From NCBI GenBank assembly GCA_965285935.1, contig OZ260664.1, positions 67,518,001-67,582,000 of the forward strand: 64,000 nucleotides of DNA, given 5' to 3'. This document shows positions 1 to 64,000 of the stretch, piece after piece (position 1 is the stretch's first letter; each line of letters begins with the position of its first letter). Source of the stretch: Ophelia neglecta (lineage: Eukaryota). The position numbers and the translations under genes are program-made. The notes under the pieces are model-generated. The model saw only the letters and a list, made by a program, of their open reading frames with translations. It was not told the origin of the DNA and ran no database searches.

Positions 1-409
1 TCTATAGTGGTATAAAGGGAACACTACAACCTTGATTAGTTGACTTTATTTGGAATGTTGATTATTTGTTGTCGTATTTCAGAGACATTTGCCATGAGTT
101 GTTAGGCCATGTTCCCCTGTTTGCAGACCCCGTTTTCGCACAGTTTTCTCAAGAAATAGGACTTGCCAGTCTCGGGGCGCCGGACGAATACGTCGAAAAA
201 CTAGCCACAGTAGGAACCCCAAATACCTTTCCCAAGTAGTGAATGTATCCCCCATACATTTAAAAAGAAGGAGTATTCCACGATATAGCCTAAATATATT
301 TTTGCTATAACTATTATATCTTATTTGGCGATTTCCCTCTTTAAATGTATGGCTTGAAAATGTCATAAAAGAGTTTTTTGGGTTTTGGCATTGTGCTTTT
401 CTCCTACAG

Positions 410-505
410 TGTTACTGGTTCACCGTGGAGTTTGGGATATGCAGACAAAATGACGAATTGAAGGCTTTTGGTGCGGGACTACTTTCCTCGTTTGGAGAAC
501 TACAG
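410..505 (+). CDS. PAH: Phenylalanine-4-hydroxylase, internal exon (equivalent to vertebrate exon 10); gene begins upstream of the window
   Basis: Acceptor ctcctacAG at 408-409 and donor GTAAAG at 506. The 96 nt encode [32 protein letters not shown], the aromatic amino acid hydroxylase catalytic motif with the iron-ligand Glu of FTVEFG. The YWF Trp argues against TPH, which has YFF. Confidence 0.96.
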
Positions 506-781
506 GTAAAGTAGTAAAAGGACGACTATAAAGTCTTTTAAGAACAGCAATATTCTACGATTTATACTTCGATATTCCATCACCTCACTGTTCATTGTTT
601 TGAATCAAGTGTGCAATTAGTTACTCTTTTCCAAAATGTCAGTCGTGTACTATGTTCAATACTTCAGTGCAAAGTTTAGAACTTGACATATTTACGGTCA
701 ATTGTTTTTCTATATCTTCGCAAAATTATTCGTAACTTGAAGTATTTAATCTATTTTGTTTCTTGGTTAACCTTCTTGTAG

Positions 782-915
782 TATTGCTTGTCCGATAAAC
801 CGGAAGTCCGTGAGTTCGAACCGGCTAAAACTGCTGTTCAAGCTTATCCAATCACCGAGTTCCAGCCCGTTTACTTCGTGGCTGATAGTTTCGAGGATGC
901 CAAGGACAAAATGAA
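782..915 (+). CDS. PAH: Phenylalanine-4-hydroxylase, internal exon (vertebrate exon 11 equivalent)
   Basis: cttcttgtAG acceptor, GTAGGT donor, 134 nt, phase 0 to 2. Encodes YCLSDKPEVREFEPAKTAVQAYPITEFQPVYFVADSFEDAKDKM(K). YPITEFQP has a hydrophobic residue at the PAH V379 position rather than the Asp of tyrosine hydroxylase. Confidence 0.96.
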
Positions 916-1819
916 GTAGGTTTTTCTATCACACTGTGAACGCATATACATGTAACTACATGTATTTACAATTAAGGGAAAAAGTTCATCTAAGTTAAAA
1001 GAGCAATCTTTCAGGAAGTTGTTTCATTTACCAATTTGACAATCGACTTAGCCATCCAGCAGTGCTATTTATGCATTTTATCGCGCAATGAAATAGGTTA
1101 TTTTGTAATTTTAATGACTAAGATTATAAAGTTCTGATAGGTGACACTCAACTGGGTTTCGTATTTGGCTACCATTTCGTCAAGTCTACACGACGGCATT
1201 GAGTGATTATTTATCATTTATTTACCAAAATAACTTCTGGATAATATTGTATTAAAACGCATTGATAATTTCCTTTTGGTTGGAACGGCGAACTTATCCC
1301 CTTAAGTCAATTAAGCTGAGTCCATATCAAGTAAGAGAGGTTCCCTAAGGTCGCAAACTTAAAGGTCAACAGTGATCAGGGTAATGGTTAAAGCTGGAAA
1401 CGCAGTCGCTACACTTTAATTTTGAAGTTGATAATCAATAGTTGATGCAAAATTAAATATGTTGTTTCTTCATGTTGCCCTTCCATGCTTAGTGTTATTA
1501 TATAAATTTACGCAATTGTATTCCTGGTGTAAGCAATAAATCGTTTTATAGACTAGAGATGTATATGAATTTGTGATGATAACACTACTAACAAATATAT
1601 AAAAAAAATTCACAAAGAGTAGTGGCTCCACCAAGTGTGTAATTTTCGCTGTACCAGGTAAAGTATGTGTCTTGAATTATACACATGGTCTTTTTTCTGA
1701 ACATAATTCAATCTAATATTAATTGTTTTTTGTGCATCAGTTCTCGTAGAAATATATCACTATTCTAAACAACTAGTTGGGTAAATGTCTTATCGTCTGC
1801 TGATGTGTTATGTGTATAG

Positions 1820-1935
1820 GGCCTATGCATCGACGATCCCCCGCAAGTTCGGCGTTCGATACAACCCTTACACTCAGACTGTGGAAGTGCTGGACTCTGT
1901 TCATCAGATCGCAGATTTCTCCACGGACCTTAAAG
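1820..1935 (+). CDS. PAH: Phenylalanine-4-hydroxylase, internal exon (vertebrate exon 12 equivalent)
   Basis: tgtatAG acceptor, GTAAAT donor, 116 nt, phase 2 to 1. Encodes AYASTIPRKFGVRYNPYTQTVEVLDSVHQIADFSTDLK with the conserved RYNPYTQ motif. Lies within ORF 1785..2000. Confidence 0.95.
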
Positions 1936-2666
1936 GTAAATGTACATCCTGGATTAAATGCAAAACACATTGGAACCAACATATGAATTCTTATTTTTGA
2001 CCAAACCCTTAATATATACACACATAACATAAAACAGAAGCAAAAAAAGTATAATATTTGGTCTGGACTCCAACGTTAGTTTTCACTTTTTTGTTGGACG
2101 CCATCATATATATATTGAAACACTTTATGAACGCAAATAAACTTGATTCTTAACTTAATTAGTATAGTTAACACATGCATTCCACATTTACCTGAATGCA
2201 CACACAATAAATTAGAAATTAAGGTAATGTGTATAAATGAATTACTCCCATTCCACCCCAATAAAGAATAAAGAACCAATTTTTCTAGAAACCTTTGTCC
2301 GGGTTAAGACGTCATGAGTAGTATATATATAATGCATCAGATGAGTAGAGTTAATATCATAACTATGTGATACATATTTTGACCTAGTATTAAACAAAAG
2401 AACTAAAACACAAAAAACAAAGCAGGAATACAGCACAGCAAAATGTATTTTAAAACCACGGTCTGTGAAGATGAGAGCAGTAGACTTTTATTATTGCATT
2501 GATGGTATCGATAGCTATCAATTTGTTTTTAATATAACTTCATGAGACTCGTTCATACTGATTTTAGCCTGAATTAATGACAGGAAAAACCGTCGAAGGA
2601 AATCGAGTCGAAGTTTAAAATCATATTAATCTTTATGTATATATCAGTTGTTTTAAACATTTTCAG

Positions 2667-2725
2667 GTGAAATGGAAAGGCTTCAAGATTCCCTGAAGAA
2701 AATTTCAATGGCGACAGAGGCTTAA
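2667..2725 (+). CDS. PAH: Phenylalanine-4-hydroxylase, terminal coding exon (tetramerisation helix)
   Basis: cattttcAG acceptor, phase 1 compatible with the previous exon. Encodes (G)EMERLQDSLKKISMATEA* with TAA at 2723-2725. Confidence 0.88.
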
Positions 2726-3650
2726 TTGTACTTTTTGCGTACTCCGACTCGTGGCTTAATTTTGATCATTTTACTTTGAATTGCTTATATATCCTCCGAT
2801 GCGCCACTCCTTATAAACAGTCCTTAATATCCACCGATATCGGATTAAAATACAACGAAGAATAATACTATCTACAAGTAACTTCCAGTGTCTTTGTATG
2901 ATATACAGAACGCACACATTGAGAGATCGCGTGGAACCAAATTAGATGTAAAATTTAGCAGTCTGTGAAAATACGGAAGTCAATGGGATTCACAAGCATG
3001 ACATGGCATTTATCTATATATTTTACTGTACACGTACGTTGCATCTAAGAAGATAACAGTTCTTTTCTTACAATTGCATGATTGTTTGCTAATTGGGTGG
3101 CTAATTTTTAACTTAACACCATTTTTTCGTGGCTTATCAGGTATGTACCTTTTAAGAAAGCATATCATGGCGGCTGCTTGCTTATTGAGTCGTTTGCTGA
3201 CTCAATAATTGGTACCTGTTATATTAAACAGAATCTTCTTAACAATTAAACCATCTTCACTTTAAATCCGAGACACGGGCAAAGCAGACCAGGGCACTAA
3301 GTAGGGGGTTCAAAACTTTTTGTGGTGACGAAATTAGGTTGGAGCCGAGCAAGGGTTCAGTGGAATTCATACAATTATATCAAGGAATACTAACGTTATT
3401 ATTTGTGCTTTTTCATCATCTTCGGAAAATGACTGTCGCACACGAAGATTGTCAATATCATAGCATGACTATTACGTAAATTTAACTAATACATTTTTTG
3501 TTAACATAATAAAGCATGACTGTTGTGACTAACAGTACCTTTAAAATATTGTTGCTACAAAAAGAATTACATTTTGTATTTTTTTCGTCGTTATATACAC
3601 TGAGCAAGACTATTCTTTGTCATATATACTCTCAGAGATTTGACTGTAGC

Positions 3651-3755
3651 TATGAAACATTTCATTTAAAGGTTGTTATTAATACTATGAACAATTCCAA
3701 TTAATAGTTGTTATTAATATTTGAAACATTTCAATTAAAAGTTGTTATTAATAAA
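3651..3755. repeat. Degenerate 34-35 bp tandem repeat, 3 copies
   Basis: GTTGTTATTAATA recurs at 3672, 3707 and 3741, each preceded by a tgaa(a)cattt-like segment. Confidence 0.8.
3750..3755 (+). terminator. Probable polyadenylation signal of PAH (3' UTR ~1 kb)
   Basis: AATAAA followed ~25 nt later by a GT/T-rich tract (gctttgcttgttttctgtgtcttggtgt). Confidence 0.55.
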
Positions 3756-6059
3756 TGTATATATTTATATATTAATGCGTGCTTTGCTTGTTTTCTGTGT
3801 CTTGGTGTACTGGACCGCGCGTGTTATACCCGTTAATCCGAGGAAGTTGTCCATTTGAATCCAGAGAAATATATTTCTGATCACTCGTATTTCAGCTATC
3901 GTAAGCATTTGAACTTCTCCTCAAGAACTTCATTTTCGAGCAATAGTCAGTGTTCTTCTTTTCTCACCATATTTGACGTCAACATATTACGTTAATTGTT
4001 TTCACTTAAGGTAATATATTGTGTTAATTGTTTTCATTAACATTCGTTCGTGTAGCTTCCTCGATGCAGATGTCATAAATAGTTGCCAAATTAGTGAAAT
4101 TAATATAGTTAGTGTCTATAGCAAGAAAGGTACAGTTTTGATCAATCATATATATCAAATATTCAGAGCGATCTGAAATTGTAAATAAGAACTACGTTTA
4201 GGGTGATGGTGAATATTCTTCTTTTTCTGAACATAGTTAGGTGTTTTAACTTTTCAATTTCCGATTGGTCTTATTTTGGTAACCTATGGCGTGTGGCATT
4301 CATCATGATGGGTACCTCAACAATTGGGAAGTCCTACTTTCATTTTTTAATGTCACAACGTCATTTTGAACAGTTTGAAAAACTGTATTCTGAATTCGAT
4401 TTGTTTATAGAGAAACTCGTATAAAATATAGTTAGATTTACAAGGCTGTATAAGGTTAAATACATACCAAATAAGCTATCACAAGTGTACAATATCTAAT
4501 GCATGGGATAATAAACATGACAAAACTAATAATTATGTGTAATCAAGTATGTGAAATATTGTTTGGTCAAGCAGCTTTGAAGATAGTAGTTTACAGCAAT
4601 TGTTATGATGGTACTGGCATGGTATTGAATTAGACTTTTATGTGTACGATTCTTTTCTTCGATGACCTTTTTTCTATAAAAATCCAAGGTTTGGGTATCA
4701 AGGAAATTATTATTGAAGTAAAACAAATATAAGACCATGACTACGTATCTAAATCATTCATCGGATAATATCCGTACGAGGAGTAGCCGTCCAAACTTTG
4801 GTGTACAGAATTTGTCGGATTGACCTTGCATATACTAGAAAGTTCCTTTCCAAAAAAGACTTTCTTAATTTTGAATGACCATCAAGCTCGGGTTTGAAAG
4901 AAAATAAAAGTTTCTACTAAAGTGATGCGACAATTTGAGGACGTGTATGCAATTTTTTCCGGCGTGTACGGAATTAGACCCTTACTCATATAGTTTTCGT
5001 TAGGATTGAAAATATGTTTATACACTCAATGATGTTCCGTAAATTACAAAAAAAGATGTTTTATGAAAAAATTGTGCTTGTGTTTGTAAAGCGCATGCGC
5101 ATATGGCCCCAACCTTAGAGCGAAATTAATTGATCACTCAAAACTACTACAGTCTGCTTTAGTGCGAATATATTATTTGAAGAAATACAATTGATTCTGT
5201 AAAAAGTGAACATATCAAAAAAGAGTCACCGCTTGTGATTTACGGTATTTTGTATTGAGGGAAAATTTAAATCATCAGATGGCACAAGCCTTCAAAATAT
5301 GTGAAAAATTTATGTGTAAACATATAGTTATCTGTCTATATTGTAAAAGGCTATGGTTTCTGCTCCAAACTTCCGAGAACATGGGTTTTCATTGCTGCAA
5401 TACTCAGAGGAAAGAGCTGGTTATCGTTTTGTTTCCTCGGCGACACAGTTGTTGCTCTCCTGGTCGGGGATGGGGTGACTAGCACTCGGATCCATATGAG
5501 AAAGGGACGCTGACTGCTCCACTCGCCACTGGCTCCACTGGTTCCACTAACCACTGGCTCCACTTTCCACCAGAAAGGAATATATACTTATACTGCTTAA
5601 CTTCTTCAATGAGGGAATTGGTTATGGCTCGGATTCATTTGAGCAACATTTCACTGTTCTTCCACTTCCTAGGGTGGCTTATTGCTGCTTACTAATCCCC
5701 TGTTATAATTACGCTACCTTCCATATAGCGGGTGATTCCTTCACCAGTCTCACGAGAAAATAAAGTACGTGTGCAAGTCTAATCGACAATTACTTTTACT
5801 GGTCTTAAATTTTCCATTTAAATATTTATTGGTCACGACCCGGTCCACTGTTAACAAAACATAGTTATGTAGTATCACGCGTAGTTTTCAGAGCACCCCC
5901 TGTACTGTAGTTAGTCATATTAGGCCTAACATTGACTTATAAAGCCATAGTAGTCTATTGTCGCTCAAGTTTGTGGTCTATTGTTTCAGATAGATAGTTT
6001 GTTAATGAAAGGAAAGTATGCAAATAATTGACACCTACATAATGTATTACAGTCGCCGT

Positions 6060-6398
6060 TTTCACCAATAAGATTGACATATAGATAGTTGATATTTGTA
6101 GAGTATACATAATTTCCTACTGGTTGAGTGGCGCCGACTGGTGAGACTTGTCGATTGGTGCAGTGCGGTATTGACACAGGTCGGTTGGGATCGTGGCGCG
6201 TGAACACATACTGTCGTCTGCTTTGTGCTTGTGTGATCAGTCTGCTGCCACAACACCTGGCTGTGACCTGTCAAGGATAACGTATCCCTGTTGTGTGGCT
6301 GCACTGCTAACAGTTCTTCGTTCAAAATCACGACAAATATTAAGGACTAACAAGAAGTCAACGGATGTATTACCTGAACATTTACATCTCAGGTGAGT
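6060..6398 (+). promoter_or_regulatory. Candidate promoter and non-coding first exon ending at a consensus donor
   Basis: Locally GC/CpG-richer segment with CCAAT (~6065) and reverse CCAAT (ATTGG ~6154), ending at CAG|GTGAGT (6392/6393). No convincing ORF. Confidence 0.35.
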
Positions 6399-9300
6399 GC
6401 AACATAATTTTAAGGTAAAAACGTATACAACGTTCAAGTCGGAGATAACGGATTTCTCTTTGAAGAAGGCCCTGACTGCTTCTCATTGGACAGCTGAGCT
6501 GTCGTAAAAGTGTACGTCTTGATATAGATATATTTCGTTTATCTCGCTATACGTAGTCTAAGCATGGTTAGTGGGCCAATAATTATTGTTTCAGATATTA
6601 TTTAATGAGTTCACCGTATTTCTGTACTGTGTGTGTCATTACCGAACTAGAAGTGACCTTTTCGGGATACTGTGCCTTCAAATATGATGTTGATCAGCCA
6701 GGCTGACATGCCGTGTCGAGGCTGCAGCCGAAGGCGGTTAAGGCTGTCCATGTTTCTTACAATGGTTGACTTGGTCTTAGTGTAACGCTTAACCAGACAT
6801 CATGAATTATGACAGCAAGTTGGTTAGGTTTCTCTGTTGACTAAAACAAGATAAATTCACCGCCTAACACTGCTTCAGTTGACTTTGATCAGTCGATTGA
6901 TTAGTAAACCCAAAACAGTAGGTACAATGTACACGAACTGACATGAGACAGAAAAGTCAAAAGAAAATTATGCATTATAACAATTTGGTGTATACATATA
7001 ATATAAATATACCTGTTTCCAGTTTGCTACAGTTTATCTAATGTTCTGCACCAACATGCCACTTTAAAACTCGCTGGTTCCATTTATGTATTGCCGTTCA
7101 CGCAGACTTGAATGTGTTTACCTGTTGATAGGGTTTTATCGAGTACTAATGTTTTACAATTTATATGCTAAGAGTGTTTTACCAAATCGTTAAGAACACA
7201 TCATATTAGGTCTGTTATGACGGTTTCTTTACAATGACTGTCTCCTTTACTGAATAGGCTGCAGAGAGCCTATTCTAATTACAAAGATAAAACTTCGGTC
7301 TGTCGCAAGGATGTCAGTTTGAAATTATGCCCCAGGCTAAAAATATTGTAATATTTGTGGATGTTCAAATGCAAGCATCGCCGGTGATACCTATGAAAAT
7401 TGGCGGCGATCGAGGGACTAAAATGTTGCATATTCATTCTTTTTCCCATCAACCTTGGCAGGTCGTGCATTAAACATATGATTATATGCAGTTCCACGTT
7501 TAATTGGCACATATATGCATAGACCAAACGGTATTTATTGGTCGTCGATCTGTAAGTACCTTACGGTGTACAGCTATGCACTACTGAAGTGGTTTGTGAT
7601 TGCTATCTGCTGGTGAGTGTACGAGTGAGTGAGTGGCTGGTATTTAACTGGTGTTACCTTCTTACAGGAGATGACCTCAACACACTTTTTATGGTATCAC
7701 ACACCATAAATGTCAGCACATCGCTGGTGTACCATACATATGAATATTAATTACCTCCACATTTAAATATAATACAGACGTCTTCCATAGGCCATGGCTG
7801 ACACTTAAATAGCCGAATAAATTTGTGATATAAGACTGACTAGCTTATTACATATAAAGAGGGTTTCCTATACACAAAGTAATAGCACTTTAAAAGAGGT
7901 TTATCTTTGGCGGACGTGGTTTGTTTTTAATAGCGATACCAGACCGACATAGGTACTTTAACCATGTACGTTAATAACTTATAATTTTGTTGCATGTAAA
8001 AATGAAATACATTATAACTTTTTTGTCAAACGTAGTGCGGGTGAATTATTATAGAAAGCGGGATTTTGAATGAGTAATATCCTAATTTTATTTGGGAAAA
8101 GACCCGATATAACTATGTTAATTGGCTCAGTGCATGAACTGGTGCAAAGGAGGGTAAGGACCATTGACGTACGAAGAAAATATTTCGGGTACGAGAGGTA
8201 TTCGTTATCTGGAGAATGAGACATTGAAAACGCTCTCGTTTTGGCGAATCCGTTGAAATAATACAAACATAACAGAAAGCAAAGCAGGACCCCCTCGGGC
8301 TGTCTGTGTTAACACAATCCCTGTCAATAAATTATCAAAATGGTGAAAACTTCAGTGAACTTAAGCCAATATGCATGCACTCTCAACATCTTACTGGAGA
8401 AGACACACTTGACCTATAACTTTTATCCATTTTGTTCAAGTCCCTGTCTTCATTCCCACAATGCTTTCAAAACCAGACAATGCTGCTGACGGACTGGGTT
8501 AATTATAAGGGCAACACAACCATTTATTTTGGTTTACCTGAACTGCGGGCCATCATGCAAATGACCATGTTCAACTATTTTGTTAGCCTGAATGTTATCA
8601 TGTGAATATAAGTACACCGTAATTTTGTCCACCGAAGGACAATACTTATTATATATCAACAGCTGATTTACCCATCCTCCATGCTCTCTCATTGTGGGAG
8701 TTGGCTTGCCACTATTAGGCATAACTATTACAACTTTGTTTGTTCCTTATGGGAAAATAGCGGGATGGTGTTGTACCGCAGATTAACAAGGCATATGATA
8801 ACTGCCATTGTGTCCCGCGTATTAATCCTCAAATCAACATGGACAGTGACACAGCTGCCTCTATTGATGCATGCCGTTTTGATTTGTGAACAGCCTGTAA
8901 ATATTCAAGCTCAGTTGGAATACGGTAGCCGTCTGGCCATCAAAGACCAACCGACAACATCGACAAAGGTTGTAAAACTGCCCCAATCCCATAAAGTTTG
9001 ATATCCAGCATCAGTGGTGCGATTGGCTTGTTGTCTACTTAAACATGATACGAGTCAAGCGTTCTACATGGATTTCGTGGTAGTTTGTTGCGTAATTTGC
9101 GCTAATAATGAGATTAGTACTTGACTTTATCGTTTTAGCAAGAAGCGTGTTCATTTACATGTACATAAGTTTCACCGTCCATATCCGGGAAACTCTCATT
9201 CAGGCTATATTCAGCCAGCATGACTCCATCGTGTCTTTACAGCGGGTTTGAATCCTGTGAACACATGTCATGCAAAACAATGGATGTTAAACGCCGAAAT

Positions 9301-9512
9301 GGCCTTTATATAAATCAGCAATAAAACTGCAGATTTTCCACAATAGGCCACTCTTCGGCCATCCCCGCCTCTCCCTCGCCAAAAACCGGTTCCCTGGACA
9401 CATCTACAATGGTAGTATCTATAATATAATAGCCTACCCTGGGTAATTTTCATTCAGGGTCCCGAAGGGGAGGAGAGTTGATGGATGGCGGCCTTTGACT
9501 CAACTAGCCATG

Positions 9513-9775
9513 TTAAGGGACGTGCCATTCGCCAAAGGGGACCGGGGGGGGGGGGGGGGAGGCTTGATGATTTATTACGAATAGAATGTTAGTCAGGGAT
9601 ATTTTCAAGGAAAAAAATTGTTTCCAAACTCATGAAAGTGCCAGGAGTTTTGAGACAAATTTTGAAAATAAACTTCGCGTTCGTTTTTCGATATAGACTG
9701 AAGAGCAAAAGTTTGTAAGAAGGTAGCCCCCCCCCCCCCCCCCCACCCTCCAGATATCTAATGGTGCTTTCCTTA
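9513..9775. mobile_element. MITE-like element with G-tract/C-tract subterminal inverted repeats (PIF/Harbinger-like ends)
   Basis: Left end ttaagggacgtgccatt...(G)n. The right end reverse-complements to taaggaaagcaccattagatatctggagggt(G)n. Non-coding AT-rich interior, TAA/TTA at the boundaries. Confidence 0.55.
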
Positions 9776-12049
9776 GAATTTGAATAAACCAAATTATCGG
9801 ACCATAGAGTAAGCATGCTCTTTCATGTCATTAACGCAACATGACAAACACTTTTTTGGCAACTTTTTCATTTTTGAAACAGCATTATTGCGTCAACAGC
9901 TATACCACTTTGCATTATGTACATAATAAAAATTGACAGTATGCCTGAATTCCACCCTAAACAACTGAAAATAATCGGCTTTGTAGAGCAGACTATTTCC
10001 GAGTTAGTACATAATTTAGTACCTGTGTTGACATATCGGGTTGCACTTGATCATCAATTTTGTAGTCAGTCGCATTATATCAACTTATGAGTTTTATAAG
10101 TTTTCTTTTTCATACCGACACAAAAGCATGTGGATGACTCATTTTGTGTGTAGGCAATATTACAAGCCTGGCCGTAGAGTATATAGTCGCAACGTGGCCA
10201 ATGAAAATTATATTGCTAGACATCGGCCTACTATGTATATATTATGTCCCTTGCATTATCCATTTATATACATATATATATTGTCTGTATCATCTGCAAT
10301 AAATGTAGACAATTATTAACGCTTCTGCTATTGATAGTAAGAGCCCGTTATGCTCACATACGGTGCTGGTCAATTGAAAATTTCACATAGAAGTTGGAGC
10401 GCTAAAATTTAATTGCTTTATATAATTGTCATATATATTTGAAGTTTATATATATAACTGGTACTAAGTATAGCCATCTGTGTTTGGAAGGCTGATGATT
10501 ACAATGTTTACGTTCTGAAATTAAAGTCATTGTCTAAAGTACTAATGATCAATATCATATTAAAATGTTTTGAATATTGTAACCGTTAACATTATTGTAT
10601 ATTGGCCTATAAATAATCCTTTCGCTGATAGACCTTAATATTAAAGTCTTCGACTGGTTAATTGCAAGTACCCAGTCTCGGTTTATAGACAATTGAAACA
10701 TTGTATTATCACTCTTGTCAGATACGCCAACTCGACAGCTATGCTCGACCCTAGTTATCATTCTGTAAACACCTAAACAACCTTATCTTTGTGTAGTATG
10801 TATCTGTAACCCAGTTTTTCGGCCACTTCGCCCCCCCCCCTTCCAAATACATGTAAATCCTTGGGGGTTAAGCTTATAAATAATGTGTACGTACATGTAC
10901 TTATTCATGGTGGTTATCTCAGATGTCTGCCAGGTTTTTTGCTGTAACTCTATTAATCTCTTAAAAGGCAAAATTGTGTAATCCGTTTACTTTATATTTA
11001 ATTTAGGCGGATGTAAAGCCAGTAAATACTGTCCGAATATAATCGCCAGCTTTATTATTATAACAAGATAAGAGCAGATAGTTCTCCCTAGATATATTAT
11101 CTTTCACATGTTTCAGATGTGGAGTTCATCTGGTGCGATTAGGTTGGCTACCCGTATTGTTGTTTGATCATTTAAGCGCGTTAATTTGATGGCTTCAATT
11201 GTTCTTGAACCCTCTCCATTCTGACCGACCCTCGCTGAAAGCAGCATGATGCTCAAGCAAATGTGTAACCGCTACTTATCAACGACATCACGCCATATTC
11301 CGTTAAATTGATTTAACATCGCCTGGCTTCATTTACATTTACCGGTACAATATTTTACGTACTCTGGGTAGCAGCTATTGTTTGCCCCTAAAGTATGGCC
11401 TGATCAATTTACTCTTGGGAAAAAGATACCGGGTGGTATTGGGTAAAATGGATGTTTGATTATTACATGTAATATTGGTCCTGTTGAAGCTTTGGCGATG
11501 TGTGTATTTTTACCAGTCTATTGTGAATCTTCTTTGTAAATCAAAGCATATTCGGGCGTTCGTAGCTGTTAGTTAACAGCATGCTCTTCGTCTGCGGCAA
11601 AGGACCAGGGAGCGAAGGCCAATAGGTGACTGGAATTCTTGTATTGTCAATATCCAAAACCGAGCTTTTATCCATAGAATAGCATTGTATGTGAAGTGGC
11701 TTAGCCTTTTTTCTGACTGAAGAGATACAAGTAAAATGGTGAAAAAAGCCCAATAGTGTCATTACAAAATATGGGACCGAAATTTACATCACCGCATGGT
11801 GTCACCGCGGAATTACACTATAACAGTGGTGTGGACCTTCATTAGTACTGTCCCCAATAAGTTTTGAGGTTATTGGCACATATGGCAATGAAATGTATGC
11901 TATGCAACAGAAACAGATTACTTTTTAGAAAAACATCATCTGCATTATATGATTTCTAATGCATGCTGAAAATAAGCCAATTTTAGCCGACACACACCCT
12001 GAGTTACAGTCCTACATTGTGCCTACAGCGTGCCTATCCTACCCTGCCT

Positions 12050-12200
12050 AAACACCAGCTTGCTCCAATTCGCTGAGTAGCAGGCCTAAATGGTGTCAAC
12101 ACTGCCTTGCTCCAATATTCTTGGATAGCAGCCCTACTGTCTCCCTACACTATCTTGATCCAATACCCCGAGGTACATCCCTCTATGATAACCCCTAAAC
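12050..12200. repeat. Degenerate ~48-bp tandem repeat, ~3 copies
   Basis: acac...cttgctccaat...tagcag-ccta motif recurs (aacaccagcttgctccaat, aacactgccttgctccaat, acactatcttgatccaat). Confidence 0.6.
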
Positions 12201-15090
12201 TATTGGCAAGAAGAATCATCAAATAAAGACTTTGCTCTTGACAATTGGCTTCTAGGCGTCTATCTCTTGTACGGTCGTCAATCAAACGACTGAATTAAGT
12301 TCGTGATTTACAACATGTCTTTAAAGAAAATAAAAGCAAAACCTGAAATTTTGTATTCAAGAAAAGATTTTAAAAATCTGAAATCGCTGTTGACGATGGT
12401 CGATTGCCAAACCTACCTTGAGTTACTCTAACTAATCTGGTTTGAATTACTCAACTACAAAGCTCGATGTAACAATTACCAGGAAAAGAAATTAATTAAT
12501 ATCAGATAATTCCCTTGAAATGAATGATTAGTCGCGTTAAAACCATTAAGCTAACCTCTGGGAGATAATCTCCAGACAACGATGCCATAATCAACCTCTA
12601 TATTAACTAAATAAGTCATGAGAACCTTCTTGATGTGGATGAACAAACTACCTGAACGATTTGAATGACATTAATTTGTGTATTAAACTGGCTACCATTG
12701 TGATTTGATTTTAATGTAAAAGATTCGAACAAAAGAATATGGGTGGAGTATACAAGATTTTAGGTAATGCATTTAGATTCAATATATACATAATGTAAAC
12801 GGCGGCATGCGTACATTCAATTGATAATATATTGACTACGTGGATTGTGATGGGTCTTGCGTTTGAGGACAGGAACTTTACCTGTACTGAATGGTCATTC
12901 GATAAGAAACAAAGAGTTTCTTTTCGTAAACAACTGGCTCTAGCCCCTGTTATTCACAGAGGAAGAAAAGGCGAAAAGTTAAGATAACCTGCCAATCTAT
13001 TTGATTGCTTTCTATAAAAAAAAAGTTACAGATTTCTCCATTAGGTCAATATTTTCCTAGTGTTTAACTCGTTGGCTACTTTGTAATGTGCCAAATCTAG
13101 CTTATAGTCAACAAATATAAGGCCAATACAAACCTACTTACTGTATTTTTATTTACAAAATACAGCTAGCACAAGACCAAAACAAACAATCAGTAGACAT
13201 TCCTGGAAGAAAGACTACTTTGATCAAGGGTATATATATAGTGGTCAAAAAGAACCAAGGATATTTTACTTTGTTGCAAATGTTCCGTCCGCCATTAAAC
13301 AAGCCTCTATCTGATGAATCTTTAGAAGTAAGGCTCGGGGTTTAGCCATGTATTGTTATCATCTAAAAAAAACTATGCTTTCCAGCCCAGCTCTGCCGGT
13401 CTGGATCGTGATCACTTGCATAATATGCAAGCGAAATAACTGTTGGTAGACCCATCCACCTGGATATCGCAGGCTAACAGGCAAAACAACATTAGAAACT
13501 TTATTTTGATGAATTGAAAAACAAATCTTGAGCCAACCCAGCAAGCCTTGTAGGTATTTTTTAAAATTAATGATAAGTATTTTTCATCTAGTACTATGTG
13601 TTATATATTTGGCCAATATAAATGCATAGGCTATGGGCGAGCAGTGGAACTTTAACAAAGGAACACCTATACACTTACAGAACCTTAGTAACATTAAGTG
13701 GTCTTACTTTTATGGAGAGTCGGGTGCTACAGTCATAAATCTGACAATTAAATGTTATATATTCAAACATAAATCTTCAGCTGGCAGGCGGAGGTCATCT
13801 CATTTCAATGTGAATTGATTGCCACTCGTCTTAATGGTCACTGGATCTAGATTCGTCGCAATATATTAACGCAAATAAGGCCATATACTGCTAAACTCAA
13901 GGCAGTGATTAAACGATGACCGTATTTAACTCAAATATGTAGTTTCCTGGCAGCCAATGTTATGTATCATCTAGTTCCTAGCCGGACAGATATATCTTAG
14001 CCTTTTACGCATCCAATATATATTATAGGCCCACCTTTCTTTACTCTAGACAGTATAACATGTCTTACTTACATTGCAGTGTATGCCTATTTGTAAACCG
14101 CATGCTCATGCATAACACGTACTCGTATGGCCGTGTACTGAAAAAAGATATATAAGAAAACACCCTGTCGTTTCTACAGCGACTACCAGACAAACTGGTG
14201 CTCTGTTCCATTCCCCAGATCTCAAGTTCTTTATAAAGGATTGGCATAATAACTTTTCCAATAAAATTCTGATTCTAAAACCAATTCATCTTTTGAGGGC
14301 ATGAACGCATACCATTGTCTCCCCCGTTGCCTTTCATTCTGTCATGGAGTCATGTATTGGAAAAGCTGTCCATATTTTTATTTTAGCCAGATCGAGGAGA
14401 AATGGTTGTTAACTCTATAGATTGAAGAAGGATGACGTCACTTATCACGTGATATTGTTAGTTACTGCTCCCGCTGGAGACAAACAATCATTGCCGCCAT
14501 GTTGGGTACATGTTAAAGTACACGGTCGTAATATCAGCTCCGATGATTTTGTGTTTTAGTCCAGTATTTATGCGTGATTCTGACTGATTTCTACATTTGT
14601 GGAAACCGAAAGCTCTGATTAAGGTGATTATAGCATTTGTGCAGTGTTTTCCGCCCTTCTGCAACCACCAAAGCCAGCGAGAGATCTGCCGATTTATTCG
14701 GTTTCCTACCTGTGAGGACAAGCTGCGAGACATTATTTAATATTAAAAGCTTAATACATGTAAGTCTATGAGAAAATAGGTTTTATGAAATTGCAATTGG
14801 GTAGGCAATTTAGATTTAGTGCATCCTCCTCATGTCACATTTGCATGACTACGCTTGTGCAATTAATTACAAGAACCCTGGTCAGAAATTCACACATTAC
14901 CATTGTGACATTGCAATTCATTAATACACTTACATAAACAATATGACACCCAATTTTCTGAAATAATAAGGCCCCAATAATATTACTTATACATAACATG
15001 ACTTGTAAAGTCCTTATACACCACTAGTACTGGTCCCAATAAAAAATAAGCCGTTTAGCGAACAGGCGTAAATATGGGGGATTTAAGATC

Positions 15091-15355
15091 TTACGCACAC
15101 GGTACGACAAACTCGCCGTTCTTTCCTACGAAGCTGGCACGCGAACCATCATAGGTAAATCTTTCTAATCGCTTAGACTTGTACGAATTTTCCCTTTTCT
15201 TAATCAGTTTTTCTTCGCCGGCAAAGAACGCCGCTATACACGAAACGCTTATCACCGCCATCTTGAAAAAACTGTGTATACCCACAGAAGCCCGTCGTCA
15301 GGTCGTTGCCACGCTCTGACGCGCAGCTGACGTCAGAGCTTCTTCGATCTAATAG
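15091..15355 (-). mobile_element. Truncated 5' fragment of a DNA-transposon accessory ORF (resembles the N-terminus of SWIM-finger/YqaJ proteins of ISL2EU/Harbinger-like elements)
   Basis: ATG at 15261 in caagATGgcg context gives MAVISVSCIAAFFAGEEKLIKKRENSYKSKRLERFTYDG, resembling a remembered motif 'I..FF..E.K.I.RGEN.Y.S..(L/V)E.F.Y'. Upstream 9-bp hairpin gctctgacg/cgtcagagc (~15314-15340). Family assignment is from memory, not a search. Confidence 0.45.
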
Positions 15356-16275
15356 ATCAGTCGACAGTAGTTGTTTTTCCCGTGGCTGTCATCGGGAACG
15401 AGATTCCTAACCAAGCTGGGCAGGTTTCGCCAGAGGCAGACGCTTTATGGTAAATATTGTCAATTACCCAACTTGTGTTAATCATTATAAATAGAACGAA
15501 ATATTTCTGTGAAAAGTGTCCCCGTAATAAATTGAAAACACGGGAACGCGTGCAAATTAAACAATATAATTGACCCTTTTCCTCCTTGGGTTCATAAATG
15601 TAGTATCTCATTGCTACTCGAATGGTTAGCTAGGAGACAAAGGGTTAAGTAATATAATTATGTATAACTAATACTTCTTTGACCATGCCCCAAACCAATT
15701 TTTAAAGGGGGATGTCACACTTATATTTATATTAATATACGAGGAAATTTATTATGTCAGATGAGAAATAATTCTAATAGTTTCCTATACAGTTGTAAAG
15801 TTTGTGAAGTAAAGTACAATTTATAATTATTTATTGCCGTGGGTATTTAATTATGTGCAAAATCGTACGTCATCCCCCAGTTAATGGATTGGTTCTGTTT
15901 CAGTGTGAGTCTCGGCATAACAATATTATATAATCCTGCTTTATGTCCTTCGGCTGCCGCCGATTTCCTTTTTAGGCCAAACATGAACTTTTCTGCTAAT
16001 TAAGGCTTTGATTCTTTGTCTTGCGGCGAAACTTCATGAGATATTTATTGCACCATTGACTAGGCATTATATAGACTAACACTTTGTCTTTTGCTAATCT
16101 TTGAACTATACTATAGTCCGCAGGCATAGAACTACAAAGGATAGTCCTGTTCATGCATGGTATAGAGACTAGCACTCCAGCATATGTATTGTTCATTGCT
16201 AATGGTGTTGATTCCTATAACTATTTAGTATACGTTTCTATTGTTACAAGTCAAGATTCTTTTGGGGAAGATGGA

Positions 16276-16349
16276 AGACAACTGTCTACTACAACATTAT
16301 CGATAATGTTCTAGAAGATTATTGATAATGTTGTAGTAGACGGTTGTCT
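16276..16349. repeat. 74-bp near-perfect palindrome with a nested 18-bp perfect palindrome
   Basis: 37-bp arms centred on TTCT|AGAA with 3 mismatched pairs. The left arm contains AACATTATCGATAATGTT. Confidence 0.92.
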
Positions 16350-16374
16350 AGTCACTGTCTGGCTTGACCGTCAG

Positions 16375-16435
16375 GCACAATCTGTGACTGCCTGACTGCA
16401 TAGTCTTGCACAATCTGTGACTGCCTGACTGCATA
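16375..16435. repeat. Direct duplication, 28-bp identical copies (period 33)
   Basis: gcacaatctgtgactgcctgactgcata at 16375-16402 and 16408-16435. Confidence 0.92.
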
Positions 16436-19400
16436 CCTGTGAATATGTATAGCTCAATTCCTCCACCGTGAGTTGACTTAATTCTAATGAAGTTTCTTCG
16501 TCAAACAAATTGTTTTCAATGTTGCTACAAAATTGGCTAAACACTAAATCTGAGAGATCAGTATCCTTCATATTGCTGTTATAAATTTCAACTGTATAGC
16601 CTATGGATATTGGGCCATGAGGCAAACCAAGTGAGGGCTAGCTAACCTAGTACATGCAGGTACATGTAAATCTATCAGGTGATTTGTGTTGATTAAATTC
16701 ATGGCCAGGGCCCCCCCTGTTTGAAGCAGGACCATATCAAGCATACCTAGCCTTACTTGTGGACACAGGTTCACTGCATAATTAATTTTGTACATCAAAT
16801 CCCTAGGCCTGTATATCAGTCCATTTATTGCCAGACGAGTGTTGATTCCTATAACTATATAGCGGATACTCATCTAGGGGGAGTGGTGTTTAAAAACACT
16901 CCTCGTGGAATAGTGTCATTGGCTTCTTATTCAGACAGTATCTTCAACTTACTGCGCTCAGCTTTGACTATACCTGCAGTTGTTGAAATCTATAATTTCT
17001 GAATGAATGATCATTAAGCCGTGTATATTGTATATACACATTATAACATCATTGTCTTCTCAAAAGATGGACTACCGGTAGTATTATTTCGTTTTTCCCG
17101 CCTAAGAAGAGAAGGTTGATTCATAACTAAAATAATACCCCATACTTCTAACAATTTTGATCATCTGATGTTCTCTAGGCCGACGTTTTTATCTCATGGA
17201 AAATCACAGACCGAAAAATTTAATCCTCAGGCAGCACAGATTGTCGATGTGTCTATTCAACTTTCTAATAAAATATTTAAGGTTTTATCTTTGTCGGTGA
17301 CAATTTGATTGAATTCATGAACTACAGACAAGCCCATAGCCAGCACCTGCCTCCGGTATTAATTTCAATTTTCAAGTCGGGTTTTCTATAAAAAGTGTGT
17401 CACATTATATTGCTGTCCGAGACTGACATGTGTTTTCTGATAATTGAACAATAATAGAAGTGCGTAAAACAGGAAGGCATCGAGTTTCATGCTACTATGT
17501 TGAGAATAATTATATTTCAATGCCATTGAAATGTTATCATTGGACACATGGTGGCGTCTTCAATGACATGCGATTTTATTCTGAAGATAATTCAATAAAT
17601 ATCAAGCTTGTTATGGCGGTAACATTGCTTGTAATTTCATTTGCAGGCTGAAAGTGCGATTTGACAAACTACTGTCGCCAAATTCCGGTAAACAATAACA
17701 GGAAATTATAACAGCTGGTAGGGACGGCGTAAGAATATTGTTATGATAGGATAACATTCGATTTAAAAAGTTTAGGACTGAGCTTCAACTAATAAGGCTT
17801 GGAACAAAATAGGCCTGGTACTATCTCAAAATAAAAGTTTCGAGTTATTCATGTTCAATTGCGCCCATCATTCTCTGTTCTAACCCCGCTCCTACATGTC
17901 TAATCCGATAACTTGTCCTGCTCGGGTCACCTTGCCAGACGTCCATATTGCCGTCCTCGTGTTCGTGGCTGTGGTTGTCATGAGTAACATAGCTACCTGT
18001 ATTTTCCATTCCGGGAACTGCTCGCGTATGCCTGCATTGATCGATGGTGCCATTTTAGTAGAGTAGTGTGCTTGATATATTAATAATCTAATATATAAAT
18101 ACATACAGAAAGACTTGCCTAGTGTATTCAACGGTATTGTTTGTAATCACATTATTTCCCATCTGCGAGTTTGTCATGAAGCAACGCATATATTTTTAAT
18201 ATGCCTTGCTCATCAAAAAATTGAACACCACGATCATAATTGTCTTATTGATTTATGGCAGTTACATGAACTGTTTAAATTAGTACTTAATGTTATGAAC
18301 GTACGTAATGCATTGTTGAGTGTCATTGCCTGTATTGGCCCTACACTAGTGAGTCAGGCCATATGAGGTAAGAGGGAATGCTGCATGTACATGGCATCTT
18401 GACCCAGACTTTCGAGGACTCAGCCTACAGAGAAATCAATAACTCATCGATCACAAAAACGACTTCAATTGGTTGGAACAATCTAATATGGTGCTTAGGG
18501 TTAATATCGTATATGTGAACTACCCTGAAGCCAATCTACTGCTAGATTGAGAGATTTCTCATTAAAAATATGGGCAGACGGCACTCAGGAAGCAGCCAAA
18601 CATGAAGATAAGTACTAAGACGGTCAGTGCAGCGGTTCCCAATGGGAATTTACTGCAGATGACCTATAGGCTATATATTTTCTTGCTATATGTCGTCTGC
18701 TCCATCTCCGTCCAGTGATAGACGTGGGCATGGCAGTTTTGTGTATATGTAGGCATGTGCAATGCCTCCCTCTAGATCCGCGTTAAAAGTGTTCCGTAAA
18801 CCGAAAATGGAGAAATACTTGAGGGAATAAAAAACACTTAACTATTTCTGTACAATATTCCAGTACTATTGTTCCCATTTCTGAATCTCCGAGGAAAGGC
18901 TTTCTAGTCTCACCTGCAGGTACAAAGACCGAATATTGGCACTTAAAAGACTCAAGCAAAATAAAAGAAAAACACAATTCATAAAGTCCGTGAAATGATC
19001 AAAATTATCATAACTAGCAGAACTAATGAACATTATTATTACCATTTACCAAATCTTATAATCCTGCAGAAACCTTTGTTTTGCCACATTTCTCATACGT
19101 GTAAGACGTAAAACATAGAAATACCTTTAAATAAAATGTTTAAGCTCATATTCCTAGCTAGCCTATAACATGCACATGTATTGTAACTTTCAACCTGAGT
19201 TTATTTACGATCGCGAATTCGAACGAATGAATGCTTTCCAGAAGTTTAACCTACCACAAGAAAGGTTATAAAATCGTGATTATTTATGGCACCGCCCTTG
19301 AATTGTCGGTATTTTCAAGGATGTGACACCTTTTTCCACTTTCATAAGGCGATGTATAGCCCATAGATCTTGCTCAATTGTTTCGTTATCAGGAATTGAA

Positions 19401-21904
19401 ACAAAGAGATTCATGCAGTTACAAAGCAGGCTGAATCTGTGTGAAGGGGGGGGGGGGGGGGGGGGCGTGGGGGAAGGGGGGGGGGGGGTTATTAGTTGTC
19501 CATCGCTACAGGATGGTTTCAATTGGCAGCAGTTTTTGTTGTTAAGATTTGAGAAGTCAAAATTTGGGAAGATCCCACTTCGCATTGATAAAATTAAGTA
19601 TTTTAAAGTTTCTGGTAGAAGAAAAAATAGGGTTTTGTTCAGGGTTAAATGCACCACAACGATGTAAGTACTAGTACAGCCGAGTGTGTGATGGGCATTG
19701 GGTCTGATATTTATAACAACTGCCTATTATTTTGTTCATAATTTAAAATCGGCTATTCAGCTCAAACATTATAAGGGTGGGTCCTTTATGCTGTCACATT
19801 GTCGATATAATCTAGGTCAGTGTTCTTTGGCCGGTTTTTGAATCGATATTCATTTCATCCAAGTCTTCCGGGAATCTAAGTGAGTTTTCTGCCATGCACT
19901 CTAATTCGTCGATTTGTGGCTATTAAAAGGCACCATTTCTGCTCTCTTAGATTTAAACGCGCTTTTGTTGAATGGATCCTTATCAACTTCGCTTTCGGCC
20001 GACTGACACTTTGTTTCGTTTGGTATAGTAACTACATGGTGATATCCGTGAGAAGATGACCTTAAACTTCTAAATGATATTCCCGCTGCGCCTTTTGGGC
20101 CTGCTTGGAAATCAGTCCTCTAATCTATCTCGCAATCACAATGAATAAAGATAAGGCATCAAACCATCTAATAACTACAGAAGTCACCAACAGAATTGCT
20201 TTTCCATCAACTGAAATAACATTGATACTTAATTATTGGAGTAAGGCGGCCAGAGAAGTAGAAGGGACATGTTCCACATCTGTCGATTGCAGCTGTCACC
20301 CTATCGGAGTGATCTCCTTCTCCCATCCAGGCCATTACAATTTCAATCAGTTGAGACTTAATTTGTTTTTATCTCAAAGCTCAATTTTCTTAGAGAATTT
20401 AGTTGTCACTAAGATACTTGAACCATGTCCTTTTGTGTTCCTAGATAACCATCTTTACGCTGGTGTCGGACGCACTAGCGTTCCGCATGCAAATTATGAA
20501 AGTACTTTTGCAATACTAAGTCTACATAATGTTTTCTTAATTTGCAGCACTCCCCTCTCTTTTATTAGAACAGTAGAAGCAAAACTAAAGGCAGAGAATT
20601 TTATACACATGTTTGATGAAAGTTAACCTGAATTGGCCCTTTATTACAGGTTTTAAACATTAAGCCTTGCATGGGCAAACTCATTGTCTATATAAGTTAA
20701 AATATGGACCCCGCTGTTCATTTTGCATTGAATTTCAGAATAAGGGTATACTGGCGAATTACAATATTGTTTTCTAACCTTTTATAGGTCAATCTAGATA
20801 AGTTTCGGTTTCTGTTTACTGCTTTTTTGTTGCTTTGCCATATCTTCAGTAACATTTCAACTCCCGCGTGATCGTGGTGGATCAGAAGATGACAATGTAC
20901 CTAATGACCTTGTCATTGTCCCTGTTGTAACATCATCTAACACCTCGGTTATCTGATAATAAATAAACAATTTCGGTGTTAAACTAAGCGGAAAAAGTAT
21001 TGTCGACTTTGACTGGCTGTCATGGTTACAGTGTGTTCAGTCTCGTGCTTTCCAGTGACCGGGCTGGACAGACAGATGGCCACTTGATTAAAGTCATTTA
21101 AATTTAACGGCAAACATGCCTGAGTTAATTCGTGAATATTGCTGACGGACCAAGGGAATTCCCTAGTTATGGCTGCCAATACACACTTCTTATTATTGTT
21201 CTGATTTTTTGTCATTATCGCTTAATAGCAGCTACACCAGCAGCTGTACCAGCTGACAATTTTACCAGATGCTCCAGGCCGGGCAAGTCAGGGAAGCAAT
21301 GTACGAAGGTATTTCGGTACACCCCTGTACGGCGATAAATAGGCCTAAGTTCGAGCCATACTGCCAAATAAGTGCATTGCGGTGTATAATTTATTTGGTT
21401 CTCTTAAGTTGCGAGACGGATTGGATGCCTTTTTTTAGTGAACAGTCTTACATTAAATGGTAATTTTGCTGTTCAGGTGCACGGTCATAAGCAACTACAT
21501 CAGGTTAATCCGGTAATAAGGAAACGAGTCTTAAGTGTTGTTTATTGTCGTATTTTATTAGTGCAGGTTCGCCCTACTCCATGGAGAGTATTGCTCATGC
21601 TTCAAACAAAGAGGGAGCCAAGGGAACTATGATAGGACAATGACCAATATTTAGGTCGCAGTTAGCCAGCGGCAAAAGCACGCGATGTAGTTGAACACTT
21701 ATCACTGTCAAGAGCCCGTCCTTCCCGGAAACTCCTGACTGGAGACTCCAAATCTGTGAGGTCGGTTTTGCTCAACTCATATGGTTTGACAACATATAGC
21801 GGTCTCTCCACTCTAGCTTCTCCAGATTTTATCTGAACGCTTTTATAAATATGCCAACTCTCTCTTGGACCACCGCTATAATGATATCCATGTTTTAACA
21901 TAGC

Positions 21905-22212
21905 CAACCACCGCCTACAATGTTTTACCACCGGATACAATTTTTCATCTACGGCCTTCAACCGTCTACCATTTTCACCATCCCCTACCACCATCTACCA
22001 TTTTTATCATCCGCTTTGCGCCGTCTACCTTTTTTTTACGAACGCCACCTTTTTTCACCATCGTCTACCACCGCCTATTATTTACCACTACCACCTACCA
22101 CCGCTTACCTTTCTTTTCCTTCCACAAACGCCTACCCCCGCCCATCATTTTAGTACCCCTACCCCCGCCTACCATTTCTTACGATCGTCTACTACCCGTC
22201 CGCCTACCATCA
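21905..22212. repeat. Degenerate C-rich minisatellite (cc(g/a)(t/c)ctacca units separated by T-tracts), possibly a MITE interior
   Basis: More than 10 variants of accgcctacca / ccgtctacca. Explains spurious ORFs 21920..22153 and 21662..21994. Confidence 0.75.
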
Positions 22213-23274
22213 CTTAACAATTTGGCTGTGGTCCAAGTGTTGGTTGGCCTAATAAATACATTCCTGGCTAAGATATTGCGGGTTGTTTCAGTTGGGTAAG
22301 CTAGCTATAAAGGGCTTGAATGTTAGTATGGGATCACCTGTCAAGAACACGAGAAGATAATTAATTTTTCAATAGTTAGAATACGACTGGCCTTGCGACC
22401 ATCCAAACATATTAAGTGCAGGGCGTCGGCAAGTACATTCTAGGAAATTTTGATGTCATTGTTAAAACTAAACCAGCCATCTCTCTTGAGAAATGATTAA
22501 GCTTTAGCAAGTATCTACTAGTGTACGAATAAATTTGTATAAAACTAATTGCCAACCAACTTAAATTTTGTGTTTACATTCTGAGTGCAAACAATCATAC
22601 ATTAAACTGACATGTAGACAGGTAACTTCCATCTCGAGTACTTTTATGTTGCGCCTTTCGGATCTAAGATATTTTCACTTCACGATTTAAACCTGTCAAA
22701 CATAACACCGGGGGCCGAAGACGCCTAAATACTGTCGTAAGCGGATACTTAAAAGTGGATGCTGGTAATCAAAGTAAGAGGTTTTGTCCGTTTCCATGCA
22801 GCTGTTTTCTCCCAAACCAGCCTTTGTCCGCCTCAGTCAGCCGCTTTCTATCATGCCCATACTCAGAATGGCTTATCACTATAGCCCGAGCTTCGGCGGA
22901 ATAATGATTGGAGCTAGACATGTATAAGAGGAAATACAATTTATCTTTCACCTTACCAGTAGAACAATCACATTTTACTTTATCTACCTTGACATGACAA
23001 AAGCATGACATCATATCAAGAATATGACAAAGATATGCCAAAGCGTTTTTATCGTCATTACTTATTAATCGCATTACGACGAAGGACCGGCCTTGACCTA
23101 CTTTTGACATACATATCCTTGAATGAGCTTTTATATAGTAATGCTAGCTTATTCATGCTCACTGGTGACTGCAAGAAGGCAGTCACTTAATTATAACTAA
23201 ATTAATCATGATTACATACTGTACTAACATATTAAGGATACATAAGCATACGTCTTACCCTGAGTGATAACTAC

Positions 23275-23430
23275 ACGCCACTCTGCCGTCTTTCACTCAA
23301 TTCGCCTAGCTGCCATGAATGCTCCAATCTCATGACAAGCGTCCTTAACCACCGATTGATACTTGACCTATTTCCCATGCAATTGAGGGATGGCAGGAAG
23401 GCAAACACTACAGACCAAGATAAGCCGATG
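23275..23430 (+). mobile_element. Highly decayed LINE reverse-transcriptase fragment (N-terminal RT motifs)
   Basis: Translations RLSLNS..., TSVLNHRL and QLRDGRKANTTDQ loosely echo the RT motifs YRPISL.S, (F)T.ILN.RL and Q.GFR.G.ST.DQI. Confidence 0.3.
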
Positions 23431-23959
23431 TAGCAGAAAACACTCTCCTCCAAACTATTATACAACTTAATATCAACAGATAAGCATAAATGGCAGGAAC
23501 AAGTTGGATTTGTTTTTACTTAAGGGATGTTATGTGTATTGCTTGGGATTTTGACACTGTTTCTCTTGCTTGATAATTGTTTCCGTCTACCCAATTTATA
23601 TATGGTCACCATCTCGTTGTTATGGAGAAAGTTCTAGAAAATGATGCAATTACTTAGGTATAGGCTTGTTGGATGCTAACCCCAAATGGTTTGTTGTTAG
23701 TCCAAGTGGAAGCAAGGAAAGGACCTGGGTACGTGTTTAACAATACTGTATCGGAAAGTTTACCTAAAATTCACTTCTTCACATCGATAATAGTCAACAA
23801 TGTTTATTATCAATTATTCAAATCTATTACACTTGCAACATATTCATGCAAGCAGACTGCCTCTCAATGGAGCATATATTTCATGGCAAGTCCTCTTATA
23901 GACTTTGTGTGAGTGTCTCTATTGATGAAAAAGGCGTAGTTGTTTTTCGATTACTGATG

Positions 23960-24745
23960 TAATTACTAGATTATACGGCCGTTGTCGACACAATTGACCA
24001 TGCATGGCACAGTACCAGACATTATGGAGCAGATCATTGAGATCAAGGTGGTTTAACTAGACTGGATTGCCTCGCATCTCACTGTCCGGATATAGAGAGC
24101 CAGAATTAATTACAGATATTCTACGAATTAAGTTGTGCGTTGTGCTGTTCCACAAGGCTCGGTGCTATCTCCTCTCATTTCTGGGGGAAATTATTCGTCG
24201 ACAATAAACTAAACAGCAAAACCAGTATATCCTGAAAACGACCGGCTCATTATCATCACAGTTGAGTCATGCTTTCGAGCAATCGGTCGACTGGATGAAT
24301 GCAAATAAGCTTTTTAGCTTAATGTTGACGTGTCGAAATTGTTGTGGGTAACAACAGGCCAATGTGATAATCCGCGTATTAACAAAGGCAGGAAAACCAG
24401 CCGCGGTAAAAATGTGCCGTTTGGAGTCAATGACATTGACTGTTTTGTTTGATCCTCGCATGGCAATGAGTTCACTGGTTTCCCAGGCTTTCTTATCCAC
24501 AAATTTCGTTGTGATGAACTCCTGACGCAATACCGCTATAAGGCTCAGCATTGACGCAGCAAACAAGTTCGTTGACTTCCTGTACGGTAACATCTTGGCT
24601 TGATTATTGAGTTTATTGTTGAATGGGGTTACTGGTGCTCTTGCTCAGAGTCTACAGCAGGTGCAGAATCATGCAGTATGCATAATAACTGAGACTACTA
24701 GAAAATTCCACATCACAACACAGATTAGTCCATTACATTGGCTGA
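23960..24745 (+). mobile_element. Decayed L2/CR1-group non-LTR retrotransposon ORF2 (RT and C-terminal region)
   Basis: Collinear degenerate motifs: LLDYTAVVDTIDH (LLDLSAAFDTIDH), LDWIASHL (L.WF.SYL), AVPQGSVLSPLI (GVPQGSVLGPLLF) at ~24144-24180, and SLLLNGV...LQQVQNHAVCIITETTRKFHIT...LHWL (LQRVQN.AAR.IT...HITP.L..LHWL). Interrupted by stops, frameshifts and deletions. Confidence 0.85.
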
Positions 24746-27700
24746 TTTATTTGTTTTTGAGTGAATTGAATTTGCGTTTCATTTGCCGTTAGAAAAGTAA
24801 AATGTACTTTTTCCAACCCATTTTAATGACATATTATTGTGAGCAAAATAACAATTTTTTTTACAATTAGATTATTATATGATTGCGAAATGCATGCATG
24901 TATATACGATTTGTTTCCGGCCTGCAGATCATAAAAGTCAAACCAAATAATCTAAGAATATATAGCTTCTAAGTCCATTGTGACCTACCAAAAGTAATCT
25001 ATACTTCCGCGTTGAAATGGTGGATGTTTTTCCTTTTTAAACACTTTCTTTAAAGTGTTATACTTTGCTCCCATAAACATTGTGGTTCCCTCTTGGGACA
25101 ACCTGCATGCGATAAATTCCTGTTTTGTATTCCCCTTCAATCAAGGAACCTTGTGGACTGTTGTTCCTAAATATAACTCGTGTTGTGTTTTTGGCGCCGA
25201 AGTCGCGACGTGCGAAGCATGATGATTCACTTGATTTTCATCAATTCCTACTTTTTCCTCTCTTCCAGTCAAGATTAAAGTCTCTAAACCAATTAGACTA
25301 CTTGTTTAAAAAACAGAAAGTATAAATAAGGGAATGGATCTGATGGAAACCTTTTTATCCCCAGGTTAGAGACCTTGCGTCTTATAAATGATTGATTTTG
25401 ATCAATGTTAAATGACTCAATTCGTGAATTAGACGTATTGATTTAGAGGGTGGCCTCTCCCATTAGACCATTGGAGGTAAAGTTTGAGGCTGCTGGAAGT
25501 GGGTCAAATATAAGAAAATGTCAGGATTCAACAGCACTGTTTGTGATTGTTCTGAGGTTGTCATCATACATGCAATCTGATAATTTATCTGTCCGACAGA
25601 TATAGAATACTTACACCAGTTTTAACAACTGTAGAGGCATGTTTTATAACACTCTTACAAATATGAAGTTGGTCGTCTATGTGATTGAATATTGGTCGAC
25701 CCAATGAATGTCTGGCTCAAGACATCATTTTGAGCAATCCATCTATAAAACAATTTAGATAAAACATAACCTACACAGTTTCATTCGGTCATAAAATTCT
25801 GGTGGCCCTAATGTTCAGTAATTGTTGTAGATCACGGTTATCCATTTAAAAAATTTTAAAGTCTCGTGACGCGGCTGATTATGAGTCGATTTGGATAGAA
25901 CCTGACAAGTAATTATTGTCTGACAACTGTCCTTAGTCTTGTGATTAATTTCCAGGTTACTGCGCCATTTAAAACAAAATGAATATCTACGTTGTTTATC
26001 AACCGCTTTACTAATATTTGCTTAGCATGTATCATGTCAGCGATCTTTTCTATCTTCCCTTGTTTCTGGCCTCGAATAACATAGCCGGACATGTTTCTTA
26101 TTATACATCCATATATCTGGATATGTTAAGGAGGTTTTATCAGTTCGTTAAGTTACGGGACACCCTGTAAATTACCAAAAATTGATGCGGATGCATCAAT
26201 TACAGGGAAAGTTTTTTCTTAACGAACTAATTATGACACCAGATCAGTCATAAATAACAAGCAGTCCTTCCTTCAGGAGCCTTACAATTAAAGACGTACA
26301 ATGGGAATTCAGCCAAAAATAACTGTTTTTTTTTCTGTGTACATGGGATGAATTTAAAAGCCATTAATATTGCAAAGTATTCCAGCCCTGTCAATATATG
26401 TGTGAAAAGTCCACTTGATTGGCATTTTCTATTGACAACAACTTGGTGCTTTTAACACTACTGGTTTATAGATGCACATTTATGATATATATGTTTTGTC
26501 ACTAATGATGTCTAGCACATAAAGTCCACAAGATAATTATGTCTACAGGATTCAGGTTATGGAAGAAAACTTTTCGACTAGAACTGCGATTTAGTATGGC
26601 TGGTCTTTTCATCAATTTTTCAAGGAACCATTAAGTTTAAGATGTGGTTCATAGAAGAATAGTTAATGGATGTTTTCTTCTGGTTCCTCTACCTCTCTCT
26701 CTCGTTCTCACCATCAACAGGTACATGAAAAATCAATTGTACAGAAAAAAAACATTAAGCCTAAGATTAGTGCATTTGTTTTCTGTATGGCTAATGGCTT
26801 TAGCGCTCCTACCCTAATTTCCGGTTCCTAACCCAAGCCCGCCTGGGGTTTCCTGCCATTTCACCTTCCCTGTCTAACTCAGCAGCCATACCCATACCAT
26901 GCTGCCTTGTCTGGCTCCTGCACCGTTCCACCTGGTCGGGGTTGACAGGGCAATGGGAAACAATCCTAATTTTTCATCACATATTTCACAACCATATCAT
27001 GGTTGACCTCATAAATAGCGAACTGGTTCACAGTATCACAAAAGAGCACTAAAATACTAGCATACTCTTTTTGAAATGAGCAACGGTAGGCTTATATTGA
27101 TACAACTTTCACTCAATCCTCTATAGACTTTGGTTTTTCTACTGGCTTGTCGTCCATAAATACTGTTGAATATAGCACATATTAGGCCTGGAGGTCTAAA
27201 TTATAGATTATGTTTATTGGGCCTAAGATTATTCGAGATATTTGATGTGTATTGTAAGAGAGCAACCCTCTTTTCATCCATGTTTTGATATATAGATGAA
27301 TGATTATACATGAATATACACCTGATCATATTTTCGGTCGTCGAGGGACATTGGATTCGACAGACAGGACACTGGTACGTCAGGTTCTGTTTTCAGTAAT
27401 ACTGTCGTGTTTTGTTTTAACTGAGCACAAGGCTAATGACTTACTAATGAGTAAGTCGCAGTGTCTGACCTGGTTGTCCTTTACCGGAAGCAGGCCATTG
27501 ATCAGATCGATAAGCTTCGTCGGGATGGAACGACAACTGCTTGATGAATGAATGTTTACTATAACAGTGACGTCAAGAGCAGTATTGCTCCTTCTAGATG
27601 AGTGGCGGACGCGTATGCTTTTATTTTCGAAAATCGTATGCAATCTGTATTGAAATCATAGGCTTTTATTTAGAATCAATTAAAGAATGGCCGGGAAACC

Positions 27701-30700
27701 TAATCAGGCTAATGCATCACCATGTTTTGCATTGTTGCATATGCTGCAAGACTGTCTCTGTCTAATGGCTTGAATATTATATTTAATACATGTACGTATA
27801 TCATAATTACCTCTTATTCGGGATCGATGCCATGAGGGAACCATACTTTATTTTAAGAACGAATCACGCCATTGTTCCTATACAGTTCCAAACTACATGC
27901 TATCTAAATTGGAATTAACTCCCTCGGCCTTCTCGACTATTGCTCGACTGATTGCTCGGTCGTTTGGCCGATGTAGCCCTGAGCAGACGATGAAGTGGTT
28001 AGTCTACGAGTGTCATGTCTCCATAAATTGTTCCCGACCAGAGAATTCCCCATCCGGTGGGAATGAGCGCATGACTGAATTGTTTGGTTGTGAAGATGGC
28101 AAATAAATAAATCAATCGTTTTGATTTTTAAGCCGAGGATTTGCCGACAGGTGTATACATGGTACTGTGTAATCTCGGAGCGTGGGGCCTTGACATGTCT
28201 GGACAGCGGGAGCCAACAGTAACATGTAGGACATGTCTCAGTCTTTGTCCAGGTGCACTTGATTTATTAAGTGAGAACATTTCTTCGATAAATACACTAG
28301 AATGGGCGAAATAGTCACTTGCCGAGACAGGCTTTGTTCTTTCGCCAGAACCCGAAGAGGCATTAAACGGCGGGATGTGTGTGTGTCCTAACAGCAGATT
28401 AATAGTCTGCATCCACCATTCTTATAACTCAGATTTTAATGGCTATGTCAGCTGTAAAACTTTGGCTTAGATGTAGATGGGAAAGAAGTAACATAAACTT
28501 TCTCGGGATTTAGGCCCGAGGAATTCACGCCGTCAGTTACAAGTGTATTTGTGCTGTTTAATCTCATAACATTAATGGAACTGGAAATAATTATTGACAC
28601 ACCAAATTACATTTTTGGGGTGGGGTGGGGGGTTAATTAATTAGAAAAAACATGCCGTTTTATTCTAAGGCCATTGAGTGAAGGCACGGAGACCAGACTA
28701 AGATTAATGCTGCCTTTTGCAATGATAAATAACGTTATTCATGATTGTTTGGACTATAGCAGTTAATTCAGTTAGCTTGTACCGACCATGTCAAACAAGT
28801 GACGGCCTAGATTATCTCTAACTAGTAGGCGGCATTACATTTGTTCATTTTATTTTCCTCTGATTCAGGACCAAGATCCTGTAAAGATTAAATCAATGCC
28901 GCGAGCTGTTATTGGTTTTATATAAAATTAGCTTTAAAACGGGTGGATTATGTTGGAGGTGACAGCTGGCTCACTATCTGCCACATCTTAATGACCCAAC
29001 CGCTGCAGAAAAATGTTCATTTTATCATCTCCCTGAATAGCATCAGGCTTATCGCAAAATGCAATTTTACTTGGCAGACAATGCTGGACTAATTCGTTTG
29101 GCCTCTAAATTTAATTTGCACGTGACCTAAAGACATTAAAAATGGATCTTTTGTGCACGCCCTTGTTTTTGTCATTCTAGTGATGTGATTTGAATTTTAA
29201 GCCAATTTAAATAGTGTAGGCAAATTGTACCATATAATGGCAAACAAAGCGAGCCACGATTTATAGGCTGTCAAATTTTATTGTATGCGTTGTATTATAA
29301 GAGATTACATTTTCTCATTTAGAGGTGGCAACTTTATTAGAGTCATATCAGGTATTGTGTCTTATGTTGGAAATATCTATTGTCACAATACCAGACGGCT
29401 TTGGGATTGTACATCTTGTCAGGTTGTTAATGCCCTGACCTGTATTAGAAAAACACATGTCCAAGAATCTAAACTACACACAGTGGTCCGAATTCATGAC
29501 CTTCAATAATAATAGGGTGTCCAGATTGAGGCACATGGCTGACCGGGTTGCATTAACAGATGGCCCCTTGACTTTTGTTATTCAAATTCAACACCAATAT
29601 ATTATAATTGTACCGGGGTGTTAAATATCTAAATACCCCGGACACAGCTTGGCCAAGGAAATTCCTCGCCATTGCTTGCAATAGCACTCCATGAAAGGGA
29701 AAAGTTCATCTACATACTATACAGATTGTGCATTTGGCCAAACAAGCCGCGGTTTTCTTTTCCATCTGTTTCAGGCCAAAACGTTCAAGGACACAGTGTG
29801 TAATAATAGAGCTGATATGATGAATGGTTGCAATTACAGATGTCTGTCTTGGGTCTTGTATTAGAATGCAGCTGATTTCTGGCACTGATCGGTTTCAAGT
29901 CTCCACCGGAGCCATTCTACGCCACAATATAATTGGTATAGATCTGTTACTAAAATGGCCTATATAGTTCCCCCGATGCTGCTTCTGTGAGTCATGACGC
30001 CCTTCCACTCGATGGAAGATGAAGGCCTTCGGGACAGCCACTCAAATGTCGAGGAGCATCATTCTATTACTTAGCATGATGTTCAGTCCCCACGGTGAGC
30101 TCTGTCCATATCTGCAGGATCACGAAACAAAGAAGAAACATTATAATAGCTGTTAGCCAAATACAATGGTGTCCATGCTTGGAAATTGAATATTTGCTCT
30201 GCATAAGAAATCAGTCACTCCTAATTTCACATGAAAAATGACTATATTATATATAGAAACGTTATTATAGTACAATACACGCAATGCCAATTTTTGGGTA
30301 TCTTAAAACAGTTATGCTACAGTTACATACATGTATTAGGCCATCAGATACATTTCAGTATTTGGGTCGAGATAATTTTGTGAGTATATTAACATGCACC
30401 AATCTAACAGAATGGGAGCTAGTTCGCCATGTCTAGGATTCACAGTAAGTTATAAATTTTCCCCATGGATGGGGACCTTGTATAGCGCTGGCATAAGCTA
30501 TAATATCTATACACAACTATATAGACATAAGGAACAATCCGGACACCCAACTTGACCAGTTTATGCGCAGCGCTCCTCTTGATTCCAAACTGAGACTTGT
30601 TTTTTTTCCACTACTATACAAAGTTGCTTGTCCTCGTGGGTTCTAAGGTCTAAAATATTGGCATTTATTGAGCTCCTATGAAGCAGACTCCTCTTCAAAC

Positions 30701-32854
30701 ATTCAAGTACTACAACTTAAGGTATTGAAGCAGTAACATTTATACCGTATTTATTTTCCATGCGCCCTACACAAAATTCAGATTTCCTCAAATTTGGCGC
30801 AGATGTAAGAAGTGAACTGGAATAAAACTTCTATTTTTTTCTTATCCTATCCAATGTCAGGTTTTGAATTGAATTGATGCTCGGAGGACAAATACATCTA
30901 ACGTTAGGCCTAAAGTCAATTAACATGATTAATCGTTCATTGGCTTGGCCTGTTTTTCCATGCAAGAATCCCAACCTGGATTCCCTTTCTGGCAAATAAT
31001 ATAAGGTCACAGTTTAATTAACTGTATATAAACTATGAAGTCAACCGATTCTAGAAAAAAAATAGATTAATAATCCCCACAGGTTTTGGCCAGTGAAGTA
31101 TTTGAGGCCTGGTATTGTATATGATTAGGGGTGTCAGTCCTGAATGACCTGATTTTGTTGATTCCATGTGGTATAGAAATGGTATAATAGTTATGCCAGT
31201 GGTGATTACCGTTACTCTAGCTAGATCAAAGTAATCAGGTCAAAGTTTAATAGAAATAAGCCGAGCGGCGATAGGGAACAAATGAGATTGGCTATTTATG
31301 ATACTGTAATTCGCCGTTACCCATGTGTTTTATGGAGATAACTTCAATGGCCTAATGAAAAAAATTGGGCTGACTATATAGGCTAAAGTGAAATGACCTG
31401 GCGGGGAAATGCGGTCCCATAGCTCTCATTGTAAACATTATGACTTGAGTGGTTGTGTTTAAATCTAGTCATTGTATTTATCTGAGGCCAATATACCACC
31501 CTTGATAATGTTATGATACATAGTCGCTTGGTCCGTCGGTATATAGGCTAACTCACCTGTTGGTCATATAAGGTCACACATTACTGGCTACCTGCCCGCT
31601 TCAAAGCAATGATGTGGGCAGGTGTTGAATAAACCATAATGTTGGCACCTATACGTTAACATGACACAATACATCACTCGTATTAACCTAGTATTCGGCC
31701 CAGATAACTGAGGTCACACAAAATAGTCAATTCCATGTAGATTGTTGACCACTTTCACAATTGCACCCATTTATTTTGTAGATACACGTGTAGGTATGGC
31801 TTCATTGAAAACAGGCAGTCCATTTTGATGGTTAGCAAAATATGGGGTTAGGGGCCTGGGAGTTGGGGGCATGGCAGGCTAAATTCAAAACATGGTTGGC
31901 AATAAAATCTTGTGACTCCAGTCATCTTGTCCACAGAATAATAAGGTCATGGCATTGATTTTCATCAGAGGAAGGCTGACAGTGATTACCTGTTTGAGTG
32001 TCGTCAGAGTTAGTGGTGGTCAATCGGTTGCCACCAGCCACACCCCAATAAACAGGATTACCCTTCCTCCCACTGAACAAGGCTATTTCATAATTCTCAA
32101 ATATCATAGAGCCATATCTTGTTCACATAGTGAACACCTGGTTTGTTACTAAGAATGAGTGAACCAGCTTCTAGCTCAGGGACTCCATTATAACATTCCA
32201 GGTGGGTGCCTTGATACTGGGGTGTCTGTAGACCCCCACCCCACCCAAGTTTAGTGCAGGGCCTCTATTAGCAACTATCAGCCGGTTTATATCACTTCGG
32301 CTCCGAAGGTTTAGTATTGACTGTCAATGCTATAGCTACATTTGTTGTAAAAAAAAGGTTTTTTTCATAGTTTATCAAACCAGCTGGGGCTTGTCGAGAA
32401 GCGAGTAGCTCTGTAAGATTTCGTTATGTTGGCTTATCGGAGCTAGCTGCTGGCAATTACTCTTTGAGCAAATAGTTAAACTGTTCTGTAACAGCTTTGA
32501 ATTGGCAGCTCTGGGCTTTTAGCCATCGCTTGAAGGTTTAGTCTCTAATACTTCTGGGACCGCAAGCGTACTGTTTTTCGTGCCTATTCTATATGATTTA
32601 CTGACAACACATGCTTGGAAGCTGCGTGGAAGTAGTCCCCCCTTGTAGGACTAGCATTTTATAACCTCGCATTCTTTTTCGTCCAATCTCTCTGTTATTG
32701 AGAGTAGTCTGAGGACTATTACGATTGCCATGGCGTCAATCCAAGACACTCTGGTTTGAGGTATTGAATTTATGTCTAAGGCCAAAGTATCCTTTGTCAT
32801 TTAATCGTGTTCAGCGCGACATCGACCCTGTGTACAAATACAATAAAGAAACTG

Positions 32855-33210
32855 CGATCGCAGGGGGAGGGCTGGTGTATGGGAATACTCGTGACCCGTG
32901 ATTTGGACAAAATTAATCGTTGTGAACCCAGAAATTGTGATTTAATTCCCCTTGAAATATGAACAAATAATTGCCCGGGTGTGGTGAAAAATATATATCT
33001 CGTGAACTGTGAAGGAGAGTTACAATATATTCATGTGAACTGTTTAAGGACATTTTTATTTCCCGTGAACTAGGATCCGATCCTTAATAGCCTGTGTTAA
33101 GAAATCAGTTTTATTCCACTTTATTTGTGAAAAGTTCGCGTAATATGATTTCTCGTCAACTTTGATTATTTACCGCCCCCTCACCCCCCCCCCCATCCCC
33201 CCGTGTCTCT
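32855..33210. mobile_element. Decayed MITE-like element with internal (C)GTGA(A) repeats and G-rich/C-rich ends
   Basis: Repeated cgtgac/cgtgat/tgtgaa/cgtgaa words through the interior. Starts with gggggaggg and ends with a C-tract. Confidence 0.5.
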
Positions 33211-34696
33211 ACTGCAAGTTTGTAAAACGCAGAGAGGTGCTTGTAATTGCAGTGTCATATAATGATATGTTCAATAGAGCTGACTTTCCATTTCACATGA
33301 TGTTATTGATGATTTTACCCTTTAAATGAGAAAGAAAGAGAAATTACAAACGTTTTTTAATGTAAAGAACTCAAAATATTGATGGTACTTGACCGACCGC
33401 TCTCTCTGCCAATCCTTCGCTATTTTAAATGCTCAAGTGAGTCGTCCCGACTGATGTATTGAGTGATTGTGTACCATACGACCCGCCTCAAAGTCTACAA
33501 ATCTGAAGATATCGCAAGGAGATAGTTACAATTTTTTGCTCCAAGCATTCTTGCCCGTACAATGGCTGGCCTCAGACCCATTCTTTAAATCTCTTGACAT
33601 GTTTTGTCAGTTGAGTAATCACAGACTGTCAGAAACCGTGGTCTATGATAAACACGTCTATAAGATTATTTCTCCACCACAACCATTGCCATGTACTTGA
33701 TACTGTTACCACCAAGGTTCAATAGACGTTTTAAGGTCATCTGTGTATCGAACTGCAAGTGTGACTTAGTGTGAATAGGAAACAGGGACAAATCAGAGAA
33801 CTGTAGGAAATGTCAAGGGAACAGCTGCTTGGTTTTTTAGCAGTTCACTGGGTTCGTTTGTTCAAGAATATCCAAAGGTACTGGTACTTGGCGGGCAACT
33901 TCAAACCGCTCCTTGAGTTATATGCAGTAGCAAAGCAGGTAAGTGATATACAGTCTGGTCATCAGCTGCCTGGGTACGGCTAGCGAAAACACAATAATTT
34001 ACTTTGGACGGTATTTTCCAGACGACACGAAGGCATCCCATATAAAACCTGATCATTGATCGTGATTATAGATATACGCTAAATGTAGAGTCGAGGCCGT
34101 TCTCAGAGCTTGAAACACGTTCACGGTAAATGGTTTCTTTGATATAGTGTTGCAATAAACTGGTTATACTTTATTACCTATACGGAGAACAGTCATGCCT
34201 GCCGACAAAAAAAGGTTAATGCTATGTCCTTGCGGCCGGAGAGACCTACAGCATGTTGATGTAGCCTATTTGGTGTTTTAAAATTGGCCTTGCCTTTGAT
34301 GGGGTGTTTACTGAAACTAGCATGAACTTTAAAGGTCATACGTGTGAATCTTAACTCCACTGTTTCTAAGAACCAGAAGAACTTAGACGCTGGCTCTGAG
34401 AATTTCCCTTTGCGTGCGTCTTTTGGAAATTGATTGTCGCTGAGACATGAAATCCCTATATCAGGACATACAGCGAGTTAAAAACCTGTATGTACAGGTC
34501 TAACGTATTACAATACACAGTAAAACAACACAAAGAAATATTTACCTGTCTGCTTCCTGTGTATTGATGAACTGTCGAGCATATTTCAATAGACATATAG
34601 AAATACCCAAACACGGTGAAACTTTCAAGTACCGATTGTTTGGGTTTTTCAATCCGAAGGGAATGCTTGAAAGACAAATTTTTTGTAGGGTGTGCC

Positions 34697-35120
34697 TGGT
34701 TTGATCATTAGACTGTTAACCCATTGGTTTGATCATTAGACTGTTAACCCATTGGTTTGATCATTAGACTGTTAACCCATTGGTTTGATCATTAGATTGT
34801 TAACCCATTGGTTTGATCATTAGACTGTTAACCCATTGGTTTGATCATTAGACTGTTAACCCATTGGTTTGATCATTAGACTGTTAACCCATTGGTTTGA
34901 TCATTAGACTGTTAACCCATTGGTTTGATCATTAGACTGTTAACCCATTGGTTTGATCATTAGACTGTTAACCCATTGGTTTGATCATTAGACTGTTAAC
35001 CCATTGGTTTGATCATTAGACTGTTAACCCATTGGTTTGATCATTAGACTGTTAACCCATTGGTTTGATCATTAGACTGTTAACCCATTGGTTTGATCAT
35101 TAGACTGTTAACCCATTGGT
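34697..35120. repeat. Near-perfect tandem array, 15 x 28 bp (GGTTTGATCATTAGACTGTTAACCCATT)
   Basis: 34698-35117 = 420 bp = 15 units, with a single C>T variant at 34797 (copy 4). TGGT occurs at both boundaries. No spacers. Confidence 0.98.
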
Positions 35121-38100
35121 GAAAAAAAGGGTGGAGGGATTCAGTTTACAACACAAGATAACCTGAATCTAAAATGGCCTATGCTTATACAACATGTGTT
35201 ATTGTATTAGTGTAGGTGCATACAGTATTATGTCAACGATCTGATTCAAATGAAGAAAAACTGCGTGCACCGATTCCTTAATGATAGTTTGAAAAAAAAA
35301 CAGCACTCGTATTCAAAGAAATGTCTCGTGGCTGTATAAGACTTTCCAGTATATTGCACCAAAAGAGCGTTTGGTTTAACTTATTGTTGAAGATCCCAAT
35401 ATTGCTGTATATGATAAGTTGGTAGGCCAAATTAGAATGCGGGAAATAGGATGATTTTTTTTACGCGCCCATGCAACAGAGGCGAGTGGAGTTTCCCAAA
35501 TATGCTGATGCGGAAAGCGTGTGACTTTATTGTGTTGCTGGCTTACCAGATGCGGGGGGTGGCATTATTTGATAGGCATAATCATACTAAAAAAAATTCG
35601 GTGCAATGATCATGGAAGGAGGCGGTCGTTGCCTGAGAATCACTTTATTAACTTAAGGTGGCCTTATAGTGCGATATGCCTATGTGTTTCCAGTTATAGT
35701 TTCCACAATGCTTGCTTGTTATGATCAGAGGTTTGGGTTACTTGCATGCATGTGCACTGCAAACCACTTTTCATTATTACCTCGATTTTTTGTTATGTTA
35801 GAATTCTTGATAAAAGAGATAGTTTTATCGGTGTGTTTTCAATGTAGCCACTGGCCCAATAAATCAAAGGCCATAATATTTCAAGTCTTAGATTAATGCA
35901 CATGGTATACACCAATAGCAAAAAAAAAAAGTCGGTAATCTACTCCATAGTTATATTAGTGTCAGACGATCTTTTGCCCTGCTAGGCCTAGATGTATATA
36001 ATGTATTAATGGATATGCAATGGCTGCCTCTAGATCTGAACTGTTACTAATATTATAGACCTGTAACATGGTCTCTGACACTCAGATACACCTGCACATT
36101 GCACTACATGCAGTGATAAACAGGAACTAAGACTTTATATTTTCATAATAGACCGTTACTATGTCTCTACATTGGAAGCGGCCCCATGTTTACTCAGATT
36201 TAACCACGCCGCAGGACATGAGTGCTAGCCTGGCTGGTCAGTTTACAGGAGCGTGTTATCAGCCTCTAACCACCTTGCAGTACCTCCCTGACAGGCGTTG
36301 GGACGGTTTTAGGACTGGTCTTTTCTGGGATCAAATTTATCAGGGAGGAAGAATATTTTGAACTGTAACTAGTACCGGTAGTACCCCATTGAAAAATAAC
36401 ACATATAGCCGGTATTTCAAATGACTAACGAACTGCAGCATTAGAAGCCCTAACGTATTTCGAACGTTCAAGCCATAAGCATATTCCCCGACAATTCAGA
36501 ATCTCCACCTCTCCCCCGTGCACTCGTGGCAAGGCAAGCAACAGTACATACATATAAGTCTGCTCTCCATTTATCCTAGGTTTTTCTAATGGACGCCATA
36601 ATATCAAGTCTGTACAGTATCCTGTGGCACACTCAGCACCACTCCGCTGATATCTCTCATTGCCATTAAAGAAAAAATCAGCTCAATGCCAAACATGTCC
36701 AGGGCGAATACCGCATTATGTAGATCCGCCCCAAAGTGTCTGAGAACGTTACCGATGGAGCCTTATCTCAGTGCCAGTGTTATCTATGCCTGAAGACATC
36801 GCAACCCTGAAGCTATCTCTCGGGTTACTCCGAATAACCCCGATAAATACTTCTACAGTATCGTGTCGCGACCTTCAGCATTCCAAATGGACGAGTGAGA
36901 TGAATAAATTCATCCCAGTGGTTTCCGACCCTATGATGTTGCCTCGTTTACATGTTTATATTTAGTTTCATGTTTGGGCATTGATTTCTTGATTCGTATC
37001 TGATGTAAAGCGTCATTCAAGTTGGCACAAAATAAATTTTGGAAAAAGTGTTCATAATAGAGACAAACTGAATGGGAGTAACTTCTAGAAAATTATAGCC
37101 AATAACTTGACAATAAGGCAGTCCCGCCTCTATCACGTAAATACTGGCTCTTCAGCAGTTTTCGAATCTGCCCTTGGCATGAATCCGAGCAGACGGGTAG
37201 TTTATAAGCCAAGTGATCAGGGGTAATTCGCCGGTCATATTTCATTGATTGGCGGCTGCGTTTTGTAATGGATCATGCCAGGGAGGAGACTTCCTATTCC
37301 TCTCCATCACCCATGCGGCCCCGCCGCCGCACGCCGCGCAGACCTGCCGTACACGGACAACTCGCCCTTGGCTCAGATTGTCAGTAGGCTCTTAACGGCC
37401 AGCGCCAGTACTCAGCTCTCAGTGACAGATGCCTACACCAGACGACCGTCTGCTCCACGTGGGTTCTTACAGGCAGCTTCCGGATAGCCTACATGCCTTG
37501 TAACCTTTTTTTTGATATTGGACAGAAACGTTCATCGTATGGATCAGACAAGGCTGCTTAATTTACTGTAGAAGTCTGCACAGGAACCCTGCATATCTGT
37601 AAATCCTTGCAGTATGAGCAGTGTCTGTGCAGTGGATGGATTACTTAATATGGTTATCATAGGTCCCGTGGGCGTGAATCTCATCAGCTTCAACGGATAA
37701 AATTCTCGGCATTTCATTAGCTGAATGAAATATTGCGTAACCAGTAAACCGTCCAGCTTCTCTGCCAGAGATACGGCATAGAAACGCGTCAAAAATTAGA
37801 GTGAGTACGGCTTATTTTCATCATAGTTATTCTTGATAGTTGCTGAGGCTTTGGCATTAAAATTCCAGCAGGAAGGCAGCAACTGTGTGAAACAAAGCCT
37901 CTGTGTTGACCACACGATTTTAAGGGACTCCTCAGGGCGAAACATTAGCAGGAGAACAAAGCATAACAACGTAGTGGACACAGGCGTCGTTTGGTAAAAG
38001 CGGAACAAATGTACGCTGGTACTTGAATCTGGAGGGTATTCATAGCTGCTGAGGCTCCAGTAGCCCCTGTCCCAGACAACAACCCGGCCTCTTCAGCCAG

Positions 38101-40930
38101 AAATCATTAAATATCATAAATCGAGTTTGACCACTCCAATCAACATCGGATGGCGCCTTCAATAGCCTCTGCAAATTATAATTAGTCATCTCTGTTTGCA
38201 CGTCTTTAACAAGTACATGGGTGACCTTGTGTTATCCCGTCAAATAGTTTGGCGATATTAATATTTAGATAATAATCATTTAACAATAAATTTTGTTAAG
38301 CTGGAAGTTGGCGAAAGCTCAAACCAGATGTAACAAAATCTTCCCCGTGTACTGATTTGGCAGCCTCCCTTTATATCTCCAATGTACAATTTTCAGTATT
38401 TTAACCAGATAGGATATAAAGACCCATATTAGTGGCCTGTAGATAGAGCGTTGTACAGTTAAATAGACCATTACCACATGACATTCATTATGAATGCTTG
38501 CATGTTTACATGTTCATGATCATGATGATCTGGAGCTATTTGTAGCTCCTATATAGGGCAAACGACGCGAATGATGTACAAGGAGGAGGAATGTAGGGCC
38601 CGGATCAGCAGCGTGTTAATTGTATACTTAATAAGGGAGGTAGGCCAGGTAACGGCAGACTAGAGTAGATCTAAAGACAGTGTTTGCTCTTTTGTGAATT
38701 AATAAAACAATACCTTAGTCGGGTGTGAGGTACGGGCCACCTTACAATAATAAGGATACATTTTGATTGTTTGTTTCTTGTTGAATATATTGCATGCAAC
38801 GGGCCATGGTTAGAAATGTGAAACCCCAGGGCCGAATGGTTTGAAACGCTATTGATTTTGACTTTTAAAAGCTGTTTGAATCTCATATTGGCCACTCCGA
38901 AGCAATCAAGTGAAATGTAACAAAGCCTGGCTGATGTGAATCAGGCCTGTGTCTGGTAATAAAACAGGCTGTTGAATGAAACGCAATAAAGCGTGACTAA
39001 TATCATGCGTGAGTTTCGCTCTCGTGGCAAATATTACCAGATCTTATAGTGGAAGCAATATCCATCAAACTTTGATGTTCTTTCGTTAATTATCTAGCTT
39101 TACTGCATTTCAACTGCAATTGATCGCCATTCGCGTCTCTGGTGTGCACGCTGAATGGAAATTAGGAATAGGCCTACGCCTGCTTCAGAGGCATTAACAT
39201 TCACAGAAGGTACTTTAACATTCATTAAAAATGGTACCATTAGACAATATTTCTTGTAAAATTTCGTAATGACAACTATAGGCCAGCTATTGAGGGCGAC
39301 ACCATTTGCCCTTGCTGTTACGATTGACAAAAGCTGAACGGTCCTGCTATAACGACATCAAAACAGGTGCGCCGTTCACGGCTTTGACTGAATGTTCAAA
39401 CTGATATTCTTAACAATGTGATAAAAGATTTAGAAACGGTCAGATAAATAGAAGATTAACTGCTTAATCAGCTGTTCGAATCAACTGATCGATATCGGCG
39501 TGATGTGTTTTGTTGTGGTCACGCGCGACGCGCTTGCTCCCGCCGGCGATATAATCGATATAGGATCTCCGCTGGTCGCTGTTAATTATCAAAAGAGGGT
39601 GTCATTTGTACATGTGTCACGTGATGTCTATTTACACTGCATGTCCTCTCCTATTTCAATTTCCTCGTTATCCTTCTCATGGAAATGATGCGTGACTCAC
39701 TCTGTTGAGTTAAGTAGGTCAACGCATCTATTGTCCGGGACTCAAAATAGACATTTAGGGCAAAGCACGGTGACACCGAAATGGGAAGAATGACAAGATT
39801 AATGGAATGAAAAACGAGAGAAATCTAAGCTAATGTTGAAGTGAGGATAAAACTAATGAAAATGATCTTAGTCCTCCAAGGGATGCCCACGTGGTTTGGA
39901 GGGAGCAAATCTGAGCGACGAAAGGGGGCGCTTTAGCTCCTTGTGTATAAGAAACAAGGCTTAAATGAATCTAAAGGGCTCCCATTTTAGAGCAATCATT
40001 TGATGTCAGTTGTTTAATTTTTATGTAATGATATTCTATTAGTTTTTTATTCGTTTTAGTCTTTCTTTTTTTAGCAGATGCGCATATAATTAACAATTGA
40101 GATGTAACGAAAAGTAATGTTACTGCTATTCAGTAAAATTCAGACAAACAAACCCAATGATAAGATCTATATTTGGGCGGTCGACAATGGCATCTGTGGG
40201 TCCAGCACTTGGCCCCGCCCCTACCCTCCCGGATAACCGGAAATGATGTGATATAGTTATGTTATACATCATTTGACAACAGGTGACTATATTTGTCGCC
40301 TGCGGTCGGAGGTGGGTGGTGGTCTTAGTGGTACTAGATGTACTTACGGTTTGTTGCTGTAGTGTTAACAGTCTTAATATCGTTTGTTCGTGACAAGACA
40401 GTTTTGAACATGTCGAAAACTGGAGCCGCACAGCACGAACACGTGCATTGTGCTATTGATATTCATTGATAGGCACTAGTCATTTTCGGGTGTGCGAAAA
40501 TGGCTTAGTTTCCCTTTATTTTGCACGAAATACAATTACATTGTAGACAGTCTGTGTGATCTCAAAGTGATTTTCAGGACTCTGATACTGAAAACAGCCG
40601 ATAATATGCGACCCTCGTTTAACCGTTAAACCCAGTGAATGACATCTAACTTTACAGCTGCTACGAAACATTTGCTTGGCTTCTAAAGTATAGTTTTAAA
40701 AAATGAGAAGCCAGACTCGTGTTTTTGCCCGGAAAGTATTTTTATTTTCTCGACATGGGTTATTTAACTATTTTCCTTTTGACACAGAGTAGGGTCCCTA
40801 AAAGCATTCCGGAAGTCACAACGATATATCAAACAGGCTGGCTTCTGTGGATTGAGTCAAATTAAGCTACGTTGTGAAAGCATGCGCGTTCAACAATCAT
40901 GACAATGAAGTATGCGAGGATAAAGATGGT

Positions 40931-41048
40931 GTTACATTACTTCAGCTATTTGAGGGTACGGGGATGAGTCGTATTTTACTTCAGCTGGCTGCGGGTAAGG
41001 TCGCGATTTGTATTTTACTTCAGCTAGCTGAGTGTACGGTTGTGGGTC
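40931..41048. repeat. Degenerate 39-bp tandem repeat, 3 copies
   Basis: TTACTTCAGCT at 40937, 40976 and 41015, each followed by a tg(a/c)g(g/t)gta-gg segment. Confidence 0.85.
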
Positions 41049-44000
41049 TGATTCATCTTTTGCAAAAGAAATATCGCAACGTGGACCTTAATTGTGAATA
41101 ATCATAAAGCCCTGAGACCTTTTCTGTATACCTCATGATCACCAGGTCACAACAAAACCTTCCAACACATCACATAAACAGAAATCATGTTCTTATTTTA
41201 TAAAATACAAAATTATTACAAAACATGCACAAAAGCAACTTCTAACATATAAACGCAGGTTTCTTTTGACTAGACAACAATGTCGGCTATACATTTGATC
41301 CGTTGCCATGGTAACTGCCACTTATTAATCGCCGCGTTTTTATATATCTATACGTCAAGAACATCACAATCAATATTTCTTGAACACCAAATGCAATACA
41401 TGTATAGATACTTGATAATCTATCTTAATGATTGATATTTTAGATCAAATTCCAGAATTATTTTGCCCCCAGGGTGCATCACTTTAGACAGTGATGGATA
41501 TGATCATTTCCTTTTACCAAATGAACAGGCTACGAGGCATATGTCTAGCTCTTTAAATATCATGCTTTAGGCTGGTGCGTTTTACCTTAACCTTGTTTAT
41601 TCATCACTTCTTGACGCAAGCGCCAAACTTGTAGCATTATTTTACCCAACGAGTGATATAATAACCAAAACATATTCATACGAACGGTTGTGGATCTTGT
41701 CAGAGAACTTCGATGACGGTAGATACATTATAAAGTGGATCCATAAAAGCCAAAGAAACGGCCTGTTTATATAGGCTATATTCCAAGGCACGCATCGTCT
41801 CGGCGCATGTCTTTTATAGCTAGGAAGCTCAGGTCACAGTGTTGATCTGAGAAAAGGATATAACAAACTGAGTAGTATACAGTTTGAACGTGTTCTGGTA
41901 CCAATGTAGCATCTTGATTAAGGACCAATCACCTCCAATAACGTACTATAGACCCTAACATATAAGGAAGAGATTCGTTGGATGGACCGATTTTCTCGAC
42001 AATGTTATTATGCAAAGTAAGGCAGCGGTTCAATAACGTTCCTGAATTAGGGTCTTGCGTCTTGTATCATTCTTCAAATTTCAAGGCGAGTATCCAAATT
42101 AGTAAATGATTACTCGAAAATATTCTCAATAATCTCAATCCACGTAGTTGAGTGATAATTGCTTAAGCTGATAACTATAGTCTAAATGATAAAGTCCAAG
42201 CAGGAATTTTTAACATTCTTGGTCATCGCCACTTTCAAGAGCCGATATAGCTGTAGGCGAATCTTTCATCTCCAGTTAGATGTGCTGTACGTATTATAAC
42301 TTGAAGGTAAATTCGGCAAAAGCTGGTTTATTTTACTGTAGGCATGTTTCGAATGGTTCTGGAAATCCATCGAATTTATCAGTATTTGACGAAGGCAGCT
42401 GCCCACATCACTGGCAGATCACCTCGACCGCTTTCGGAAACTTACATTTGCATAGTACAGCCCGATTTCTAATTCAAGTCAAATTATTTGTGAGGCGCTA
42501 TATCTGACGCCCATAAATTCAACGTATTTGTTGTTTTTCATGGAACATATGACATACTTTGTGATCAGAGGAACGTGCCCTGCATTTCTAAAGCATATTT
42601 AGGTCAGGTAGCCATTCAGTTGGTGTCTTATAAATAGCTATTGACTATGTCATATATCATCATTAATCCACCCTCATTGAAGCTGATGATGGAGCTATTT
42701 TGTGATCATGGTCCTTCAGAACTTCTTGATAATAGAACAGCATAAAATGCAGACGACCTTTTAAGAGCAGTATCAATCACGGCCTTGATATGAGTGACTC
42801 TTTACACCAGCCTTGGCCTTTCATAGTACTCTGTCTTTAGACTGTCGCCCTGGCAGGTCTACACTATTGTAGGAATGGCTAATCACCTAGGTTTGACCAC
42901 CATTTGATGGCCATTCCATGTCATGGTTTGTCCACTTTCTCTCAGTCAGGCTATTTATCATGTCAACACGCCCGAATATACAGCTAATATAATAATAGAC
43001 GAAAAAGTGGTGAATATTGATCTCTGGCTTTTGATTATGCATGGTCCCGGGCAGAATTCGGCTTACGGGAGGACTTTTCTATTTATATCGTTCTGGAAAT
43101 AATTATTTCAAGTAATGTTATAACTAATAATGCCAATACTAATAATTACAATACATGGACATCTGATACAGATGGAATGTTTGTCTCTGAGAAATACGCA
43201 ATTAATTCGTTTTATTTCATATTCTTGTGATCCCATATTTATTATGAGAGAATTTGAATCTATATAGAAACTTTTTTGCTGCATTTTCCATGTATAGTTA
43301 ACACGTTACATTATTGCGTCTGACTGGTTTTATATGTGCTTTATATCAGTATATTAAAGGGTACATGATTATATAGATACTCTTTCTAGAAACACTCAAA
43401 CGTGCACTAAACCCAAGAAAATAAATCAAATCAAATCAAATAGTCAGGGCCTCCAATGATATAAACACTATCTGATAGACTGCTGATATAATAGTTGACG
43501 ATTGGACAAATTAAAATGACAATGTATTGAATGTAAGTTGCCGTCACCGCATGTAGGCCAGTGTTAGAAGTAAGCTAGTCAGTGTAGACAAATCAAGAGT
43601 GGATACCCGTTGGAAAAAGCAAAATCTTAAATTAAGAATAGTCTATTAAGTGAGGGAGAAAGCACAGGTCATCTGTCGCTCGGGCGGAAAAGAAAGAAAA
43701 ACTCGTCGCATCTATTTTATGAAATAGAGGAAGTTCTACGACGTCAAGGACCGCACGGACTCCGAGGGAAGCAATAGCGGGAAGGACATAAGTCAAGGCT
43801 GAAATCATCAGCTGCAGGCGCACTGCAGGCTGTGTGAGATTCTGCCTTCGCCTGTAACATGTACAGGACTGTAGTCAGTCAGGGACTGCGTTCGTAATTC
43901 GTCAAATTGTTGGTTTTCTATTAAAGTCTCTGTGGATATGTATACGGCCTATAACCTCATTTAAATGTTAATGAAGGGAATTAATGCGAATGCTGGCTTG

Positions 44001-47000
44001 CTGATTATTGGAGATACCGTGTTTTCTCTGGTGGTAGTAACTCCCTCTGCTTCTTCCATGGAGTGTACCCTTGGGTCTGTAGCATTATATGGTAAAAACA
44101 AGTGTCCATATAACCTTTAAATTTTGGTCGTTTTCAATTCCTGTGTGGTAGGTTTCATCCATCCTATAGCTTTATATATTGACTATGATCCATTGCATGT
44201 ACCATGTATGTATCTTTAGGAGAATAATGTGCTAACAGCCTATCAGACACGCTAAAACAAAGGTTGATAAAAAATTGTGATCGTTTTGCCGAGTTCTAGG
44301 CTTGTATTCAGTATGTCTATGTGTGGTTTGAAAAGTGTGTGTGTTTGTGGGGGGGGGGGGGGCACACACAGTGACAGAATTCAGATGAAATGGAATAGCA
44401 TAAATAACTTTTGATACTGGAAACTTCATACTAGTCTGCTCTAGTTTTTCCTGTATAATTCTCATTTCTGCAGACGTGCCTAACCCGAATTTAACCATGG
44501 ACGGGCTGTTGTTCATCGCCGGGCAAACGCCGACGGAAGCCAAACAATTCGAAATTGGATATTAACCGATCAATGTGACGTTAGCATTCTTATTGATAAG
44601 GTCAATTTGGGGTTTAGTCTGGGATGGGGTCTCATGTCTGTTCACTACGGAGCACTCGCTTAGTCGGATGAAGTCGAACGGTATTTGAATTGAGGCAATT
44701 GTGTAAATATGTCATTGCGGTCCATTAATTATCATTTCATTGTCATACTGTCCCATGCTAGGCTGACTTTACTGAGACATGTATCTATATAATTGGACCG
44801 AACTCAACATTTGACGCAAGATTATTATGAGTCCCTGTCTATCAACCATAGACTTTTTACACAATTTATAAATTTACCCCACTTAGCCTAGTTCGGCGTT
44901 GAGGTATACTTTATTTTTTTATACATGCCAGAGTTTATGCCGGTTCTGTTTTGAGTCATGCAGAAAATTGATACATTTAAATATCTTTAATCCATCTTTG
45001 AGCAGAGTTTTTCGGTGATATATCGGCTTTATCTTGATCTAATATTTAGATAGGCATGATAAATTTAGATAGAACAATGTGCGTTATGATATATATAGTA
45101 TTGAGGGAGCCCAGACGGTAGATGGGGTCAGGTTAAGTCTTCATTCTGGTCAGACTTCCCACTGGTCCTGGTAATAAGTGAGATAAGGGCTGACCAGGGC
45201 GGTCGTATACACAAGGTCGTGTCTGGCTATAGAGGGGCCTGAGGGGCTGAGTGGGGTCTAGCGAAAAGTTTGGTGATAGACGCAGGGTCGGGAAAGGGTC
45301 AGCAATTTGTTGGCCTGAGGGGAGGGAGAAGGGGGGAGCAAATAAATAATATGCGGAGATTGGGGTCGAGGAGAGAGGGAGAGAGGACACCTGGTTACAT
45401 ACAAAATAGACTTTGTGCATGTTACTCTGCTTACAGTGGTATATGGTTAAATGTCCCATGTATAAACTTTAAAATTTGAGTTTGTTGGCACTGCTTTACT
45501 GGGTAGGTACATATGCGTGCAGGGGCGTTTGTCCCCAACTATTCTGCACTGAACGAATTTGTTTTAAACAATGTTTATACTACTATTGCCCAGGGAATGT
45601 CACAGTACGTATACAAGAACAATTTATACTAATCAACACTCCTCACTTTCTGAAAATGCATTATCTAACCTTTCTGGATTTTCATTCTTTGACATACAAG
45701 TTAATGGCACGTACGCTGTATTGTTGGCAGGTTCAAAATCAAATTATGTATTGAACACGCTTGAAATTACACTACTTCTGCAGAGCTTTGAACTATTAAC
45801 AAATTTCATACATAATACTTATTTGATTGCAATTGGAATGGGACATTCTGCTTTTATTACAAAGAGAAGCTTGTATTGTTTACCAGTGATATTTGTCGTG
45901 AAAGGCAGTTGCCACTATGATAATAACCATTGATCATAACTGTGTGTTTTTGTAGTTTTACACGATTGTTTAATTTGCATCGTATGCGATAACACATCGA
46001 GTTGATGTGTGAAAGCTCCATAGGCCTGCCTGACTCCATATTGATAGGAACAGGTCGCACGTAACGTTACCTTCGTGTCGTGAGTCCTATCTGTACGTTT
46101 TCACGTGTACGTACCAGGAAATAATGGCACTATACCCTGCACGTAGTAACTAACCCCAGATGTACATGTATACGACACCTTCTAGTATCAATGAGCGTTA
46201 GATTATTCAGATGCTGAAGAGTTATCCGCGGTTATGAACTGTCTGCGGATACAAGCCGTGATTGACAGGTATCACTCCTAACTGAAGGTTGGTTGACATC
46301 ACGTCTGTGTACTGTGTGTGTGCTATCACACATGTCTAACCAGTGCGAAACTGATACAAACACTATACGGTTGGAGTGTGACTCGGTAACATACATCGAT
46401 AAGTATGGTACACTAATCACCTTAGTCAGAGCGGGAATGGCGGGTGATCGATTGATATACATTCCCACTGTCTGACAGCACCTGAGCAAAAGGCTAGTTT
46501 AATATCCCATTTTCACCAAGGGGGCCTTTATTTGTGCATGCACAAAACGGCAGATATAACCCTAAGCTGGATTTTCTTATCACGGATTATTATCATCAAC
46601 TTTTTCTGGAGTGTATCAATATATTATCACATGCCTTGACACAGAGATGAGTTGGAGCGTTGGTATGTATGGCGACTAAGTGCAGTAAGGCTATATTGAA
46701 TAAATTGTACAGAAGTTATTCACATCATTCAGAGAGGTCGGTTAAACAACATTTCTCTGGTGAAATGATCGTTATGTATTGTCTGAGAGTAGCAAGTGTG
46801 CTTTATGTCTTCCTTGTTATAGCTAAGTTGAGCGCCGTGTCGCTGCGGTATCATGCGTCTAGTACCTGAATGCTCGCGTTTCGATCTGTGAACACAGATA
46901 TGCAGACTTCCCTGAGTAGCCACCCGTCATATAGTGTCCTTCTGGCGAAAGAAGCGAACACATAGTCATAAGTTTTATAACAGTAATAGACACATGGCAT

Positions 47001-47249
47001 TGTTAAAGTATGCATTTAGGCCTATATGAAAACATTTGACAACAATATGTATACACGAGTAACCTGCAAGCTGTAGACTCAGAAGAGAGTAAGGTGTGAG
47101 ACTGCGCACTGGAGCCTTTCATTTGGTCAAGTGAATTCTCTGTGTGCTCGTCCAATTATTTTTACCTATATGTTGTTTTCATTCACTATTTAGGCCTACC
47201 GTTTATTGTATATCGCTTTTTATTGACATATTTTTGTTCTTCTTTCCAG

Positions 47250-47307
47250 GTGATGCTTTAAATGGCGTGTGACTTGTTCTAACCAAACTCAGCTAGTCTG
47301 TATATTG
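47250..47307 (+). other. Candidate 58-nt non-coding (5' UTR) exon of the downstream gene
   Basis: Strong acceptor tttttgttcttctttccAG (47248-47249) and consensus donor TTG|GTAAGT (47308). Contains two tiny ATG-stop ORFs. Confidence 0.5.
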
Positions 47308-49074
47308 GTAAGTCAAATGATATTATGTATTTTTACTTACTATTAATTCATTAACATTTCCTCCTTGTGTTTCGTATGGAAAAATATTTAAAATTCATGC
47401 ATCAGAAATTAACATGCCACGGGGCACAGACCTTATCTCTGTCTCCGATGGAATGTGTCGTAGATTTATACTTTTTTCTTTCCAAATAACTCTGTCGCAC
47501 CTCTGTTATATTACCTACCCCGCTGCTTTTCATTTTGGCTTTGATATATGCTGTCTGATCGAGTGCGTCACTGCCAAGCACCAAACACTGATATTTGGAT
47601 TCGGGGCATACCTGAATATTGGCCAAGTAGAGCCATTATAAACATCGAAAGCTGTTTAAGACTTTCTTTATGGCGGTTCAACACGGACATGCAAATATCG
47701 GCAATGCTTCTTGTCTAGGTACGGAATCAGCTGAATACTGAGATCTCTCTTGGAAAATATATAAAACTTGATTGTCTCAAAATGTTTAGGAACTTGTCAT
47801 GGGTACCTTAGCAAAGGATACGTGCCTGGGGATATGTAAATCGGCCGAACATGTATTATGCCACTCGTAAACAACGTTGTAAAAATGTCAACAACGTCTC
47901 AACTTAATAACTCATACATACCTGGTACATTGAAAACCAGCAATAGATTTATTCATGCTGCAAATGTAGTTACAATGAATGGTCCTGTATCGAGCGTTCT
48001 ATCCAGAACAGGTATTTATATACATGTATAAGAAAAATACATAATGTCGTCTGTTTATATATTAGGAGACCTAGATTGCCAAAAGGATACTCGTGTAACT
48101 TTATACACAATAGTACCATAGTAAATTCATGTACATTTAGTAAGAAAGTGTTATGAGTGTCCCCCGCCAGAGGGAGATGTACTGTCCCCGACTCTCGCGT
48201 ACCAGGCATTACATTAATCACACTTCCCAGAGACACTCTGAAGACATGCATCACTCTCTCTTAATTCTCTCTGGCTCGCTCGCTCTCTCTCAAACCTGCT
48301 CGTGGTTGTTTAGGTCAGCCATAACATTCGCCGATATGTCTGGAAGCTCTGTTACCATATATTAGATTATTTGAAGCCGTACAAATAAACCCCTTGTTCT
48401 TACAAGTGCTGTGTAAACAAATCAGTATAACTCAACCATAAATAAAGTGTAACCACGTAATGGGGACCTTATTTCCAGGGTGGGGCGACAACTTATATAA
48501 TACTTTGTAATTGACATGTTTCTACTTGAAAGAAACTCTATCTTCGTATTGATCGACCCTAGAATAGAACTCTGTGTCCGCGCTAAGACAAACAGAAGGA
48601 ATCTATTTTTCCAGTTATGAGCCTTCGACATTCAGTACCTTGTCGACAGTGGCGCTTTGTGGAACGTCTGTATATGGAACCGTAACTAAATGACATAACG
48701 GGGAAACTTTAATATAAAAAATTCACTGCGTATACCTAACATGCTAAACATTATCATATAGTCCCCTTGTTATAGCTGATTATTGTAGAACAGCTAGCAA
48801 TTTATTCGATATATGCTTGGTACTTTGCGTTCAATAAATCATCATTACATGATACAGGCGAAGTACCATCACAAAGGCCTTACAGGTTTATTTTAGCGTA
48901 GGTCAAAACAAAGCCACCCCATTTAATTAGACAGATAAAGAAGGCCAGTCTTATAGCAATATCATGTACATCAGTATCACAGACATGATCATGGACCGAG
49001 CTGTACTTGGGCGCTTGGGCTTTAACAGATTAGTTAGTGGATTGGTTTCGGGAGACTTGTGTGCGTGTCTATAC

Positions 49075-49106
<32 letters not shown>

Positions 49107-52100
49107 AGTCTTGTTAATGGTATTCCTTTTTTGGGGGGGGGGGGGGCTATCCCCTGTTATCGTTATAACACATATTCTGTAAGATATATAATTCAATTTT
49201 GGGCAGGTTAGATACATTGTGGATGATTCAGGGCCTGTGGATGATTATAGCACATGATTTGGGCTAAACTTGTCTTAGTGAGGAGTGGCATCAACACCGG
49301 AAATCTATTACATGTATATATTTGACGTTGTCCGTGTCCTGCTCCATTGTGTATAGACATATCTTTTGCATGGGACTTTCGAGAGGCTGTGTATTAAAAG
49401 GCATTGCGTCTGTTGTGGGGTCATTTTGGTAACATTACAATGCACAATAATAGGAGTTTGTCAAGAAAAAGGGGCTTATATTAGAGGTTAACTATTTTCC
49501 CTCCAATTGGCCAGTTCCCTAGCTAAGCTCTAAAGTACAGAGCCTGCACTCAAGGAACTATGGAACAACTATATTGTTAAATGGGGCAATTGAATTATCA
49601 GAGAATGACAGAGATTGTCAGCCAGGATTGCAGGGACGACTTTTATGATAGCCAAACCAATTCATCGGTATTTTCAGAATATTAAATCCCATTTTATGGC
49701 CCTGTCCGTTTTTACTGGTCGTTGGTTTGAAAGCGATTTGCACATTTATAGGTTATTGCAATGATATTGTTATTTCACTTCTCTGATGATAACTATATTC
49801 ACATGGGAAATAATAATTCATATTCCTCTTTGAAGATATGACACTGTTACAGATTTTTTGAAATTCAATTCCTATTTTGTAGCTTCATGATGTATTTCAG
49901 TTCGGTATCAAAGCTGATGAACAAAATACAAGAAGCCTCCACATAGTAACTAGACCATTATACATGTTTGTAGAGTAATGTATTGAGTAGGCCTACCTCC
50001 TGCAGGGCGAAAACGGCCAAGTAGCCTAGCTGGCAACATATTGTCATAATTATATTACTGTTAAGTCAAATGAAGCCTATAGTTGGACATGATCCAGGAA
50101 CAGTTTTAGGTAATAGATCAATAAAGCCTTAGGTAAGGAAAGGAACGGTATCTGCCAAGGGCAAGGCTGCCAGTCTCAAAGTTTTTTGGGGGTTTGTGAT
50201 AAAACCAACAATTTATTCATACTAGGCAAGCCCTCTGAACTGTTTAGATAGAACCCGGATTAAAACAAGCCATGGACGATAAAAGATCCATTAGTTTTGC
50301 AATGTTATGTTTCTGGGATGGGCCTCTGAGTCGTCTCTATCGCTAATAAATCGATGCCCATTATTGATCAGTCTGCATAGTCTATCCCGCTAAGTGAACT
50401 AAAGTATGTCTACCCGGATGTAGCGGTGACGTCACATTTCCAAATTGTTGTGTATTCTGGCAGACTGTGGACGCTTCTTGGTCGTTTCTCTTCATATATA
50501 TGTTATGAATTATGAAAACTTCAGCCGGCTTATATTGTGACTAGTGGTATAGGCAATAAACGGAAATATGTGAATCTCGCTACCTTTGATGAGGGCGATA
50601 TTTAATTGATGTGGGGTTGAGTTGAGTAATTTCGCACATCATAATTCCGCGCTTGCAGTAAGGCTTCTTACTTGAATACATGAGCTTACAGCGCGGACAT
50701 ACAGTAAGTAGTTGTCTCAAGTCTAATCCTCTTTCGGGTTAGACAATAGGTACATTATATTAATGGGAGATACAAAGTATTCTGTGGTATTTTATGCTCC
50801 TGTAGACCTATCCCCCTCCGACCGAACACTCCTTCAATGTAGAGATATGGATGGTTTTAAGTAATGCAGTGTATCAAATCTGGCTTTCCTTCATTGATAA
50901 AAAGGTACAATCGCAAATCCGAGGTATCTTGCTATCATAGTTAGTCATTCTACCTAGGCCTAACTATGAGTCATCTCATGTAAATTCTTCAGCTGAAACA
51001 CGAGTATCAAGTCATAGTATACCTCCCAGCATTGTCTACTATAACAGTCAATAATAGTACTGCGTGAAAACCCAAAGTCATTTTGCACAGTTTGCCCTAA
51101 GACGGGCGGTGCAATCGACAAGAAAATTGCTGGAAATACAGATGAAATGGGTGCAAACATCGCACCAAGGTTAGTTTTTTGAAATATGAAATGAAATTAA
51201 TTCAAATTTTCTGGTAAAAATGACCAGTTTCCAAACTTAAAGTCTTCATGGACAAGATAATTAAATTGAAAAAGAAAATTGGTTCGATATGCGGAATCAT
51301 TTATCCTATTGGAATCCAGACCTTTCTTCTTTCCAGCAATTTCCAATACTTTCCCCGGCGTGCCACAGTAACCCTGGGGTAATTGATATGTTCTGTCTTG
51401 CAAGTGACCCCAACTTTTTAGCAGCTACATATAGTCTTCGAATATGTTAGATTTGACTAATAAAAAATGAAGGTGTATGAAGGTATCTGTGGGGCCCTTA
51501 ATCAACACTCTATAGTTATTGACATAAGGCATGGTTTTGATATATTTATCGCTTGGTCGATATGGCACAGACTTGATCTACATATAGTTATAGGCGTACA
51601 GCACATTGCTAGGATGTTAGAATTTAAGTTCTGATAAGTGAAGCTTTAGTTGGACCTATAGCACATCATTTTCGTCCAATATTCAAAGATCATAGGATTC
51701 TGACCCAAGACAATTAAATTAATTGTCCTCATACTTAATAGGATCATTTTCTTAGACACGGTTCTTCGAACTTACATTTTAGAATTTAGCATGAAAATAA
51801 TGATCTGGAGGTCTGAGTAATGTTTTTTAGTCAAATGAAACTTAGCAGCTTATAACATTTAAATGTATGTTTCCACGATTATGAATTATTTAATTTTACT
51901 AGCATGCTAATTGAGACGGTTAATATCAATATATTTAAACATCATGCGTGGCATGATAACTAAACTGCCAGGTCTTAACTATAGGTAATAAGTTTGGTAA
52001 ACGGAACTATAGGCCTAACAAATGTTCGCTTGGCAGTAGGCTAAGTTCCCGATTTTGTGCAAAGTGTATTTTTTCGGGAATTTATTTCCCGGCTCTTACA

Positions 52101-53037
52101 CATTAATTGGCTCTCGAATATGATTGGAATTCTCATCTCTGGCGTTTTTATAGAAGGAAATGGAAAATGGCAAAATGAAATGAAACACGAATATTATTAT
52201 AAGCGTCAATCCTCCATTTATAGGAGAGCTTACAAACATGGGAACCAAGGAACATGTTCCCCTGGTATGCCAAACATTGAATAATTATACCAGACTGTTG
52301 GTTTGTTGGCAGAGGTATTGTGACATCCCTGTATTGTGTAGGTGTGATGTTGCAAGACATTTTAAATGTAACCTATCTCCACGCCTTCCTTGTCCGTTCT
52401 GTCATCAGCAAGTTTACCTCATATGTTAAGTTATATCTATAATATGCCTATACTTCAACTCGTTTTGATAAGTATGCACCATGTTAACCATGCCCATACA
52501 CATACACACAGATTATGCAGTTACAGGAAATGCCATAGAAGGAATTTAATAATGATTGAATTTATTCTTCCAGGTGTCCCTTAAACCACCAACAGGCTTC
52601 TTTTATATAAAAAAAAACTATTCGATACATTGTGTCTTTGATGTAATATCCCATTCATTGCAAACGTTAAGATATATTTTGTTCAATCTACCTATTCTAA
52701 TATTTCACGCTACCACTTTTAGTATGTCATGTAAACAAGTAAATACTAAAATTGGTTGTCTGACAGCTGGTTCCCGCTGATGATAGTATCGCAATTCGGC
52801 AAAATTGATGAAAAACCTGTAATTTTTTTCCGCCCCCAGCGAGGTCAACCCGACAACGTTTAGAAAAACACACAAATTACTTTATTTCATTCATTTATTT
52901 GTTTTCAACATTATAACATTTGTACAGATTCATCCTCAGAAAAGCAAAATTAATGATATGTGGCCACTGTGGCTTAAATTCCGTATTATAGCATATAGAT
53001 GGGTTTATTTGTGTGTTATACATAATAAAATGGAACG

Positions 53038-53774
53038 TACGGTGTGTCCCCTAAACAATGTAAATGCCCCCCCCCCCCATTTCAAAAGTGGCCGTGTGGG
53101 ATATTCTGTCGACTTGGATATGCGCTCCTGAAGGATTGCTGTTCACCGCTGCTCATCTGTCTTTGAGGTGAGCACAAGTACCGCGTTAAATACTTCAAAC
53201 AGTGATCGGTACATTGCTCATTGCCGCCAGTGTCTTACGTTAGATCCGTTTGTAACTCCTCTGCATCATTTGACAATCTGAAACAGTCTCTTGCGCCCTT
53301 CGGAGTCCGCACTATGTTAGGTCATCTATGGCAGCAAGAGGCAGGATTGCCCAGTTATACTGATTCTGCATTGCCAGGATTGATCAACAAGCTGTGCAGC
53401 ACGCCGCAGACCACAAACATAGTTGCATTTGCTAATCATCATTTATTTATGAACAATTATTTTATGGTTTCTTTCTCACGGTTGTCGTTTTTAGGCATTC
53501 TGGCATTCTTTGTTGCAATAAAAAGTGAGTTAAATTTGTGCTTTGTTTACGTTAAGTTAAAGAAATGTAGGGAAACAATTCCTTTGTTAGGGTTTTGGTA
53601 AACACATCAATATGACAGACTTTAAGATCCGTCATTTTTCACTCAACGAATACCGAAATGAAGCGATGCATGATTTCTTTATTGCCAGGCATTGTAACTA
53701 AAAGTAATGTGGTGATGTAGAGATACTGTAAATCTGGACGACCTTTAGGTGACCTTTTTGGGTGGCACCCTGTA
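53038..53774. mobile_element. Possible decayed Tc1/mariner-type non-autonomous element
   Basis: Left end TA-CGGTGTGTCCCCTAAACAA. The right end reverse-complements to TA-CAGGGTGCCACCCAAAAA. Both resemble CAG(G/T)GTG Tc1/mariner termini with TA TSD, but they match each other only loosely. Confidence 0.3.
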
Positions 53775-56700
53775 TAATTAAACTCCCACAAGCAACATTT
53801 GTAACAAAAAGCCACATGCACATAGCTGACACATACATTACTGCATTGGGGGCTTATTAATATCACATTTTAAACATTGACAGTTCCGTCCATACAATGA
53901 ATGTACTTTAACTGGAAGTTTTTCTTTTTCAAGTATTGTTGATTGTAAAACCTTGAGCTGTAGATCTAATACGCAAAACTTGTATAATTATTACAGCGAC
54001 ATTTGAAATGACACGCGCCACTAATTTATAGGACACCGAAACATTGCAAACGCCCTTTACAATAGCCTACCGCCTACTTTAATACATATTCAATTTATTG
54101 CTGTTATATGCGTTACTAATAAAACACTGTACAGCTAGTTTTCAATTTTATTCTGTATATCAACAGCATATACTGGTATATAAAGCTAATAGCTTTCAGT
54201 GTAGAATATAGATATAAGTTAATCGGCCTGGCGAATCAAATTTCGCCAGCTAGCACTATATAACGATGTTTGTTATAGTATAGGCTTACATTGCTTTAAG
54301 GTAGGTTAGTTTGCTTAGCAACGCTTTTTTCCAGTAGTTTTATTGACTCCGTACAATTATATGATTTAAGATGACACGTATAGTGACTAGACGGTGGTCA
54401 TGAAAATGTATTTATCTTTGTTAGAGTCATCACCTTGACAGAATATGTATAAAACTATTAGTTTTTACACATGTGTGTCATTGAAAGAGTACAAAGACTT
54501 CTTTGTCTAGTTACCGGTGCAGTACTAGCTTTCAGTGAAGGAGAATAATGCCATTTTCTTACCAATCATGTTCAATATTTCGCCAACTGTTACTGATATG
54601 AAAACACAGTTCACTGCATATTTTTAAAAGCTGTTCTGTCGAATGTTCACACAGTGAAAATGCTAACTGGATGAATGTTACATACTGATTGGTTTTTTTC
54701 TGAATTAAGAATGCAATAAGGATCCAATGTTAACGTTCCATTGGCGCAGGCTTAAACGGGAAATGTTTCGAATACCAAAACCTACAACGTTATTTTTGAA
54801 AATGTATTGATTTCCTTTCCCTTTCTACGAAACCATGCACTTGTTAGAGTTTTAAACCTACAGAAATAGGCATTTATTTTATTGCCCATGCATGTTATGT
54901 TAACTGTATGAGCTGTGGGTCCAAGGAAATCATAATAATTACTTTTAACGAATTCAATACGAGCACGAGGAGCAGCTAATGGCATATTTTTCTTGCTAAG
55001 TAGTAAGCCTTAGTAGTTAAATTATGAACCCTTTTAGATCCAGAATATATTTCTTTTATCAGTAAAAGTTATAGGCATGCATGTATGAGGCTTCACAGGA
55101 AAGAGCATGTCTTTTATACGGCTTCAGATATTTATAGTATGTGCCGCGGAACAGTTATTTCTCATTACACCCAGTCTTAAATGTCACACATAAATATAAG
55201 TGCCAACGTTAACGGCAGTAACCTCATCAAGAAACAACGTGAAACAAGCAGACAGAGTTAGCTGTTGGCGCTTGCCAAATATGGCGACGAGTTTTCACTT
55301 CAAATAGTATGTCTACATCATTACCTCAGCCAACATACGAAATCTGCCCAATCAACAACTAATAAGTTATACGTGTAAACTGTAAATTATGTGTAATCAG
55401 TAGGCCTATCACAGTATCATGGAAGCTGGCATAAAGTAGTAATTACGCTAACATCCGTTTCATGGAACATATATCATAACTGACTATGTTCAGGTAATGA
55501 TTTAATTTCCTTAAGGAAAATACAGGTACACCGGCAAAGCAACAAAAAATTGACACAACCGTGGCTATAGCATATTTATCTTAACGAGAAGCCAAGCGTT
55601 TAATATGTTTGAAAGGAAGAAAAGAAAAATTGATGTGAAATAATACATTTGTTTAGGAATGCATATATTGTGTGACATCTCCTGTCTATTAGGGGGTCAA
55701 TCAAGTGACATCTTTATAAAATGTCAACAAAATTATCAGGCCAAATAAGTTGTGTTTAGAGAAAACCGAAGGAGATAGGAGATATCTCCCAATTTTGAAA
55801 TAAATAATGAGCATGTTTCCCATAAATGGTGACATAGAAATAGTTCACATTTTATTGACCTCAATATCTAAGATTTTTTTCCCGCCTGCATAAACATCAT
55901 ATATACATATTATAACCCGGCCAAGAATGCAGCATAAACGAAAACTGCCTTTACAAACTTATATCTAAAGGCATATGAAACCTCCACTTGAGATGTACCC
56001 GTGTATGGACTTCTCCGCCTTAACTAACCAATATAAACAGATGAAGTGATGTTGCGATTATCGATCCCAAACAAGCAGTTGTGATTACCCAGCGTGTGGT
56101 TTTCTACGGTGGCTTAAGTTATATTCGCTTAAACCACATGCGCATGAATGTACATATAAAGGCGACCAAAGGTCAATCGGTTAAGTAAATTGTATCTCGT
56201 CAATTTAACCACAATGCTGGTTTTGTTTATGCAGACGACATCACGAGCCACGTGTTGTCGATAATAACAGGAGCGTATAGTTCTCACAGCGCACAATAGA
56301 GGGCTCATTTTGCCTTTCATTGTACATATAGAAAATGCTGAACAAATGTTGCATTTCTTTTAATAGTACTCTAATGTACTTTGAACCCCTAAAATAAAGA
56401 AAGACTTAAAGAAACACACACGTTGACTTACGAGCATTGCTTTACTATAAGAAACATACCAACAGGTATACTGTTAGCCCTGCTCCTGCTTGCATTCCAG
56501 GGTAGAGGAAAGTTAATATATTAATTGAAGACCACTATTTTTTTCTCGCAAGGCCTTAAATCCGCCTTTTATCGTAAAAGTACAAAAGAAGAGATGCCTG
56601 AAACACTGAGAGTCCCAGTTTTTCTCTCTCCAAATTTACAAATTTAGAACCAAACTTTTTTTTCTTCAAAATTGCCCCCTCCCCCTCTTCTCACACACAT

Positions 56701-58225
56701 ACACACCCTTGCCCGTTTCCTTATGGGACGTCGGACTCCTTAGAACACACACATAAAGTAAATAATTGTCACTTTATCTTATTATTGACAAAAAAGTGAA
56801 TTCCAATTGGAGGAAAATGGGGATGATATTGGCCATGACAAAACATATCCGTGTACATTCATGGCATGTCTGCATGTCTTTGTCCTTTTTGTGTTTAATC
56901 ACTCTAAGTTTTATATTTATACATAGGTTTAAACCCCATATAGACATATATAATTTAGTTGAACATAACCATCCATTCATATATGCAAACAAGCCCAACG
57001 GATTTTAATCTAATTTCATCATTCCGGTTTATTCTGTTTTATTGGAGTGTCCGCGGGCCAGAAAGCAAAGGATCCCGACGACACGATCATTATGTGGTTT
57101 GTTATTTTTTAAAATGGATTGTTTATTGGCCGAGTGCTACTGAAGCATAAACAGTTAAGCAATTTGGATCTTTTAAAAACGGGCGCAGTACGTATTTGGA
57201 GTTGTTGAACTAGGAATAAACGCTTCTACCTTTCTCACTTTGAATGGCTTTCGTTTGTACCCTCACCTTTAAATAAATACGAACCCTGTTTGACCTTATA
57301 GTCTTATATGAATTATAGGCCTAAAACCTTTGAACCGGATTTCACAGAAATGATTGCAATTTCTCAGCCGTCTCCGGTTTCATTTTTTCGGTACTACACT
57401 GTACTACTATTGATTCAAGCTGAATAAATATGTACGTCCTTGCTTTGGATGACACTTTCATCATATTATTCAAATGTAATTTCAAAGGTACGCTCCTAAT
57501 GGTAGACATTTCTTCACGTGCTGTCCTCAATGCGTACGTTATAGATGCCAAACAGCTGGCCTTTAAGCACAGCCTTGCATAATACTGGCATAACATCCAT
57601 GTATAACTAAGTTGAAGTAGCTTTCGGTGCCATGCTGTTGTCAATTAAGTAAACAAAACTGCAGTCTTGATTCCACAGTTTGTATTGGAGCATGCACCAA
57701 GGGATCTTTAGCTACAGGCATAACTGTTTGCATATATAGCCTATAACTACCTATTTGTGTACCGGGGAACAATTAAGTCGCTTTCTTACGCTCGCGGGAT
57801 GGGTACGCCAGACATTCGTGAATATAAGTTTCTGATATAGTGGGTTATACTACTGTAGTTCTAAGTAACACGTTTTCGACGAAACAGACTGTATTCAGGA
57901 CGATGCGTGTCTGTATTTAACTGCCTAATGGCAATAATGACTAACCTCATACATTAGTAACAGGTACATGCCACATGACACAGTTTAGGCTTTCAGTTAA
58001 TGAATGGTAAGGTGTACACTGGTACTCCAGACCAAGGCCCATTATTTTATTCAAGTAAACTGATTTGGTAATAGTTTGTACATGCTAGGCCTACTGGAGT
58101 CATTCCCCTTTGCCTACAAGAAGATGTCATGCAATTCCCTTGATGCTGCCTGAGAGCTAAATTGGATAATATCCTAATGAATGTTTCTCCAATATTTCAG
58201 AAATTTAAACGAAGCCCAATTGGAG

Positions 58226-58694
58226 ATGGGAAATAAGCAGTCCTCTCGCCGGAAGTCGGCAAACGATGTCCCCGATGGAAAGGCAAAGAAAGACAAACGC
58301 AGCAGAAACAAGAAAAATGGGGTCTCGGACGGAACAGTAGCTCGGAGGTCGACATCGGACATCGGAGGAGGCGCTATCTCTTACAGCAGGTACCAAGAGG
58401 AGCCGGAACTGGATATCAAACTGTATCGCTCTTATGGAAACTTGGCAACATCTAAGTTTGGAAGTATAAGAGAGCCTGATCCCCTCGTGGACGTTCGAGT
58501 ATACCGGAAGAGCGTGGGTGCATATCCCGGCAAGTCACAGACGCTCCCTCGTAGTTTTGGGCGAGCCAAGAGCGAACTTTCTGCCCTGCCCAATGGAACA
58601 TTGCCGCTTAGAGAGAAAAAGAGTCCCGGCTCCGTCGGAGGAAGTGATGACAGGGCCTCAAAACGCTCATCCACGTCCAGCTTGGGGCAGAGAG
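58226..58694 (+). CDS. Uncharacterised pentapeptide-repeat protein, first coding exon (MGNKQS myristoylation-type start, polybasic, Ser-rich disordered)
   Basis: Acceptor tgtttctccaatatttcAG at 58199-58200, gagATGg Kozak context, open frame of 156 codons with a GC rise over the flanks, donor AG|GTAAGA at 58695 (phase 1). Confidence 0.85.
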
Positions 58695-58832
58695 GTAAGA
58701 TATTTTCGAACTGTAAGGCTATCAGCTGTTACCCTGTACTCTAGCTATGCAAAGACGCATCAAATACCGCCACCAGGGGGAAATGCATAAAGTGTGTTTA
58801 ATTTGATTATATGTATGTATTTTTCTTTTCAG

Positions 58833-60365
58833 TTCAAGTTGCTTATGGGGATTTCCCTGCCACACGTGACATCATACGCAAACTGGGTCAATTCGAAGAC
58901 CATTTCGCACGTCTGCTGGTATCGAAATATCGAAAGATGCCGTACCTCGTACAGCTGTCCACTGTGACAATTGCGGTAAAACTGGCCAAAAAGGGGCACC
59001 AAACTATATCGCTCCATGACTACCTCGAAGAGCAATCTACTCCATTAGACCTGATGGAAGAGGCCGAAGAAGCGGAGGAATACGTGCTGAAAATTCCAAC
59101 TGCCCTCTTTCACGGTATCATGCACGTCCGCCGGGACAAGATAACTGACGCAGAGCTGTTCCAGTCTCTTGCACGTGATCTTGTTACCTGCGTTGCCGTT
59201 GAAGCCGCCAATGAGGTTTCTCGAGTGTTCGAGTACCAAATCTCACTACTCAACGAGGAGACATCCATCCGCCTGCTTGCTGATCACGCCGCTGATTGCA
59301 TCATGCAATATATTCAAGCCGGGAATAAACACTTGGACAGGAACACTGCAATTGTGGGAGTTGTTAAAGGTCGGGCTGATCCTAAAGGGTACCCGAAACT
59401 CATCTCGGTTATCATCGGTAACCGTGAACTTAAATGGGAACTGGACGACATTTTGAAACTACCGGCCCTGCGTAGGGAAATGCTATTGTTCACAGACGAC
59501 ATTGAGATTGACGATGACAATCCACCATGGGAATTTCAGTTCAACAACAAGTCTGACCCCATGCTATATGGCTATCGCGGGATGATCCTTGAGTGGGACT
59601 TCGTCAACAAGGTGTACCGCGTCTATAAACAAGAAGACAAGATGTACACGGAGGAAGTGACGTATCGCTATGACGACTTCCATCGGGAATATCTGCCCTA
59701 TCGGCGTCTGCTCGGCTCTGATGTAATGGAGAGCTACTGTCAAGCCAAGACGAGCAAAAAAAGTAACATTTCCTTGACAGAGTATCTCCAGGGGGCGGTA
59801 GGTGGCACTTTCAGCCGAGATGAGATTCAGCCTGTGTACAGGCCACTGGCTCCCGCCGCCACGGCTATGAACTTTGACAACGCTGTCCTAGATGATGTTG
59901 ACCTGACCCGAATGCAACTGGACAGAGCGGACCTGCGGCGTGCCAGTGTCCGAAACACCAAGCTGATGCTGGCAGACGCCTCCGAGTCCAACATGGAGAA
60001 AACGCCAATTAAGGGGGCCGACATATCGTACAGCAACATAGAAGGTGCTAATCTGGACCCGGACAGGCTGGAAGGAGTTACTGTCAAACACGTATCTATG
60101 TCAGAAAAATACGAACCTGTAGCTAAACGCCTTTTCTCAGAGGATGATGACAAATATAAAGGTAGTGAAGAAATAGGCTTTAACTGGCATCAAGACGAAA
60201 CAGATGGTAGTGAAATGGGCTCAAAACAACAAAACAGAGATGAGGTGCTAGCTCAGCCTCTAGAGGTGAACGTGGTCAACGGAGAAAAGAAGACAAAGAA
60301 AAGAAAGAAGCGCCGTTCACGAATAGTCAGCGATAAAGAAGGACACATCGTCAGTGTCGATCAAG
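58833..60365 (+). CDS. Uncharacterised pentapeptide-repeat protein, large exon (unknown globular domain + 16 pentapeptide repeats + acidic/basic region)
   Basis: Within the 523-aa ORF 58811..60382. Acceptor tttttcttttcAG at 58831-58832 is phase 1, matching the previous exon (138-bp intron). Repeats MNFDN AVLDD VDLTR MQLDR ADLRR ASVRN ... ADISY SNIEG ANLDP lie at 59867-60106. Donor CAAG|GTGGGT at 60366 (phase 1). Confidence 0.9.
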
Positions 60366-61105
60366 GTGGGTACATATTGTGATTAATTATTAAAAACAAA
60401 TGTATATCGTACAACATATTCCTTCTAAAACGCAGGGCCCACTCTTTAAATTGTATATGTATTCAAATCGCACGAAAACAAGACGTTTCAGGTCAGAAGC
60501 TAGCGCCATATGAACGAGCAGCAGTGTATTGACTAAAAAGTTTTACTTTTGGTTATCACTCTAAGGATTAACCATAATTACCCTTTTCATTCTTTCCAAC
60601 TTAATCTATTAGTAATTTTTTGTCATCCGTCTCAACCGAATATTTAGTCAATCGTGCTGTTGGCCATGATAAATGACATTGAAAATCCAAGTTCGATTTT
60701 TATTTATATTTTATAATACTATTGCTAGAACCCCAAGGCTAGAATAGAGCATTATTGTAATTTGACTATTATCTGTATATAGGTTTAGTTTTTAAACAAA
60801 CAACTGCCGTGAAGCATTACTTTTAACAGGCCTAGAATTAACCATTGACAACATAATTTTAAACCATTATGAATCATATCTAGTGGCCTACTTACAAATT
60901 CATGTGCTAAAAATGAAAAGTCATATAGCACACGGAAAGTTGGCCCAAAGCTGTTTCGTACAAAATGTAAATAGGCGTGTCAGACGGTAGCTAGGCTGTT
61001 ATTACTTACCAGGTCAACTGAATAAACCAGTTAATTGGAACCAGAAACATCACACCTCAAGCTCACACAGGGGGAATGCAATTTCTGACCCTGCTGGGTG
61101 TACTG

Positions 61106-61305
61106 GCGGGAGGGGCCGGAGGGTGGAGGGGGGGGGGTCGACGTAGGGAATGTTTGAGCCGTGTGGGGTTAAGACGATATACTCTGTACTCGTAGTAATA
61201 GTGCGGGAGGGGCCGGAGGGTGGAGGGGGGGGGGGGGGGTCGACGTAGGGAATGTTTGAGCCTGTGGGGTTAAGACGATACACTCTGTACTCGTAGTAAT
61301 AGTGC
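61106..61305. repeat. Tandem duplication of a ~100-bp G-rich unit (2 copies), intronic
   Basis: gcgggaggggccggagggtgga(G)n-tcgacgtagggaatgtttgagcc...gtagtaatagt repeats at 61106 and 61203. The copies differ in G-run length, a 1-nt indel and 1 substitution. Confidence 0.95.
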
Positions 61306-63602
61306 CCTGGGGCATTCTAGTATATGCCTTGCATATCTGTGCGATCGAGGTTGAGCAGCAGGTGATGATTATTACAACTCACTAAAGGCCCTAGCTCAAA
61401 TATGCTTGAATTACATTTTATTGAAAACGCGTCTTGCATTGGCCAACACTATATTCCTGACTGTCATCTTACTAGTTGCAAACTGTGTTTGACCTCCGAG
61501 CCTTGACTCAGTCAGACCTCGGAAAGACGATCCAACTTCAGACAACTCACTTGAGATGTGTGTAGGATCAGTAATCGTTTGGTGGCTGACACATGGTCGT
61601 GTGTGCTTGTTTATATTAGTCGGGATGTTGGACTACCAATTGTTATGACGTTGAGCGTATTTTAGTTTTAATGGAAAAGTTAGTTTTGGGGCTGGCGTAT
61701 GAAGATAACAGAATTTAGCCTATTGAATAGGTCTACTGTAAGTAAAACAACAACATTTGGCCTGCTAATTGGCCTAATGTTGAAGCAATAGTAATACACC
61801 TAGGTCAGATTAGTTCAGAAAGATTTTGCAATAAACGCCGAAAGGGAATGTCATTTTTGTAGTGGCGATTTAGCAAACTTTGTAGATATAAAAGGCGTCA
61901 CTAAAATTGTGAATTTCTGAAGTAAATATACAACTTTGCTCCGCATTCCTGAACTATGGATAACAATTCTTAAACATTGTATTAGGCCCCCCCCCCCCTA
62001 TATACAATTCAAAGAGTAGTGTCATGTTAATGCCTATATGTGTGTGTACCGGCACCTCAGTAGTATGTTGTAATGCAGAGAGACGCAGCAGTACTGATTA
62101 ATATATCTGAGCAGAGTAGTCGTTCTACTCGCTCCTTCCCGAAAGTTGCAAGAATTTATCAATGTTACTATTTTTCGCCTATACATGCAAAGTTAATGCA
62201 ACTAAAACCTATTGTCATGGAGATTCGCAAGTTACATACAAAAGTCCGAACTATGATATCAATATATAGCCTATTATAGCGCCAAGAAGATATTTTATTT
62301 TGAATGGTTGACGTTAGAAGCATTTTCAGTGGGATCAATATTGTTCATCTTTCTTTCGCAGCCGACATTAATTTGAGAAAAGAGCAACTGCTAAGAACAT
62401 ATACTTAGAGTTGGCTTTCAACGAGTGCCATCATGCATATGTGATGTGGCAAAGGCCTTGGCCACGTGATAACAATTTGTCGTGGAAACTATTCACGATC
62501 ATTGGGTTTGAGTTTCCTAGCTCAATCACATACCAGATGAAAATTGGGCGCCTTTTCTTTACTCCAAAGCGGGCCCACGCCTCCGCCCGGGGAGTTAAAT
62601 GAAATCCAGGTTTTAGACCATGAGAAGGAGAGAGGATTGATATAACTTAGTGTGAACATGTGCTTAGAAAGGACAACCATGGCCAACTTCACTTTGTAGC
62701 GGAGTACCCCGCGGAGTGGTACAGCGTAACACCATTTTGTAAACTACTCTAGCAGGCCCTATCTTGGCATACAAAAAGAAGTCTTCGTTAAATGGTCTCC
62801 CTAGTTAAGCACGATGGATTACGTATATTTATTTAGGAATAAATACAACATATGCAGAATATGAACATGAGACGTTGAAAAGAAGATACTAAGGAACACC
62901 TGTAATATTTACTGGTATATGCTTCTATATACGTGTGTTTGTAGAAAGGTGGAGGGGCATCACGGTGCTGTTGTCAACACGCATATATGTGCACTATATA
63001 ACTAGAGGTTTACGGATTCACACTGGCACTCATTGATCATTAGCAGATCGAGTTTTTTTTGGATCTTGCTTGTGGACAGGAGAGAAAAGAGTGTTTGATG
63101 ATAACTCAAATAACTGACTTCTGGAATATGGCGACTTGTTAAGTTCTATACCCTTTTCTTTAATTATGTGGGCTGCATTGAATGAAAGGTAGTAAAAACC
63201 GTGCACCATTTTGAACGGAACACACACTGTACGTTGTGCTGTTGTTTCAACGGGATCGAATTCTAAGAGAGTTAGGCGTAGGACGATAACAAGGGATGAT
63301 TATCATCTTTTTTTCAGCAGAGGTTGAAATTGTAGTGGGCTATGTGATTTATTTGATAGATACGGCGTGGGAAGAAAGAAACAATAATTAGGTTTAGATA
63401 GCATACATATTCTGCAAGTCCTTGTTGTGCTGTTATTATCGAGAAAAATAGACTTTTACCATCGAGTAAAGAGAAAAAAGTTAAGGAATGCAAGACTTGG
63501 ATGTATATCGGTATTGAGGTTTTCATCGTGCATGTGCATTGTGTGACCATTTTCTTTGCGTAGTGGCGGACTAATTTTGAATTTGATTATTTTTGTTTAC
63601 AG

Positions 63603-64000
63603 TAATTGAACAAAAGCAAAAAGACATCGCTGAAGGGAAGGAGAAGGAGCCTGAGCCGGAAGTGATCATAGAAACCCCCAGTCCCACGATTATATTTCAG
63701 CAGGTCCCAGGCAAAAGCTCAGAACGGCCAGTCCAACTGAGAAAAAAGAAGAAGCGTTTGAACACTAGTTTCACAAGCGATGTAGGTCCAGCAAGCGAAA
63801 GAAATGAAGAAACAACCTTGCACAATACAAGTTTGGACGCGAATCTTGTGAAAAGGACTGCCAGCGCGAGCCAGGCTAGGGGGTCACCGCCAGGCAGAGT
63901 GAACGTAGAGGTGATCGAAAGGCCTGCTAGTGCTACCCCAGTCCAGAGTCAACCTTTTCCCAAGTCCTCTCCAGGGAGTAGCCACCAGGCTAAGGCTTTC
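63603..64000 (+). CDS. Uncharacterised pentapeptide-repeat protein, next exon (disordered Ser/Pro-rich, RKKKKR); runs off the window
   Basis: Acceptor tatttttgtttacAG at 63601-63602, phase 1 matching the donor at 60366. 132 uninterrupted codons IEQKQKDIAEGKEKEPEPEVIIETPSP...QAKAF run to the window end. Not in the ORF track because there is no stop in the window. Confidence 0.82.

What the first reader, a model, noticed from the sequence alone, without database searches (positions are those of the whole stretch)
58226..64000. Spliced animal gene encoding a putatively myristoylated pentapeptide-repeat protein with an unrecognised core domain
Seen: three phase-1-compatible exons give a protein of at least ~800 aa. 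It has an MGNKQS start with a K/R-rich patch, a ~345-aa ordered-looking domain, 16 consecutive pentapeptides (about 4 coils), KKTKKRKKRR and RKKKKR clusters, and a disordered tail. Known: A(D/N)LXX pentapeptide repeats form a right-handed quadrilateral beta-helix. They are mostly bacterial (Qnr and MfpA DNA mimics, effectors such as PipB2 and SopA), and the familiar animal examples are KCTD9 and the SV2 luminal domain. No BTB domain or transmembrane segment is visible here. Inference: this is a distinct, probably uncharacterised invertebrate family acting as a membrane-tethered scaffold or nucleic-acid mimic.
Basis: partly seen in the sequence, partly recalled or inferred. Interest (0 to 1): 0.7.

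Follow-up and report, generated by a model that had tools for sequence, protein, structure and literature searches.

The report
Membrane-anchored animal protein, uncatalogued domain
This is a real spliced animal gene whose main part is an uncatalogued 340-residue domain that, in distant relatives, sits where immune receptors carry their output module, so it may be an immune-type module reused at the cell membrane; its function is untested.

Summary
The gene model holds: three GT-AG, phase-1 exons give 800 open codons, and 15 of 20 listed coding variants are synonymous. The 16 pentapeptides form a four-coil Rfr beta-helix in a confident model, but they are accessory: only 17 of 42 close relatives keep them, which argues against DNA mimicry. 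The conserved unit is the 338-residue core (pLDDT 96; no Pfam or NCBIfam family). An MGN start is shared by 7 of 8 relatives that extend upstream, supporting myristoylation. The same core lies N-terminal to STAND/NB-ARC regions in 7 proteins, after a ZU5 domain in one, in a multi-copy clade, and, shortened, in 5 of 401 sampled gammaproteobacterial genomes, once fused to NACHT. Many of these carry a hydrophobic helical hairpin that the window's clade lacks. Best reading (0.4): an immune/conflict effector-type domain kept as a conserved, lipid-anchored interaction module; an enzyme is the main rival (0.3). Exon 3 and all function are unverified.

The parts
58201..58225 (+). Probable untranslated start of the first coding exon, after an AG acceptor at 58199-58200; an earlier exon is likely and was not found
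   Evidence: Sequence. The frame is open through the acceptor, so an upstream coding exon is not excluded by the DNA alone; start context GGAGATGG
58226..58694 (+). Coding exon 1 (156 codons plus one base), low-complexity N-terminal arm
   Evidence: GC 0.53 against 0.37 in intron 1
58226..58360 (+). Predicted N-myristoylation signal (Gly2, Asn3, Ser6) and basic patch, residues 1-45
   Evidence: MGN start in 7 of 8 relatives with an upstream extension; Ser6 in 5 of 8 MGN proteins including this one; 14 K/R in 45 residues. The modification itself is inferred
58415..58564 (+). Three short conserved motifs in the arm: K-x-Y-R-S-Y, V-Y-[RK], [ST]-L-P-R-x-F-G-R (residues 64-113)
   Evidence: Alignment of nine N-termini
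58695..58832 (+). Intron 1, phase 1, GT-AG; a second in-frame AG lies 6 nt downstream
   Evidence: same position in 24 of 24 testable related loci
58833..60365 (+). Coding exon 2: core, pentapeptide helix, start of tail
   Evidence: closest relative P0001 71% identical
58835..59848 (+). Uncatalogued 338-residue alpha+beta core: helical bundle followed by a beta-rich part
   Evidence: AlphaFold2 pLDDT 96.1, pTM 0.93; 152 relatives at E<=1e-3; no Pfam or NCBIfam family
58943..59134 (+). Variable insert (core residues 37-100): soluble beta-hairpin and helices here; a Gly/Ala-rich or IPxxG helical hairpin at the same place in distant clades
   Evidence: DSSP of the model; alignment; hydropathy by clade
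59213..59239 (+). Motif E127-x-x-R130-x-F-E133-Y-Q135
   Evidence: Q135 70 of 70, E133 69 of 70, E127 64 of 70 aligned proteins
59435..59578 (+). W201, PxLR213 and Y245-G-Y-R248, the most deeply kept motifs
   Evidence: W201, G246, R248 70 of 70, R213 66 of 70; W and YG[YF]R kept in the three bacterial forms aligned
59867..60106 (+). Sixteen pentapeptide repeats, four-coil right-handed quadrilateral beta-helix
60287..60316 (+). Basic cluster KKTKKRKKRR (possible nuclear or lipid-binding signal; inferred)
   Evidence: Sequence; similar cluster in P0001
60366..63602 (+). Intron 2, phase 1, GT-AG
   Evidence: donor position matched in L002
63603..64000 (+). Probable coding exon 3, low-complexity tail with RKKKKR at 63740-63757; cut by the window end
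   Evidence: Only 1 of 6 candidate acceptors in intron 2 opens a long phase-1 frame; GC 0.51; no relative matches it

Best explanation
The gene encodes a cytosolic protein held at the inner face of a membrane by an N-myristoyl group plus a basic patch. Its working part is the 338-residue core, an effector-type module that elsewhere is coupled to STAND NTPases, ZU5 and repeat domains and there carries a helical hairpin suited to touch membranes. In this clade the hairpin position holds a soluble insert, the lipid anchor does the membrane targeting, and the core is kept under purifying selection as a non-catalytic binding or signalling module; the four-coil beta-helix is an optional extra surface. 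Shown: gene structure, selection, predicted folds, homology and fusions, hydropathy difference. Inferred: myristoylation, membrane location, an immune or conflict origin, a non-catalytic role, and the order of events (the tree has no outgroup).
For: MGN start in 7 of 8 extended relatives at 19-52% core identity. Module N-terminal to a P-loop region in 7 of the 150 listed hits, Walker A GK[TS] in 7 of 7; profile-profile match of alignment A3 (these 7 plus 4 unfused) to the window clade: probability 100%, E 5.6e-41, 396 columns. The N-terminal slot is the usual effector slot of such receptors (10.1101/2022.07.19.500537, passages). ZU5 (E 1.2e-10) upstream of the module in L004; ZU5 autoproteolysis is linked to effector release (PMC8195603, passages). 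Eleven copies at >=90% identity in the P0128 cluster, up to four sharing one contig length. Seven proteins in 5 of 401 gammaproteobacterial genomes, with NACHT, Sel1 or HEAT partners, in ordinary chromosomal surroundings; HHalign 96.5%, E 7e-10. Insert hydropathy >=1.6 in 8 of 8 scored hairpin-clade and 4 of 10 STAND-clade proteins against 0 of 36 in the window clade. Deepest invariants are W, G and YG[YF]R, while E133 is replaced in two of three aligned bacterial forms.
Against: No function is known for any member. The window clade itself has no NTPase, ZU5 or other immune domain in any protein scanned, and appears conserved rather than expanded, so its present role may be unrelated to immunity. 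Several invariant polar residues (E133, Q135, R213, R248 in 43 of 43; H283 41 of 43) fit an active site as well. The direct profile match of the three bacterial forms to the window clade is weak (25%, E 8e-4) and needs the intermediate clades. The ZU5 fusion is one contig. The source organisms of the STAND-fused proteins are unknown. Ser6 is present in only 5 of 8 MGN starts and one extended relative (P0078) starts otherwise.
Confidence: 0.4

Rival explanations
1. The core is an enzyme of an undescribed kind (acting on a lipid, nucleotide or protein at the membrane); myristoylation brings it to its substrate, and STAND or ZU5 partners switch it on in relatives.
For: E133, Q135, W201, R213, G246, R248 and P288 invariant in 43 of 43 clade members, with E127, R130, D255, H283, Y286 at >=90%; Q135 and R248 70 of 70 across clades. 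Effector slots of STAND proteins often hold enzymes.
Against: The E-x-Q motif is altered in two of three aligned bacterial forms; no Cys/His/Asp or metal-binding pattern is shared by all clades; the conserved Glu and Arg may form buried salt bridges. Coordinates of the model were not available, so clustering could not be checked.
Confidence: 0.3
2. The window protein is still a membrane-damaging executioner of a cell-death or defence pathway, with the myristoyl anchor pre-positioning it.
For: Relatives carry Gly/Ala-rich hydrophobic hairpins (median 1.97) and sit in effector slots.
Against: This protein has no hydrophobic segment (0.87 at most; 0.72 in the insert), and 0 of 36 clade members reach 1.6.
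Confidence: 0.1
3. A housekeeping scaffold (for example cytoskeletal, ciliary or junctional) whose link to immune-type proteins is only ancient history or reflects later recruitment of an animal domain by others.
For: Strong purifying selection, conserved intron, long disordered arms with short conserved motifs.
Against: Patchy distribution, repeated fusion to STAND, NACHT and ZU5, and copy-number expansion in a sister clade.
Confidence: 0.15
4. A nucleic-acid mimic like Qnr/MfpA, inhibiting a DNA-binding enzyme through its beta-helix.
For: True Rfr fold; repeat mildly acidic (15 D/E against 10 K/R); basic clusters could be nuclear signals.
Against: Four coils only; repeat detected in 17 of 42 relatives and 0 of 7 full-length MGN-start ones; far below family cut-offs (MfpA 25.8 against 360 bits, Qnr 16.6 against 240); predicted membrane anchor.
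Confidence: 0.03

Closest known systems
Pentapeptide repeat proteins (PF00805, Rfr fold): MfpA, Qnr, AlbG, NP275, Alr1298
   Same: [quoted passage not shown]
   Different: Four coils appended to a larger unrelated core, often lost in relatives; no family cut-off reached
KCTD9 and SV2A/C (the familiar animal pentapeptide proteins; KCTD9 architecture recalled)
   Different: No BTB domain and no transmembrane segments
NLR-like STAND receptors (NB-ARC/AP-ATPase-TPR and NACHT proteins) with variable effector domains
   Same: The core occupies the N-terminal effector slot in 7 relatives and lies C-terminal to NACHT in one bacterial protein
   Different: The window protein has no NTPase in the 800 residues seen; the core matches no catalogued effector domain in Pfam, NCBIfam or PADLOC
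PIDD-like ZU5 proteins
   Same: One relative (L004) has ZU5 upstream of the module
   Different: No ZU5 or Death domain in the window protein
Membrane-inserting helical effectors of NLR pathways (MLKL, HeLo, RPW8 types; recalled, a lead only)
   Same: Relatives carry a hydrophobic or amphipathic helical hairpin within a helical bundle
   Different: No Pfam hit to these families; hairpin absent in the window clade; the core has an additional beta-rich half
Unnamed database proteins: Owenia fusiformis CAH1788222.1, Tubulanus polymorphus XP_074650910.1, Argopecten irradians XP_069102432.1
   Same: Same core; the first two also keep pentapeptides
   Different: Separate clade, 20-26% identical, no MGN start, all annotated as uncharacterised

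Membership tests
Pentapeptide repeat (Rfr) proteins | [quoted passage not shown] | tested here: met
   16 in register; PF00805 28.9 bits against 20.2
Pentapeptide repeat (Rfr) proteins | Right-handed quadrilateral beta-helix | tested here: met
Qnr/MfpA/AlbG DNA mimics | Family-level sequence score | tested here: not met
   25.8 against 360 bits (MfpA), 16.6 against 240 (Qnr)
Qnr/MfpA/AlbG DNA mimics | Long helix of about eight coils per chain | tested here: not met
   About four coils, model residues 344-423
Qnr/MfpA/AlbG DNA mimics | Rod-shaped dimer that binds a topoisomerase | not testable with these tools
   Needs experiment
KCTD9 | BTB/POZ domain | tested here: not met
   No Pfam hit at E<=1 in the three exons; the C-terminus beyond the window was not seen
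SV2 | Multi-pass MFS transporter body | tested here: not met
   Highest 19-residue hydropathy 0.87; no Pfam hit
SopA/NleL pentapeptide E3 ligases | HECT-like ligase domain after the repeats | tested here: not met
   No Pfam or NCBIfam hit outside the repeat; low-complexity tail follows the repeat
STAND/NLR-like receptors | P-loop NTPase module in the same chain | tested here: not met
   None in the 800 residues seen nor in full-length relatives P0017, P0022, P0044, P0061, P0066, P0094; present in 7 distant relatives
STAND/NLR-like receptors | Core homologous to an effector-slot domain of STAND proteins | tested here: met
   HHalign 100%, E 5.6e-41, 396 columns
N-myristoylated proteins | Gly2 after the initiator Met with a permitted context (consensus recalled) | tested here: met
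   MGNKQS; MGN in 7 of 8 extended relatives
N-myristoylated proteins | Acyl group attached in the cell | not testable with these tools
   Needs labelling or mass spectrometry
MLKL/HeLo/RPW8-type membrane effectors | Hydrophobic or amphipathic membrane-inserting helices | tested here: not met
   0.72 in the window insert, 0 of 36 clade members >=1.6; 8 of 8 in the hairpin clade
MLKL/HeLo/RPW8-type membrane effectors | Four-helix-bundle fold | tested here: inconclusive
   Fold searches of the core; no hairpin-bearing relative was modelled
Lipocone superfamily (PMC12419801) | Four-helix cone with its catalytic residues | tested here: inconclusive
   Fold searches; the passages read do not mention this architecture

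The most novel reading that the evidence does not exclude
The core is a structurally new immune or conflict effector domain, switched on by STAND NTPases or ZU5 cleavage, shared between host-associated gammaproteobacteria and several animal groups, acting on membranes through a helical hairpin or an unknown catalytic site; one animal lineage has turned it into a conserved myristoylated signalling protein.
Probability: 0.25. Interest if true: 0.85.

Novelty: new variant of a known kind. Interest (0 to 1): 0.6.

Why it matters
Most known animal immune effector domains (TIR, caspase, STING, gasdermin; recalled) were recognised through exactly this pattern: a domain found in the effector slot of STAND receptors, in bacteria, and in expanded invertebrate families. 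This core shows the pattern, has no entry in the three family libraries searched, and folds with high confidence, so it is a concrete target for a structure and a first assay. It also adds a third architecture of animal pentapeptide protein beside KCTD9 and SV2, in a superfamily where a review counts only two biochemically explained functions (PMC8145042, passage). The window gene itself may turn out to be an ordinary scaffold.

Full report
Observation. Exons 58226-58694, 58833-60365 and 63603-64000 have canonical GT-AG ends, both introns are phase 1, and the joined frame has 800 codons without a stop. Exon GC is 0.49-0.53 against 0.37-0.40 in the introns. Three public DNA assemblies of one sample (X1-X3; not independent of each other and perhaps not of the window) show 20 differences in the coding exons among the 40 of 74 listed; 15 are synonymous where 23% would be expected (p about 1e-6), and no listed insertion or deletion falls in an exon. 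Intron 1 is conserved: a phase-1 AG precedes the same D[FL]P motif in 24 of 24 testable related loci (26 examined; most are close kin), and contiguous full-length relatives join the same N-terminal motifs to the core. The intron 2 donor is matched in L002. Exon 3 is the only one of six candidate acceptors that opens a long frame and has the best codon score outside exons 1-2, but no relative matches it, so it remains probable, not shown.

The anchor. Seven of eight relatives whose frame extends upstream of the core start MGN (P0017, P0022, P0030, P0044, P0061, P0066, P0094; P0078 does not), at 19-52% pairwise core identity among those compared; Ser6 is present in 5 of 8 including the window, and most have a basic patch. 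Three short motifs in the arm are also kept. Conservation of Gly2-Asn3 across an otherwise divergent arm is good indirect evidence for N-myristoylation (consensus recalled). An AG lies 25 nt before the ATG with an open frame, so an upstream coding exon is not excluded by this DNA alone.

The core. Residues 1-338 of exon 2 have no Pfam or NCBIfam family yet fold alone at pLDDT 96.1, pTM 0.93: a helical bundle with an inserted beta-hairpin, then a beta-rich half. Results of fold searches are given under Tried and rejected. HMMER over 1.84 billion representatives finds 152 relatives at E<=1e-3, 48 at 1e-30. In 70 aligned proteins Q135, W201, G246 and R248 are invariant, E133 is in 69, R213 and Y286 in 66. 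A FastTree of 73 cores (226 columns, midpoint root) separates the window's clade from the rest (0.994) and resolves a STAND-rich clade (0.965), a hairpin clade (0.999) and a clade with named Owenia, Tubulanus and Argopecten proteins (0.979). No member of the window's own clade carries a taxon name; that it is a spiralian, perhaps annelid, clade is my inference from the introns and the named sister clade.

Contexts of the core. (a) Seven of the 150 listed hits (69 proteins were scanned, so a minimum) carry core, mostly with pentapeptides, N-terminal to a P-loop region: all seven match the NB-ARC-TPR profile NF040586 (E 1e-13 to 1e-88, below its cut-off), Walker A GK[TS] is present in 7 of 7, NB-ARC passes its Pfam cut-off in P0138, and TPRs are clear in P0145 and P0156. 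Their single-sequence E-values are modest (8e-7 to 5e-4), but the profile of these seven plus four unfused proteins matches the window clade at 100%, E 5.6e-41, over 396 columns. Their organisms are unknown. (b) L004 has ZU5 upstream of core plus repeat (one contig). (d) A shorter form without pentapeptides occurs in 3, then with a wider profile 5, of 401 genomes drawn from the class of G002 (Gammaproteobacteria, recalled from the family name of L036), seven proteins in all, beside relA, iscS and ABC-transporter genes; partners include NACHT (E 2.6e-14), Sel1 repeats (E 3.5e-24) and weak HEAT or LRR hits. Three of them match the mixed family profile at 96.5%, E 7e-10 but the window clade alone at only 25%. 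The N-terminal slot of STAND proteins is the usual effector slot (10.1101/2022.07.19.500537, passages), and ZU5 cleavage is tied to effector release (PMC8195603, passages).

The hairpin. Between the first helix and the E-x-x-R-x-F-E-Y-Q helix the family has a variable insert. Its best 19-residue hydropathy reaches 1.6 in 8 of 8 scored hairpin-clade proteins (3 of 11 dropped because the anchor motif was not matched; median 1.97), 4 of 10 STAND-clade proteins (median 1.54), 0 of 3 bacterial forms (median 1.28, though an IPxxG-type turn is present in 6 of 7), 0 of 7 in the named spiralian clade and 0 of 36 in the window clade (window 0.72). So the clade with the lipid-anchor signal is one without the hydrophobic hairpin. 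The named spiralian clade has neither, which weakens a simple swap story.

Mechanism. Most likely (0.4) the protein is a myristoylated, membrane-tethered binding or signalling module descended from an immune or conflict effector, with the repeat as an optional surface. An undescribed enzyme is the main rival (0.3), given invariant E133, Q135, R213, R248 and near-invariant H283 in the clade; a housekeeping scaffold (0.15), a still-lytic executioner (0.1) and a DNA mimic (0.03) follow. No step of function is shown.

Comparison and novelty. It is a member of the pentapeptide superfamily but not of Qnr/MfpA, KCTD9, SV2 or SopA, and it is not itself an NLR. Effector shuffling on STAND receptors and retention of such domains in animals are known themes; this domain is not catalogued in Pfam, NCBIfam or PADLOC, and eight literature searches (listings only, passages of five papers, no supplements) showed no description. 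I score it a new variant of a known kind, interest 0.6; if the core proves to be a structurally new effector shared by bacteria and animals, 0.85 (probability 0.25).

Noticed in passing
window 61106-61305: 101-bp tandem duplication in intron 2; one contig of run X2 skips 100 bases here, so it is a polymorphic duplication or an assembly artefact
   Followed up: partly
window 58827-58838: Two in-frame AG acceptors 6 nt apart; 23 of 24 related loci have their AG at the downstream position, so two forms differing by two residues are possible
   Followed up: partly
window 1-58000: No frame with a clear coding signal in 58 kb; may be a long 5' intron or intergenic DNA. Weak candidates near 37217-37484
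   Followed up: partly
window 34697-35120: 28-bp minisatellite, 15 copies, 99% matches
   Followed up: no
L070:5206-6393 (-), P0205: Bacterial relative ending in C-T-I-Q, like a CaaX prenylation signal (motif recalled), next to an LRR gene: another possible lipid anchor on this domain; 1 of 7 bacterial proteins
   Followed up: no
L056:8112-12806: 1564-residue pentapeptide plus WD40 protein divergently next to the core-bearing gene in G460
   Followed up: no
L008-L028: Most of these related loci have an extra intron inside the core, near residue 382 of the window protein, absent from the window gene
   Followed up: partly
L001:1053-1055: In-frame stop inside the conserved PGLR motif of a STAND-clade relative, with similarity going on behind it: pseudogene or sequence error
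   Followed up: no
L067:4544-7000: Large open frame with a weak PARG-like hit (E 0.008) near a core-bearing gene in G613
   Followed up: no
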